From Sphyrna mokarran (Eukaryota), in the NCBI GenBank assembly GCA_024679065.1, contig JAGIQG010000009.1, positions 71,734,001 through 71,798,000 of the forward strand: a stretch of 64,000 bases of DNA. The letters run 5' to 3'. The notes beneath the pieces were generated by a model. That model was not told the origin of the DNA. It saw only the letters and a program-made list of their open reading frames with translations, and did no database searches. The position numbers and the translations under genes were made by a program. This document shows positions 1 to 64,000 of the stretch, one piece after another (position 1 is the first letter of the stretch; the number at the start of each line of letters is the position of its first letter).

Positions 1-439
1 GCACACTACATGCTCATTTATTTCCAACCAACAATCACCCTTTCAACCTATACTTATAAATAGGTGCACAGGTAAGTACTGATTCATGTCCACCACCTGA
101 ATGCAGTTAAACCCAATTGATATACAATAAACAAGTTACCCTTGAACACTTGTCAAATCCTTCCGAAGAGCATGTTGAAGAATACCATAGGCAAACTTTG
201 GAAGCAGGTTGCTTTGCTGCACTCTTGGATTGGGAATGCAATGCTACGAGTAAAGAGGGGTAGAAATAAAGCACCTTGTTGCAGCTACAAATGGGATTGA
301 TAAGGCCTACTCTAATGTCAAGCCTTTCAAAGATATTCAAAGGCTGCAATGCAGAGATTATTCATATTAAAGCATTGGGATTTCGACGGGCCCTTGGGAT
401 TTTGTAGCTAAAGTAGGTGGAATAATTTGTTCTGCTATC

Positions 440-760
440 ACCCTTTATAACTTGTCTAGATCTATCCTTTCGTTTTGTTATTTGTCCCATTGCATCTCTT
501 TAGTCTTGTACCATTTTGTCATTTAATACCTCTAGCCTTGCAAAATTTGTTTTTTTCTCTCTATTCTCCCTTCTTTCATCGCCTCTATACTTATTTATAA
601 ACTGCTACCTCACTAACATATTCTCATTCTGAAATCCAGTCAGAGACCTGAAATATTAACTCTACTTTTATCTTCACAGGCCCTGCCTGATCTTGGAGTA
701 TTTCTAGCTGCTTCTATTATTAGTTCAAATTTCCAGCATCTGCAGTATACTGTTTTTGAA
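440..760 (+). mobile_element. Old PLE 3' terminus, second family
   Basis: TCTGA...GACCTGAAATATTAACTCT...TTTCCAGCATCTGCAG resembles a common shark PLE pLTR and the copy at 32420-32520. Confidence 0.5.
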
Positions 761-2009
761 ATATCAAGATAATTGTGTGTTTATAAATGGTGGGTAAAAT
801 CTGAAATTAAATGGCTCACTTCTGAATTAAGGAGATGGAAAATAATCTAGAATTTATGAAGTAATTACATAATTTATGAAGAAATCATCCCAGGTTAACA
901 CTACAGTTGCTGGCTTGCACAAATTTGGTGTAGTTTAGATCAAAATTTGTCAATTTCGTTGTGCATCTCCATTATTTAGACAACTGCAGGCAATTTTGTT
1001 GACCCTAAAAAATGATGCCTCTTTGACCGCTGATTCCAGAAGGTTGTAAGGCAATAAACAGTGACATGCAATAGCTCCGTCAAAGGTTCATTATGTACAG
1101 TCCTTATAATTGATAGGGCTCATTAGCTACTTTGTTTATAATGCCAGTGCTTATTACTGATTGTAATTGATGGGACTCGTTAACTTACCTGTGAGTGACA
1201 GGGCTGATTACTTGTGAATTACGAGGCTCACTACTTGTACATGCATGGATTCACTATTGATTTGGAATTAAGACAATTCATTACCAAGAGCTTGTAATGA
1301 AAGGAGGTTATTAATTTCTGTGCATTTATTATAGGAAAGGTTCATTTTTAGCGCTTGTAACATACAAAGTGTATTACTAGCCAATGATGCAACCTTACAG
1401 CTTTTAATAATATTGCTTGTTGCTATTCTTATGAGTGATGGGATTCATGGACCTCAGAATTCATTGACAGGCAAAGATAATTTCTGCTTCAGGACACTTC
1501 ATTGCCAACAGTTTGTCCATGCTACACTTTCAGGTAGGTGTGGATTCATGCATTTGTTGGGGACAGCCCTAATATGAGTTTTAAAATGGTTTTCTTTTAT
1601 TGAACAGCGCTTAACATATTAACATGACAGAAGAAAAAAGAAAAGCAAATTTGGGACTGGATTTTACTGCCAGCTTCTGTACTGAGTTGAAGAAAACTGA
1701 AAATTCACACAATATTCCAAACATTATCTCATTATTGAACATGTTTTCCTCATGTTGTCTTTATTTTAGAAAAACAATCGTGCAGCTGCCATTGTGAAAA
1801 AACTGTTTGCCTGAATTGTGTATCCTTCAGGAATGTAGTCAATTAGCTAAGCTTTGGCCTTCTGAGGGTTTACAAGTTAGCAGAGTTAATTGCAAAGACA
1901 AAAATATCTTAAAATGAAGTCTTTGTACAGTATGAAGCAAACAGGCCTACACATAAATAGTATCTCTCAATAGATTAAAGGCACTATATAAATACAACCA
2001 TAAATTATG

Positions 2010-2420
2010 CTTAGATAGCATCATTAGCATAGTGAAATATCCCACTGTATCACAGGAGAGTAATCAGATATAATTTAGCACCCAGGCACACAAGGAAATA
2101 TTAGGAAAGCTGATCAAAAATTTGGTCAAAGATATAGGGTGAGATTTTCCAACCGTGCCAGCATCAAAACTGGAAAATCCCACCTGAGGTCATCAGATTT
2201 TTGCATGGTTCATGCTTCTGCCTGCTACAATTCTTCCCCTATAGTGTTTTAAGGAACATCTTACAGGAGAGAGAAGTAGAGGAGCAGAAAGGTTTACAGA
2301 AAGAATTCTGTGTCTTAGGAATAGGAGCTGAAAATGTAGCAACTAATGATAGAGGAATGGAAATGAGGAACGCACGAGATCAGAATTACAGGAGCAAAGA
2401 CGGTCTTAGATTGTTGTGTA
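2010..2420 (-). mobile_element. L2 LINE 3' fragment with a MITE inserted at ~2137-2245
   Basis: TTGGTCAAAGA...TTTTAAGGAACATCTTACAGGAGAGAGA typical of antisense L2 3' region. Confidence 0.55.
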
Positions 2421-2674
2421 ATATAGGGGGTTAATTCTAACTGTAATATCTTATTCAAATGCCATGTACCTCACCACAGGATGTGATGTAATGACACGTG
2501 GTTTGCTCTCTCTCTCTCTTGCAGTTTTGCCTAAAGTGAGGCATCTCAGTAAGATATCTCCATAAAGTTCCTGTTTTTCGTACCTCAGTAAACTTAGTAA
2601 ATATTCTGTATTAATTTTACAATGCCAAGAACAATACATGATGGCAGCATGTGAAAGAACAGTTGTGAAAAAAT

Positions 2675-2860
2675 AAGAACATAAGAACATAAGAAATAGG
2701 AGCAGGAGAAGGCCATCTAGCCTCTCGAGCCTGCCCCGCCATTCAATGCCATGGCTGATCTGATAGTGGTTCAGTTCCATTTACCCACCTGCTCCCTGGA
2801 GCCCTTAATTTCCTTATTGATCAGAAATCTAACTACTTGTGACTTAAACAAATCTCTTCT
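2675..2860 (-). mobile_element. CR1 3' tail fragment
   Basis: (ATAAGAAC)n tail, GGAGCAGGAG..GGCCAT. Confidence 0.7.
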
Positions 2861-3736
2861 TTTACTGGAAAACTTAGAGGAAGTCATGGGTCCCAACCAA
2901 ATAGAAGTATACCTGAATTGGTATTGGAGATTACCTATATAGCGAACCACATTAAGCCTTAGTGTGGAGGTAGACAGTGAGTATATTAGTACTGGGATAT
3001 AGATGTGATGGTTGGTCATGCAGATTCGGGTAGGATATCAATGATGAAAAGGCCTAGAACAATGCATAACCAAAGCACTTGAAACAAATTAAATCTGAAA
3101 AAGATGTTGAATGGGCTAATTGAGAAAAAACAACAAATGAGACAAAAAAAAGGCACAAATTTGACAAACATCCATGGGAAAGTTTAGATGCATTTCAAAA
3201 AGATCTGTGTTGACTTGCAGGGAACTGTGGGAATGGCATTCTAAAAGATGATTGGAACAGAATTGTCGTGACAGTGTTAGGTTATATTTTATATGATCAC
3301 TTGCAGTCAATTAATGATCTAAGTTTTGCAAAATCAATTCAACAGTGCAAACAAGCAGAGCAAAATGAATCTATGGATGGGGAATCGTATCCCAAAAGCA
3401 GCTGACTCAGTTGTGCATGTCAAATTTAAAATTTCAGAAGCTGTGGTTAAAAAGCAGGGGAGACTGGAAGAGCATCCATCAGCAGCAGCCCCAGCTAACT
3501 GTAACTGATGTGGTGAGGTAAAACACAGGCAGGAAAACTGCTCTGCCAAAGGAGCTGTATGCCACTTACGCAGAAAGATGGGCTAATTCTAGGTGATGTG
3601 GCCAAAGCAAGAAGTCTTGATGTAATGTGCACAAAGGCAAGCTCCATGAAGTAGATTGTATCTAAATTCTTGGAGAGATCCAGGAACCAAGTGGAAGGTA
3701 TAAGAGTGCTGATATCTGGTAAACAAGACACAATTT

Positions 3737-4064
3737 GGAGGTGGCACGGCAGCACAGTGGTTAGCACTGCTGCCTCACAGCGCCAGGGAATCGAATTCAA
3801 TTCTCGGCCTGGGTCACTGTCTGTATGGAATTTGCACATTCTCCCTGTGTCTGCATGGGTTTCCTCCAGATGCTCCGGTTTCCTCCAGCAGTCTAAAGAT
3901 GTGCAGGTTAAATGGATTTGGCCATGCAAAATTGCCCTTTACGACTGCGGGCTAGCTAGGGTTAATGCATGAGGTTATGGGAATACAGCCTGGATGGAAT
4001 TGTGTTCGTTGCAACCTTGATGGGTCAAATGGCATCCTTTTGCACTGTAGGAATTCTATGATTT
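3737..4064 (+). mobile_element. HE1/V-SINE, CR1-type tail (type A)
   Basis: tRNA-like head GGCACAGTGGTTAGCACTGCTGCCTCACAG, V-domain, tail TGCACTGTAGGAATTCTATG. Confidence 0.88.
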
Positions 4065-4834
4065 AAGTAAGACACAGCAGTTTCTCTTCTTTTGAATGCT
4101 GTACCATGGTTGGAGAGAAGTCCTCTTCAGCCATTGTGCAACAAACTAAATAGGCCAAGAGAAATTGAGCTCGAGGTCATCAGGCAATTGATTGTAAACC
4201 CTGCAGTATTGAGAGAAAGAAATCACAGAAATATTGGATGAGATTCAGAACCAAAACTACCCACTGTTGAGCAGGAAGATAAGTATCGATTTGCATCAGA
4301 TAGAATGAGTGGAAGAATTGAAAGGCTGAGGAGATCAATGCAAAAACTTCAGAACTGAATTTCCACAGCTGCTTACAGCACTAGGAAAGCTGAAGACAGC
4401 ATATCACATCATTCTGTATCCTGAAGTGAAATTTTTTGCCTATTTACACACAGTAAAGTTCCTTATCCACTCTAACCACAGAATTGACTCAATGTTAAAG
4501 CAGTTACAGAGCCAGCAAGCTGATGGTCCTGATGCCAAAACTCAGCGGATTTATCAGAATCTGTGTAGATCTCACACAGCTGAACAAAGCTGTTGAATGT
4601 GAAGTTTGTCTTATGTTGTCTGTGGATGGGGTCACAATAAAATTGGGACAGAGTTCAATCTACACAAAGCTAGATGAAGAATCTAAGTTGCTCACATTCA
4701 TTTTATACCATTTAGGAGGTTTTGTTTCAGCATCACATCATCACCAGAAGGGTTCTGGAGGACCATGCCAAGTATCCTAGAAGGATTGGATGGAGCCATT
4801 TATCACATGGGTGATCCATGAATCCAATAAGGCA

Positions 4835-5375
4835 GAGTTATAGTTAAGAAAGCTGCAACCTCTACTTTCTTAGAAGACAAAGGAAATTTGGCATGAGAGC
4901 TAAACTCTCGCCAACTTCTACAGATGCACATCGAAAGCATTCTTTCAGTTGTATCACATCTTGGTATGACTTCTGCTCTGTCCAAGACTGCAAGGAACTA
5001 CAGAACGTCATGAATGAAGCCCAGTCCATCAAACAAACCAGCCTCCCATCCATTGACAGTGTTTACACTTCCTGCTGCTTTGGAAAAGCAGCCAGCATAA
5101 TCAAGGACTGCACTCACTCCAGACATATTTTCTTCCAACTTCCCCCATCAGGAAAAAGATACAAAACCTTGAGATCATGTACCAACGACTTTTGAATGGA
5201 TCTATCTCGCATTAAGTTGATCTTTCTCTACACCCTAACTATGATTGTAACACTACATTCTGCAGTCTTTCCTTCCCTTCCCTATTGTCAATATCCTTTG
5301 TTTATACAGTACACAGAAACAATACCTTTCATTGTGTACTAATACATGTGACAATGACAAATAAATCAAATCAAA
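4835..5375 (+). mobile_element. Rex1/Babar-clade LINE 3' fragment
   Basis: CITSWY..CSVQDCKELQNV...LPSIDSVYTSCCFGKAASIIKD (DUF1891-like C-terminus); tail GTGACAAT...AAATCAAATC. Confidence 0.8.
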
Positions 5376-5705
5376 AAAGAATGTAGCCAAGAATGCAAGC
5401 TGTGCTGCGATGTCTACAGGAAGCAACAGATGCACATTTACAGCAGATTGTCAAGTTCCTGGCATTTTTTTGAATGCATCCCAGAGTCAGAGCTAATCCA
5501 AAGAAGACAAAATCAAGAAAAGAGTTTCCAATTCCTCTGAATGTGATTGAGTTGTAGAAATTCATGAGTATTGTGAATCAAGTGGGAAAGTTCCTGGCTA
5601 AACTAACTGTTATGATGTAAAGATGCCGGCGTTGGATTGGAGTGGTAAGAACTCAGTAAGAATTTAGCAACACCAATTATTAATCCAACCGATTTATTTG
5701 ATAGT

Positions 5706-5749
5706 AAAATAGCGAGCTTTCAACACTCCCGTGTCTTCATCAGGCAAGT
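5706..5749 (-). ncRNA. Minimal hammerhead ribozyme in PLE pLTR
   Basis: Minus strand CTGATGA-A-GACAC-GGGA-GTGTT-GAAA-GC-TC: intact catalytic core, stem II with GNRA loop, palindromic AGCT stem III; stem I weak. Confidence 0.8.
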
Positions 5750-5960
5750 GCAGTGTACTGGTCTGCAATAGCACACATCAGCACAGACAGTCAGAGATTG
5801 CTGATTAGAATGCGAATCCTTACATCTAACCTGCTATTCAAGTGTTAAAGTGGCTAACAATGTGTGTGAAGGGGATCCTGAGCATTGTTAGAGAGTTGTG
5901 TATTTTCTCCAGACAGCACAGTAAGTGAGGTTTTTTGCTAACCCAGGCAAGTTACGGGGG

Positions 5961-7136
5961 TTACAGATAGTGTGTCATGAAGCCAAGATCCCTGTTAAGA
6001 CCGTCCTCATGTGTGCGGAACTTGGCTATCAGTCTCTGCTCAGCGACTCTGCGCTGTCGTGTATCACGAAAGCCCCCTTGAAGAACATTTACCCGCAGGT
6101 CGGAGGCCGAATGCCCATGACTGCTGAAGTGTTCGCCCACAGGAAGGGAACTGTTTTGCCTGGTGATTGTTGAGCGATGCTCATTCATCCGCTGTCGTAG
6201 TGTCTGCATGGTCTCCCCAATGTACCATGCTTCGGGACATCCTTTCTTGCAACGTATTAGGTAGACAACGTTGGCCGAGTTGCAAGAGTATGTACCGTGT
6301 ACCTGGTGAATGGTATCCTCACGTTTGATGATGTCGTCCATGTCTATGATCTGGCATGTCTTGCAGAGGTTGCTGTGGCAGGGTCGTGTGGTATTGTGGT
6401 CACTGTTCTCCTGAAGGTTGGGTAGTTTGCTGCGAACAATGATCTGTTTGAGGTTGTGCGGTTGTCTGAAAGCAAGAAGTGGGGGGGTGGGGATGGCCCT
6501 AGCGAGATGTTCATCGTCATCAATGATATGTTGAAGACTCCGGAGAAGATGTCGTAGCTTCTCCGCTCCGGGGAAGTACTGGACAACAAAGGGTACTCTG
6601 TCCACCGTGTCCCGTGTTCGTCTTCTGAGGAGATCAGTGCGGTTTATCGTTGTGGCACGTTGGAACTGTCGATCGATGAGTCGAGCGCCATATCCTGTTC
6701 TCACGAGTGCATCCTTCAGTGTCTGGAGGTGTCTGTCACGATCCTCCTCATCTGAGCAAATTCTGTGTATACGGAGGGCTTGTCCATAGGGAATGGCTTC
6801 TTTAACGTGTCTAGGGTGGAAGCTGGAGAAGTGGAGCATTGTGAGGTTGTCTGTCGGTTTTCGGTACAGTGAGGTGCTGAGGTGACCGTCCTTGATGGAG
6901 ATGCGTGTGTCCAAGAATGCAACTGATTCTGGAGAATAGTCCATGGTGAGTCTGATGGTGGGATGGAACTTGTTGATATCATCATACAGTTGTTTCAATG
7001 ATTGTTCACCATGAGTCCAAAGGAAAAAGATGTCATCAATGTATCTAGTATATAACCTTGGTTGGAGATCTTGTGTGGTGAAGAAGTCTTGTTCGAACCT
7101 GTGCATGAAGATGTTGGCATACTGAGGTGCGAATTT
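5961..7136 (-). CDS. Penelope-like RT (C-terminal part)-linker-GIY-YIG endonuclease, 5' truncated
   Basis: Frame open from KFAPQYANIFM; RT motif YTRYIDDIF, FLD, LYRKPT; Cys-rich linker PCHSNLCKTC; endonuclease VVYLIRC...WYIGET...RMNEH...VGEHF; C-terminal GLN. Confidence 0.92.
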   Translation of the reverse strand, partial: KFAPQYANIFMHRFEQDFFTTQDLQPRLYTRYIDDIFFLWTHGEQSLKQLYDDINKFHPTIRLTMDYSPESVAFLDTRISIKDGHLSTSLYRKPTDNLTMLHFSSFHPRHVKEAIPYGQALRIHRICSDEEDRDRHLQTLKDALVRTGYGARLIDRQFQRATTINRTDLLRRRTRDTVDRVPFVVQYFPGAEKLRHLLRSLQHIIDDDEHLARAIPTPPLLAFRQPHNLKQIIVRSKLPNLQENSDHNTTRPCHSNLCKTCQIIDMDDIIKREDTIHQVHGTYSCNSANVVYLIRCKKGCPEAWYIGETMQTLRQRMNEHRSTITRQNSSLPVGEHFSSHGHSASDLRVNVLQGGFRDTRQRRVAEQRLIAKFRTHEDGLNRDLGFMTHYL

Positions 7137-10051
7137 CCCGATGCAATTTTACAACTCATCCGCTTCATCTTGGACCACAATGTCTTCACCTTCAACAATC
7201 AGCTTTTCATCCAGACACACGGAACAGCCATGGGGACCAAATTCGCACCTCAGTATGCCAACATTCTAAACTAACTGTTGTCATTAATGTTGACATTAAG
7301 TCAGCTGTTATGTCAGGACAATACATTGGTGATGGGAGGAAGTACAAGAAAGATCTTTTGAGAAAGTCAAAGAGATGCTGATAATCTTCTTATATTTTAG
7401 CTTGCAATGACCCAGAGACACTCATTATTGCTGCAGAGGCATCTTCTACAGGTTTGTGAGCTGTGTTCTTTCAGACACATACAGGTCAAAAGAGTAGATT
7501 AGTTTACTACACATCCTGTTCATTGATAGAGCCATGTAGTGATGGAGAAAGAAGCATTTGCTTCTACATTTGCTTGTCAGAAGTTTGTAGATAATATTCC
7601 TGGTCTCCGCATCAAGATGACTACAGGCCACAAACCCTTATTCATACTCTTTAATTTTAAAGAATTAGCAAAAATGCCTCACATACACCAATTTAGACTC
7701 AGGATGATAGGGTTTGATGCAAAGACAGAACACATCCTTAGGAAAGTGATAGCTACATCAGATGCTTGTACAGTATCCCAGTGGCAAGCCCTGAACTAAA
7801 TGATATAGTTCTTATTGAAGAGGCAGAAACCTTTGCACCAACAACAATTCTATTAGTAACTCAGCAATGTAGGGTTTCAGAGATGCACAGACATCTGGTG
7901 AAAATGTACCCAGATCAGACTTCTAACCAGGACAGTCAGTTTGGATTTGAGACCAGGTTCACTATGGACAAGTGGTTGAAGAGATTTCACTTCCATGGTC
8001 TTAGCTCATTCAAACAGATAACAGGCCAGTAAGATGGAATGGATATGCACTGATGGCCACAGAAAAGAAACCACCATGTCCCTATGGGAGTTGTTATCTA
8101 CCCAATCGAACCAGCCACTGATTCTGCATTAATCCACCAGTCAAGATGACCACCAATTCCCCTTTTGTCCAGCAGAGTCTGAGAGACCATCTACCAGACC
8201 CAAACACCTGATCCTTTCAAACGTGGAGGACCCATTGCAGTAGACCCTATAATAGGAAGGGAGGAAAATGGGGGTGAGGGAAGGAGAGGAGATATAATAT
8301 AAAAGGGTTAATTATAACTGTGCAATATGCTAATTGAGTACTGTATGTACAATCAGAAGACATTTTGCAATATCACATGGTTTGCCCTTTCTCTGCAACC
8401 TGGTGTAAGGTGTAGTCTGCACAATAAGATGTCTCAATCCAGCTCCTGTTTTCCATACCTTAGCTGACTCAATGAAATATTTTCTATCAGTCTAACATTA
8501 GCAATAATATTTTAGTTTATAGGGCTGAAGGTAATTACAGAAACAAGGATAGGCTAAGGTAATGGAGGAGTTATTGTTGAATAGATCAATATTTTATCTG
8601 AAGGGAAGCTCTTGGGAAGTATTCTACCAGAATGCAAGCTATATGCTAAAGTTAAAGTTTATATATTTCTCACAAGTAGGTTTACATTCACACTGCAATG
8701 AAGTTACTGTGAAAATCCCCAACTGGACTTGAACACAGGAACAACACAGCAGTGGGAAAGTGACCAGCTAACCATGCTAATAGATCGAGATATAAAATCC
8801 ATTGTCTGTCATATTGATACTCGCAATTTGAATCTGCACAGTATCAAAACTGCTTCCTTCCAATCAACTCATTTTATGCTATTGCAGTCATATGAAAGAT
8901 TTATTGCCATGTTAATCTGAATTTGAAATAAGTGTTAATTTCCCCACTCCACATTACTTACATAATCTAAATCAATATTAAAAAAAATTATAGTCAGGCA
9001 ACAGATAACGACACTGTTTGCAGTTTTATGAGGGGTAGCTGCTTTTTGCACTCTGCAGATTGGATTAGGAAGGCTTTGCATATGCAAACCAGGGAAGCTG
9101 TAAAGTATTTGCTGAACTTGCACTGCATTGAGCTGTTCAGCCCTTGTCAAACGCCTATAGAGTAAATTGGTTTCAAGGGCTCACTGCTGACTTGACTCCA
9201 TTCAGCCCTTTAATTAGTGAAGGCCTCCTCCTAACTCAGTGACGAACATAAAATGACTAATGATGTGTGTGTAGGAATGGTCCATGCCCTTCTGGAAAGC
9301 TGTGTATAATTGCCCTTTGCTGCACTCGTGTTCCCTGTTCCACGCTTTAGCCGGACAAGAATCCAAAATAATTCAAAGGCTGACAACATCGGTTTGTAAT
9401 GAATAGTCGGACATGGTAAAACCTGCAGGAGGTTAAAGCAGAAGATGTAAGCACACTCACCAGGTTGAGAAAAGCAATTTGACCCAATGACTTAATCATT
9501 TCGGAGAAGGAAAGGCAATGGGTGATCGGGTGACCTTGTGTGTGCATGTTTCCTTTTAACAACTGAGTAATTGAGGTGCATTTCTTCCTTCCCCAACACC
9601 ATTCACATGACCTCCTATCACATTGTCCTGTTGAGAAATGACAGGCACCACAGGATAGAAAGATAGCAGGTGAAAAAAAACGACTCCGCCAAGCCTGCAA
9701 AATCTTGTTGAGAGGTCCTGAATTAATAATAAATCACCAAGCAATGGAAGGACAAACTCTCCAAAATGGTGGTTTCAGCAAATTATGGTGTTGTATTCCC
9801 TTAGCTGCTGAGCTTTCACTTCACATTGTCCATACTGAAAATAGTTTTAAAAGGCCTGATTTGACATAAAGGGTGATTGGGCTATTGATGTTTAGTTCTT
9901 ACAGTTTGTTATTATCAGTGAATCAGGTTTGCCTGAATCAGTATGTGTCTGTGAGGTAAGTGTTATGTTAACCTTGAAGCAGTGTCTCTTGGGTCTGATA
10001 TTGCAGTTGTAGGGTAACCACAACTTGATTGGGAGTCAGGTCCCATTTACT

Positions 10052-10305
10052 GGTGGCATTATGGCACAATGGTTAACACTGCTGCCTCACAATGCCAGAA
10101 GTCCAGGTTTAATTCCAACTTGAGTCATTGTCTGTGCGGAGTTCGCACATTCTTTCCATGTCTGTGTTGGTACAATCCACGTGGTCCGGTTTCCCCCACA
10201 GGCCAAAGATCTGCAGTTTAGGTAGATTGGCCAACTAAATTGATCCTTAGTGTCATGGAGATTAGCAGGATAAATATGTGGGATTACAGGGCTAGGGCCT
10301 ATGAT
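10052..10305 (+). mobile_element. HE1/V-SINE type A
   Basis: Same head and core, truncated tail. Confidence 0.82.
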
Positions 10306-10477
10306 TTTAGGTCAGGCTTTAACATTTGACTTCTGCTGCATTAACTTAGCATAGTGTCCATTTAGCACTTCACTCATAATGTAAATGTACCTCAGCTACA
10401 GATATGTAGGTATTCGAATCTGATGACCGTTATAGTGTTGAATTGGAGGCAACTCAAACCCAACTGGAATTAGCAAA

Positions 10478-10607
10478 AAGGACTGGAATTCTCCAACCCT
10501 TCACGTCCTGTTGCAAAGATGGAGGATTTGGTGCTTGGCCAAATTTCTGTTCGTTGCAGCAGAACTATAGAATCCCGCTGGCGCGGACGCAGGAGAATTC
10601 CAGCCCA
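10478..10607. mobile_element. ~130-bp MITE
   Basis: TIRs GGACTGGAATTCTCC / GGAGAATTCCAGCCC. Confidence 0.65.
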
Positions 10608-10689
10608 GGTCATGTGGAATTGTCTATTAACAAAGGTGCAAAAGCAGAAAGAACCTGGATGAAATGCAAAACTGTTATCCAAAAATCCA

Positions 10690-11960
10690 TTGTGTAAACA
10701 TAGGAATGAAAATAAGCATTCCACCCTTCAGCCTGTTCTGTTGTTCAATTAAATCATAGAACCATGGGTGAGGATTTTGTGGCCCCTCTGAAGTAAACTG
10801 CAATTTAAATTGCCCGCCATGTTGGCCAGTGAGAGATACATCATGCCATGAAATCCTAGCCATAGAATCTTTGGCACAGAAGGTGCAAAAGTTGAAGTGT
10901 TTACATCTTTGATGACCAAATACTTGTCAGCAACAGAAGTTGCACAAATTTTATACTGCCAAAAGACAAGGTGAAGAGTGTATCCAGAATTAGACATGCT
11001 GCCTGGATAGATGGCCACAATACATTCCAAATTCATCCACAAAAAGAATTTCAAATAGTGGCACCACTTCTTCAGCGTTGTTGATGACCTCTTACTTTAT
11101 GATGCAGGAATGATGGCAACATGAGCTCTCTGCTGAGAAGTCCTCCAGAAGATACATTTAGGGCATCCCGTCATAACCAGTTGCCAAGCTTTGGCACAGC
11201 AGTCTGTCTGGTGACGAGGAATTTCACACTCTATTGAACATAATATTGTCTCCAACTGTGTTGGCTGTACCATCCACTGGCAGGAACAGAAAGTCCACTT
11301 CTACTCGCCTCCTTCCTATCAATATCTTGCACATACCATGGCGTAGATTTGTTTGACTAGAAAGGGAAAACATGTTTTACAGCAATAGATTATTGTTTCC
11401 ACTAAATAGGGGTGCAAAAGCTACATGGCATCACCTTTGATGCTTTGCAGGGGCAGTAGGGTGACACAGTGATTATCACTGCTGCCTCAAAGCACCAGAG
11501 ACCCAGGTTCAATTCCTGTCTTGAATCACTGTCTATGCAACATCTGCCCATTCTCCCTATGGCTGCGTGGGTTTCCTCCTGGCCTCCAGTTTCCTCCCAC
11601 AGTCTGAAAAATGTGCTGGTTAGATGCACTGGTCATCTCTCTCAGTATACCCAAACAGGCTCCAGGATGTGATGACTAGGGAATTTTTCAAGATAACTTC
11701 ATTGCAGTGTTAATGTAAGCCTACTTGCGACACTAATAATTAAATTTTAAACTTTAAACATCCTTGAAGGAAATGTTCTCTCCGCATCGTATTCCTGACA
11801 TTGCCATCTTTGATAATGGACCACAATTTGCAAATGAGTGTTTTCAATCTTTAACACATTCATATGAATTTACACATACTTCAAGCTCCCCAAAATATCT
11901 TCAGTCTAATAGAGAAGCAAAGTGAGTTTATACTGTCAAAGGCCTTCTGAAGAAGAATGT
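10690..11960 (+). mobile_element. Gypsy integrase relic interrupted by a SINE
   Basis: DLF...GK...IDY near 11340-11400; LKEMFSPHRIPDIAIFDNGPQFANECF...SSSPKYLQSN at 11763-11915. Confidence 0.8.
11449..11757 (+). mobile_element. V-SINE, alternative tail (type B)
   Basis: Same head and core; tail AACTTCATTGCAGTGTTAATGTAAGCCTACTTGCGACACTAATAA. Confidence 0.85.
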
Positions 11961-12659
11961 TGACTTATTGTTCAACAACATGAAGGACATTTCAAGTCAC
12001 ATCTTGACTGGCGATCTTCCCATTTCCCTATATTGAACGCCACACCATCGCACTATTTCTGCAGTTTTTGAGCTCCCATTGGATAGGCCAGTGAGTTGCC
12101 AACCCTACAACATAGTTTTGAATTTTAATTTCCTGAACCATGCTTCAAGGAAGCCAGGTAGGAAATCATTGGAGAATTAGAATATATGCTTCCATTTGCT
12201 TTGAATGCCTTCCTTAGGAAATAATTAGAGACAGCAAAAAGACTGATGGGGCGAAATGGTAGGCGTGGAAAGTCATATGATACACCTCTGGAACTATGCC
12301 CACATACAGTTAGCAAGCCGAATGTCCATTGATCCCTTTAATTTCTGACACACTTTTCTTGTCCTAATGTTGTGGGATAGCAAGTACTAGGAAGAAAATA
12401 CATTTTCTCATTTGAAATACACAGTCCCAAATGAAGCACTCAAATTATATTGTCAGAGATTAGATTTACATCCCTTTCATTAATGGATCATTAGCAACTG
12501 GTTGCGGGCTAATGCTGCCAGCTCTTTCCTTCACTCACTGTTTGATAACGACTGAACTAGAATTAAAACAACAGATTGTTGGAAAAAATTAGAAATTTAT
12601 ATTTCTCTATCAAAAGGGTTCTGATGACTCTTCCTTTTCAGTTCATGAGGCATTGCTTC

Positions 12660-14315
12660 TTCAAAAGAACAGTGGCGTTGTTGCAACTGCCTCAGTACTC
12701 AATGCCGACAACTGCCAGTTTCCAGATGCAATTTTACAACTCATCTGCTTCATCCTGGACAACAATAGCTTCACCTTCAAACGACCAGTTCTTCATCCAG
12801 ACAGATGGAACAGCCATGGGGACCAAGTTTTCACCTCAATTTGTCAACATCTTCATGCACAGGCTTGAACAAGACTTCTTCACTGCACAGGACCTTCAAC
12901 CGATGCTATACACTAGATACTGTGATAACATTATCTTCTTTAGACTCATGGTGAACAATCACTGAAATAACTATATGATGACATCAACAAGTTCCATCCC
13001 ACCATCAGACTCATCATGGATTATTCTCCAGATTGGTTGCATTCTTGGACACACCATCTCCATTAAGGACGGTCAACTCAGCACCTCACTGTACTGCAAG
13101 CGCCAAGATAATCTCATGATGCTCCACTTCTCTAGCTTCCACACTAAACACGTTAAAAAATACACCCCCTATGACAAGCCCTCAGTATACATAGGATCTG
13201 CTCAGATGAGGAGGATCGTAACAGACACCTCCAGACACTGAAAGATGCCCTCATAAGAACAGGATATGACGCTCGACTCATCGATTGGCAGTTCTGACAC
13301 ATCACAGCGAAAATCCACACCGACCTCCTCAGAAGACAAACATGGGACATGATGGTCAGAGTACCCTTCGTCATCCAGTACTTCTCTGGAGTGGAGAAGC
13401 TACGACATCTTCTCTGGAGTCTTCAACATTTCATTGATGAAGATGCACACCTCGCCAAAGCCATCCCCACACCCTCACTTCTTGCCTTCAAACAATCGCA
13501 CAACCTCAAACAGACCATTGTCCACAGCAAACTACCCAGCCTTCAGGAGAACAGTGACCACGGCACTACACAACCCTGCCACAGCAACCTCTGCAAGACA
13601 TGCCAGTTCATCGACACAGATACCATCATCTCACATGAGACCATTATCCATCAAGTACATGGCACATATTCTTGCAACTCGACCAACATTGTCTACCTGA
13701 TACACTTCAGGAAAGGATGTCTCAAGGCATGGTACACTGGGGAGACCATGCAGATGCTACGACAACAGATGAATGAACACCACTGGACAATCACTGGGCA
13801 AGACTGTTCCCTTCCTATTGGCGAACACTTTGACGGTCATGGGCATTCGGCCTCTGATCTTCAGGTAAACATTCTCCAAGGTGACCTTCACGACGTGTGA
13901 CAGTGCAGAGTTGCTGAGAAGAAACTGATAGCCAAGTTCCTCACACATGAGGATGGCCTCAATCAGGATCTTGGGTTCATATCTGTAACCCCCATGACTT
14001 GCAACATCTCACTTACTGCCCTGTCAGGAGACAATACACATTTCTTTAACCTATGCTTAATGTTATCTCCACTCACATTGTCTGCACCTTTAAGACTTGA
14101 TTAGCTGTAAAGACATGCATTCTAATCAATATTCTGTAAACTGTATGTGCCTTTATATGGTTTGTTTGTGATCAGAACTTTTACTCACCTGATGAAGGGG
14201 CAAACCCCGAAAACTAATGGCGCTTATTATCAAATAAACCTGTTGGCCTTTAACCTGGCGTTGTGAGACTTCTTACTGTGTTTACCCCCCAGTCCAACGC
14301 TGGCATCTCCATGTC
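12660..14315 (+). mobile_element. Penelope-like element, older frameshifted copy
   Basis: Fragments GTAMGTKFSPQFVNIFMHRLEQDFF, PCHSNLCKTC and IVYLI...WYTGET are collinear with the 5961-7136 ORF; 3' end CCCAGTCCAACGCTGGCATCTCC. Confidence 0.92.
14183..14222 (+). ncRNA. Hammerhead ribozyme motif (partly decayed) in PLE pLTR
   Basis: CTGATGA-A-GGGG-CAAA-CCCC-GAAA; stem III palindrome and stem I mutated. Confidence 0.7.
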
Positions 14316-14319
14316 AGAA

Positions 14320-15630
14320 GAACAAGACAGTCATCTCAGCACCAGGATATCACAGCAGAACTTCCTCAGGGTAATGTCCTAAGCCCAACCATCTCCAACT
14401 GCTCATCAATGACCTTCCCTCCATCATAAGGACAGAAAAGAGGATATTCACTGATGATTCTTCAGCACCATGTGTGGCTTCTCAGATACTGAAGCAGTCT
14501 ATGTCCAAATGCGGTAAGACCTGGACAATAGCCAAACTCGAGCTGACAAGTGGCAAGTAATATTTACGCCACACAAGTGCCAGGCAATGATTATCTCCAA
14601 TAAGAGAGAAACTCAGTGGAATTACCATCACTAAATTCCCCACTATCAATGTTCTGAGGATTACCATTGATGGGAGACCTAACTGGACTGGCTATGTAAA
14701 TATGGGCAGCATGGTCGCAGGGCGGCATGGTGGCATTGTGGTTCACACTGCTGCTTCACAGTGCCAGGGACCTGGGTTTGATTCCTGGCTTCGGTCACTG
14801 TCTGTGTGGGGTCTGCACATTCTCCCCATGTCTGAATGGGTTTCCTCTGGCTGCTCTGATTTTTTCCCATAGTCTGAAAGACATGGTGGTTAGGTACATT
14901 GGCCATGCTAAATTCTTACTCAGTGTATCGAATAGATGCCAGAGTGTGGCAACTAGGGCACTTTCACAGTAATTTCATTGCAGTGTTAATGTAAACCTTC
15001 TTGTGGCTAATAAATAAATAAACTTTAACTAAATATTTTGGCCGCAAGAACAGTTCAGAGGCTAGGAATCCTCTGGCAAGTAACTCACTCATAGCCTGCC
15101 CACCATCTACAAGGCATTAGCCAGGAGTGTGATGGAATATTCATCATTTGCCTGGATTGATGCAGCTCCACCGACACTGAAGAAACTCGACATCACCCAG
15201 GACAAAGTAGCCTGTTTGATTGGTACCCCTTCCACAAATATTCACTTCTTTTACCACTGAAGAATAGTGATAGCAGTGTGTACCATTTACAAAATGTGCT
15301 GCAGGAACTTACCCAAGGCTCTTAAGGCAGCCTTCCAAACTAATAATTGCTACTATCTATAAGGAAAAAGGCAGCTGACACATGGGATCGCCACCACCTG
15401 GAAGCACCCCTCCAAGTCACTCACTGTTGTGACTTGGGAATATATCATTGCTCCTTCTCTGTTGCTGGATCAAAATCCTAGAACTCCCTCCCTAACTATG
15501 TGGATGTACTTACACTTAGGGACTGCAGCAGTTCAAGAAGCCAACTCTTTCTTCTCAAGGGCAAATAGGAGTGGGCAATAAATGCAAACCAAGCCTGCAA
15601 AGTCTATATCCCATAAATGCATTTTAAAAT
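14320..15630 (+). mobile_element. CR1/L2-group LINE 3' part, interrupted by a SINE
   Basis: LPQGNVLSPT...NDLPSII...FTDD RT motifs; tail CAAGGGCAAATAGG..TGGGCAATAAATG shared with the SINE family at 17277. Confidence 0.75.
14704..15029 (+). mobile_element. V-SINE type B with probable 7-bp TSD
   Basis: TAAATAT at 14697-14703 and 15030-15036. Confidence 0.87.
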
Positions 15631-16118
15631 AATTAATGTTAGAATGAACTCCCTATAATAGGCACTGTTGGAATGAATCCCCAGCAGAATTGCTCACACT
15701 AATGAGTAATATATTAATTCTGATAAATATCTGTACTGTTACCCAAAACCAGGGCAGCAACAAGTCACCCACTCCCATGAAGGTTATCCACCATCCTCAC
15801 CAGAAGCAACCATTTTCACCTTTGGTGTTTGCTTGTTTATTTCTTTAAAAATTCAGCATCAACCAAATCTGCCAGAGTTCAGATTCTTATTACTAGTTAT
15901 AACCTTCAGTTCTGATGTTCATATTTGGCTCACTTGCTTGGTACTTATTCCCAGCCGCTGACTGCGTGTGTGTATAAACAGCACAGTTCAGCAGTTTGCT
16001 GTAAGTAAAATTTCCTGTGCCGCAGGGAAATTAATTGCAAAGTAAATTCACTAAAGAGTTTTCATTATGACAGCAATAGATCTTGAGTGTGCAAAAAAAA
16101 AGCTGAGCATATGTGCAT

Positions 16119-16433
16119 ATGGGCATGGTGGAACAGTGGTTAGCACTGCTGCCACACAGCGCCAGGGACCTGGATTCAATTGTGGCCTCAGGTGACTGCC
16201 CGTGTGGAGTTTCTACATTCTCCCCGCATCTGTGTGGGCTTCCTCCAGATGCTTTGGTTCCCCCCCCGCCTCCCGAACAGTCCAAAGAGATGTCCATGCT
16301 AAATTGCCCCATGGTGTCAAGGGGAATAGCTGGGTAAATAGGTGGGGTTAAAGGGATAGTACTTGGGTAGTCAATGTATGCTTGATGGGCTGAATGGCCT
16401 CATTCTACACTGTGGGGTTTCTATGATTTCTAT
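16119..16433 (+). mobile_element. HE1/V-SINE type A
   Basis: Head, core and CTATGATTTCTATG tail. Confidence 0.85.
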
Positions 16434-17093
16434 GTGGGACTTTCTGCATATAAATAAATGAAGATATGCCTTTATCACAGACAGCAGGAAAGAATATTAC
16501 ATGGAGTGCTGCTGCTCCTAATGATGGCATGAAGACTGGGCAAAAAATACCTTATAACTCGATTGTGCAGTTTTCCTTGGATCTGGTATCTACTTCTTGC
16601 GGAATAAGAATGATTACACTTCAAAAACCACTGAAGTGATTATAAAGCACCGTGGGCATGTTGAGGTAAAAAAAGTACAATATAGTTGCAAGTCATTTCT
16701 TTCCATACAAGCTCACAGTCCTTGCCATTTCTGATGTACCTTTTTGGTCAGCATCCACAGGGCAGAATTAGTCTGGATTTACCCAGAGCTGATGGGTGAA
16801 CAACTGTATTGGATTGCGATGAGAAGTGCTGTTAGTTCACAAAGGAATTTGTGATGCTCAAGACTTGGAGAAGGTGTCAGTGTTGAGGATGAACCTGATT
16901 CATCACTTTGTAGATGGAATAACTTTCTTTGCTCAAGCTATGGCTACTTCTTTCTGCCTTCAGCTATCTCTTTCTGCACAACTTTCTTGGTGCCCCAATA
17001 TATTGCTATTTTCTGCTCATTGAACATTGTTACACTCAATTTCAGACACCATTAAAAATCACAGAGGGTTATATAATTTTCCATCATCTCACT

Positions 17094-17219
17094 GGGCTGA
17101 ATTTGACCGTCCTACCTGCCATGGGAATCATAGTGGACAGGAGATGGACCATGCGAAGATCTGTTGACCTTGGGTGGCATCTTTCGGCTTTGGGGCAAGC
17201 ATGGTTGGAAAATCCTGCC
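17094..17219. mobile_element. ~125-bp MITE, same family
   Basis: GGGCTGAATTTGACC / GGAAAATCCTGCC. Confidence 0.55.
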
Positions 17220-17276
17220 TAATGTGCCCAACATCTGGTGATACACTGAAACAAACACAGGGGCTCTGTGAGAATT

Positions 17277-17646
17277 GGGAGGTGGTGGCTTAGTGGTATT
17301 GTCACTAAAGTAGTAATCCAGAGGAATAGTCTGGGAACCTGGGTTCAAATCTTACCATGGCAGATGGTGAAATTTGAATTCAATAAAAGTCTTGAATTGA
17401 AAAGTCTAATGATGGCCATGAAATCATTGTTGATTGTCATAAAAACTCATATGGCTCAGTAATGTGCCTTTAGGGAAGGAAATCTGCCATTCTTTCCCAG
17501 TCTAAATGTAACTCAAAACCCACAACAACGTGTGGTTGACCTTTAAATACTCTCTGAAATGTCCACTTTGCTCAAGGGCTGTTAGGGATGACCAATAATA
17601 AATGCTGGCCCAGTCATTAACGCCTACATCCCTTGAATAAAAAAAA
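17277..17646 (+). mobile_element. Second tRNA-derived SINE family
   Basis: A box TGGCTTAGTGG, B box GGTTCAAATC; body TTTAGGGAAGGAAATCTG; tail shared with the LINE at 14320-15630; other pieces at 24783-25110, 39550-39716, 47328-47460, 31670-31830(-), 32930-33035(-). Confidence 0.8.
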
Positions 17647-20600
17647 TGAAGTTTCATGTCATCAATCATGACGAGGAATGCATGAGCATTGATTCGTTAT
17701 GTCACCGTAATTATACTGCAGTTAATGGCCTCTCTGGTATCTTTTGAGTTTGATTTAGAGCTGTCAGTCTTGTCTAATACGGCCAGCTTCAATTCATGGA
17801 GGTTGAGTGGAGCAACAAAGCTCCAGTAGCTAATTTTTAACTGAAATATTAAAAAAAATCGATAACATTGGTAGCCAGAATGTACTTGCTTGGAGTTAAA
17901 CTACACTTACTGCCTACTCCAACTGATGTGAGACAACCTATTCAAGACAGTCGAACACCTCTTACTTTAAATATGTTTGGGAGCCACATTGCAGATCGAG
18001 AATGACTACCTCAGTGCATAACCAAGTCTAACATTGGTGCAAAAATAGTGGCATGTACAGCCATTGTTTGTACAATAGTAGATATGTTTGTGGGCAAGTG
18101 TAAACTAATAAATTCAAGTGCATTGTTTAAACGATAAACAAAACAGTTCAGTTACTCTACCCAACTCAATATGTTTCCAATACTGATGCAGCACTTCATC
18201 AATAAGATTAAAATGGTGGATAGCATTGGGTGCAAGAAAGTGAAAGTAAATAATTCAATGAATAGTATGAAATAAAACTGCTGTGTAATAAAATTTGACC
18301 CTCTGCTCCAATTGTCCCAATACATTTCTGAACTTCAAGCATTTTCTTTTTCCTGTATGTGACCCAGATTTTGAGCTCTGAGATTAGAAACATTAATTTG
18401 AACTGTACCCATAAGGGTATTAAAATTGCACAAATGGAAGTGTTTTATGGCATAGTCTCTTTTCCGCTTGCTTTATTGTTGAAATAGCTGATTATCAATA
18501 AAATAATTGTTTTTTAAAAAAAAGTGCATTTTGTTTTGGTGGTGATGGGTTGCAGTTGGATGCTTAATGAGAATTTTTGGCATACTAACTCGGCAGCTCC
18601 AGTGAGCTTGGTGCTTGCTCCAGGTTTTTAATTTTGAATTGACGAGAGATTCCCAAAGGCATGCTTCTGCCATACTGCAGCTAAACTGTATTTGTAATGC
18701 TGTCTTCCTTTTATTATCCTCACTATCTGCAACATATGTGCCCCTGCTATCCTAATTATGATGATGATTACTGATGATAACAATTCGGTAAGGCAAGGTG
18801 TCTCACACAGATGGGTATCTTCATATAGATTGCCAATTGAGTAAGAAAAATGTACACAGAACCATAAATGTTTTTAACTCTTTGGGAACTTATCCCCCAA
18901 AAAGAAATGGTAGATCCCTTGCACTTTATTCAGAGACTATCTTGCATTCATGAAAACCATGCTGACTGGACTAACACTTATTGCCCACTCTCAACTGTCC
19001 TTGAACTGAATGGAGAGTCAACCACATTTCTGGAGTTACATATAGGACAGTTTTTATCGCTAAAGCAAATTAGTGAACCAGTTGGATTTTTAATAATGCT
19101 CATTATTAGACTTTTAATTCTGGATTTTATGCACAGCTTAAATCCAAAAACCAAAACCTCTAAATTTTCTATATTTCAGGAAGTACAAGGTTAGTTTATG
19201 TAACCTCTCCTCTTAATCTAACCCTTGGAATCCAGGTGATAGCTTGTGGATCAACATGGTACACATCCAATGCCAATATATTCACTCTGAGCTATATTGT
19301 CCAGGATTGTACACAATCCTCTGAACAGTTCCATAACAGGATTGTGCATAGTTATAGCCAATTTTATTCTAGTTCTCAAATTATAAAGATTAACATTCCA
19401 TTTTGTTTATTTTTATACCTGATTTACAATTTAGTCATCTATGTACCTGGACCCACAATTCACTTTGAACCTTAATTATTTCTCAAATAATACTTGAATC
19501 TATATTTCTTGATTGAAAATGGATGAATTTATACTTAAACTGTGTTGAAATCTATCTGCCACAATTTTTCTCACTTATTCAATCTATCAATGTCCCTTTA
19601 CCTTTATGCATGGGTTTTTGTGCCATTGACAAACATGGATATAGAGCTCTCTAATGTGTAATTACTTTAAATTCATTTATACAAGTGGACATTTCTCACT
19701 AGGTCGACATTTATTGTCCATCTCAAGGGCAATAAGGGATGGGCAATAAATGTTGTCCTATCTAGTGATGCTATGGGTGGAACTTTATAGCCTTGCTCGA
19801 GCAAGACCGGGAAATCCTTATCAAGAGCAATGGATATTTCCATTGTCTGCTCCTTGCCCGTTCTGATTCCATGGCAGGCAGGGCGATACAATTCCAGTGT
19901 ATGAGCCATAGTTAATGGCAATCAGAGTAGTTGTGAACTATAGTCTGCATTAGACTACCCCATGCCAATGTAAGACCCCCAAAGAATCAATGTAATTTTG
20001 GGCTTGCAGCCAGGCCTCATTTTGGCTGAAAGTCCAGATATCCACCTGATTCCCAGAGAAAATGTTGCTTGACTGACAGCTCTGATTCCCTGATCTCTAA
20101 AGGCAATTGCAAGATGTTTATCTACACAGAATTTCTACAGGATACTTTCATCTTGTGAAAAAGGGTAAGAGATTGTCAGTCTGTTGCTATGGACAAATGT
20201 ATATACTTTTTAAATGTCATTGATCAAAGTGTTTTATATGTGAAACATGTGTATTTTCTTTTAACTCAGAGTTATTTTCCCGACATAAATAATCTCAGTA
20301 GTAAGCTTTTGTGTTACTTTTCAAATAAAGAAAGTTATTTATCATCCCACACTTACCCTGGAAGTTTGAAAGTGTGATGTCTCACTCACAGGCATTGTCT
20401 CTCACACAAAGATTAGATACAGATGAAGAGAAAAACAATATGATTACAAAGCTTACTTTTTTTTTCTGGCAGGCCTTTAATTTCTTAGATGTGTTGATGC
20501 ATTTAGTTGAAGAGAAGCTCTTAGAAGCAGAAGATTTTCAGTAAGCTGTGAGGTTTCTTGTCACTGGATATTGGTTCTCAGATGAAACTGCATTTGAAAC

Positions 20601-20954
20601 AGGCTGAGGGGAAGGTCTCCCTCCCACTTTTAAGGTATGGTTATTCAGTACCTTGGCTATGAAGTTGGTTCAAAGTTAGATAGATAGCTGCCTGCTGATC
20701 TCTGTCACTGTAAAGCTGATTCTCACTATTTTGAAAGCAGGCAACAACCATAGCTGATTCATCCATGTGGTGCGTTACAAGTCGCAATTTTTTCCAAATA
20801 AGGTGATGTATTAAGCCAATACACTTCCTGTGTTGTGGTTTTACACACCTTCCCTGCTATTTAGACCTATCATCATCCTTGCCAGCCCCCAACCGATCGC
20901 CAGCAAAGTGGCAATGGACCCTCCCTGCACCCCATCCACCATGCCCCCACTAGA

Positions 20955-22745
20955 GATTCAAATACATAAAGGGCAAAAGGAGTAGGGCCCCTTAAGAATC
21001 AACCAGATCATCTATGTGCACATACACAAGAAACAGTGAGATCCTAAATGAATATTTCTCATCAGTATTTACTGTTGAGAAAAGCATTGATGTTAAGGAA
21101 CTTGGGGAAATAAATAATCTCTTGAGAAATATACATATTACAGAGAAGGAGGTGCTAGAAGTCTTAAAGCTCATCAAAGTAGATAAATCCCTGGGACCTT
21201 GTGAAGTGTATCCCAAGACATTGTGGGACTCTAGGGAGGAAATTGCAGGTCCCCCAGTTGAAATATTTGAACCACCAATTGTCACAGGTGAGGTGCTGAA
21301 GATTGGAAAGTGGCAAATGTGCTTTTGTTTAAAAAGGTCCACAGGGAAAAACCTGGGAATTATAAGTCAGTGAGCTTCACATCTGTGGTGGGTAAATTGT
21401 TGAAAAGTATTTTGAGGGATAGGAACTACAGGCATTTAGAGATGCAAGTACTGATTAGGGACAGTCAGCAAAGCTTTTGAGTGGAAAATCATGTCTTACA
21501 AATTTAATTGACTTTTTGAAGGGGTAACAAATACGGTAGATGAGGGCAGTGCAGTTGATGTTGTCTACGTGGACTTTACAAGGCCTTTGACAAAATATCT
21601 CATGGTAGGTTGTTGCATAAGATTAAATCTCATGGGACCCAAGATGTGATATCTAAATGGATACAAAATTGGCTTCACAACAGAAGCCAGAAGGTGGTTA
21701 TAGAGAATTGTTTTTCAAATTGAGGCTTGTGACCAGCGTGTGCCTCAGGATCAGTGCTGGGCCCACTGTTATTTGTCATTTATATTAATGATTCGGATGA
21801 GAATATAGGAGGCATGGTTAGTAAGTTTGCAGATGACACAACGATTGGTGACATAGTGGAAATTGAAGAAAGTTACCTCCAATTGCAATGGGATCTTGAT
21901 CAATTGAGCAGTTGGCTGACGAATGGCAGATGGAGGTTAATTTAGACAAATGCGAGGTGTTGCATTTGGTAGCTTGAACCAGAGCAGGACTTATCAGTTA
22001 ATAGTAGGGTGTTGGGGAGAGTTATAGAACAAAGAGATCCAGGGGTACATGTTCATAGGTCCTTGAAAGTGGAGTCACAAATGGAGAGAGTGGTGAAAAA
22101 GGCATTCAGCATGTTTGATTTCATCAGTCAGAACACTGACTACAGGAGTTGAAATGTCTTGTTGAAGTTATACAAGGCATTGGTAAGGCCACACTTGGAA
22201 TATTGTGTGCAATTCTGGTCACCCTATTATATAAAGGATATTATTAAACTAGAAAGAGTGCAGAAAAGATTTACGAGGATGCTACCAGAACTTGATGGAT
22301 TGAGATATAAGAGGCTGGATAGATAGGGATTTTTTCTCTGGAGCATAGGAGGTGGAGGCATGATCTTATAGAAATTTATAAAATAAGGAGGGACACAGAT
22401 CAGCCAGATAATCAATATCTTTTCACAAAGGTAGGGGAGTCTAAAACTAGAGAGCATAGATTTAAGGTGAGAGTAAAGAGATACAAAAATATCCAGAGGG
22501 GCAATTTTTTCACACAGAGGGTGATGATTTTCTGGAACTGCCAGAGGTAGTAGTAGTGGTAGGTACAATTTTGTCTTTTAAAAAGCATTTAGATAGTTAC
22601 ATGGGTTAATGGATATAAAGGGATATGAGCCAAATGCGGACAATTGGGATTAGCTTAAGTGTTTTTTAAAAAAAGAGTGGCATGGACAAGTTGGGCCAAA
22701 GTCCTGTTTCCATGTTGTAAAACTTTATGACTCTAAGAATCTATC
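20955..22745 (+). mobile_element. CR1 LINE ORF2 (RT) pseudogene with 3' tail
   Basis: EILNEYFSSVFT, DKSLGP, LGPLLFVIYIND...SKFADDT, VRPHLEYCVQFWSP; TATGACTC-like tail. Confidence 0.92.
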
Positions 22746-22859
22746 TGACCACCCCATCATCAGAGATCCATCTGCACCAGCCCACCCCTCCCAAACAGTT
22801 AGCGATCGGGCATCTCCCCCCCCCACCCCCTACCAGCCACCAGAGATACATCTTACCTG

Positions 22860-23470
22860 CCTCCCTCCTCCCCACCTCCTCTCCCCCCCACTGCCCCCCA
22901 CCAGACAATGATCTGGCCTCCTGCTTATTGCTGTCTCCGCTCCCAGGAAGTGATCTGGCCTCACTCCTCCCCACTGCCCCCCAGAGAATGGTGTGGCATC
23001 ACTCATCACAACCCCCCCCCCGCCGCCTTCAATAATGTGGACTCACTCACCAACCCATCTCAGACAATGATTTGGTCTCACTCACCCCTGTCTGCTCCTC
23101 CCGCAACCCTCCTCTCCCCCCACCCATCCTGAAACAATCTGGCCACACTTCCCCTCCCCCCTCTCCACTCCGGAGAATGGTCTGGCCTCACTCACCCTTC
23201 CCCCACCTCTCCTCCCCCCGCACCCAGACAATGATATGGCCTCACTCACTCCCACGTCCCAGACAACGATCTGGCCTCACTCCCCCCTACTCCACCCCAA
23301 GAGAATGGTCTGGTCTCACTTTGTTCCCCCCCCAAACCCCAGACAACAATTTGGCCTCACTCATTCCCCCTCCCGCCCGCCCAGAGAATGGTCTGGCCTT
23401 ACTGCCATCCACCACCAACCCCCATGAGGGAATGATCTGACCCGCCTCCCTCCTCCCCCCCCAACTCCTA
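22860..23470 (+). repeat. C-rich minisatellite inside a MITE-like element ending GGTAAAATCGGGCCC (~23813)
   Basis: Units CCAGA(C/G)AA(T/C)G(A/G)TCTGGCCTCACTC plus C-runs. Confidence 0.85.
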
Positions 23471-24782
23471 CCACTGACCTGAGCCAGGGAGCCATTGGAA
23501 GAATGCACTCTTCAGCAGCTGGAGCGCCCGACTCAGACTTTTATTCAGCAGGACCATTATGTCGCAGTTCCTGATTGACAAATGCGGTGGTAAAGGAATT
23601 GCTGATAAAGTTGGATGGGCAGTTCATTAATTCAATTTAAATGCATGCAAATGCATTTAAATTACCATTGCACCCGTTTTGGGTGCAAAGCGGATTGCCA
23701 CCATTCCCAGGTTTCGGTAAAGTGGTAACTAGTGTGACGCAGGCGCGATTGCATTAATGACCTCACATCCAACTTTACCACGTTTTCGCGAAGCAATGGT
23801 AAAATCGGGCCCAAAATGAACATATCAAGTAGTGATTATCTGATACTCAATCTGCTTAAATAGCACCATTTTAATTCCAAATATGATTCGACTAGAAAAA
23901 AGGATATAGCACTGTTATCAGTTTCCAGTTTAAGGTGTAATCTATTTTCAGTTGAGTTGCTCGATGCTATCGTTGAAGAAGGTATCACAAGCATTGCAAC
24001 TATAGCTAATAATTATTGAGGCAGTGAGAGTCCTACAGCTTTGCTTTAAATGAAAGTCCATAGCGTTAATGCCATTTAGGTAACTAAGCTGCTGTGGGCC
24101 CTCAATGACCCTAGGAGTAGAAATACCGTCACTGAGAGCTGATAGCCAGTCATTGATAGCCTCAATGAAAAGGCTCATAACTCTTCATTGGTTGGCAGCA
24201 CCAACTGAGAGTTAGTGGCTGCTGCTGGTACTGCCCCCTCCTAAGACCCATTTTCATTGCTGGATCCCAGGTCATAATAGCAGAAAGCAGGGGGTTGGGG
24301 GGCTGGGATCTGCACACAATAAGATGGATGGTGCTCTTATGCCCCCATCCTATCCAAGGCAAAACTCAAACAATCTCTGAGTCCCTTTTTATGTGAGATC
24401 TCACTCCTCGCCACTACACACCACCCTTTGTTTCGGGAACCTATTAACAACCTTGCATCAGTTTGTTTAACATGCTTCCCTGTTTGCCACTGAGCTAATA
24501 TTAGCATCTGTGGGTTGAGACCTTTAAGTGTTCACTAATCGCTCTTTTAAAGACATCAATTGATGATGGAATGGGAAGGCCATCCATGGACCTACTTGGT
24601 GGGAGGTGGGAAGACACTGAGGTCCCCATTGCCACCCCATATCTGATTAAATGCCCCTTACTATCAACCACTCCACTGGGGAGGACAATGAATTTCGCCC
24701 TACATGGTAAATGTGCACCTTGCAGTTGGCATGTTAATAAACATGGCCTTCAGTATTTTTGTGACTTGCTACATTTTCCAAA

Positions 24783-25110
24783 TGGGAGGCTGTGGCATAG
24801 CGATAGTGTCACTTGACTAGTAACCTAATGCTCTGGGAACCATGTCAGATGCTAAAATTTGAAATCAATAAAAGTTTCAATTAAAAGTCTACTGATGACC
24901 ATGAAACCATTGTTGATTGTCATAAATACCTATTTGGTTCACTAATGTCGTTTAGGGAAGGAAATCAGTCATCCTTAACACATGATTCCAGGTCCATAGA
25001 AACACTCTTTGAAATGGCCAAACAAGCTATTCAGTTCAAAAGCAAATAAAGATGGGCACCAAAAACTGGCCCAGCCAGTGATGCCCAAATCCGATGAATG
25101 AATTTTTAAA
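24783..25110 (+). mobile_element. Copy of the 17277 SINE family
   Basis: Collinear similarity to 17277-17646. Confidence 0.78.
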
Positions 25111-25859
25111 AAGTGGGCCGTTATAACTGGATTAGTCCTCCAAGCACAAAGGGTTTAAAGAAAATGAATGTGACGGGGACCTGTAATTATTGCAAGAGTT
25201 GATGACCACCAGTTAGTGTAATAAACTGTAACAGTTTATGTGCAGGCAGCTAATATATACAGAGTACTTTGATGATGTTAACACTTTCAGCTCTCGGATC
25301 TGTTCTGGCTGCAAAAGCCACATTCTGCACCAAGATCGCTGCGCTCATTCCCCGTTGGGTGATCAGATCACATGACCCTCAGGCTATTTGCCCTTAAAGG
25401 AGCCAGAAATTCCAGGACCAATCCCCTGCTTATGACAAAGAAATCAGCCAGGAGAGAAGGCAAGGAAGCGATCATCTCAGAGGCACTGCCTTCCCAGAGA
25501 GAGAGAGAGAGTGAGATGGTGGTGGACTCAAAGACTTTCAGGATAGACAGGAATATAGTGCACCTTGATCACCCTGCTTCCAGCAACATGTGCCAGTGAA
25601 CCAAAATCATCAGCAATTTCTCCCACGATGTCCAACATTCGCGCCATACATTCCTTAATTATTTCTTATATTGATTTCAGGCAATCATTCAGCTAAATTG
25701 CAACAGTTTGAACACTGATTCCCTGCAGAACATCACTTCCAAGGTGACTGAAATCCATCTGCAATCATTTTCTGCCTAACAGCTTTCAGCTAGTTCTCAA
25801 AATAGTGTGGTAAGTTGCCACAAATACATAAGCCTTCAATCTTGTCAAGAAGCTCCGTG

Positions 25860-26100
25860 TGTGGCACCCTTATCAAAAGTTTTTTTTAGCCTCTGGGCGA
25901 ATACATATCTACTGAATTTCCATTATTGAGTCCTGTGGTGATTTCTTCAAAAAAGACAATTAAGTCACTGAGGCAAAATCTTCTTTCTCTGAATTCATGT
26001 TGGGTTTTTCTGATATGTCCATCTCTGTCAAAGCGTTCACATGCATCTGTAATGATTCCCACAAGCATCTTCCCTGTTACTGACATAAAACTAAAGGATC
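25860..26100 (-). mobile_element. CR1 RT fragment; inverted copy at 27120-27365
   Basis: TQHEF..RRFCLSDLIVFFEEIT..LNNGNSVD (cf. QHGF..GRSCLTNL..FFE). Confidence 0.8.
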
Positions 26101-26117
26101 TGCGGTTCCACAAAGCC

Positions 26118-26610
26118 ATCTTTACAGATGCACCATAGAAAGGATGCTTTCTATTTGTATGACAGCTTGGCATGGCTGCTGCTCAGCCCAAGATTGCAAG
26201 AAACTACAAAGGATCATGAATATAGACCAATCCATCATGCAAACCAGCCTCCCATCCACTGACATTATTTACACTTCTCGCTGCCTCAGAAAATCAGCCA
26301 GCATAATTAAGAACCCCACACACCCTGGACGTACTCTCTTCTATCTTATTCCATCAGGAAAAAGATACAAGAGTCTAAGGTCATGTACCAATCGATTCAA
26401 CAATTTATTCCCCGCTACCGTCAGACTTTTGAATAGACCTACCTCGCATTAAGTTGATCTTTCTCTACACCCTAGCTATGACTGGAACATTGCATTCTGC
26501 ACTGTCTCCTTTCCTTCTGTATGAATGGTATGCTTTGTCTGTATTGCATGCAAGAAACAACACTTTTCACTGCACACTAATACATGTGACAATAATAAAT
26601 CAAATCAAAA
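26118..26610 (+). mobile_element. Rex1/Babar LINE 3' fragment
   Basis: ORF 26144-26452 has the same domain; same (AAATC)n tail. Confidence 0.82.
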
Positions 26611-27761
26611 TCTTAGTTCCTCTTTTAATTATGAGGACTGCATTGAATTTGTTCCAGTCCTGCGTCCTGAACACATGTGAAAGATGTGGAGAAAGGTCTT
26701 GCGAATCACCTCTTGAAAACCCTTCAGGGGATAACATCCAGAATAGCAATAGTAAACATCCCGGTTCTTTCCAAAACTGTATGTTCATCTATTTTAATAT
26801 TTATAGTTTTATTGTCAACAATCCTTAATTATGTCTATTGAACAATAATGCCAAGAATGAAGACTGGTACCGAGTATAATTTATTATGTCCCTCATACCC
26901 TGAGATTCCTTTCAAAGGGCCAATACTCTATATATTTTTTAAAGCATAGAACAAGTAAGCTAATAGCGCACACAAGTATCTCAGTTACCACATTTTGGAT
27001 AATGTTGTTGTTTCATTTCCCACATCAGTTCCCATAGCAATTTTTTTTTCCGTGAACGGGTTCATTGCCTATTGCCATCCTTTCTATGGTGCATCTGTAA
27101 AGATGGCTTTGTGGAACCGCAGATCCTTTCGTTTTATGCCAGTAACAGGGAAGATGCTTGTGGGAATCATTATAGATGCATGTGAACGCTTTGACAGAGA
27201 TGGACATATCAGAAAAACCCAACATGAATTCAGAGAAAGAAGATTTTGCCTCAATGACTTAATTGTCTTTTTTGAAGAAATCACCACAGGACTCAATAAT
27301 GGAAATCCAGTAGATATGTATTCGCCCAGAGGCTAAAAAAAAACTTTTGATAAGGGTGCCACACAAGGAGCTTCTGGAGGCATAAACTCCACATCATGCT
27401 TGTTTGATCAAGAGTCTCTCCCGCTCTTGCCACTTCCCATGTTGGAAGTATTTTGCAAACTCAGCCTGCTTAGCCACGTTACAAATGCACCTTTCTTAGC
27501 CATCAATTCCTAGGATGGGACTCAAACCCAGATTTTCATGTTCAGAGATAGCGACACTATCCGCTACCCCACAGGACTTCCTTCCCACTATATATTTTTG
27601 ACATGTTTTGACAACACCATGATTGTTCACAAAATGAAAAATACATTTCCCAGGTAACAGCGATTACCTACAATCCTTTTTTTGATTAACCTTCTAGCTG
27701 ATGCAAGAATGGCCTTCATTTTTTTTCAGCTGTTCACAATGTCTATCTTTATTTGTTAAAA

Positions 27762-28050
27762 GAAAACAAAATCTCAAATTTATATAATGCTTTTCACAAC
27801 CTTAGGACACCTAAAAGAGATTTACAGCCAATGAAAGACTTATGAAGTGTCATCACTACTGTAATATAGAAGAACAGCAGCCAAATTCCACACATCAAGC
27901 ACCCACACACAGCAATGTGATAATGACTGGATAACGTGTTTTTATTTTAAATGATTTTAGTTAAGGAATATATTTTAGACAGAACATTGGACAAAGCTTC
28001 ACTGCATTGCTGTGAAATAGTGCTGTGTGATCATTTACATTCACCTGATA
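27762..28050 (-). mobile_element. DeuSINE (SacSINE1/AmnSINE-like) relic
   Basis: GAAATAGTGCTGTGTGATCATTTACATTCACCTGA resembles the Deu domain; L2-type tail ATTTATATAATGCTTTTCAC. Confidence 0.6.
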
Positions 28051-28950
28051 TCATAGTGCCTTCTGTATCTTTAATTTATTTGTGTATTACTGAGCAATAT
28101 CAGCAGGACTCAGTGGAAGCAAAATCCCCAGAGACTTTCAAAGCCCATAGTTGTGTCTGCAGCTTTCCAATCTTTAACCATCTGAAATCCACAGTTTTGC
28201 TCCTACTCCTCTTTCACTTGAATGCTCCAGGAGTTGTCAAGAGGTCTGCTTATACACACTGAAGGGAGGTGAAGAGATTTGGCAGGATAAGGTGGGGGGA
28301 AGGGGGGGGGGAGGGGGGGGAGGGGGAGGGGGAGGATAGTGAGGCATGGTGCTGATGCTTGCAATTTCTGTGCCCACAGAAATTTCCTCACCGCTGGTTA
28401 TTCCTCCTTTAGCAAAGAGCATAAAAGCTTTCTCTTGCTCAGTAGGAATTGCATGGAAATAGGCAATTTTGTCACTGCAGAACAGGGACACCATGCTGGC
28501 AGCTAAAGCGTTAAGTGCATTTGCATCTGGAGGTACTTATTTTAAAGGTTACAGTCGCACAGAAGCACTGTACAGAAATGGGTTTGAACAATCCCTTGGA
28601 GGCTGTAATTGTCGTGGTGATTTAGAAGCTGACATTTTCCTCTTCATAAGCCTGCTGTTCTTTACAATGCAGCGTCCGACCCCTCCATCAAATACACCAT
28701 CTGCAGTGCTTTAAAGTGGGCAGGAGGGCCTGCTTGAAAAAGTCAAGCTTTCTTTTTTAATATTTTAGCTAAATGTTGATTTTTAATTTTCTTCTCCCAT
28801 CGTGCACCTGATCTATTCCTTTTTGCAAGTTGAATCAGATACAATGCATCACCTCATTCTCTCAATATTTGCATCCTTATTGAAATTCCTGATTTGATAA
28901 TTTCCACACATCTATAGGACTAGGGAATACTAGAATACTCTAGCTTTCTT

Positions 28951-29200
28951 AGGCCCCTGAGATTTACAGACGCAAGGCAAAAAAAACAAACTTCCTTCTT
29001 ACAAATGGGGCATTTAGGGTCAACCTTTGGTCTTCAGAAATTGTTGGGAGTTTGAAGGAAGAAAATGAGTACTCCATATGTACTAATTTATATCCAGATT
29101 TGTTTCATATAAATCAGCATAGAAGTTTTTAAATCAATATCACAAATAGGCTTACATTAACACTGCAATGAAATTACTGTGAAAATCCCCTAGTTGCCAC
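28951..29200 (+). repeat. Direct duplicate of the L1/SINE junction at 48364-48630
   Basis: Shared GGCCCCTGAGATT...TTGTTGGGAGTTTGAAGGAAGAAAATGAGTA...CATATAAATCAGCATAGAAGTT then SINE tail. Confidence 0.88.
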
Positions 29201-29415
29201 GATCCGACACCAGTTCAGGGACCCTGAGGGAAAATTTAGCATGGCCAATGCACTTTATCAGCAAGTTTTTTGGATTGCGCAAGGAAACCAGAGCACCTAG
29301 AGGAAACTCACGCAGATAGGGGGAGACTCCGCACAGATAGAAGCCAAGCCAGGAATTGAACCAATGCTCCTGGCACTGTGAGGCAGCAGTGTTGACCACT
29401 GTGCCATTGTGCCAT
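29128..29415 (-). mobile_element. V-SINE type B
   Basis: Reverse complement of the 14704 copy. Confidence 0.85.
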
Positions 29416-30174
29416 CCGTGAGTTTCAAGCATTCCACTTCCTGAAAGTATTTTGACAAGAACCGGAAACATTGGAAATGAGTTGCTTATTTCTTCAGGAT
29501 ATTAGCGGGGGCTTAACATCCAGGTACTTTACACAAAGCATCTGACAGCATTGAAAGTGAATAAAAGATTAAGAACGAGGATGCTCATTTTACCTAACAC
29601 CAGATTTTAAGGTACCTTGATCTTTCTGAAAGACACAAATTTTTAGCATACTTCAACACATACTGGCTGTAATTTTACTGGTGTGGCCACACCAGAATTG
29701 GGGCGGGTGAGGCTTACAAAACAACATCCTCCACTGGCCTCAGGTGAATGAGGCAATAAAATTCAGGCAACTGTCTCTATTTTACATTTTCTGCACTGGT
29801 ATTCTTTTATTTTACCCCAGTATATACTTCGGCTTCACAGAGGCCTGTATATTCTGGAGAAACTGAAGCTGCACTGACTACAGGCTTTAAAAGCAGCTGA
29901 GAACAGGTCAACAACCCATGAAAAGTGATCCCAGTGCACATTTTGCAGGGGCTTGAAAGGCTGGATGCCAAGAGGCTGCTTTTCTCTGGCTCAAGGTTCC
30001 ACAACCAAGGGATATAATCTCAGGACATGCCAATGGCCACTTTGGACTGAAATGAGGAGAAATTTCTTCAGTCAAATGCTTGTGAGTCTTTGCAAGCCTC
30101 CGGGGTAGCGAATTCCAGCCAATTAATATACTGAACGTTTCTAGCAACAGACTTTGGAGCCTCAGGTAATCAAA

Positions 30175-30496
30175 GGTGACTTAGTAGCACAGTGGTCAGC
30201 ATTGCTGCTCCACAGCTTCAGGGATTTGGGTCCAATTCCTAGCTTGGGTCACTGTCTGTGTGGAGCTTGCAAATTTTCCTCATGACTGTGTGGCTTTCTT
30301 TTGGGTGCTAAGGATTCCTCCCAGTCTAAAGATGTGCGCATTAGGTTGCTGGTCATGCTAAAAATTGCCCTAGAGTCTGAGATGTGTAGGTTAGAGGGAT
30401 TAGCGAGTAAATACATAGGGATATGGGGATAGGGCCTGGGTGGGATTGTGGTTGGTGCACAGTCTCTTCCTGCACTGTAAGTTTTCTATGATTCTT
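30175..30496 (+). mobile_element. HE1/V-SINE type A inside a CR1 fragment (~29950-30600)
   Basis: Head, core, CTATGATTCT tail. Confidence 0.85.
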
Positions 30497-31844
30497 AGGG
30501 ATATGGGAATTAAGGGGAAAAGTAAGGTTGAAGAACATCCATAATCTTATTTAATGGGTGAAGGACATCAAAAGCCTACTTTTGCTCCCACTTCTTAAGA
30601 TTTTGCATAGATCCATCCCAGGGTAAATTGTTCCTTGAATTGTGCACAAACACATCAGGAAGAACTTTTTGGTGGCTAGAACTCAGACGCAGTAGTCAGA
30701 ATGAATGACATTGCATTGTATTGCTTCAGCACAGCACTTTAAAAGTTACAAAAGCAGAACATGACAATGAGGGCTTTGGATACTATGAAGGTTAATACCC
30801 CTACCCAGTCCCTAACTAAAATGAATAGATAAGGAATCACATGGGTTAGAGTAACTTTGTATTTTGCCCATCTGCAAAAGGATGCTCAGAGCAGAAAACT
30901 CAGGATTAGTTTGCTTTGGTGCTTGCTGTTCTTTAGTGACTGCACGTATACTAAGTGTCCATCCATGGGCAAGCCATATTGAAAGCCATCTGCTACTGTT
31001 CCGCCCACTTGGAATGTTTGTCAAATGCCTTATGCAACTCCTGGGAGCACCATCAACCAAACTATTTTCATTCAGTAACATTTGTGAATTTTATTGCATC
31101 ATATTTCTCAATCCAAGTTTATTTATGCAGATGGGAAAGAATCACACCTCAGTACTGGTCCCTCGGGATGGCACCTCTTTGAAGAATGTTGAGGAGGCAG
31201 CTCAAAGGACTTAGCTGTTTATTAGGTTATCATCACACAGGTTGATTCCTGATAATCAATTCTATTTATTTTAATTATTTCTGCAAGGTTGATGGGTTGG
31301 TAATTAACTGGATTTGATTCATTTCCTTTTTATGAATTTAATATAAATTTATGGAGAAAGAAAATCTCCCAGGTGGTGAGGCAGAGCAGGTATGTAAGAA
31401 CAGTTCTATGAATTATATTATTTGCCTCCCACATCACCATTTACTATCAGTGTTATAGCTGCCAACTCTGGTGAGGCAAATTCCTCATTACACAACCTCC
31501 CACCTCCAACAACCTCACCCCATCGACAAGTCCTTTCTCCCCCTTCTCTAATATTTTTCAAACAAATAAAGCACTTTTTCAAATAAATGATAAAGATATT
31601 TATTTCATTTCCCCAGTATTTTTCTTCTGGATTGTCTGTGGGCGTATAGTATTGCAGAGTGATTTTTAAAATTATTTAATGTGATGTGGCATTGCTGGCT
31701 GGACCTTCATTCATTACTCATTCTTAATTGCCCTTGAACTGAGGCCAGAGGGTACTGAATATTGCTGTGGAATTGGAATCACATGGAGGTCAGAGTGGGT
31801 AAGGATGGCAGAATTCCCCCCCCTAAAGGATATTTTTCTTTCAA

Positions 31845-32392
31845 ATTGATTTATTGTTGTTCACATGTATTAATATATAATGAAAAGTATTGTTTCTTGC
31901 ATGCTGTACAAAGAAAGAATACTGTACATAGGGAAGGAAAGGAGATGGTGTAGAATGTAATGTTACAGTCATAGCTAGGGTGTAGAGAAAGGTCAACTTA
32001 CTATGTGGTAGCTCCATTCCAAAGTCTGATAGCAGGGAAGAAGCTGTTCTTGAGTAGGTTGGTACATGACCTCAGACTTTTGTATTTTTTTCCAATGGAA
32101 GGAGGTGGAAGGGAGTGATCTGGGTGTGTTGGGTCCTTAATTATGCTGGCTGCTTTTCTAGGCAGCAGGACGTGTAGACAGAGTTAATGGATGGGAGGCT
32201 GGTTTGGTTGTGGATTGGGCTTCGTTCATGACCTTTTGTAGTTCCTTGCAGTTTGAATAGAGCTGGAGCCATACCAAACTGCATTACAACTAGAAAGAAT
32301 GTTTTCTATGGTGCATCTGTAAAAATTGGTGAGCGCCGTAGTGAACATACCAAATTTCTTCAGCCTCCTGAGAAAGCAGAGGTGTTGGTTAA
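31845..32392 (-). mobile_element. Rex1/Babar LINE 3' fragment
   Basis: Reverse complement of the 4835-5375 family. Confidence 0.8.
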
Positions 32393-32419
32393 TGAACTAG
32401 ATGGGTTTTTACAATGGGC

Positions 32420-32520
32420 TGTGATGAGAAGGCATCTTGACTCGAAAGATTAGTTCTATTCTCTCTCCACAGATGCTGTCAGACCTGCTGAGATTTTCCA
32501 GTATTCTCTGTTTGGGTTTT
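32420..32520 (+). mobile_element. PLE pLTR fragment, second family
   Basis: GTGATGA...GACTCGAAA...CTCTCTCCACAGATGCTGTCAGACCTGCTGAG. Confidence 0.6.
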
Positions 32521-32544
32521 TAGAACAATGGTTTCACAGAAACA

Positions 32545-32920
32545 TAGAAAATGGGAGTAGGCTATTCAGCTCTTCAAGCTTGCTCCACCATTCGTTATGA
32601 TCGTGGCTGATCATCCAATTCAATAACCTGTTCCTGCTTTCCCCCATATCCTTTGATTTCCTACTCTTTCTCAGGGAAGTGCAATGTTTTATCCTCAAAT
32701 GTTTACTGTGGTTAAGAATTTCACAGGCTCACCGCTCTCTGGATGAAGGAATTTCTCCTCATCTCAATCCTAAATGGGTTACCCCATATCTTTAGACTAG
32801 GAATACTAGTTCTGGACTATCTCATGAATGGAACATCCTTCCTGCATCTATCCTCCATAGGATTTTATAGGGTTTTTTTATGAGAACTCCCCTGCATTAT
32901 TTGAACTTACAGTGAATATA
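32545..32920 (-). mobile_element. CR1 3' fragment
   Basis: CATAGAAA tail; TTCACAGGCTCACCGCTCTCTGG..GAAGGAATTTCTCCTC. Confidence 0.65.
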
Positions 32921-33282
32921 ATCTATTTAATTTCATTTAAATTGAATTCCAATTTCACTACCTGCTATGATGGATTACCCTGGGTCTCTAGACTGCTAAC
33001 CCAATAACAATACCACCGTGCCACTGCCTCCTCTCATAAAGCACAGAACAAGGCCATTCTGCCCATTTAAGCCTGCATTGTCTCTTTCAAAGAGAAATCT
33101 AGTTAGTCCAACATATCTTCACCTTGCTCATCCCTGCAAAAGATTCTCTTCTTGATAATTATTGCCTTTATTGAATCAATATCCACCACCAAAGATTTCC
33201 TGTCTTTCCTGAAATGTGGAACTGATGCCAAACTCATGTATTTTATTGTTATGGACTGTGAAGGAGAGACATATTATTACTG

Positions 33283-33571
33283 TCAAAAGTAGGTTTACAT
33301 TAACACTGAAGTTGCAATGAAGTTACTGTGTAAATCCCCTAGTCACTACACTCTAACAGTTTTCGGGTACATTGAGGGAGAATTTAGCATGACAAATGCA
33401 CTTAACCAACATCTTTCAGACTGTGGGAGGAAACCAGAGCACCCGGAGGAAACACATGCAAATATGGGGAGAACATACAGACTCCGCACAGACAGTGACC
33501 CAAGCCAGAAGTCGAACCTGGCTCCCTGACGCTGTAAGGCAGCAGTGCGAATCACAGTGCCACCGTGCCAT
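33283..33571 (-). mobile_element. V-SINE type B
   Basis: Head, core, tail B. Confidence 0.85.
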
Positions 33572-33695
33572 CCTTAGATCAACTAAAATCTCAATTCTCT
33601 CCCGTCTTCTGCCCATAATCAGTGTGGTTTATTTTTTGAGAAGGTTTATGTGCATGTTACTAACTTGAACTACTTTTTAAAAGTAGCACAGCAGA

Positions 33696-33732
33696 TTTAA
33701 TTTAATTTAATTTAATTTAATTTAATTTAAAT
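33696..33732 (+). repeat. (ATTTA)n microsatellite
   Basis: About 7 perfect units. Confidence 0.9.
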
Positions 33733-34334
33733 TCCATGGATTTAAACAAGGATGATTATGTATTCATGCACTCATCCCAATAGATGTAAACGCTACTCCA
33801 ATCATACAACACACACACACACAAAAAAAAACACACACAGGAGAAATTAGAGAAGATGGCCACTGTTATAAGTACAATACAAAGAAATAATTAACAGGTC
33901 ACATGTTTTTGTGAGTCCAGCAAAGATGGAAAGAAATCATTAGGCTGGTAAGAAAACAGAACCTTGAGGGAAGGACAAAAGAAAAAAATTCCAAGACTTG
34001 CCAATACATCAAAGCATTGCGGCAGAAGCAGAGGCAAACTGTGTCACAGAGCCGGTGACTAAATAGGGTCAGCATAAGCCTGAAACAACAAGCAATATCC
34101 AAGAAGCAGAGTTAAATGCAGGAACAATTCAAGGGTTCATCAGAAGCATGGAATCCATATAAACACTCCTATTTCAGAATGTGGAGAATGCCCAGAAGTG
34201 GTGCAACTTAAGAAGAAGTTCTCCTTATAGAATTATCGTGTTATAGAATTGCTTCAGGATTATATAAGATCAGAAAGGTGAGGTCACCACACTATTGTAT
34301 AAGGTAGGAACTATCACTGACAACATGACAGCAA

Positions 34335-34471
34335 GATGCCGGAGTTGGACTTGGGTAAACACAGTTAGAAGTCTCACAACACCAGATTAAAGTCCAACGG
34401 GTTTATTTGGTAATAAAACCCACAAGCTTTTGGATGCTCTCCTTTGTCAGGTAAATGGAGAGTAATGTAAT
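34335..34471 (-). mobile_element. Solo Penelope pLTR fragment with decayed hammerhead
   Basis: Reverse complement of the 14185-14310 terminus; core CTGACAA...TCC-AAAA consistent with CpG decay; flanking ATGACAGCAA at 34325-34334 and 34472-34481. Confidence 0.8.
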
Positions 34472-35449
34472 ATGACAGCAAAGCAGGGAATGGATGAGAC
34501 ACATCTTCTTATGAAGATGTCAGAAAATCTTTCAAATCTTATTTCAGCATCCACCATTACTTAATAATTGGGAGAACTAAACTTAACAGAAGTAAACAAA
34601 AGCCAGGCAAAATAATTGCAAACCGGTTGGCAGGGAACTGGTTGGGTGCATTGGCTATAAAATTCTCTCTCAGTGTACCCGACAGACACTGGAACATGGC
34701 GACTAGGGAATCTTCACAATAACTTCATTACAGTGCTAATGTAAGTCCACTTGTGACAATAATGAATACATTTTAAACTATGGGATTTTAAAAGTTGAGC
34801 TGATGCATGACAGGATAATTGTAGGAATCTTAGCCGAAGCATTATCAGGTCAGAAAAGGGAGGATTTAACAGTGGCAAAAGAGCAGTGCTGATCGCAAGA
34901 CAATTGAAACTAAGGAAATAGAATCAGGATTTTATTTGTGGGAAAGCTGAAGTCCTGTAGGGAAGATCGAACACCATCGTCTCAAAACCTGTGCACCCTC
35001 TCTCTGTCCTTCAGCCATCCTGCACCTTGGTACTATTTACCAGTTAGAGCAATTCAAACTTTCATTGGATGGTCAAGTGGGTTCATACATTCTGTTCCAT
35101 ACCTAATCAGCACTTAAGTGCTAAACCTGCTGCTTTCTGGTTTACCAGCTCCTGGGCAAGTTCTAAACATGGCAATCAGCAATTCAGGCCAAAATTGTGT
35201 GCTAAGTTCAGACTTTTAAGCATATTATCACAATGCAATTTAGCACTTTTAGACAAAAGAACCTTCTTAACTTGACTTAGCTGCTCATAAAACATTTAAG
35301 ACATTTCTGTAATAAGTAGCAATTAAAGCAGGTGGGCATTGAAGCTGACAAAATTCAGAATCAATTGCAGAGTTGAGGTTTGTGTGATAAAACATCTTCA
35401 GTTCAGTCAGTCAGCACCCCAGATTCAGATTTGCAGAAAAAGGAAAATT

Positions 35450-36215
35450 CTTAAGTGGCACTGTGGACTCTAGTTGAAAGCATAAAATTACAAAGGGATA
35501 CTCTTAGGTTGGGTGAATGGGCAAAACTGTGGCAGGTGGATTCCAATCTAAGCTAAAAGAGATAGACCAGAGTCCTCTCTACAAGTTAAATACATTGGAT
35601 GTCTGGAGATCAGGTGAACAGATCTTAAATCCACGATCAGATGCAAAAAATAATCAAGAAGACTAATGGATTTCTCGCCTTTATATCAGGAGAATTGAAA
35701 TATAAAGGACACAGAAGTTATATATCCAAAATCCTGGTTAGACCCCACATGGGAGTACTGTGAGCAGATGTAGGCACCACATCTTAGGAAAGATATATTG
35801 ACCTTGGAGGGAGTGCTGCATAACTTTACAAAAATGATTCCTAGTCTCCAGGGGTTTAATTATGAAGAGAGATTACACAAATTAGATGTTTTTTCTAGAA
35901 TTTAAAAAGTTATGGGGTGATCTAATTGAAATCTTTCGAGTAATAACAGGGGAAAAAAGGGTAGATAAAGGTGAACTATTTCCATTGGAGATTATAGAGC
36001 TAGCGGTAATAGTCAACAAATTATGATGAGATTATTCAGGAGAGATGTTAGGAAGCACTTCTACACACAAAAAGATGATAGAGATTTGAAACTCTCTTTG
36101 ACAAATTGCAGTTGATGCTGAACAAGTTGCTACCTTTAAATCTGAAATAGTGAAGTTTTTGTTAAGAAAAACTACTAAGGAATATGGAGCTAAAGACAGA
36201 GTTAGGCCATGATCT
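35450..36215 (+). mobile_element. Old CR1 LINE 3' fragment
   Basis: Degenerate LVRP..EYC...APHLRKDILTLE; GGGTGATCTAATTGA; RKHFYTQ. Confidence 0.7.
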
Positions 36216-36217
36216 GT

Positions 36218-36223
36218 TATGTA

Positions 36224-36261
<38 letters not shown>

Positions 36262-36680
36262 CACATGTGGTATTGTCTGTATGTGTTTTGTGTATGTATG
36301 TATAAGTGATTATGTGTGTGTGGTGTTGCCTGTGTGCATGTTTTGTGTACATATGTGTGTTTGTTTGGGGGATTATTGTTGTCAGTATGTGTGTGTGTGG
36401 TGGCGGGGGGAGGGAGTGCTGGCCTTGTTTGTGTATGTGTTTTATATATGTATGTATGTGTCTTTGGTAGGGTAGTGTTGTCTGAGTGTGTGTGTGTGTG
36501 TATGGCGGGGGGCTGGTCTTGTTTGTGTGTATGTTTTGTGTATATATGTGTGTGTCTTTGGTAGGGTGGTGTTGTCTGTGTGTGTGCGGGGGTGTTAGTG
36601 ATGGTATGTGTATATGTTTTTGTATGTATGTACATGTGCATGTGTTTTTTGCATATGCACATGTGTGTGTATGTGTCCCT
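36218..36680 (+). repeat. (TG)n-derived low-complexity minisatellite
   Basis: TG/TATG repeats with recurring TCTTTGGTAGGGT and GGCGGGGGG. Confidence 0.9.
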
Positions 36681-37060
36681 TTTGCATTTACACAGACCAA
36701 TCTCATCTCATTTGCAAATAGCTGATCGCACTCTTATTACATTTCATTCTAAGTCAAGAATGCGCTTTTTAACTTTGCTATTGGCAAGAGTTAAATAGAA
36801 GAATAAAAATATTTCCACTGAATACAGTGTCTACAGTGTGTATGGAGCCCTCTTCTCCACGTGATCCCAGTAATACAGCTTCGTCTAGCTCAGCTGTATA
36901 TAATATTTGTGACAATCCAGCATGTGACCCAATGAAGTACAACCCAGCATTGCATAAAATGGCCATTTATTGCAAGTGACTACAGTTCCACTGGACACTG
37001 ATGTCTGACAACAGAGTGATCTAACAATCTCTCCACATTTTTCAATTACTTGCACTTTAC

Positions 37061-37390
37061 TATGAAATCATAGACTTCCTACAGTGCAGAAGGAGGCCAT
37101 TCTGTCTACTGAGCCTGCATTGACAGCAATCCTAGCCAGATCCTATTCCCATAATACATATGCTGTTCGTCTTCGTGACACTAAAGGGCAATTTAGCATG
37201 GCCAATCAACCAAGCCAGCACAACCTTTGGTCTGTGAGCCGAAACCAGGGCACGTAGGGATTGGAAAAATCCCACGTAGACATGGAGAGAACATGCCAAT
37301 TCCACACAGACAGGGACCTGAGGCCGGCATTGAACCCAGGTCCCTGGCAGTGTGAGGCAGCAATGTTAACCATTGTGTCACATTGCTGCG
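37061..37390 (-). mobile_element. HE1/V-SINE type A
   Basis: Head, core, tail A. Confidence 0.83.
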
Positions 37391-37744
37391 CAATTCATGC
37401 TCATGACAGTAGTGCTCATGCTAAATATATTACATAAGACAGACTAGGTCAACAAAGCCTATCTGATGGTGAGAGGATTGTTAATGACTAAAAATATAGG
37501 CAAGCTTTCAAAGTGTAGTCCCTTTAAGGGGTAATCCTTTGTGGACTACATGATTAGGCCAGAATCTATAGGAAGCCAGGTTAATTGGGAGCAAGGGTTT
37601 GTGTCCTGGGATAGGGAAGGCCTCAGGTGGATGTAAAAGAGTAGATTTGTTGTTATGGTTCAGGTTAGAAACTCCAAAGTATTGTATGAAGCCCTGAATC
37701 ATAAGTTTTGCATCTTGAATTTGATTAAGTAAGCATGAGATGTC

Positions 37745-38343
37745 TCACTTCAGGTGTGAATCAAAAGAGCCACTGGGGAGTTTTTATCAAACAAAGTTAA
37801 TTTAATAATATAGTTAAATACATGGAACAAAAATTGGCAATAACTTTTGTCAATAACAAGCAAAAAAAACACAATAATGTATAATCCTTAACCAATATAA
37901 ATCAGATATTCCAATCAAAACCAATATCCAATAAATAAGACCCTTTGAACAGATTTATCACTTCATAGCTAAAGCTCACATGATACCGGACTCCTGTTCC
38001 CTCTGTTAAATGCGGCTTTCAAATGATCTTGAAAACTCAGAGCAGTTTGTAGCCAGATCAGCTCTCTAATATACCAAAGTATTGAATTTTTACATCAGTA
38101 GGGCAACAAGCTTTACTTTCAACTAACTAATAAAAAATTCAAAGCATAACAGAGAGAAAAAGAGACTTTTTTTCCAGCTTGCATCTAAGACTGTCCTAAC
38201 ACTGCAGCCAAAACAAAGCAGAATGCTTAAAAACGTCTATCACTTTACCTGCTCACAATTTTTTTTCTCCTTCCAACAATGACATCAACCAAGGCTGTGA
38301 CTATGATTAAAAAAAATCTTCTTAAAGATATGCTAACATCACA
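37745..38343 (-). mobile_element. Putative solo LTR
   Basis: Begins TGTGATG on minus; shares TTTTATCAAA(A)CAAA.TTAATTTA and TTCTTAAAG with 58210-58933. Confidence 0.45.
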
Positions 38344-38619
38344 CGGTGCACAAATTCTGCCAGACGCTTTGAGTATAAATAAGTACTATAGATAATAAGC
38401 CCTTGTTGTTGGAGCCATGTCAAGCCACCTCCAGTTATCACACAAATGAGAAAGGAAGCAGGCATTTTGTTGTTGGCAGGAAAGGTTTGCTTTTCACAAA
38501 GAACAAAATATTTGATTCACTGCAACATTGATGAGGAACACTCTGCCCGAGACAGGTGGGGAGAACTTATTGATAGGAAAGGAGAATCTTGCAAAATATA
38601 TCCTGATTAAACATTGAAT

Positions 38620-39470
38620 AAAATGATTAATGAACTGGGTCGTGATTGAGCCAGTGCTTTAGTGAGCCTCTGGTACAAATAGATTCCATCCATTGTCTGC
38701 AGCTTTGTTAGGCAGCCTTGCATCTGTGTGTTTGGAACTTGCAGATTGCTTTCCAGGTTGCTGCGTGCCAGCTACCTCCTTTAACAGCCTCCTGCTCCAG
38801 TACCCACTGGGCAATGTCAGCTTGGGTGAGCTGTCTTTTCAGCTAGTCTCTGACATTCTTGCATGGTGCACCTCAGTCTCACATACTGGAGTACAGTTCA
38901 CAATGAAACAATGCTTTTGGCAATCAGAAATGCTTCATACATTTGTTGTGTCCAGCGCAGTTGGCATTATGAAAGAATGCATTGAAAGCTGGAAGACTGA
39001 CTCTGCTGAAAGCTTTATTGTCTGTGATGTAATCCTAGTGTCTGATATTCATGATGGATTGAAGACAGTCTTGATAGAAGTTTACAGCATTCTCATTTGT
39101 GTTCTGTATAGACACCATGGTGATCTGTTATTAGGTCCTGTCAAGGCAGGAGTTGGGGGAATATAATATGGGACCAAATGTTCAGAAGTCCATTGACTTT
39201 GGCAGAACTGGAAGATCCCATTTGCAGAACAGGCTGTAAAATTCCACCCCAGGATTCTGAGCTATGCAAGAGAGTGTTGATGGCAACAGTTCTGTACAGT
39301 CTTGGCAGAGTTGTGCAGAGATTTCACTAAATGTGCTCCAACAAAATAGTCAAAGAAGACATTGGCTTTAAACAGTCAATTATGTATGTCATTATCAAGA
39401 AGATGATACCTGGATAGGTAAACTGTTCTATATCAATCTGCTGATCTACAGCTATTCAATACACAACCTC
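38620..39470 (-). mobile_element. RTE-like LINE relic
   Basis: Degenerate EQFTY.G and C-terminal RTE-like segments; MITE inserted at ~39170-39250. Confidence 0.45.
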
Positions 39471-40141
39471 ATTGTGAGTGCCAAGGGCACACACACACAC
39501 ACACACACACACACGCTCATGGAGTTATGGGCTCAAATCAAAAAGATGGATTTCTACCTTCCTTTAAGGGTGGAAATCTGCTGGTCTGTCCTTCATGTAA
39601 TTCCAGAGTCACAGCAATGTGGTTGCCTCTCAACTGCCCTCCAAAGGCAATTAGGAATGATTAATAAATGCTGGTCAACCAATGATGCCCATGTTTCATG
39701 AATGAATAAAAAAAAACTTTAAAGTAGTTAACACAGCCATTTCAATTTTCCATTTGTTAAATTTAATTGAAAACTGGTTTCTTTGTCATTTGGGGAAATT
39801 ATTATTTCAGAAATCTGTTTTTTCCACAGAAGCAACAGATAATAAAGGACCAATGTTAAATCCTGATAGGAAGCTGACTGGAAAGTACACTATTCCAGCG
39901 TGAGAATCCTGATCTTGTCAGGCCTTATATAAATGGTTCCAGTATCATTCTCACCCACTATGGATGGGAGGTGTCAGTTAACCACGTTCTGACAATAAGG
40001 GAAGGGTTGGGTGGGTGGGGGTGATAAGATTGTTGGTTGGAAGAATCTTGAACCCAATGAGGCCTTAACTGTCCCATGAGGGTTTTGGAGAGACAGCTCA
40101 GCTTCCTGTTGAGAGCTGTTCAGCTTTCCTGTCAACTTAAT

Positions 40142-40305
40142 GGGCTGAACTTTTCCAAAAAAATGACCATGGCTAATTTTCTTCCATCTCGCTCCCCATG
40201 GGAATCATTGCGCGTGAAACAGAAAATTTGGTGAACTATTTAAAGGTCCACTGAGCTTGCATAGGAATTTTCGGTCTTGGATCACACATGGCGAGAGAAT
40301 CCCAT
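40142..40305. mobile_element. MITE, same family
   Basis: GGGCTGAACTTTTCC start; internal CCATGGGAATCAT and GTCCACTGA as in the 17094 copy. Confidence 0.5.
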
Positions 40306-42479
40306 CTTAAATGTTATTTTAGGCGAGAAAGTCAATGCAATTGGCGGTGGTATGTTAGTGTGAATCAGATCGCAATCACCCACATTTGGTGTGCTTAAAG
40401 AGCCCCCACAAGAAACCAGAAGCTGGTATGGAGTCCCCAAGTGTGTAACTCACCGGAACTGGCTTGCAGCTCTAAACTGTTAATGAGGGGGAGCTGCATT
40501 TAAACGCTCCCTCTGCACTCAGTCACACCAGGAGGATGGCACCTTGAGGAACAGCTCCACACTTGATGGAGGGCAAGAGAATGACTTCTGGATGCCATGG
40601 TGGGCCAGCCTGTAATCCCAAGTGGGTAGATGACCCAGGAGCAGGGAAGCAAAGGCAGCCTGGGATGCAATGGCTGTAAGTCTGACACTGAGAAATGCTG
40701 TCTAATGTTGCAAGAAAATGGATGACCTTGTTCAAGCTGCAAGGGTGAGCATCCATCTGTCCTGTCCTGGAATCAGTCCTGGTTGTCACACCGGGAATGT
40801 TCACGTCAATCCATCCCCTGATACCCTGCCCAGCACCCAGCATCTTCCTCAAATCACTTTGGCACTCCTTTTCACAACAGCTGGCTGTTGAGGCACAATG
40901 CCAACATATACCACCTGTTAACCCCTCCTCCCTCAACCATCAAGCTTTCAATCATTCCCACAGGAGGAAATAACCTATAATAAAAAAAAAGAAATGGGGA
41001 GGGAATAGACTGGCAGGGGATTTTCAGAGCTGTGCCCCCTTACAACCTACAAGGATAGATCAATGCAGATCTCAGGGAAGCCAGACAACAGAGCTGTGAC
41101 TGTCAATGAGGTTTCCCTGTGCATTAGAGGTGACAATGCATAGGAGCTTCATCCATATGACCTGTACCCAGATACCTGTCCTACCCTTGCAATGAACCAC
41201 ATTCCTTTCCTTGCAGGATCAACACTTGATGAGGCCAGTCATCAGGAGTCAACATACTCTGCTCCCCTTGTGACCCCCGCAAGCCTCTTAGCAGTAAAGC
41301 ACTGCAAGGAAAGCACTGATCAGGCCTCACAGACATCACCCGCATCATCCACTAGTGCAGAGACACACACATCGATGGGTGAAATTAGTCCACATGCTTA
41401 AGGCTTACTATCTGGTGAGTATCATATAGCAGCTGATGCACTTCAGACAGTGATGGGCATGTCTGAGCGATTGGGCAGGCAGAGGTCAGCTGGATCCCAA
41501 GAAACAGCTGGCCTCCAGCCAGATGCTCAGTTACCAGAAAACATTTTCCCAAAGCTGCAGGAGACGCAGAGGCAGAGCTAGGAACCACAGGAGGGTTTGT
41601 CAGCAACATTCGGGCAATTGAAAGGCTGCTTGGAGGATTCCCACAGCCTTAAGATGCAGGAGATGGTGCTAACATTGCACCCAGGCCAACACTGCAAGGG
41701 TGGCAACTCCAGGAATGGCAGAGCAAGATGACACAAAGGCTTCTGGCACTCATTCCTTCCCCTGGAGTGTCCCATTGGCCCGTGAGCATCCTGAGGGCAG
41801 AGGAAGCTCTGGAGGCCATCTCAGGCATTCCATGTAGGAGATTCTGGCAGTCACCAGCCTTTCTGAATCCTTCCCCCAACTCTCACCACCATCTGACATC
41901 TGTACATCTCAAAGGCAGCTGGCTGAAAAGGGAAGCACAGCTATCTATGTGATACCCAAAAGTCAGCCAGGGCCCTCTCCATCCTGACCCTCCAGAGTAT
42001 GCCTGCCAAGGGCATGATGGGGCATGGGGCATGGAAGATGGCAGTTTATCTCTCTGTCTGTACTCAGAATGTTCTACTGGCCTCTCAAGTAATCCAAACA
42101 GGGAGAGCCATGGAGACCCATGATGACCTGGATATCCTGGAATAAAAGCCTTGTCATTTACTGAAGTCTTGGCCCAACACAGGCCCATTACCCTGCTGTG
42201 ATGTCAATGTGACCCTCAGAGGGATACACTGAAGCACTTTTCTGGGGAGGGGGGGGTGAATTTGGGCAAGTGTCCTGGAAGAGTAGTCAAGGGTCTTGGA
42301 AGGGGCATGGAATTGTGGGTTTTCCTAGGGGGAAGGGGATCAGGGGCTGGATTTGGAGCTGTTGACACCAAACCGCCTAATCAGAACATCTAGTAACAGT
42401 CAGGGCCTCTCTGGTCCTCCTGGCAGCTTGGACCGTTGCTGTCACCTGTTCTCCATCTTCTGGGTCCTTCTCAGGCTCT

Positions 42480-43316
42480 TTCTCTACTCCCTGCTGGTTC
42501 ACTTCCTCTCCGGAGTGAGACTGTAACACTGCATAAAGTTATGGAGGGGCACAGCTGATCAACATGATATGGGAGACCCACTGAAAGGTGCCCCGTCCAG
42601 ATAGTGGGACCACATCTTGAGAATGCCAATTCTCACTCAATGACAGATAGGGTGGCAGTATAGGCCTCATTGTAACAACCCTGAGGATGCTCCATCCTGG
42701 ACCATGGCAGTGGCTAACTTACCCTTTCAAGATTTGTGTTAACTGGTGCTCACCTCCTTGCTTGCCATTACAATCCATGATCCACACTTCGAGGAATCAG
42801 TAGTGATTTATACCCCTGTAACTTACCACTGGGAGGGGTGGGAGACATTCCAAAAGGGGCGGGGGGGTGCTAATCATATTGTAAACATGCGTATGAGATT
42901 GAAGTCAAATCAATCTCATGTTAATCGGCCTCATGCCCTTTCTGGGTGAGATCTTGTTTGCGCCTGCAAGAAAACTCATTTAGCACAGGTGCAAAACCTG
43001 CTTATGGGTGCACACGCAATCTTTCTGGATTAGCGTGATCTGCTCCAGGCACAAGGGTAAGTTAGCCGCTGCCATGGTCCAGGATGGAGCATCCTCAGGG
43101 TTGTTACAATGAGGCCTATACTGCCACCCTATCTGTCATTGAGTGAGAATTGGCATTCTCAAGATGTGGTCCCACTATCTGGACAGGGCACTTTCAGTGG
43201 GTCTCCCATCAGCTGATCAGTTGATCCCATCAGTTGATCAGCTGTGCCCCTCCATAACTTTATGCAGTGTTAGAGTCTCACTCCGGAGAGGAAGTGAACC
43301 AGCAGGGAGTAGAGAA
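42480..43316. repeat. Inverted duplication, arms 42480-42726 and 43053-43316
   Basis: ~250-bp near-identical reverse-complement arms, ~326-bp spacer. Confidence 0.95.
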
Positions 43317-43489
43317 GGACGGAAAATCGCAACCAGCATGTCAGCTTGGCCACTTGTTAGTCAACAACGAGCCCAAACACAATGAGGATCTCATGTGTAC
43401 TATTTGCTGAAGAAAAATCCCAAAGAACAGATAAGGGTTTGGAGCTAAATTTCATTGTTTAGGGTATATTTGCAATCAGGCAGAGAATT

Positions 43490-43766
43490 TGAGCAGCATG
43501 ATTGCACAGTGGTTAACAGTGCTGTTTCACAGTGCTAGGGACTCAGGTTCAATTCCCAGCTTGAGTCAGTGTCTATGTGGAGTCTGCACATTCTCCCCAT
43601 GTCTGTGTGGCTTTCTCCAGATGCTCTGATTTCCTCCCACAGATGTGCTGGTTAAGTGCATTGATCTGAACAGGTGCTGGAGTGTGGCCACTAGGGGAAT
43701 TTTACAGTAACTTCATTGCAATGTTAATGTAAGCTTACTTGTGACGAATAAATACATTTTACTTTA
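43490..43766 (+). mobile_element. V-SINE type B
   Basis: Head, core, tail B. Confidence 0.85.
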
Positions 43767-45529
43767 AAAACGAAACCTTCACTTCTCACATGTCAAGGGT
43801 TGATGACACTTTCATGGCACCTCTTTTAAATTTGTACCCCCTCACACCGCAGCTTCCCCAAACCTTGTATTGCCACTGCCCACCACCCCATCTCCCGACC
43901 CAGCCTGATGCTAATACTATCATTAATTAACAGAGCTACCTCATCATTCCTCACCCTTTTCCTTATTTCTTGTCCTCCCTAAATGTCATGCAATCTTCAA
44001 TATTTTAGGTTCCAATCTTTTTCATTCTGCAGCTATGTCTCTGTAATGGTTATCAGGTTGCATTTGTTTCTATTTGAGCTAGCAGTTTATGTGTTGTTTT
44101 GAATGTTACATGCAGTCAGTTAAAGAGCCTTTAATTGTGTCCTTTTATTATTTTTGAAATGTCTAATCTTATCTGTTGACTTATTCCTACAATACTATAC
44201 TCTATACCTTCCTGTCATGGTCCACATTATTATTTTCCATATTAGCACTTCTCTTTCTTGCCTTGCCTCTACTCTTTGATTTACCACACCTTCTCAAATT
44301 TACTGCACCTTCTCAAAATAAGTATTAGCCACTTGCTGACTCATTTCTCTAGGCCATGCCTTGGCAATCAGGGTCAAATTGTATGATTTAAGTTTCAAAC
44401 AATGCTTGGCAGTTAACTATCAATCCCCTGGTGTATTCTCCACGGCAACGCCTCTCACAATCAGAGTTGACTTGCTACATTTAGATTATTGAATGCGGTT
44501 GTGGGCATCTTATTGATGCAAGTATGTAAGAGATATGGAAAGGTTATCACAATGATGCACTGCTGCAATATCAGGATTAAGAGATTATTGCTTTGAAGGA
44601 AAAAAATTAGATATACTAAAATTACAGTAATATATCCACTAAAATTGGATATATGATGATGAAATGTTGTTTCCACTGGTGAAAAGTCTGGGAGAAGGGA
44701 TAAAGGCTGAGGATTATTACAGGAAGAATGAAACAGAAGGTTTTTTTTCCCATGCAGACTGTTTTTAGGCTATGAAAATACCTGGCAGTACAGGTGACAA
44801 ATGTGTCATCTAAAACAGAAGTAATCAAAATATAAGAGTATAAAAGAGTACACTGACAATTTCTCCTAACCAGAGAGTGGAAGGCAGCTTACTCTATCTT
44901 GACTTTCACCTTCAAAGTTAACCATGCAGACAGTACCTTCAGAATGGTGAGTTCATGTCAAGCAGCAATGATTAACATCTTCTGGGCATATTAAGGTGTA
45001 GATTGGGCCCTGTAACTGCTGAAAGTCTGCAGCAAAGTTCATTTAAAGTTGTACACACACCTCATTTGACCTTAAGGTGCAACTGACAGAGAGATATGAT
45101 GAAGGATTAGTAAAATCTCTCAAATTACACAGTAATACATATTGCTGGTAATAATGCCTGTTGCCACTAGAGGCCATCAGGCATTACAAAATTACCAGCT
45201 TCTAGGATTGGAAGATTTGTCACTGGCATTAGTGTACCAGGCACTGTAGTACTATGTTATTGAATACAGCGAGGAGCAAAGTGTGTCAATGCAGATATGA
45301 AAAATATTGTGAAATTTAAATTTGCACAAAAAGTTTAAAACACATGCTGAGAAAAAAGGATAACTTGCATTTATCATGGTATCTTTCATATCTTTACTCG
45401 CCAAAATCATCTCATACAGCCAAATATTTTAAAGCTTAATAATTTTTGTAATGCAAAGGAAAGAGTAATGGAATTCCATGGCTTTTGGCCAAGACCAGTG
45501 AAGTCATTGGTGGTGGGAGCAAATTAAAT

Positions 45530-46320
45530 TGGAAAAGCCCAAGTAGCAGGAATTAGAGGTCAGATATCTCAGAGGATTGTGTGTTGGAGGACATTATTGA
45601 GACAGGGATAGATGGGATTGTGGAAAGATTTAAAGACAGGAATGGTTACATTAAGATCACAAACATTGTTTGCTCGAAAGCCAATGCTGATCAGTGGGTT
45701 TTGGAGTGATATGGAGAGTAGAATCCGCTCTGATTAAGATGCTGGCAATTTGGATGATTCTACGTTTTAATGAAGAATGGAATGTGGGAGACCAGCCAGT
45801 ACTATGTTTGAATAGGTCAGTCTCCAATTAACAAAGGCATAGATGAGGTGGGGGTGATATGGTGGTACAGTGCATAGCACTGCTACCTCACAGCGCTAGG
45901 ACTCTGGGTTCAATTCCAGCTTTGGGTGGAGTTTGCACGTTCTACCTGTGTCTATGTGGAGTTTCTCTGGGTGCTCCAGTTTTCTCCCACACTCCAAAGA
46001 TGTGTGGGTTAAGTTAATTGATCATGTTCAATTGCCACTTAGTGTCAGGGAAATTAGCAGGGTGAATATGTGAGGTTACAGGGATAGGGCCTGGCTGGAA
46101 TTATTATCATTGCTGGCTTGATGAGCCACATTGTATCTTTCTATACTGTATAGATTCTGTGACTGTTAGCAGATGAGCTGAGGCAGGTGACATTACAGAG
46201 GTGGAAGAAAGCAGTCTTAGTGATGACACTGATGTAGGTTATAGCTCATCTTGGGATCGAATGTAGCACAGATTGGCTTAATCTCAGAATTGCCCAGGGA
46301 GAGGTATGGAGTTAGCAGCC
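45530..46320 (-). mobile_element. L2 LINE fragment interrupted by a SINE
   Basis: AAAGCCAATG, AATAGGTCAGTCTCC...ACAAAGGCATAGATGAG: antisense L2 RT C-terminus. Confidence 0.55.
45850..46165 (+). mobile_element. HE1/V-SINE type A
   Basis: Head, core, tail A. Confidence 0.83.
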
Positions 46321-47151
46321 AAGGTGTAGTGGAGTTTGTGGGTGATGGGGGAAGAGCGGGTGAGCGGGAGTGGGGCTTGCGGGGGGGGGGGGGGCAGTGA
46401 TTGAAACAATTATATTCCCTTAAGGACACCACTGAACAGTTTCCTCTTGTCAGCAACGCTCAACACAATTTTGTAACTTTTAATTCAGTGTATTACTGCC
46501 AAAAAGCCAGATTTGTCCTTGTTCACCAGCCGTACTGTAGTGAACTTAAATATTCAATTCAGGGTTGTTTTAAACAATTCAAATGAAAAGAAGTGCAAAA
46601 GCCAGGGTGAAGCTTACTCATTGCATATGTCACAATGGGGTGGCATGACAGTGTTACAAATTGTCAACCTACTTTTCAGGTTGCATTTTTAAAAATGGAA
46701 TTGATTCAAAATGGACTTTGAGGGAGTCACCTTCTCATGTAGATTTCAACTATTCTCTCTTATCTCACAAGGAGACAAAAGGATGCATTCTAAGACATGA
46801 AAGACATTTGGAATTCAATGAGTGCTTGACAAATGTAAATAGATGCCAGTGACTTTGATGTATCTCACACAAAGATGTTGGCCAATAAGAAACTTGAATA
46901 ACCACCACAGCAGGTGGGAAGAGGATTGAGGTTGCAATTAAAATTATCCTTATATGGTTGCATGATACTGCAGCCAGTTTTATTCCCTGTTAAAATATAA
47001 CAAACATTTATAAGCAGACAGAACTCTTATCACTTAGAGAGGGGCCAACAAGAAGTGCCCCGAACTGCTAGACTTGACCAGTTAAAGAAGGGACGCACCA
47101 CAGCTCCTTGAAAGAGAAATAAAGAATCTCTTCTCTGCTTCTTCCCATCTC

Positions 47152-47282
47152 AGTAACAGTCTGGCAACACCAATTTTAAATCCAACCGATTTATTTGATA
47201 GTAAATCTGCGAGCTTTCAACTTTCGTCTTCGTCAGGCAAATGCAGTTTACCCCAGTCCAACGCTGGCATCTCTACATCATG
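47152..47282 (+). mobile_element. Mini Penelope pLTR insertion with inverted 5' part and 12-bp TSD
   Basis: TSD TCTTCCCATCTC at 47140-47151 and 47283-47294; 47152-47244 is antisense pLTR and 47245-47282 is the sense 3' end; closely matches the pLTR at 5612-5752. Confidence 0.88.
47205..47242 (-). ncRNA. Complete minimal type I hammerhead ribozyme
   Basis: ATTTGC-CTGACGA-A-GAC-GAAA-GTT-GAAA-GC-TC-GCAGAT: 6-bp stem I (one G-U), stem II with GNRA loop, AGCT palindromic stem III, CUC cleavage triplet. Confidence 0.82.
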
Positions 47283-47489
47283 TCTTCCCATCTCTCCCAA
47301 CCTGGTTCCATCTCCCTGTTTACCTACTGGGGAGGTGATGGCTTCGTGGTATTATTGCTGGACTATTAATCCAGAAACTCAGCTAATGTTCTGCGGACCT
47401 GGGATTTCAATCCCCGCCATAGCAGATGATGGAATTCAAATTTAATAAAAATATGGAATTTATGGTCATTTGAGGGAATAATGGAAATA

Positions 47490-48840
47490 CCTAAATAAAT
47501 AAACCTTAAGGGAGAAACCTCGAAAGGGGAAAGGAGCACGGTGGGCGAAGGTGTCCCTCTAAAGGCATGGCCTCAAGTTCTGCAAAATTAATGTTAAAGC
47601 CTGAAAAGAAGCAAAACCTACCCACAACGTCAATAATAGCAGGAACAGAAACAACAGGATTAAACATGAATGGCAACACATCATCCGTGCATAATGTGAT
47701 CTTAAATTGCTTTCCACCACTACACAAGCAAATACCAAAGGATGATGTCTAATTGTCTCCACTGGGGGTTCAATAGCTGTTGCACACAGTAACAGTGATA
47801 ACGGACAATCCTGCCTAGTCCCTCGCTGAAGACAAAAATGATCACATCTACAATGGTCAGTAAGAAATCCTGTCAGTGGATTTTTATAAAACGCTTGTAT
47901 CCACTTAACAAACTCCACCCAGCCCAGATTTCTGCCGCCTGCAGAGTTGATAATTCTGTTCCACTCATTCTAAAGCTTTCTGCATCTTGTAAGATTACTA
48001 AGCTATCTATCGTCTGCTTTCAGAAGACCTGAATGATACTTAATAACTTCCGAACGTTGTTACAAGAATTCTGGCCCTTTATATTTACCTAGTCTGATTG
48101 CCCTGGGTAATCAAGGGGAGGATATTTTCTAGCTGTATCACCAGTGTTGTAGACAACAATTTCAAATCTATATTCAAGAGTGAGATTGGCTGAAAGGATG
48201 TACATTCCTCAGGATTCTTGTCTCCCTTCAGAAGTAAGGAGCTATTTGCTTTTTGAAGGGACTGTGGCAGCAAATCTGTTTCAAATGAGTGGTCACACAC
48301 ACCAATCAAAAGATTTCTTATCAAGTTTTTAAATTCCTGATAAAATTCTCTCACAAAACCACCAGGCCCCTGAGATTCATAGATTGAAGATCCCTGAAGG
48401 CAAAAAAAACTTCCCCCTTAGAAATGGGAGCATTTAGGTTCAATCTTTGGTCTTCAGAAGTTGTTGGGAGTTTGAAGGAAGAAAATGAGTATTCCATACG
48501 TACTAATGCATGTCCAGACTGATCTGTTCCATATAAATCAGCATAGAAGTTCTTAAAAGTTTATTAATCAGTGTCACAAGTAGGCTTACATTAACACCGC
48601 AACAAAGTTACTGTGAAAATCCCCCAGTCGCCACACCTGTTCGGATACACTGAGGAGAATTTAGCATGGCCAATGCACCTAACAAATGCCTTATAAATAT
48701 CTTCCATCCTAATCATCCTTTTCCCCTGGAGGCTAGCACAGATGAAATAGTCTAATTTCTTCTTAGTAAGGAGAGCCAAATATCAATTTGTTTTTTTTCT
48801 AAACTCATGTAGTTTTTGTCTGGCAAACTATATGCTCCCA
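47490..48840 (-). mobile_element. L1-clade LINE ORF2 relic
   Basis: EFYQEFKN...KGDKNPEECTSFQPISLLNIDLKLLS; FVKWIQAFYKNP...LQRGTRQDCPLSLLL; KITLCTDDVL; KLDYFI endonuclease piece. Confidence 0.85.
48549..48684 (-). mobile_element. V-SINE type B 3' part within the L1 relic
   Basis: Tail B plus AATTTAGCATGGCCAATG. Confidence 0.8.
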
Positions 48841-49617
48841 TCAGCACGTTGAGGCAGCAAGAACTCCAGTGCTGTTTGGATTGCATTAATTTCTTTCACG
48901 TTGAACAGCTAGGATTCTTACCATTCTTTTTCTCTGATTCAACTATTTTTACTTCAGGAGAATAGGAGCATGGTTAGAGATCACAATACTACCTAAGGAG
49001 CAGGAGATCACTGAGTGAAATATTGCTTTTGGCATGAGAAAATAATCAATTCTGGTGTTACATTTGTGGTGAATGCAGAAGAAGATGAACTCTGTACCTT
49101 TAGGATGCATTGTTCTCCAAACATTCAAGTACCCTCCCTCCTCGCATACCTATGCTTATGCCTTTGCCTGATAATTGGGAGGATGCCTATTTATGGAAAG
49201 TTTGTTCATCAAAGGATTAAATATTTAACACAGCTAAAATGTGAAGTCCGCCTAGCCAATTGGTCTGTCCACCAACCATAACAGCAGATGGGTCATGTAA
49301 AATTGCATTCAATTTTCCCTTAAATGGGCTAAAATTATGGGTTTGATTGTGGAGGAAGACGCTTCCAAATCTTGCATGTACCTGCCAATCAAATTATTGT
49401 GCAAGGACACAGCAATGTCAGTAAGCATACCTGACGCCTTCTCGCACGATTCCACGTACTTTCAGGTTGGGTTGTATGTCTGCCTAATCATCTTGCCTAA
49501 ATTGTGGCCATGATCTGAATTAGGATAGATTTCCAGAACTTGAGGTTCAGATGTATTACAGGGAAAAGTTATCCAATAGCAGGGAACTGGAAGATCAAAA
49601 AGGATAGCTGGAGAACA

Positions 49618-50160
49618 GAAGAACATAAGAAATAGTAACTGGAGGAGACCATTATGGCCTCAATCCTGCTTTTCCATTTAGAATGATCTCGTATCACAGC
49701 TCTACCTTTCTGCACTACCTCTTTATCTCTTAATCCCCTCAGTATTTGGCTATCTATTGGTCTCTGTCCTGAATATACTCAACAACTGAGCATCCCGAAT
49801 GCTCTGGAATAGAAAATTCCAAAGATCCACAATTCTTTGAGTTGAAATTTCTTCTCATTTCAGTCTTAAATGGCTAAGAGGTGACGTTTTAATCTGAGAC
49901 TGTGGTTCCTTGGTCCAGACTCTTAGCTAGGGGAAACATCGTCTCAACATCAATCTGTCAATCCCCATGAAAGTTTTCAATGTTTCAGTGAGATCAACTC
50001 TCTATGTTCCTAAATGTGGTGAAAATAGACCTAGTTGACTCAATCTCTTCTTATGGGACAATTCCCTCATTCCAGCAATCAGTGTCATGAACTGTCAGTG
50101 TGCACACTCCATGGCCAATATACCCTTTCAAGGCTCAAAACTGGATGCAGTAGTCAGTCC
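49618..50160 (-). mobile_element. CR1 3' fragment
   Basis: AGAACATAAGAAATAG tail; TTCCAAAGATCCACAATTCTTTGAG. Confidence 0.65.
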
Positions 50161-52177
50161 AAAAGAAATACTCATTTCGATTGTGCCATTAAGATTTGAA
50201 CATCTATTAGAGCAGGAAGATGCAATGGGAGGGGGCTCAATGCTGGAGTGCAGCACTTCTTCAGCGCAGTATAACTCAGTGACTTGTATTATGAACTTAG
50301 GTCAGAGTTTGGGTCACTATCCCTCAATGTTTAACCCGGGGCGAGAGAGGACAACCAAGTGGGCATCGCTAAATAGAAGTTAAGCGAGCATTTCAAACTC
50401 TCTATATTAAGTTGATACAATTGCTTTAGCGTGGAATTATGATTTGAATGTAAAACTTTCTTAAGGAATAGTTGAGGTGAATAGCATCTTTTCAGGGTAA
50501 GCTAAATAAATACATGAAGAAGAAAGGAATAGAAGGATGTACTGATTGGCTTTTACAAAGAGGGTGTAATGTGAATGTCATGAGTTGCATGAACAACAGC
50601 ATAGATCAGCTGGGCCGAATGGCCTATTTCTGAATAATAAATACTATGTAGTCCTCTACAAAGAAAGAGCTTCTCCATTTGTAAACTAATCTAAATCTTA
50701 ATATTTCTTCAGCAACCTCGCACTGACGTTGTAATTCATTTAACACATCTGTAATTTTCTGATCCTCTTGTGATATTCGTAATAAACAAATCCATTAACG
50801 GCCATATAATTTAAAACTCTGTCTCGTCTGAGCAAGGCGAATAGAAAAGGGAAAATTCTTTTGATCCCTTGCACTGCTATCACAAATCTCATTTTCTAAT
50901 TTTCTCCCTTCTTCACATCTGTAGTGCCAACTGCAATGTCCTCGTTTCACAAATTTACATATTAATTTGCTAAAAATACTCACACTGCATACTTAAGCTA
51001 ACAGAACCCAAAGGAAATACTTCCTCACAGATATGATGGAAAATCATTTGGCCACGTTGATACATTATTGCCACCGTGTGCCTCTGTCTGATTCCTACAT
51101 GCGAGAAGAAACCAAAGGACAGCCACTGGCAAATGGAAGCAGCAGTTATAGTATCATGTATCCAGCTACAATGCTGTAACACAGAACCAGAACCAGGCAC
51201 AGGAATACATTCAAGGATCAGAAACAAAGTCAGGTAGAAATGTTGCACAAAATATACATAGAATGCACAGTTCATTTGACCCAGGTGGTGTTATTTATGC
51301 TCCACATGAGTTTCCTCTAACTTCCCTTGCCTAATTCTATCAGCACAATTTTCAATTTCCTTCTGCCTCGTGCTTCTTTGTCTATGATACTCCTCGATCA
51401 CTTCACGTAATAACCACAAAATTTGAGCCATCTCTGTGCAGAGAAGTTTGTCTTGAATTCCCAATGGGTGTTATTAGTCAATAAATAAGATTTACAGCCC
51501 TCAGTTTTGTTCTTTCCACATGCAGAGATATCGGGGGGTGAGGGGGGGGGGGTGTGTTCTCCCTTCCCACCCCACTAATTTTCTCAGCAGGATGAGAGAA
51601 TCTCATGGCCAGGAATGCACAGGATTTGTACATAAGCTCCTGCCATGTGCACATCTCCCAGTGTGAATTCTAGTGTGAGCTCCCACTGGAAAAGAAGCAG
51701 TGTGAATTTACTCCAGTTTTCCCGTGAATTCCATACCTAGAATTTTTGGAGAGAATTCCATCCATCTTCTCTCTATTATATCTTCTATACATAGTTATCT
51801 ATTATACCTTCTTTCTTCTCTAGTCTACCCTATCCCCCATTTTGTTACCTTAATCTGGCTGAAGCTTTTGCCTTTCTAGAGAACCTACTCCAGCCTGTTC
51901 AATCTTTCCTGATCAGTAACCACTCAGAGCTAGTATCATCCTAATAAATTTACATATTTTTTGAAACGATGGGAGGGATTACCTGAACTCCCCGCTGCAT
52001 CTTTCTGCTGTTGGGAGATGACGTGCCAAATTGGGTCCCGCAGTTAAGAGTAGGACTTCACCGGGAAATCTGCAGCAGAGGTGCACTGTCCGTGGATCCA
52101 GGGGATCTCACCAGACTGAAGAGCTGGGGAATTCTAGCCAGTATGTAGGCCAGAACTATTCATAGGAGTGTGGGCTT

Positions 52178-53090
52178 CGTTGTGTTCTCTTGAATATTGG
52201 GGTGCGCTATCACCACGCGCTAATTTTTTAGCATGTTGGGCCATGAGAATTGCACGTGTACCGATTCATGCGATTCATGTATGCGTTCCCAGTGCATGCA
52301 CATCTCTGAGCCCTAGATATCCAGGTGGGACCATGCTGGAAACTATTTTAATGTAATGTAAATGTAATTATCAGGCCAAGAGTGAATTCTCCAGGCCCAA
52401 TAGCATCTCCCATCCCGCCAGTACAATTTCATTCCAGTGGGGTTTAGAGTAGCTCTTCCCCTCAGGGAGCCAGACAGTGGAGGGGGGGCTACCCCCTGTC
52501 TATAGGCACCCTGGCAGTGTCAGCCTGTGTCTTTTGGCACTGCCTAAGCGGCAAAGTACCCATGCCCATGGCCACATTGGCACTGCCCACTGGGCATGGG
52601 ACAGTGCCAAAGGGGTGGGGCCTAGGGTGAAGCTTAGAGGTGATTGGTGCATGGGAGGTGCTGCCTGTCTGCATTGGGATCTAGTTGGAGCTGGAGGAAG
52701 GCCAGTGATCTGGACAGGCTTGGAGGAGGGGTTTTGCTGGGGCATGGCAGGATGCTGGAGATCATGGTGCTCCTGGACAGGGGCTCAGGGCTGGCCCGGG
52801 AATACATGGGAAGGCATGGGGAGGGCTGGAAGGGCAGCAATGCGATTGTTCCAGGCTGGCCAGATCGGGAACTGCCTGATCGGGAGTTCTGGAACTGCCT
52901 GATTCTGGTATGAATAGACCCCATCCCACCGCTACCCCCCACCCCCTGAATGATGTTTACGATTGTAACGTCTGCATTACACAGAGTGTGGGAGATGCAA
53001 GTGTGAACTTCCACTGAAAGAAAACAATCGTGATTTACACCAGTTTTCTGGTGAATTCAGCATTTAGAATTTTTTGGGAGAATCGTTCCC
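52178..53090. mobile_element. GC-rich non-autonomous Harbinger-type element
   Basis: Internal TGCC/GGCA palindromic repeats; terminal GGGAGAATCG; subterminal sequence shared with 51660-51760. Confidence 0.5.
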
Positions 53091-53109
53091 CCCCAATTCC
53101 TCACTCCTT

Positions 53110-53715
53110 TTCAATTTTATCCTGTTACTAATGTTTTGTTTGCATTTCTGTGGCCTTACCAGGTAGAGATAGTTAAGGATTGTTAGTGGGCGAGAGATGG
53201 AGGTGTGGCAAATTCAGAAGTGTGTGAAACTGGTGGTGCAGTCAGTGGGGTATAGCATTTTGAATGTACATTCACTAACCTTGACCCTTGTGTGAGGTCA
53301 TTGAAATTCTTGCGAGGCTTTATGCTTTCATTACATTCAGATATGTTTGTCAGGGTGAGATTCCTAGCATTGACCATGATGGTTATTTGATCATATGTCT
53401 GTGAGGTTATCTGAGCTCCATGCGGATAGATGGCATATCTCCTCTCCACCTCACCAAGAGCTCCAGTGCAAAATTAGAAAATCTTGGTGCTCTCTCTTTG
53501 CCATGCTTAACCATTCTTATTTTTTCCCTTGATAACATCACATTAAATTTAACTTGAACTGCAACATTTCCTGACTTGTGCATCCATACTCTGCCCGCTT
53601 ATTCCATTTGGATATTTACATTTAAAATTCAATGAAAATGTGTAATAGAATTGTGACATGCGATTAATCAGCGTCTGTTGCTTCCATTGCAGGCTGCATG
53701 TAAAATTCATACCAC
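53110..53715 (-). mobile_element. Harbinger relic with Myb/SANT-like ORF
   Basis: ERRYAIYP...YDQITIMVNA...RKNFNDLT; end TAAAATTCATACC. Confidence 0.6.
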
Positions 53716-53804
53716 TTACTAGTTCAGATGATTGTGGCATGCAGTCAATACTAACCATACAGTTGAGTAGCTCAACACATGGACAAAGGAGTCAGAATCA
53801 TGAT

Positions 53805-54880
53805 AGGCTAGTGTGATTTAAAGTTAGCCTGCACTACTCAATTCCAACCTACACCTCTTGTGTTTTGGCTGAAATAAGAGCATTTTGACAAGGCCAACAC
53901 ACAAGGCTGGCACTTCATTGCAGACACTGGGTTTCAAGAGTTTCTGCTATTGCATCTGAGGCCCTACTGAATGAGATGGGGAGATGGAGAGAGGCTCTGT
54001 ATCCACAGGGAACCAGATAAGCAATGAGAAAGCAACAGGACCAGATAGCTGTCGATGCCAGGGATCTAGTCCTGACAACTTGGATGCTGCAAGAAATTTA
54101 CTGATCTCACATGAGATACAAAGGACAGTGAATTTACCTTTGCTTTAACTTACACCAACTACACTACCCGTTTTGCACACTGCTCAGTTCACCATATCCC
54201 CATCACTCACCTACCAGCAATCTTAGTCAATCATGAGTCATACTCAGTACTCATAGTTTTATCTCGCAGGGTTGGCACTGCTGCAGGCCTCACAGCATAC
54301 AACGTTAGCTATTTAATCATGACAGTCACTGTACCCAAATACGTTGGACAACACTCACTGACATACATTTCTTTCTCTTGCAGGACAAGGTGAACTCCAC
54401 CCAAAGACAGCAGGCTCAAACTGATAGGGGGCAAACCCAGCTGTATCTTTTCACCCCAGTGAATGAGGTAGTGTTTGCCACCATTGTAGTGACTGTGACT
54501 GAGGCAAATGCTGAAGCTGTACCACTGAAATGACTGTGTACTTAAACTGAATCCTATCACTCTCATCCCGTTTCCCCCTCATCTTCTTACCTGTTTTGAT
54601 TTACAACATTGTCAAAGGTATTGCCATACACTTCTTGCTCCCCCTTTCCCCTCCACCCTCCCAAGCTGGCCACTGTCCTAGCCTTGTGCCAATCTCTTTT
54701 CATATATCCAAGGACCACTTCATGGTCAGACAGCAAGGGAAGAGCAGAAAATGGAAGAGGTGGAAGATAATCATGAAGAAGAAACAGCACCTTTTCTCTG
54801 AGAATAACTTCAAAATCAGAACACATATGGAGAGATATTGGGCTTGACTGGCCTGCAAAGCCAGGGACAAGGGTACTGCA
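53805..54880 (+). mobile_element. Second Harbinger Myb/SANT relic
   Basis: ASEALLNEMGRWREALYPQG...QDQIAV...CKKFTDLT at ~53950-54110. Confidence 0.55.
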
Positions 54881-54889
54881 GAAGCCAAC

Positions 54890-55180
54890 TCATCGAGTCT
54901 CTATTGTGTAGAAGAGAGCCTTTTAGTTCATTGAATCTGCACCAACAACAATCCCACCCAGGCCCTATTCCCATAACCCACACATTTACCTTAGCTAGTC
55001 CCCCCGACACTAAGGGGCAATTTAGCATGGCCAATCCACCTAACCCACACATTTTGGACTGCAGGAAGAAACCGGAACACCTGGAGGAAATGCTCAGGGA
55101 GAACGTGCAAACTCCACATAGACAGTGACCCAAGTCAGGAATTGAACCCGGGTCTCTGGAGCTGTTCTAACCACTGTGCT
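54890..55180 (-). mobile_element. HE1/V-SINE type A
   Basis: Head, core, tail A. Confidence 0.85.
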
Positions 55181-55319
55181 ACTGGGCTGCTCATGGAGGC
55201 TAAGTGCCAAAATCTCCATTCCCATGGGCAGTAGTGGCAGGGGCAAATGACATTGAAGGATTCTGGCCAAAAACAAAACTGGGCACTATGGAGCTAAATG
55301 GTGCAGCCTTAATTTTCAG

Positions 55320-55730
55320 CAGGTTATACTGATTCGAAAAGATTAAAAGATCTTTCTTTCTCTCTTGAAAATGGAAGTCTAACAAATGCTGAAAGACTTT
55401 GATTGAGGAAACACAGATTGTGGTTCCACTGAGATGAACAATACTGAAGACTATCAATGTGAAATAGTCACCAAGAAGTCAAACGGGGAATTCAGAAGAA
55501 ATATATTTAGCCTAGAGAATAGTTGGAATTTGAATTGAAGGAGTAAGTGAGGTGAATCATTGAGATGCACATAAAGGAGAGTGAGATATACAGAGAAGGC
55601 AGAGGAGAATAGAGAGTTATGCTAATAAGGTTACATGAAGAAGAATGCGAAGAGGCTCCAGTGGAGTATAAATGTTGGCATGGAAGTGGTTAAGCTAAAG
55701 GTTATGTTTCTGTGCAGTATGCTCAATGTG
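55320..55730 (+). mobile_element. Old CR1 3' fragment (similar one at ~50400-50650)
   Basis: GGGAATTCAGAAGAAATATATTTAGCCTAGAG; CR1-type 3' UTR ending. Confidence 0.5.
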
Positions 55731-56395
55731 AACCCATGTAATAACTGCACTTAGGTGCAATAATGCAGGACAGTACCAGATCAACGCGGCTTTTTAAAGT
55801 TGCAGCTTTGAGTGAATTTGCTCATACTTCGAGGAAGCAAAAATTACCATCTCTCTAATCCTGATCCACATCCATTAGTGCTGTCAGCACACTTGCTTGT
55901 CTTGTAACTACATTAAAGCACCTCAAGTAAAACCTACTCTTCGCTGAGCTGGGATGACTTAAATAAATTGACCTGTCCTTTTGTGTTGTAGATGAATTAT
56001 GAATTGAACACCAAGTCAGAGTCAATCTACAACGTTGCACAGTCAGTTTGTGGGAAGCTAGCAGGGAATAAGCAGAAAGAGCTTTCCTGCAATTTGGTAA
56101 ATATAACAAACAAGAGCAAAAACCATTAAAAATTGAAGCAATTTGTGCATTAATGGGCCTGTTGTGCATTTTCAAGCAAACCGGATATTAGCATCGCTTG
56201 ATTGAGGCTGATCCAATGTACCTAAATGTGAGTGTCTCCCAATTGGCTTCTCATCATAAAAATGCAAAATCAATATTTGTTCCTGCATTCCTGTATTTTG
56301 ACTGAAATAAGCTATTCCTAGATCAAGTATCAATCACACATTGTTGTAAATGATCAGCACCGATTTCCATCAAAGGAACTAGTAATTCTAAAGAA

Positions 56396-56697
56396 AGTTT
56401 TAAAGTTATTTATTAGTGTCACAAATAGCTTTATATTACTACTGCAGTGAAGTTACTGTGAAAATCCCTTAGTTGCCACACTCCAGCACCTGTTCACTTT
56501 ATCATGGAGAATTTAGCATGGCCTATCAACCTAACCCACACATCTTTGAGTGCCGGAGGAAACTGAAGCAGCTGGAGGAAACCCATGCAAACACGGGGAG
56601 AATGTGTAGATTCTGCATAGATAGTGACCCAAGCTGAGAATTGAACCCGGGTCCCTGGCACTGTGAGTCAGTAGTGCTAACCAATGTGCCATTTCCG
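56396..56697 (-). mobile_element. V-SINE type B
   Basis: Head, core, tail B. Confidence 0.85.
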
Positions 56698-57409
56698 CAT
56701 TTATATCCATAGGTACTGACTCTGCCAATTGTTGCAAATGTGAATGTCAGTGCTAATTAATTTTTATCGCAAAACCTATGATTTTATTTCAAACATACAG
56801 ACATGGATATTTAATAGTGTGACATAATGAGATTAGCGCAGTGATTTATTGCAACATTAGAGAGATCGAAGGAGATTATTTAGCTTATCCAGGTCATTCA
56901 TAAATCCTTTCAGGTTAAGTGCTGTTGGGTTCATGGATTCAAGACAAATATCTTCAAAAGTTGAGATGCCAAATACATTAGTGATCTGATACCCAACCTA
57001 TCAACAGAGAGATAGGTTGGAGATTAAAATCTCATGTTGTACAGTTGAGAGTCAAATGAGGAGTAAAGTAGCATATCCGACTGAGAGACAGGATGGGAAT
57101 CATTGGTCTTAACCTTTCAAGATCCAGAATAGCAAAATCAGGACTGAAGTTGCTGTTGTGCATCAGGGCCTGATGGATGTCCTGATGTGTGCACATTTAT
57201 TGAAATTGGCAGGAAGTTTAAACTTCATATGGATTGATTTACACAGCTCAGGACACTACACAAATATCTCTGATAGCTCAGAATCGGAGCCTTGTGCTAG
57301 ACATGTGAGACTTTCCCAACATTTAGTCTGGAAATGTGCACTGCTTCAAACCTGTTCTATCTCAATAATTAGCCAGTGTAATTGAATGGTGCACCATAAC
57401 TGACCTCCA

Positions 57410-57810
57410 ACCACCTCCACCTGACCCAACTCTCTCTTTCAGCAGTCTCCCCCCAAGGCAATGATTTCCCCCACAAAGACAACCATCCTTCCAACCTTCC
57501 TACCTCCAAATTGACTTATCCCTTGACCGGACTACTCCCTAATTTGACAATCCCACTGACCCGGTACCTTCCCTTGACCCGACTACCACCCCCTTGACCT
57601 GATTACCCACTTGATCTGACTACTTCTCTAATTGAACTACCATCTGTAACTGACTACACTCTCCAAACCAAGTACCCCATCCTCCCTACCTCCACCCACC
57701 CCCTACCCCAGCCCGATCCAACTATTTCCCCTGGCTTATCCCAAACCAATTACCTCCTTGAACCTACTTAACCTGATCTGCCTACCTCATTGACCCAACC
57801 TGAATAGCGA
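57410..57810 (+). repeat. Degenerate pyrimidine-rich minisatellite
   Basis: Recurring TTGACCCGACTAC-like units. Confidence 0.7.
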
Positions 57811-58209
57811 ACCCTTACCAACTCCTGTACTCTCAGAAGCCAAGAGGCTTCTTTTGAAAGAGGGTGGGATGGACATCCCTGGAGGAGTCTTTTGATCTTT
57901 AAATATTTTTTGTAGCCAGCTCTGACCATGTTTGAAGTGACATTTCATGATGCCCATTCTGACGAAGGTTTTACTTAACCTAAAGGTTTTAAAATGGAAA
58001 TGTACTTTTAAAATAGTTATCCTTAAATTCTGTAATATAATTTCACACTATCAATACCATTTGATCAGGTCATTGAAAGTATTGGCTTAATGTACTATTT
58101 TACTGGAGATTCAGTTGGGCTAGGAACAGAAGTCCATGTATTCACAGAGTCCTTACATTGCTTGTTAGGAACCAGATCAGACACTCCAATGTGTTTAATG
58201 AAGTTAGTC

Positions 58210-58933
58210 TAGAACTCAACTTTCACCTTTGATTTTGGCATTATGGTGAGCATATGATGTTTCACTCCAGGTATTATTCAATTGACCCACTCGGAAGCTT
58301 TTATCAAAACAAACTTAATTTAGCATATTACAAAAATTAGCATAACCTTTACCAATTAACATACTGAAACATGGCCATGTCTATTTTTGAATAGCTATCT
58401 ACCTCCATTGTTCCAATTTAGCAGTAATCCCATAAACATAAATCCCTTCTTCAAACTACTTCACACCAAAAGCAGATATATCACGTGGATACTGGATTTC
58501 CAATCTTTTAATATCCCTTATGTTAAAAGAGACCCAGATGGACATCTGTCTTCTGATTCTCATATAATCATCTCCAGAAAAAAAATCCCCAAATAGCAGA
58601 ATCTCTTATTCCTTGGCAGATTCTAGTCTCCATTTTCAGAGAAGAAAGGTGAAGCACTGCACTCTAACAAATCAAAGCAGCAAAGAAGCTTGAGTTCTCT
58701 GCGTAAGTCTAGCTCCACACAATCACTCAATTTTACTTTAAACAATCCAATCTAGACCTATTCTGCAAACTCCCCTCCCCCCCCACAAACAACAGGATAG
58801 ATTTAGTCCAGATTAAAATAAACATTCTAACAATTAGGAACAGTTATGCTGCTATAGTAACAGTAGAGGGTGCTTGTTATAGGCAAGTACATCCTGCATA
58901 AGAAACATTTCTTAAAGGCACAGTACTGTCACA
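58210..58933 (-). mobile_element. Putative solo LTR related to the 37745 element
   Basis: Begins TGTGAC on minus; shared motifs as above. Confidence 0.45.
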
Positions 58934-59913
58934 TACTGCTCTGAAGATCAGATCAGAGAATCTGACACTACGACAATGACAAAATCTAGTCAGTTACTTA
59001 GACTACATTTCCCTAAGAGGAAATTGAAGTTTCCTGGCTTATGAACGCTGACAAGTTTCTTCAATCAATAAAAACAGAGGCCAGAACTCTAATTTTTGGA
59101 ATACTAAATTTCAGATGACTTAACAATAAGGGCCTAAGGAGGAAGAGCATACCATAAGCAAATAAACAGAATACTGGGGCAAAAATTGTATAAGGCATTG
59201 GCAGCAAAGAAAAGAAACCAGAGATTTAGGAATCAGGTAAAATCAGAAACAAGCATCGAAATTGGAACAACAATTGTGTGGAAAATAGCAATGATTTATT
59301 GTATTTATTACAGACGATAGTGGTAATGCAATCAGCCAGATACGTAATATGATAGGATGTTCATCCAAGCCTATTGAGAAAATGGTAATCAAGAATGATA
59401 GACAGATTAGAAGTTTCATTAACATCAAGAATGAATATATACAGAAAGGAATGCTGCAATATCAGAACATATTGGGAACATATAACCAGCCATTCATTTT
59501 CTGAAAGAGAAAGTTACCAACCGAAAGCTGAAATACATCTTTATTTTTGCACATTTTGAGATCATGGCAGAATGGATATTATCCATCCAAATTATATGCT
59601 TTTTTAATGATCCACTGCTGGAATGGGCAATGTTCCATTCCACATTCCTCATGTCTATTCCACAACAATCTTCTTGGCCAAGAAAGATTCAATTCAGTTG
59701 ATGTTATTTGCACTAACTCCATTTCTATCTCTCAGATATTACTGTATACTCCAAGGGATGTCTAAGGATGGGAGGGGAGTGGGTGATCCAATCTGTTATG
59801 CAGAACGCGAGCCGGGGCATCAACGTAGCTTTAATTTAAGTGAGTAGAAGTGATAAAAGTGGTTTAAATAAAAACATAGAGTAAGTAAAACCATGGTTGC
59901 CAGTATGAGAAAC

Positions 59914-60590
59914 TGATTTTGATTTTGATTTGATTTGATTTGATTTATTATTGTCACATGTATTAATATATAGTGAAAAGTATTGTTTCTTGCGTGCTAT
60001 ACAAAGCATACCATTTCTAGAGAAGGAAATGAGAGAGTGCAGAATGTAGTGTTACAGTCATAGCTAGAGAGTAGAGAAAGATCAAAGTAATGCAAGGTAA
60101 GTCCATTCAAAAGTCTGACAGCAGCAGGGGTGAGTTATTCCTGAGTTGGTTGGTACATGACCTCAGACTTTTGTATCTTTTTCTTGAAGGAAGAAGATGG
60201 AACAGAGAATGTTCAGGGTGCGCAAGGTCCTTAATTATACTGGCTGCTTTGCCGAGGTAACAGGAAGTGTAGATTGAATCAATGAATGGGAGGCCTGTTT
60301 GCGTGATGGATTGGGCTACTTTCACAACCTTTTGTAGTTTCTTGCGGTCTTGGGCAGAGCACGAGCAGTAGCAAGCTGTCATACAACCAGAAAGAATGTT
60401 TTCTATAGTGCATCTGGAAAAGTTGGTGTGAGTTGTAGCTGACACACCCAATTTCCTTAGTCTTCTGAGAATGCAGCGACATTGGTGGGCTTTCTTAACT
60501 ATATTGTAATTATGGGGAGATACCAGGTTAGGTTGTTGATGATCTGGACACTGAAAAACCTGAAGCTCTCAACCCTTTCTACTTTGTCTC
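59914..60590 (-). mobile_element. Rex1/Babar LINE 3' fragment
   Basis: ORF 60107-60451 CTIENILSGCMTA...AQDRKKLQKVVK; (GATTT)n tail. Confidence 0.83.
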
Positions 60591-61420
60591 TGTGATGAGA
60601 ATGACTGAAGTATCTCAGACATATAACTGCATGTAAAACTGAAACAAAGTAGTCACCTTAAACTCTTCTTTTTGAGGAACATGATTAACTTTCATATCCA
60701 GGTTCCACCAATGTCCTCCAGTCATTTCAGACACTAAGGAATACAAATATTTTTCTGTCCCAGTCTACTGGGACATCCTTCTGACTGAAGAAAAAATCCC
60801 CATGTCCTTTGAGAATAAAGCTGACACACACTCTGTGATGGAAATTATTGAATTTGCCTTTTTCTAGCGATTTTGTTAACTATTCCGAGAAAATACAAGA
60901 ATCGTCTACACCATTTGGTGTCCCTGGTCCAAGGTCGTGAATGCGATCTATCTTTGAACGCAGATCATTTCTGGAAGTTACCCTGAGGTGCAAAAGCAGA
61001 TCGCCATTAATGTAGAATTCTGAGGAGGCTTTAAATTCCCTAACGTTACTCTTTAAGCAGTTTTTGATGCAGCAAGAATGTAACATACTCAGCCTTAAAG
61101 CAGGCTCCTGTGAGGCTTGTTTTCAGGCTGAGTTTATACATTCACAATCTGCATGTGCATGTCTCTGTTGCACTGCCTCAGCCCACACACCAACTCAGTT
61201 ACACCTGAAAGTTGCTGATACACTGATCTCTGTTACGTTTTGCAAGGAGGTGATTTCTGCACACCTTGCTCAATGTGTAATTTACTTTCTAACCATTATA
61301 TCATTCTTCAGTTATTTCTTATATCCACGTGGTACATTCATTATTTAGAACTAAGGCTGACAATACGAAGAAATGGTGAACTGGGGAAATGCTTTAATGG
61401 AGAAAATAGTCAGTTCAGTA

Positions 61421-61533
61421 GGGCCAGAATTCTCCAATCTCATTTGCCTTGCTACAACTGCTAGCAAGAATGGAAAATTTTCGTTCTCCACCAAACCTCC
61501 ATGCATAAGAGTAGGACCAAACAATTCTAGCCG
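61421..61533. mobile_element. MITE, same family
   Basis: GGGCCAGAATTCTCC / AATTCTAGCC. Confidence 0.55.
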
Positions 61534-61741
61534 CAGATGAGGTCAGAGAACTTTCATATGAAATGTGGGCATCTTTTCATCTGTGAGGGAGGATGAAAAT
61601 GCAGCTCCAATCCACTTAGGTGTGAAGCCTTCATATGGCACAGCCTTGCTAATAGCTGAATGTGCCAATTCTTGAGAAGTAGGTTCTACCATAAGCACCA
61701 CATATGAAGCTGCCAAATGTCATTATGGATTCATGTTTTTG

Positions 61742-62070
61742 GTGTTAGTTAGTTAGTTAGTTAGTTATTTGTTAGTGTCACGAATAGGCTTACATTAACA
61801 CTGCAATGAAATTACTGTAAAACCTCCTGGACGCCACACTCCGGCATATGTTTGAGTATACTGAAGGAGAATTTAGTATGGCTGATGCACCTAACTAGCA
61901 GGTCTTTCAGACCTGAAAGCATTCACAGGAAGAAACTGAAGCACTCACAGGAAACCCATACAGACGTGGGGAGAATATGCAAACTCTGCACAAACATTGA
62001 CCCAAGCCAGGAATCAAACCTGCGTCCTGGCTCTGGGAGAACAGTGTTAACTACCATGTCACCATGCCAC
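61742..62070 (-). mobile_element. V-SINE type B with (TTAG)n tail expansion
   Basis: Head, core, tail B. Confidence 0.85.
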
Positions 62071-64000
62071 CCACTTGGTACTTGCTGCCAAGCAGTTGTA
62101 GCAACTGATTTTTTAGTACTGCATGCCAGCCAACAGTAGGTGTCACCATTTCCTTCTTTGGCAGTTAGAGACTCCCAGCTGTGGTAGTTATTGTTCAGGG
62201 CCTTCAAGACACACTTATAAGAACTTGAAGTGGAGTCTTGGGTGCCCCACTAGTTGTCTGCCTCATGGGTCTTCCTTCCTGAGGATGTACCTGATCAAAG
62301 AAGCCATGTCTGTTTGATTTGTGCCAAAACACTTGGTGGTCTGTCTGTAAGATGGAGAATTTATAATTTTATCCTGTCACAATAGATCCATAATGCACTA
62401 CCAGTATCAAATTTAGACATTAGTGAGTCTTTTTTTCTGATAGCAGGAAGTCGAATGTCTTAATTTATTAAACAATTTACAGTGAGTTGGTATGTATTGT
62501 AGCCGGAAGTGTAAATTGAACAACTTGTCCCATGACCATGGTTTTCTTGATATTTATAGTCAGGGAGCACGATTTACAGATATGGGAAAAGTAGTCCAAA
62601 AGTTTTTGTCACCCAGTTTCTGTATATGGGGCTAGAACACTGGACTCATGCATACCTCAGGAACTGAGTCTATCCTCCAAGAGCAACATAGAGGAGCTCC
62701 CTGGTCGGGTTGCAGTGTGTTTTTCACCATCACTTTCAGTTTAGATAGGTTATAGAGCAAGTAAATGTGCAAGTAAACTCATTCTTTATCTGCAAGGAAG
62801 ACAAAGGTCGGGACCATGGAGAAGTGAAGCCAAACAGAATGAGGGCTCCAACACAAGTGTTTTCCAAAACTGATCAGAAGAATTGTTTCTTCTCTGTCCT
62901 TTTCCTGTCTGTTCCAGGACATTGTGCGGTTCGGAGATGGACTCATGCTGGTTGTGGTTACACAGTTCGTAAGTGGAATAGGTTTATATTTCACCTCCAC
63001 AATATGCTTGCTGAAACCTTTATCTGGCACAATTGATGCTAAAGTAATCACTATCCTCTGAATTTTTATCTCTTGTTTCTCTAATTCCAGACAGATCAGC
63101 CTACAGCTTCCCTCTCAGATTCCTCATGCCTAAATCATCATTCAATCTTATACTGTATCTTCTTTAGGGTGCAACCCTTCAATCCTGCTTACTTTCATCA
63201 CTCTGTTACTGTCTAACTGTCTATAGATTTTTAAATATGCCGGATTAGCCACCATGACTTGATTTACCTTCTGTTTCCTCTGGAGGCTTTTCAACCTTGT
63301 GCAGTGGACCTTGGCCTGACAGCAACTCTGTTGGTTGAAAAAAAATAAAGTTTCCATCTAAGGTTAATGCCAGAGCTGTAGCTAATATACTTTAATCATC
63401 AATTGATGAATATTTTTAATGTTCTTTAATTTAAGCATGCACACCCACAGATTTGAGGGTGGATTGAAGCTAGGAGTCCAATTAAAAATCAAATTGCACT
63501 CCTTAATAGCCCATCTCCTTCCTCTTTGGCAGGATTTGAAATTCAGTTCTCTAAGGCTTAGAGTATTATTTTTCATTACTTGTACTCATCTGTTTGACAC
63601 TCCGGGCAAATGGAGAAAAAAAATGCTTCAGAAATCTTCATTGGTAAGAAAGCTGTTAGAAGCTGAGTTATTGTCTTTGAAATGTGTTGCGGCAGGACTC
63701 AGTGAGGAGGCTTTGTCTCAGCTGCTTCATTTGCGGGTGATTTTTCATCTTAAATAACCCAATCTACAAAGAAAGCTGAGGTGTAAATTTATGCCATTTT
63801 TTATTTCGCAAGACATAAATTTCTCTCTGGCACGCTGTGTAAGTAGACTTGTTTCAGCTAATGGGATGTCACACTGTGTGAAATCTGACTCGCAATGTTT
63901 GTCATCATCTCATTTTTGCCTCAATCACTCTTTGGGATGAAACAGGATTGTCACTCTCCCCAAATGGTCCGATTAATTGACTGGGATTTTAAGTTAGGCA

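Follow-up and report, generated by a model that had tools for sequence, protein, structure and literature searches.

The 131-bp insert between two copies of a 12-bp target-site duplication (TSD) at positions 47140–47294 of the window (the whole 64,000-nucleotide stretch of Sphyrna mokarran DNA analyzed here) is real. It is a very short, putatively Neptune-type copy of a Penelope-like element (PLE) with its front part inverted, and reduces the published Penelope-like layout of an inverted pLTR, a one-sided tail and a TSD to an extreme stub. For this insert alone, twin priming of the L1 type and priming by a protein dimer predict the same sequence; only the population of family copies separates them. 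In the reading we favor and consider likely, a symmetric dimer primes both 3′ overhangs at two RNA sites, probably on one RNA, and the host then joins the cDNA ends.

The TSD TCTTCCCATCTC is present at 47140–47151 and at 47283–47294 (both forward strand). No more than 18 of the 63,780 positions in the window have a 12-mer that is repeated 100–200 bp downstream. Element coordinates below are counted from position 0, the last C of CTCTACATC. The left TSD copy is followed by a tail-less inverted pLTR arm (47152–47247, reverse strand, element positions about −36 to −131). The sense arm (47245–47282, forward strand) is the 35–38 nt tail only; it reads AGTTTACCCC...CATCATG, ends with ATG and is joined to the right TSD copy without microhomology (a blunt tail junction). 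When the antisense arm was compared with a colinear young copy (L027), 97 of 99 positions were identical over 47149–47247. The sequence-only reading had identified the antisense pLTR correctly but ended the arm at 47244; its end is at 47247, and AGT (47245–47247, assigned to neither strand) is common to both arms. As that reading also claimed, the last TSD bases, CTC, match the element, being its reverse complement exactly where the inversion starts. This 3-nt microhomology was thus noted, whereas AGT, the second one, located at the inner junction, had been overlooked. For a single junction, 3 nt of microhomology is not unusual by chance alone (expected in about 6% of cases under the null).

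The same site was also found in its empty state. In contigs of four other organisms the two flanks are joined directly and the 12-mer is present once (X15 exactly, X4 and X10 with 1–2 changes; X5 was seen as a joined contig). Therefore, the TSD is real, as originally claimed, and the insertion is younger than the split from these four organisms. Among the joints listed in the one run that contained this locus there was no empty allele. An older repeat (47083–47136) adjoins the target, and several look-alike contigs occur in other organisms.

The parent family is represented in the window by a reference copy at 5961–7148 (reverse strand). This copy includes the C-terminal part of the RT, a CX4CxxC linker (CHSNLCKTC) and a GIY-YIG nuclease with CCHH residues (two Cys within the GIY-YIG core and two His); full-length relatives carry both RT and GIY-YIG. 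The family thus has the attributes of EN+ PLEs: a parental RT/GIY-YIG reading frame with CCHH, a pLTR with a predicted hammerhead, and an inverted 5′ arm together with a tail and a TSD. According to the passages of PMC8557442 on clade features, a CX2-5CxxC linker between RT and nuclease marks the Neptune and Nematis clades. The linker sequence points to Neptune or Nematis and does not tell these two apart. Poseidon (the Penelope/Poseidon clade, without the linker zinc finger) was rejected because the linker motif is present. Exact tail matches of the family in the genome number at least 13,233 (five tail 23-mers match 6,799, 1,807, 1,790, 1,620 and 1,217 times). In three copies (L058, L116 and L124) the RNA runs on past the tail as ATGACTACTATCGACACC; RNA 3′ ends lie scattered between about 0 and +6, a few reaching +20. 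The ATG may be an ORF start.

Several related sequences were noted along the way. A longer copy at 5598–7279 has a 14-bp TSD and the target CTG-17-CAT, and its inverted 5′ piece is RT-coding, not pLTR. It had been taken as a second case of the same kind as the 131-bp insert; since it flips a coding piece at an unrelated point, it belongs to a different class. The window also contains a colinear stub (34326–34480) that belongs to a sister subfamily and whose imperfect 13-bp TSD lies within CTG-17-CAG, an older copy of the same group with a degraded ORF, 79% identical to the 5.6–7.1 kb copy (12713–14316), and an inverted repeat pair of 303 bp, 97% identical and about 930 bp apart (25845–26146 and 27076–27378). 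Protein pieces 75–80% identical to the PLE protein were found within proteins of named sharks, namely inside annotated XRCC5 and PPP1R12A-like isoforms (P0081, P0088 and P0101), and represent either exonisation or an annotation artefact; their occurrence agrees with the attribution of the family to a shark in the sequence-only reading.

The chimera might be a small non-autonomous family moving as a unit, a possibility that the sequence-only reading had raised against itself. Consistent with such a unit, 16 of the 30 best genome matches (the 131-bp insert included) have the same overall layout. However, clear TSDs of 10–15 bp, present in 13 of these 16, are all different, the length ranges from 110 to 152 bp where bounded, and both the outer start and the inner junction vary. 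Two inner junctions, both at 3-nt microhomologies, are each shared by a pair of copies. The exact 22-mer across the junction of the 131-bp insert has 2 occurrences in 2.77 Gb, whose ends differ, and we regard movement as a unit as extremely improbable. A non-LTR retrozyme or SINE-like family was likewise rejected, as there is no constant multi-copy unit and there are no tandem arrays.

Read from its sequence, the inverted arm contains a minimal type-I hammerhead motif (47205–47242, reverse strand). It is composed of helix I (AUUUGC/GCAGAU), the CUGACGA core, an extra A, a 3-bp helix II with one G-U pair and GAAAGCUC, and corresponds to the minimal type without helix III defined in PMC4209133. 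Cleavage is predicted between 47211 and 47210. In the folded arm helices I and II form, with a stability that is not unusual (z 0.88, not significant); an Rfam scan of the 64-kb window returned 0 matches, hammerhead included. The core without helix III and the extra nucleotide before helix II are shared with minimal PLE hammerheads (PMC4209133) and with non-LTR retrozymes as described in parts of 10.64898/2026.07.22.740005. Unlike these retrozymes, the insert has one motif, no dimer partner and no tandem array, and is not self-propagating; the stub is probably inert. The claim that the family scatters tiny hammerhead stubs in both orientations holds, as 53 of the 136 inserts of ≤300 bp in the family sample keep the core motif. 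Single and opposite-strand hammerhead motifs from truncated PLEs have already been reported (PMC4209133), and the layout, like the scattering of hammerheads on opposite strands, has been published (passages of PMC3846280, PMC8557442 and PMC4209133).

To characterize the family, we drew every sample (tails and internal arms) from contig C1, using those places with an intact motif that were listed first. The tail sample, drawn blind to architecture, comprised 130 discovery loci and 128 kept out of 130 replicate loci. Among the 258 pooled tails, 137 are accompanied by an inverted arm that begins close to the tail boundary and 86 are colinear; the others ran off the locus (15), invert elsewhere (11), have a second tail (7) or are complex (2). 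The second start is confined to a narrow window: among 117 inverted copies in which a TSD is present, 94 begin at −40..−31, although part of this clustering is built in, the inverted class being defined by a start between −60 and −18. These 94 starts indicate that the second start is preset. Head-to-head pairs with a tail at both ends are rare (L072, L093, L124, L292 and L337). A TSD was sought in the 7 tail-tail cases and found in none; therefore, they may be separate insertions.

In tail samples L031–L159 and L252–L381, inner ends of arms cluster at −84..−96 (42 of 348 ends, compared with 16 and 20 in the adjoining 13-nt bins), which is at and immediately 3′ of the site (−94) where the hammerhead is predicted to cut. 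A second cluster, at −123..−135 (49 of 348), coincides with the 5′ edge of the hammerhead. In some copies ribozyme-cut RNA may have been the template.

The near-constant start bears directly on twin priming, which the sequence-only reading considered routine for the family. In L1 twin priming the inversion point may lie anywhere along the RNA: the second strand anneals to any stretch of microhomology that it encounters there, and blocks the first RT. The 131-bp insert fits this scheme exactly (CTC pairs with GAG, the arms abut and AGT lies at the inner joint), and so do the pooled microhomology excess described below and the inversions that start elsewhere in 11 of 258 tails. It also shares with L1 twin or dual priming (PMC2837659) two opposed fragments within one TSD, the top-strand 3′ overhang as second primer and joint microhomology. 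Yet inversion, routine as it is, does not follow the L1 style. The family differs by its fixed second start, by arms that usually duplicate sequence rather than delete it and by the involvement of more than half of the copies. The arms of most copies overlap, whereas the L1 model expects internal deletion according to the parts of PMC2837659 covered, and 34 of 94 scorable second-start junctions are blunt. Thus, microhomology does not choose the inversion point. As a family rule L1-type twin priming is largely refuted, and we consider it an improbable explanation, while priming by the second target strand as such, which had also been proposed, is most likely.

The microhomology was compared with permuted targets, as the sequence-only reading had suggested. 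After exclusion of 23 of 117 junctions with unmatched bases, the pooled second-start junctions (n = 94) show an excess, with a mean of 1.34 versus 0.70 nt and ≥2 nt at 41 junctions versus 15.9. The two samples contribute unequally. In the discovery sample the mean was 1.77 nt compared with 0.76 nt for permuted targets (0/3,000; 52 of 60 junctions scorable), whereas the replicate alone gave 0.81 versus 0.61 nt (P = 0.10; 42 of 57 scorable, 23 of these 42 blunt). The discovery-sample strength (1.77–1.83 nt) was thus not reproduced in the replicate, and inspection of the replicate junctions by eye revealed no pipeline error. In a small third set 3 of 12 second-start junctions had ≥2 nt. Microhomology at the tail junction is steadier (1.74 versus 0.69 nt, n = 137). 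Likely, pairing tunes the register and is not required.

Abutting arms place the 131-bp insert at the rare end of the family; normally both arms copy the same stretch of RNA. Among 131 simple two-armed inserts only 8 have arms that abut in roughly this way, with a tailed arm of ≤51 nt (≤40 nt in a single case), and in most copies the tailed arm extends past the second start. The deeper arm is the tail-less one in 63 cases and the tailed one in 32, and in the other 36 the ends lie within 10 nt of each other. Such common end points exceed chance in both samples (21 versus 6.2 and 15 versus 6.8). The two arms also belong to one subfamily (39 of 46 rank within the top quartile of matches). Some palindrome loops are packed with short repeats of neighboring sequence (L056, L082, L088, L121, L128 and L131); loops of repeated copies resemble polymerase-theta (templated) end joining.

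Two other explanations were considered. Self-priming, as proposed in PMC3846280, would produce a fold-back hairpin, most of one arm being later trimmed or deleted. This would suit the many near-perfect palindromes, some with loops of 0–4 nt, and the 36 copies with nearly coincident arm ends. It is at odds with the 63 copies in which the tail-less arm is the longer one (up to 1.7 kb opposite a 29-nt tail in L210), with the existence of solo tail-less copies, and with microhomology and a target motif that look alike at both ends; we hold fold-back to be improbable too. Alternatively, two RNAs might be used, one per cut end, in a kind of dual priming where geometry forces one to be copied from the tail end and the second from the tail boundary. 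Dual priming has already been proposed for L1 (PMC2837659), and it would yield overlapping arms without strand displacement and allow for arm lengths differing by more than 10 nt, as in 95 of the 131 inserts. This alternative overlaps with the dimer model. Same-subfamily arms, the excess of common end points and the mixed pairing described next are nevertheless simpler with one RNA, and two RNAs appear unlikely, though less so than fold-back.

The pairing of arms was analyzed in 100 consecutive matches on contig C1 to an internal 26-mer that has 10,205 matches genome-wide. Of 41 two-armed inserts, 39 combine a tailed with a tail-less arm (two of them, L198 and L217, reassigned by eye), none has two tail-less arms, one pairs a tailed arm with a deep start and one is a complex tail-tail case. 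If each end chose its start independently, about half of the pairs would be expected to be of the same type. The 39 mixed pairs therefore imply that each end takes a different start. The same 100 matches include 24 solo tailed and 17 solo tail-less arms, with a plausible TSD at 6 of the latter; either arm is able to survive alone.

Finally, the family has a palindromic target preference. In 149 reconstructed sites, CTG occurs within 4 nt left of the TSD at 90 and CAG within 4 nt right of it at 97, in each case against a background of about 10%. The complete CTG-N16/17-CAG motif is present at 59 of these sites where about 1 is expected (30 of 78 and 29 of 71 in the two samples; about 0.5 expected per 78), and it is also found at colinear copies. 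The edge of the TSD is most often located 2 nt inward from the motif (40 of 59 on the left, 25 of 59 on the right). TSDs of 12–13 bp are the most frequent (80 of 149), equivalent to a 12–13 bp stagger. Behind tails, CAG is enriched (91 of 130 versus 31). We rejected its interpretation as microhomology to the CTG of the RNA: it lies outside the TSD and is mirrored by CTG on the left, and therefore reflects target preference. The 131-bp insert has one good half-site only, the left CTG at the usual spacing (47135–47137, forward strand, 2 nt outside the TSD); at the right half-site position (47297–47299, forward strand) CCA matches the family CAG poorly. Two further copies in the window, at 5598–7279 (CTG-17-CAT) and near 34326–34480 (CTG-17-CAG), conform to the preference. 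The single half-site of the 131-bp insert and the weak second-start microhomology of the replicate speak against the dimer model, and so do the different clade, the ATT cut preference and the homology-free initiation of the protein studied in vitro (see below).

Published systems provide parts of this picture. In the passages on Pen2a_Av (PMC3846280) and on the general EN+ PLE scheme (PMC8557442), elements have an inverted pLTR, a one-sided 30–40 bp tail and a TSD. The 131-bp insert shares the inverted tail-less 5′ arm, the tail at the opposite end, the TSD and the strong 5′ truncation, and is extreme in that its sense arm is the tail only. The same passages attribute the inversion to self-priming or nuclease resolution, describe simple-repeat or AT-rich targets rather than palindromic CTG/CAG, and call the origin of inverted pLTRs and tails in PLEs open. 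The closest biochemical parallel is the Anolis Poseidon protein (PMC11167929). In the parts of that work covered, this protein, which is predicted to form a dimer, nicks and extends both strands in vitro and uses two RT starts bounding the tail, and the pLTR has a hammerhead; these features have observed or proposed counterparts here. Poseidon is nevertheless of another clade, the present family having the CX4CxxC linker, and the ATT cut preference and lack of homology at initiation are Poseidon's. The same parts do not connect the two starts to the inverted layout. In the largely open-access literature searched, we found neither twin priming of PLEs nor a palindromic CTG/CAG target, nor the strict tailed/tail-less pairing.

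The model of priming at both ends fits the palindromic target and the tailed/tail-less pairing, together with the two in vitro RT starts in the covered parts of PMC11167929. The TSD, the empty site, the arm layout, the fixed start window, the pairing and the target preference being directly observed, the reaction may be pictured from them. A protein dimer would nick both strands 12–13 nt apart, each nick 2 nt 5′ of CAG, to leave two 3′ overhangs. Priming by the bottom strand would take place at the end of the tail and priming by the top strand about 36 nt farther upstream, with 1–4 nt of pairing tuning the register without being needed. Probably one RNA is read by both RTs, and the trailing RT would usually pass the upstream start, displacing the other cDNA and producing palindromes. 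In the 131-bp insert, CTC at the end of the left TSD would be the 3′ end of the top-strand primer. The trailing RT would have stopped at the upstream start, or its product been trimmed to that point; the other RT would have run 96 nt through the hammerhead, and host end-joining would have fused the two cDNA ends at AGT. The sequence is as compatible with two RNAs as with one, and in this single copy also with later deletion of a palindrome.

In its fullest form the proposal is a programmed, two-fold symmetric target-primed reverse transcription (TPRT), to which we give about an even chance. The dimer would sit at CTG-N16/17-CAG and nick 12–13 nt apart, both 3′ ends would engage one RNA at two fixed starts separated by about 36 nt, and a single reaction would give rise to the tail and the inverted pLTR as well as to palindromes and solo tail-less copies. 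If this is true, second-strand priming would be the normal route and ribozyme-cut RNA a frequent template, and routine priming of both target strands at preset RNA sites would set the element apart from the L1/R2 scheme. The value of the finding lies in the family copies, which yield concrete predictions on the target sequence, the stagger, the two start sites and the use of one start per end.
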